A DNA stretch of 5,990 nt, taken from positions 1 through 5,990 of IMG/VR virus record IMGVR_UViG_2529292747_000021. One strand, given 5' to 3'. Below are positions 1 to 5,990 of this stretch, one piece after another. Source of the stretch: a virus (lineage: Duplodnaviria > Heunggongvirae > Uroviricota > Caudoviricetes). The translations under genes were made by a program, and so were the position numbers. Each line of letters starts with the position of its first letter. The stretch's first letter is position 1. The notes under the pieces are model-generated. The model was not told the origin of the DNA and did no database searches. It was given only the letters and a program-made list of their open reading frames with translations.

Positions 1-5417: not shown

Positions 5418-5752
5418 TTTATCCTCCATTAAGGGCTGAATTAAAAATGGAGACCAACACGCTGCTACGTGTGGTCGTGCGCCGGACACAGATAAGAATC
5501 CGGCACTGACAGTTTACTGAAAGGATATATCCCTGAAAAGTCAGGGCATAACACGAAAGTGCACGGCGAAGTCCTTCTCCCTTAGAGCCGTCGTTAAATT
5601 TAATTCGACCGTGCGCTTCCGGTTGTGGCAATCCGCGAAATGGCGCGGCGGTAAGTATGGCGGGGTTATTCTTTCCCCGTTGAGGACACCGGGTTGTCAG
5701 GTTGACCATACGCTTAAGTGACAACCCCGCTGCAACGCCCTCTGTTATCAAT

Positions 5753-5805
5753 ATTCTGGTGACATTTGGCGGTATCAGTTTTACTCCGTAACTGCTCTGC
5801 CGCCC
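5753..5805 (+). ncRNA. dicF: DicF small RNA (cell-division-inhibiting sRNA of the dicB operon), prophage copy
   Basis: ATTCTGGTGACATTTGGCGGTATCAGTTTTACTCCGTAACTGCTCTGCCGCCC is near-identical to the 53-nt DicF sequence of E. coli K-12 as I recall it (TTTCTGGTGACGTTTGGCGGTATCAGTTTTACTCCGTGACTGCTCTGCCGCCC). It is followed by a T6 run. It sits downstream of ydfA/ydfB-like genes, as in the Qin dicB operon. Confidence 0.8.
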
Positions 5806-5811
5806 TTTTTT
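5767..5811 (+). terminator. Rho-independent terminator forming the DicF 3' end
   Basis: GGCGG (5767-5771) pairs with CCGCC (5800-5804) around an internal CAGTT/AACTG stem, followed by TTTTTT at 5806-5811. Confidence 0.7.
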
Positions 5812-5816
5812 AAAAG

Positions 5817-5973
5817 TGAATTTTGTGATGCGGTGAATGCGGCTCAGCGCACGCGGAACAGTTAAATCGGTAAAGCGGTCATTTGCTGAGTAACGAGAAT
5901 GCTCTGTATCCGGCGTTAATTGTTAACTGGTTAACGTCACCTGGAGGCACCAGGCACCGCATCACAAAATTCA
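5817..5973. repeat. 19-bp perfect inverted repeat flanking a 119-bp spacer, immediately downstream of DicF
   Basis: TGAATTTTGTGATGCGGTG at 5817-5835 is the exact reverse complement of CACCGCATCACAAAATTCA at 5955-5973. The spacer contains GTTAAT/GTTAAC/GTTAAC hexamers (5915-5935) and a CCTGG...CCAGG hairpin (5941-5954). Confidence 0.7.
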
Positions 5974-5990
5974 TTGTTGAGGACGCGATA

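Follow-up and report, generated by a model that had tools for sequence, protein, structure and literature searches.

A genuine dicF gene with three substitutions relative to K-12, in a prophage window combining CP-933P-type and CP-933M-type sequence

The analysis of the whole stretch of DNA presented above (5,990 nucleotides, hereafter the window) identified positions 5753 to 5805 as a genuine dicF gene, encoding an Hfq-dependent prophage sRNA of known family and in a known allelic form. Taken as a whole, the data are best explained by a functional-type dicF copy, a reading in which we have high confidence, with a predicted target set that is perhaps somewhat narrower than that of K-12 DicF. 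Among sRNAs acquired horizontally, DicF is a textbook case of control over core host genes, and in EHEC it also feeds into virulence regulation through pchA. In K-12, its Hfq-dependent repression of ftsZ leads to filamentation (PMC5069750). The gene, its presence in prophages of the CP-933M, O and P types and its multicopy state in EHEC are all published, and the exact allele of the window is found in hundreds of sequenced genomes. As to its identity, the window copy is therefore nothing new. The value of the present observations is modest and lies in two natural substitutions located in experimentally mapped pairing helices and in the differences between the four copies of the Sakai genome; studies treating "dicF" as one entity could therefore average non-equivalent RNAs.

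Identification of the dicF gene

The original prediction considered the 53-nt stretch to be a DicF homologue, listed about three substitutions relative to K-12 and proposed alignment to the K-12 locus and scoring by the Rfam covariance model as a check, both of which the sequence passed. A scan of the whole window, on both strands and with all Rfam families, returned DicF (RF00039) at 5754–5805 on the + strand with 76.9 bits, for a gathering score of 48, covering positions 1–52 of the 52 in the model (E = 2.8e-16); it was the sole family at or above threshold. K-12 dicF, annotated as a 53-nt ncRNA (NC_000913.3, 1649382–1649434), obtained 76.7 bits in the same test and aligned without gaps to positions 5753–5805, with 50 of 53 nucleotides identical. 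The three differences are T>A (nt 1, position 5753), G>A (nt 12, position 5764) and G>A (nt 38, position 5790), referred to as U1A, G12A and G38A in the RNA, and are exactly those given in the original prediction. The features that define DicF were all found, namely the model score, a terminator hairpin followed by a U-run, a site upstream of dicB and a computed complementarity to the ftsZ ribosome-binding site. The elements of the gene and of its downstream spacer are the following:

5753..5805, + strand: dicF, 53-nt DicF sRNA, U1A/G12A/G38A allele (Rfam, K-12 alignment, identity to the Sakai Sp4 copy)
5757..5769, + strand: 5' single-stranded pairing region, nt 5–17 (xylR), holding G12A (duplex prediction; use of the 5' end in xylR regulation was established by experiment, PMC5069750)
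5777..5804, + strand: 3' pairing region, nt 25–52 (ftsZ, pykA, manX, pchA), holding G38A (site-limited duplex predictions)
5768..5811, + strand: terminator-type hairpin with stems nt 16–22/46–52 and nt 24–28/38–42, then 6 T at 5806–5811 (minimum-energy fold; Rfam consensus structure satisfied)
5812..5835, + strand: 5' arm of an inverted repeat in the dicF-dicB spacer, 24 nt, 92% complementary to the 3' arm, the arms lying 119 nt apart
5955..5978, + strand: 3' arm of the inverted repeat, whose last base lies 12 nt ahead of the dicB start codon

The DicF encoded by the Qin prophage of K-12 (b1574) resembles the window copy in its length, its fold, most of its sequence, its site directly upstream of dicB and the inverted repeat separating the two genes. 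The ftsZ-pairing loop is the same in both, and the loop together with the 3' side, which carries the ftsZ pairing, is identical except for nt 38. In contrast, the window RNA has the three substitutions, one extra T in its terminator (a run of 6 instead of 5) and weaker predicted pairing with xylR and pykA. The minimum-energy structure is the same for the two alleles (–15.5 kcal/mol for the window, –15.9 kcal/mol for K-12): with G38A, the wobble U28·G38 that closes the loop becomes a U28-A38 pair, and nt 1 and nt 12 sit in the single-stranded 5' region. The hairpin was not listed by a simple terminator scan, which allows loops of 3–8 nt only, and since the DicF loop exceeds this limit the omission is not evidence against the hairpin. 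A strongly conserved stretch upstream of dicF gave no match to any Rfam family at E ≤ 1.

Genomic context of dicF

The dicF gene is located about 1.7 kb downstream of an immunity region, within the PL-type early-left operon of a lambdoid prophage and directly upstream of dicB. The features surrounding it are, from left to right:

652–1392, – strand: DnaC-like helicase loader (Pfam IstB_IS21 and Bac_DnaA)
1399–2376, – strand: O-like initiator (Pfam HTH_36 and a weak DnaD_N)
2384–2809, – strand: ydaT, CII analogue (Pfam YdaT_toxin, 2.8e-10)
2806–3108, – strand: ydaS, Cro analogue (Pfam YdaS_toxin, 3.3e-12)
3137..3166, – strand: PR933P-type promoter (TTGACT/TAAACT), in the paaR2-ydaS intergenic region and facing ydaS (promoter scan, PMC8630535)
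3206–3577, + strand: paaR2, CI analogue, without Pfam match (region 99.9% identical to EDL933 CP-933P, with the same gene order)
3598–3789, + strand: paaA2 (Pfam PaaA2, 1e-19)
3791–4069, + strand: parE2 (Pfam ParE_toxin, 1.9e-16)
4154..4181, + strand: PL933P-type promoter (TTGACT, 16 nt, TAAACT), facing ydfA (promoter scan; assigned by hexamers and position)
4252..4348: mosaic crossover interval, CP-933P/Sp12 type on the left and CP-933M/Sp4 type on the right (identity comparison)
4359–4514, + strand: ydfA, DUF1391 (Pfam, 1.7e-28; annotation from the yccA-adjoining prophage, locus L001)
4516–4644, + strand: ydfB (annotation from the same locus)
4656–5045, + strand: 129-aa ORF that takes the place of ydfC (annotation from the same locus)
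5232–5417, antisense: 61-aa ORF

The immunity region of CP-933P is made of the ydaT-ydaS and paaR2-paaA2-parE2 operons, PaaR2, YdaS and YdaT being analogues of CI, Cro and CII, respectively (PMC8630535). In the window, the divergent ydaS-ydaT and paaR2-paaA2-parE2 operons were found beside the O-like and DnaC-like genes, in the published order. A promoter beyond parE2, PL933P, has the same –35 and –10 elements as PR933P and is repressed by PaaR2 and YdaS (PMC8630535), and the promoter scan of the window found the TTGACT and TAAACT hexamers to be common to the PL-type and PR-type sites. Based on sequence and position, the PL-type promoter at 4154–4181 is the probable start of a ydfA-ydfB-orf129-dicF-dicB transcript, which would begin near 4181. 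The context differs from that of K-12 Qin, where the operon is under DicA/DicC instead of a PaaR2/YdaS-type immunity region, and where ydfC occupies the position of the 129-aa ORF.

The original prediction described dicF as embedded in a CP-933P/Rac-like immunity region. The CP-933P character of the immunity region stands, on the basis of the gene order (YdaT, YdaS, PaaA2 and ParE-toxin domains) and of 99.9% identity over 1–4348, but dicF itself lies outside this region. Nor does the CP-933P label extend to the dicF allele, which is of the CP-933M/Sp4 type, the true CP-933P/Sp12 carrying the K-12 allele.

A join between two prophage types

Over positions 1–4348, the window has 99.885% identity with CP-933P in the resequenced EDL933 and 99.9% identity with the CP-933P/Sp12-type loci L003 and L154 (seen in O157:H7 strain 4276 and in the resequenced EDL933). 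Positions 4188–5990 are 99.6% identical to L001, the prophage adjoining yccA, which is Sp4 in Sakai and which we take to be the counterpart of CP-933M in EDL933. As 4192–4251 holds six of the seven positions that differ from the Sp4 type, and 4349–5990 differs from it at one base only (5395), the crossover is placed in the interval 4252–4348, a short way upstream of ydfA; apart from that base, the window and L001 are identical across the ydfA-ydfB-129-aa ORF-dicF operon. The window as a whole was also considered as a yccA-adjoining prophage, an assignment rejected because the match extends only over 4188–5990.

On the right side of the crossover, the likeness to Sp4/CP-933M comprises all 53 nucleotides of dicF with their flanks, ydfA, ydfB, the 129-aa ORF and the antisense 61-aa ORF, and the contigs carrying the exact 129-aa protein display it in Sp4/CP-933M-type contexts only. 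Sp4/CP-933M has, however, an immunity region of its own, with a 133-aa HTH repressor, a PaaA-type antitoxin and a 95-aa ParE toxin, whereas that of the window is of the CP-933P type. Conversely, Sp12/CP-933P shares the immunity region of the window at 99.9% identity, but its dicF is the K-12 allele. The early-left operon typical of CP-933P (an ECs_2282-family gene, ydfC and a K-12-type dicF) was not found downstream of PL in the window, and CP-933P matches the window at only 90% over 5476–5990.

The junction of the two prophage types in the window could have arisen by natural recombination, which is plausible, or it could be a chimeric or collapsed assembly of two paralogous prophages, which would affect the context and not dicF itself and which we regard as rather unlikely. 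An assembly artifact would account for the fact that, in 5426 complete E. coli genomes, no single locus covers more than 88% of the window, and that the joined arrangement is seen in none of the 119 IMG/VR loci listed, in no phage record and in none of the contigs carrying the exact ParE2 or the 129-aa protein. It would also agree with the ordinary arrangement of CP-933P in the resequenced EDL933, with ydfC and the K-12 dicF allele, and with the position of the switch, inside a stretch (4188–4348) common to both prophage types at about 96% identity, the crossover falling in its identical part (4252–4348). Yet lambdoid prophages commonly recombine at such shared segments, and real complete genomes show a visible mosaic past parE2, with at least five different gene sets at this place.

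Expression and processing of the RNA

On the model of the published CP-933P circuit, the lifting of repression by PaaR2, the CI analogue, would allow the PL-type promoter to transcribe the operon through dicF and dicB. The dicB gene starts at the first base past the end of the window (ATG at 5991), as annotated in loci identical over 5600–5990, and a DicB Pfam domain is recorded in the dicB product of locus L130.

The 3' end of the 53-nt RNA would result from intrinsic termination at the hairpin and U-run, the structure being present in the window and the processing scheme being that of K-12. At the other end, RNase E would generate the 5' terminus by a cut at 5752/5753, in the context AU|AUU. 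The substitution at nt 1 changes this junction from AAU|UUU in K-12 to AAU|AUU in the window, still AU-rich. RNase E prefers an AU-rich context, and the AAU|AUU junction is expected to be compatible with processing.

In K-12, RNase III produces a DicF species of 72 nt, as stated in a passage of PMC9438474 that cites Faubladier 1990. The 5' arm of the inverted repeat would contain the 3' end of this species, so the stem 5812–5835/5955–5978 is a probable RNase III substrate, and by analogy with K-12 its cleavage would probably give a longer DicF species from the window operon as well. Of the 24 pairs of this stem, 16 are formed in each of 50 distinct homologous sequences, and the pair 5831:5959 covaries (C-G in 30, U·G in 17 and U-A in 3).

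Predicted pairing of the window allele with its targets

Compensatory mutations have assigned the pairing with ftsZ and pykA to the 3' region of DicF and that with xylR to its 5' end (PMC5069750). The original prediction that distinct 5' and 3' regions serve different targets thus holds with a refinement, pykA using the 3' region and only xylR using the 5' end. It also proposed predicting the pairing of the variant with the ftsZ, xylR and pykA leaders, which we did with site-limited duplex predictions in ViennaRNA, using K-12 leaders and, in addition, pchA from Sakai; the pairing was the same for ftsZ and weaker for xylR and pykA. The energies given below are hybridization terms computed over short segments and corrected only roughly for sRNA accessibility, and the opening energies of the sRNA regions differ between alleles by at most 0.4 kcal/mol for the core sites. 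Duplexes computed over the whole length of 140–310-nt leaders were set aside, as they were implausible, contained very large interior loops and inflated the differences between alleles.

With ftsZ, nt 25–52 pair with positions –28 to –1 at –27.9 kcal/mol for both alleles, nt 38 being unpaired in an interior loop. By covering the ribosome-binding site in this way, DicF would block FtsZ synthesis and cell division, the pairing being computed and the regulation that described in K-12 and EHEC. The same 3' region is predicted to pair with manX and, in EHEC, with pchA. The pchA duplex has –23.9 kcal/mol for both alleles, and that of manX goes from –33.9 in K-12 to –34.8 kcal/mol in the window, where G38·U is replaced by A38-U. 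The predicted manX site (+35 to +52) coincides with the footprint published at G150–C167 (PMC5861419).

The xylR duplex is the most affected, with a change from –20.3 kcal/mol in K-12 to –14.5 kcal/mol in the window, i.e. a loss of 5.8. The K-12 RNA forms a 13-bp helix with xylR +7 to +19, in the middle of which G12A introduces an A·C mismatch, leaving helices of 7 bp and 5 bp. For pykA the energy passes from –26.4 in K-12 to –22.0 kcal/mol in the window, as G38A costs the G38-C pair that adjoins a bulge; the 8-bp core helix is kept. G12A is thus predicted to weaken the pairing with xylR substantially and G38A that with pykA moderately; the pykA effect may be small given the intact core helix, and the interrupted xylR helix may still be regulatory with Hfq.

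Two laboratory mutants provide a scale for these values: DicF11, in which xylR regulation is relieved, and DicF23, in which pykA repression is abolished (PMC5069750). From the oligonucleotides in Table S4 of that study, rather than its figures, we infer that they are G7C and G36C, respectively. With these identities, the G7C xylR duplex has –15.7 kcal/mol and the G36C pykA duplex –22.6 kcal/mol, and the predicted xylR loss caused by G12A is as large as that of the laboratory mutation that abolishes regulation. On the target side, the xylR site of Sakai is the same as in K-12 and the pykA leader is unchanged in one O157:H7 genome carrying the window allele, therefore no target-side compensation is seen. 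In silico, an altered target range finds support for xylR, weaker support for pykA and none for ftsZ. Given the weakened predicted pairing with xylR and pykA, a range narrower than that of K-12 DicF is a reasonable hypothesis and may apply to the window allele.

Distribution of the allele and alternative readings

Of 5426 complete E. coli genomes searched with positions 5753–5811, 4011 contain a DicF-like sequence. The best copy is identical throughout the alignment in 325 complete E. coli records, nt 12 and nt 38 being covered in every case. The dicF of the window, with its flanks, is identical to the copy in prophage Sp4 of O157:H7 Sakai, and the allele is not new, having already been sequenced and annotated (Sakai Sp4, and Z1327 in CP-933M). 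Ten distinct Sp4-type contexts were found, six with A1/A12/A38 and four with A1/A12/G38, which suggests that G38A arose last, on an A1/A12 background. With a search pattern that accepted any base at nt 12 and nt 38, the bases at nt 1/12/38 were distributed as follows among the 119 IMG/VR matches listed:

T/G/G (K-12 type): 93 of 119
T/A/G: 12 of 119
A/A/G: 7 of 119
T/T/G: 5 of 119
A/A/A (window allele): 1 of 119
T/A/A: 1 of 119

These counts indicate that nt 1, 12 and 38 are ordinary polymorphic sites. Two other readings of the allele have to be weighed against that of a functional-type copy with a perhaps narrower target set. The three substitutions might be neutral, the window RNA regulating the same targets as K-12 DicF, xylR and pykA included, a reading that we place only a little short of an even balance. 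The variation at these sites (T or A at nt 1; G, A or T at nt 12; G or A at nt 38, among the matches listed) speaks in its favor, as do the A found at the nt-12 position of the Rfam consensus, the almost equal scores and the common fold of the two alleles, and the helices left with xylR and pykA. It is harder to reconcile with a predicted xylR loss at least equal to the one caused by G7C, whose single mismatch in this helix relieved regulation experimentally (PMC5069750), and with O157 xylR and pykA sites devoid of a compensating change.

According to the second reading, the element would be a mere internal terminator or processing site limiting dicB, with no relevant trans-acting RNA, which we consider very improbable. 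The hairpin with its U-run is structurally a terminator, lysogeny keeps the operon repressed in the CP-933P circuit (PMC8630535), and the CP-933M copy of EDL933, DicF_1/Z1327, yielded only 2 RNA-seq reads in standard medium (PMC5331693), a count to be read knowing that reads are hard to assign among near-identical copies. However, both pairing regions are kept far beyond the needs of a terminator, including the ftsZ-pairing loop, identical to that of K-12, whereas the Sp9 copy of Sakai keeps its hairpin with a changed loop, at 43.5 bits, which argues that a terminator can drift and that the window copy has not. Moreover, passages of PMC11774850 and PMC7873438, citing Melson and Kendall 2019, report that DicF of EHEC is expressed under microaerobic conditions and activates pchA. 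We retain a functional-type dicF copy, whose three substitutions sit at naturally variable sites, leave the predicted fold unchanged and, from the computed duplexes, may make the target set somewhat narrower.

The dicF copies of EHEC

The dicBF loci have been reported in CP-933M, O and P (PMC5069750), and EDL933 has four DicF entries, including Z1327 and Z6077 (PMC5331693). Four dicF copies in EHEC, with a role in the activation of pchA, are likewise mentioned in the passages of PMC7873438 and PMC11774850 that cite Melson and Kendall 2019. In Sakai, the copies of Sp12/CP-933P, Sp11 and Sp9 belong to the same family as that of the window and are each followed by a dicB homologue. The four Sakai copies are all mutually different:

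Sp4: window allele (U1A, G12A, G38A), 76.9 bits
Sp12: K-12 allele, 76.7 bits
Sp11: K-12 allele with A39G, 75.0 bits
Sp9: nt 1–20 kept, loop and 3' half different, 43.5 bits (cut-off 48)

One may speculate that these copies form an allelic series dividing the targets between them, although we consider this unlikely at present. The Sp4/CP-933M allele would keep the pairing with ftsZ, manX and pchA and lose effective xylR regulation and some pykA regulation, Sp12 and Sp11 would keep all targets, and Sp9 would keep only the 5' (xylR) seed; the window would then correspond to an Sp4-type allele moved by recombination under the bistable CP-933P immunity switch. If such a series were real, the effect on the cell, through its division, its sugar metabolism or both, would depend on which prophage is derepressed.

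Mosaic structure of the immunity region and early-left operon

The junction at 4252-4348 joins a replication and immunity part of CP-933P/Sp12 type (1-4348, including the PL promoter) to an early-left operon of CP-933M/Sp4 type (4349-5990). The immunity part carries two promoter-like sites that fit the published descriptions of the CP-933P promoters and have identical hexamers (TTGACT/TAAACT):

3137-3166 (-), promoter-like site of PR933P type
4154-4181 (+), promoter-like site of PL933P type

The PL site lies directly to the left of the point of recombination, which would place the Sp4-type dicF operon under CP-933P-type immunity control. This join was not found among the complete E. coli genomes, IMG/VR loci or contigs examined, and it represents either a natural recombinant of paralogous prophages or a chimeric assembly.

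Within the early-left operon, we also identified an antisense reading frame:

5232-5417 (-), 61-aa ORF, no Pfam match

The CPVC...CPEH spacing in its sequence suggests zinc binding. In CP-933P/Sp12, an "ECs_2282 family putative zinc-binding protein" is annotated at the corresponding place, a possible counterpart by position.

Noncoding sequences flanking dicF

The approximately 165 nt 5' of dicF (5590-5752, +) are noncoding, yet differ from K-12 at just 3 positions, in contrast to the adjoining genes, which have been exchanged between prophages. No Rfam family matched this stretch. Folding predictions point to a structured RNA (z = -2.2 for 5585-5811), with hairpins at roughly 5660-5680 and 5690-5730, and in the predicted minimum-energy fold of the precursor GGCGGUAAGUAUGGCGGGG (about 5647-5665) pairs with the 3' side of DicF.

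On the other side of dicF, the spacer that separates it from dicB is bordered by complementary segments:

5812-5835 and 5955-5978, long-range inverted repeat on either side of the dicF-dicB spacer

The repeat is kept in 50 distinct homologues, in which one pair, 5831:5959, covaries (C-G, U·G or U-A). Cleavage of this stem by RNase III probably yields the longer DicF species, and the stem may also block access to the dicB leader. Within the spacer, 5819-5968 (+) scored 33.6 bits against the Rfam family STnc100 (RF02076), below the cut-off of 47, with E = 4e-5, and full-scoring copies of this family are present elsewhere in Sp4 and Sp12 (locus L005, 29745-29935, and locus L152, 39673-39845). The spacer may be distantly related to this prophage RNA family.

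Annotation and diversity of DicF copies

The dicF feature is absent from the PGAP annotation of the RefSeq records for L001 (the CP-933M/Sp4-type locus next to yccA), L002, L003 and L154 (the last two of CP-933P/Sp12 type), a K-12 MG1655 record included. The curated NC_000913.3 was the sole K-12 record, of those examined, to carry the annotation, so that surveys based on annotation will undercount DicF copies. Two further copies in the Sakai genome are:

7222-7271 of L151 (-), diverged DicF-like element of Sp9, 43.5 bits, under the Rfam cut-off of 48
1580-1632 of L152 (+), dicF allele of Sp11, the K-12 sequence plus A39G (GUGGCUG)

The Sp9 element retains nucleotides 1-20, which include the xylR seed, and a terminator hairpin but diverges in the loop and the 3' half; its pairing with ftsZ is predicted to be lost (-15.4 versus -27.9 kcal/mol). 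The 56-nt "DicF_3" listed for EDL933 may correspond to this diverged type. The Sp11 copy is a third allele within the Sakai genome, no two of whose four dicF copies are therefore alike.

Follow-up and report, generated by a model that had tools for sequence, protein, structure and literature searches.

A perfect inverted repeat lies between the small RNA DicF and the gene dicB in the DNA analyzed here, and the question that it raises is whether it serves as a processing site in the operon transcript, as a gate on the downstream gene, or as something unrelated to the transcript altogether. The whole stretch analyzed, referred to below as the window, comprises 5,990 nucleotides (positions 1 to 5,990 of IMG/VR virus record IMGVR_UViG_2529292747_000021). 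The sequence belongs to a lambdoid prophage of E. coli O157:H7 with a dicBF operon; positions 5740 to 5990 are 100% identical to a lambdoid prophage record of E. coli O157:H7. In the O157:H7 record, a dicA-like repressor is followed in order by relB/relE, ydfA, ydfB, a hypothetical gene, a gap, dicB, a DUF1482 (ydfD-like) gene, an exonuclease gene, and an integrase gene. The relB/relE-parE type II toxin-antitoxin pair (window positions ∼3604 to 4082; L001 3865-4343), between the dicA-like repressor and ydfA, is absent at the equivalent position of K-12 Qin.

The neighbor of the repeat is a member of the DicF family, with a score of 76.9 bits against a gathering score of 48 (Rfam RF00039), and a U tract at 5806 to 5811 completes the DicF intrinsic terminator. 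This DicF allele carries three substitutions relative to K-12 (at 5753, 5764, and 5790), two of which are inside the mature RNA. On the other side of the repeat, the original prediction had placed a gene start at about 5991, following a GAGGA at 5979 to 5983. Annotation of the identical O157:H7 record bore this out, in that the dicB ATG corresponds to position 5991, just past the window edge. The DicB protein encoded downstream of the window (L001 6252-6440) is only 53% identical to K-12 DicB. The features discussed below are as follows.

5754 to 5805, + strand: DicF small RNA (Rfam RF00039, full length, model positions 1 to 52)
5815 to 5835, + strand: P1 5' strand, containing the perfect 19-mer at 5817 to 5835; putative RNase III cut at 5826/5827
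5839 to 5854, + strand: hairpin P2, with 5839-5843 pairing with 5849-5854 (RNAalifold on alignment A2, and MFE fold)
5855 to 5911, + strand: P3, with three closing pairs (5855-5857 with 5909-5911) around a hypervariable arm at 5858 to 5908
5912 to 5938, + strand: hairpin P4, a 10-bp stem with the loop GUUAACU at 5922 to 5928
5940 to 5954, + strand: hairpin P5, CCUGG-AGGCA-CCAGG, which abuts the P1 3' strand
5955 to 5975, + strand: P1 3' strand, containing the perfect 19-mer at 5955 to 5973; predicted partner RNase III cut at 5965/5966
5979 to 5990, + strand: dicB ribosome-binding region (GAGGA at 5979-5983 plus spacer; RefSeq annotation of the O157:H7 record)

The repeat itself was examined by direct reading and by a repeat search. 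The left arm (5817-5835, TGAATTTTGTGATGCGGTG) and the right arm (5955-5973, CACCGCATCACAAAATTCA) are exact 19-nt reverse complements that enclose 119 nt (5836-5954), as originally described. The repeat search lengthened the inverted repeat to 24 nt with 92% complementarity (5812-5835 with 5955-5978), and as RNA the helix comprises 21 contiguous pairs (5815-5835 with 5955-5975), counting A5815-U5975 and G5816.U5974. When the whole window was searched for the arm with up to 3 mismatches, only the two arm sites matched; 0.01 matches were expected from 200 shuffles, and none of the 200 shuffled windows gave two. The proposed folding of 5806 to 5990 (185 nt) formed the long helix and gave −73.3 kcal/mol, compared to a shuffled mean of −48.6 (z = −5.65), with 0 of 200 shuffles folding as well as the native sequence. 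The duplex of the two arms alone accounted for −33.1 kcal/mol. The inverted repeat is thus confirmed as real and is far beyond chance.

The 119-nt interior is not a plain loop. The MFE fold and RNAalifold both gave four further helices, P2 to P5, and the inverted repeat is the closing helix (P1) of a structured RNA module of ∼160 nt that follows the DicF terminator and precedes the dicB ribosome-binding site. The conserved, multihelix nature of the interior had gone unnoticed in the first reading of the sequence. P2 is almost invariant in sequence. The closing pairs of P3 show compensatory changes (RNAalifold pairs 61-63 with 123-125), P4 is paired in 97.9% of alignment cells with 5 pairs changed on both sides, and its loop GUUAACU is invariant across lineages. 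P5 is paired in 99.6% of cells, and in 9 sequences a U-A pair has become G-C. The P3 arm (5858-5908) has been swapped for at least four unrelated sequences of differing length among otherwise near-identical modules, and the K-12 version of this arm is an unrelated sequence that is 9 nt shorter; this variation looks like cassette-style replacement or relaxed constraint.

Conservation of the helix was examined first against K-12, the comparison that had been proposed for this repeat, and then across independently sampled loci. The 251 nt around the helix are ∼90% identical to the K-12 locus, and K-12 Qin keeps the same helix with one C-to-U change per arm, both of which turn a G-C pair into G.U. 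Sampling that was independent of the arms, in which loci were picked by their DicF pattern, yielded 48 unique downstream sequences. In 42 of these the predicted long-range helix is 21 to 22 bp, and in 46 it is 15 bp or longer; the exceptions are one degenerate copy and Salmonella, which has no module. Since the mononucleotide-shuffle control for this measure was noisy (2 of 48 shuffles reached 18 to 21 bp, with a permissive helix count), we relied instead on counts of covariation.

Across 57 distinct long-stem variants, 15 of the 21 P1 pairs are changed on both sides, and 96.9% of P1 cells are paired; because sequences entered the alignment for their long stems, the percentage is inflated, but the compensatory changes are unaffected. 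Sliding the partner strand by 1 to 3 columns reduced P1 pairing to 36 to 48%, and RNAalifold, unaided, recovered 18 of the 21 P1 pairs. One sequence (L117) has a C-G to U-A replacement in P1, with the U.G state present in other sequences. The L160 lineage has a perfect 20- to 22-bp helix (ACAGACCTTGCAATGCAGTG/CACTGCATTGCAAGGTCTGT) that differs from the window helix at eight paired positions, and other lineages likewise have perfect helices of 20 to 22 bp of different sequence. P1 contains 102 G.U cells, and the 96.9% pairing obtained for the + strand RNA drops to 89.3% when the helix is read from the − strand. Pairing would therefore be lower if the opposite strand were the transcript, which argues that selection acts on the + strand RNA. 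The finding that would have counted against a paired function, arms that vary independently, was not what this alignment showed; the arms are conserved together, with compensatory changes.

Next, the role of the helix in RNA processing was considered. Substrates of E. coli RNase III were taken to have about two helical turns (at least 20 bp) of largely uninterrupted double-stranded RNA, and the closing helix, with 21 contiguous pairs (19 Watson-Crick), is of this length. In K-12, RNase III makes a 72-nt DicF from the full-length dicBF mRNA (Faubladier, Cam and Bouche 1990, as cited in PMC5069750 and PMC9438474). The MG1655 dicF gene occupies 1649382 to 1649434, and counting 72 nt from its 5' end leads to a 3' end just after UGAAUUUUGU. 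Ten nucleotides of the 19-nt left arm precede this 3' end, which falls midway along the 21-bp helix and is equivalent to 5826/5827 in the window; its placement is by arithmetic from sizes quoted secondhand and is good to about ±2 nt. A transcriptome-wide survey of RNase III lists an RNase III-dependent location at 1649470, between dicF and dicB, and marks it as known (Gordon 2017, PMC5371410, Table S1). The signal is weak (0 and 0 reads in the wild type versus 26 in the rnc mutant), and the location, at a resolution of tens of nucleotides, falls inside the module, 8 nt past the left arm. Because the end of the 72-nt DicF and the 1649470 location map to the helix or its module, the helix is taken to be the RNase III substrate.

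The best explanation, to which we assign a probability of roughly 75%, is that the repeat is P1 of an STnc100-like module in the dicBF read-through RNA and that it is an RNase III substrate yielding a longer DicF. The idea that the hairpin gives DicF an alternative 3' end through RNase III had been part of the original prediction, and it is supported by the 72-nt size, the 1649470 location, and the covariation. RNase III dependence and product size are taken from the K-12 orthologue, through papers that cite the original work, while the helix, its conservation, and its covariation come from the present analysis. The exact cuts in the window allele, the cut on the 3' strand, and the effect on dicB expression are what we infer from these.

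According to this explanation, P1 would lie in the read-through dicBF transcript and, because it presents about two turns of double-stranded RNA, would be cut by RNase III. A cut on the 5' strand near 5826/5827 would give the longer isoform of DicF, with a length of 72 nt in K-12 and an expected ∼74 nt here because the U/A tract of the window allele is 2 nt longer than that of K-12. RNase III makes staggered cuts that leave a 2-nt 3' overhang, and the partner cut is predicted on that basis at 5965/5966. Such a cut would detach a dicB-ydfD mRNA that starts with AAAAUUCAUUGUUGAGGACGCGAUAAUG and carries a short, 5'-monophosphorylated leader of 25 nt. For DicB synthesis, the result might be either unmasking of the Shine-Dalgarno (SD) sequence or faster decay of the detached mRNA.

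For this operon, a cut by RNase III upstream of DicF is better documented; it creates the 5' end of a 190-nt species (PMC10448788). The biogenesis of DicF is RNase III dependent in that study, which documents the dependence at the upstream site and mentions no downstream cut (Ragunathan 2023, PMC10448788). The published upstream cut for the 190-nt precursor should fall near window position 5617. A strong local hairpin (CGGGUUGUCA...UGACAACCCCG) is present upstream of DicF at 5691 to 5730, and the fold of 5540 to 5760 was not significantly better than that of shuffled sequences (z = −1.7).

A second reading is that the helix acts mainly as a translational gate, keeping the dicB ribosome-binding region in or near stable structure and so limiting synthesis of toxic DicB from read-through RNA, with RNase III cleavage either incidental or merely the release step. 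We regard this as possible but tentative; it and the RNase III substrate explanation are compatible and could both hold. GAGGA begins 4 nt after the end of the helix, and in the MFE fold the U tract of the DicF terminator pairs with UUGAGGA. The predicted probability that the SD is unpaired is 0.09 to 0.12 in the uncut RNA versus 0.80 in the predicted 3' cleavage product, and related long-stem modules occur 15 to 50 nt upstream of other genes that are toxic or encode small membrane proteins, namely kilR, the kil gene of Stx phages, and small hydrophobic ORFs. However, the outer helix between the DicF U tract and the dicB SD contains three G.U pairs and is weak; only 65% of its cells are paired, and its conservation does not extend beyond the dicB type, so that as a structure in its own right it is at most suggested by the fold. 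In addition, the kil-type loci have an SD that is further from the helix, and after cleavage a weak hairpin is predicted to pair the AUG, which would offset the opening of the SD. The thermodynamic prediction of whether cleavage activates dicB translation is ambiguous, with the SD predicted to open and the AUG to close.

To place the module among known RNAs, it was compared with Rfam. At a relaxed threshold, 5819 to 5968 matched STnc100 (RF02076) at model positions 21 to 154 of 206 (33.6 bits, E = 8.5e-6). The gathering score of that family is 47 bits, and full membership in RF02076 was therefore rejected; the copies of the module linked to dicB, kil, and tciA scored 34 to 44 bits. The cmscan alignment nonetheless places P1, the P4-like hairpin, and P5 correctly, with P5 at model positions 127 to 141 and the closing helix of the STnc100 model on the inner part of the repeat. 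P2 pairs were flagged as noncanonical against the STnc100 model; RNAalifold independently gave P1 to P5. STnc100 and PasD are expressed, Northern-validated, Hfq-associated prophage sRNAs, and canonical STnc100 copies have their own terminators, closing helices of 6 to 10 bp, and often a tandem arrangement beside tRNA genes. Units above the gathering score were seen at L208 4349-5513, L171 1702-2340, L146 2265-3380, and L196 6983-7660, and the tandem arrays have a period of ∼253 nt. The window module is not a stand-alone sRNA with an intrinsic terminator of its own, since the dicB SD follows 4 nt after the helix. In evolutionary terms, it is probably a terminator-less, operon-internal relative of STnc100/PasD whose closing helix, 6 to 10 bp in that family, was lengthened to RNase III length.

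This kinship raises a third reading, in which RNase III would cut both strands of P1, as at the 16S and 23S rRNA stems, to free an Hfq-binding, STnc100-like core of ∼140 nt. The core is homologous to STnc100/PasD, and its invariant loops (GUUAACU and AGGCA) on covarying stems are as expected for functional single-stranded sites. The K-12 data nevertheless run the other way: coverage of the module is 0 in the wild type versus 26 in the rnc mutant, the opposite of what a stable excised product would give. Moreover, what RIL-seq-based sRNA discovery annotated at the Rac locus was KilS, which lies upstream of the module, rather than the module itself, and the module is without the terminator hairpin or U tail for Hfq binding. 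We therefore consider excision of a functional sRNA unlikely.

Much less probable still is a feature of the DNA (a cruciform or protein-binding palindrome) or of the minus strand (an antisense RNA or the 31-amino-acid ORF at 5879 to 5974). The palindromic layout could in principle extrude a cruciform and the ORF does exist, but the G.U wobbles pair better on the + strand (96.9% versus 89.3%), and the ORF varies in length from 12 to more than 57 amino acids and has no start in 17 of 57 variants; as a coding sequence it was rejected because it is not conserved. Scans of 5500 to 5990 found no promoter-like site on either strand. The simple terminator scan likewise found no terminator-like site, although it also misses the DicF terminator because of the large loop of the latter. 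The P1 3' strand is followed by UUGUUGAGGA rather than directly by a U run, and an intrinsic terminator or attenuator was rejected for want of a GC-rich hairpin followed directly by such a run. A tRNA- or tmRNA-like element, an idea that came from the T-arm-like position of P5 and from the tRNA genes beside the P1/P7 and canonical copies, was rejected when ARAGORN found no cloverleaf in 5600 to 5990.

The last reading, a miniature mobile element with terminal inverted repeats, had been raised in the original prediction and could draw on the perfect 19-bp repeats around a short noncoding interior and on the several phage contexts of the module, but it is hardly credible and was rejected: no target-site duplication flanks 5817 and 5973 (AAAAG and TTGTT are partly complementary and are not direct repeats), no transposase or dispersed copies were found, the arm variation is G.U compatible or compensatory and so indicates selection on RNA pairing, and all 155 complete left-arm occurrences in viral contigs have their partner arm 101 to 124 nt downstream. 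These occurrences share a single syntenic slot ahead of DicB, Kil, or one other recurrent ORF, and no contig has more than one copy, so that they are not scattered across unrelated loci.

The distribution of the module beyond dicB was also examined. BLAST against phage genomes found it, without DicF, in several places. It precedes kil by ∼20 nt in Shigella phage 75/02 Stx and kilR by ∼20 nt in Rac-SA53 and vB_EcoS-666R9; in P7 and D6, where it sits among tRNA genes, it precedes tciA/terB; and it also occurs in a Klebsiella phage. All of these copies scored 34 to 44 bits against RF02076. The tciA copies of phages P1/P7 have a short stem. In the Rac prophage of MG1655, the annotated sRNA KilS (b4833) is followed by the module and then by kilR (L306, NC_000913.3 1418201-1419000, − strand, ∼30-302). 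KilS shares the DicF terminator hairpin and is followed by the module and kilR; DicF-module-dicB and KilS-module-kilR are therefore paralogous triads. The module is unannotated in MG1655 at both loci.

Long closing helices (at least 15 contiguous bp, or 27 to 30 bp with one or two defects) were found only in operon-internal copies. These lie upstream of dicB or kil; in other lineages, they follow a cI/DicA-like repressor and precede small hydrophobic ORFs and a ydfD-like gene. In a minority of loci, comprising two viral contigs (L056, oriented 7780-8631, and L258) and six more, a 283-amino-acid ORF (MLNVAIENQNGW...) of odd-looking composition lies between the module and kil. A DicF-pattern scan of genome contigs yielded 8 loci, including one in Salmonella enterica (CP191473.1; L005, − strand), where DicF (3644-3695, 60.6 bits) has no module after it. 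It is followed by a 54-amino-acid ORF that starts 14 nt past the terminator and then by a Kil homologue with its own strong SD. Since Salmonella has DicF and a kil homologue without the module, the module is dispensable for DicF and kil expression as such.

A broader and more speculative proposal, which we think doubtful on present evidence, is that the long-stem module may be a portable leader cassette for a "kil slot" in the early operons of temperate phages, silencing toxins until RNase III cleavage. The host-killing or division-inhibitor genes that would have the cassette directly upstream are dicB, kilR, the kil gene of Stx phages, those for small hydrophobic peptides, and, with a short stem, tciA of phages P1/P7. 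If the proposal is true, cleavage would license translation of the toxin mRNA or trigger its decay and would also free an extended DicF or KilS isoform together with an STnc100-like RNA. It would tie a widespread orphan sRNA family to RNase III-gated prophage toxicity.

The processing site as such is already explained, because later papers relay that RNase III cutting immediately downstream of DicF was mapped in K-12 in 1990. For a DicF processing step that is quoted in the literature only by the size of its product, the repeat supplies the structural explanation. Three points appear to be undescribed in the literature searched: P1 closes a module that covaries and resembles STnc100/PasD; kilR, kil, and tciA are all preceded by this cassette; and helices of RNase III length are specific to the operon-internal copies. 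The kinship of the module to the STnc100/PasD prophage RNAs may be new. Cell division, sugar uptake, and, in EHEC, the expression of virulence genes are under the control of DicF and DicB, and several dicF/dicB loci are present in O157:H7. Once the helix and its predicted cuts are known, mutagenesis can directly test the 72/74-nt isoform and the 5' end of dicB. The restriction of RNase III-length helices to operon copies ahead of toxic genes provides a hypothesis for one role of the STnc100/PasD family, which extends to how prophages restrain kil-type genes.

Among known systems, the K-12 dicBF mRNA (ydfABC-dicF-dicB-ydfD) is closest to the window, as the orthologous locus with the same helix and, from the sizes quoted for it, a 72-nt DicF end in the 5' strand. 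The window differs in that its 19-mer is fully Watson-Crick where K-12 has two G.U pairs, and in its 2-nt-longer U/A tract, its different variable arm, and its 53% identical DicB. The RNase III sites of the lambda early-left RNA (N leader and sib) and the rRNA stems likewise consist of a long helix in a polycistronic RNA cut by RNase III. Cutting at those sites separates functional RNAs or alters expression of the adjacent gene. The 16S and 23S rRNA stems further resemble P1 in being built from sequences that flank a structured RNA. None of these lambda and rRNA sites is related to P1 in sequence, and the N leader and sib sites are simple hairpins with internal loops.

STnc100 and PasD share with the module an xxUGGUG...CACCAxx closing helix, a GAAU junction, a P4-like hairpin, a CCxGGAGGCACCxGG hairpin abutting the 3' strand, and an occurrence in lambdoid prophages. 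Unlike them, the module has no terminator (model positions 155 to 206 are absent), is operon internal in the early-left region directly upstream of a protein gene rather than in the late region or in tRNA arrays, and has a closing helix of 21 bp rather than 6 to 10 bp. Finally, the KilS-kilR locus of Rac (PMC8175672) has the same layout as the window: a DicF-like sRNA with its terminator, the same module, and a gene for an FtsZ inhibitor ∼20 nt downstream. The kil-type 3' strand differs by a U.G pair and a bulged A, the protein encoded downstream shows no relationship to DicB, and the RNase III location reported there by Gordon (1418510) is at the KilS 5' end and not in the helix.
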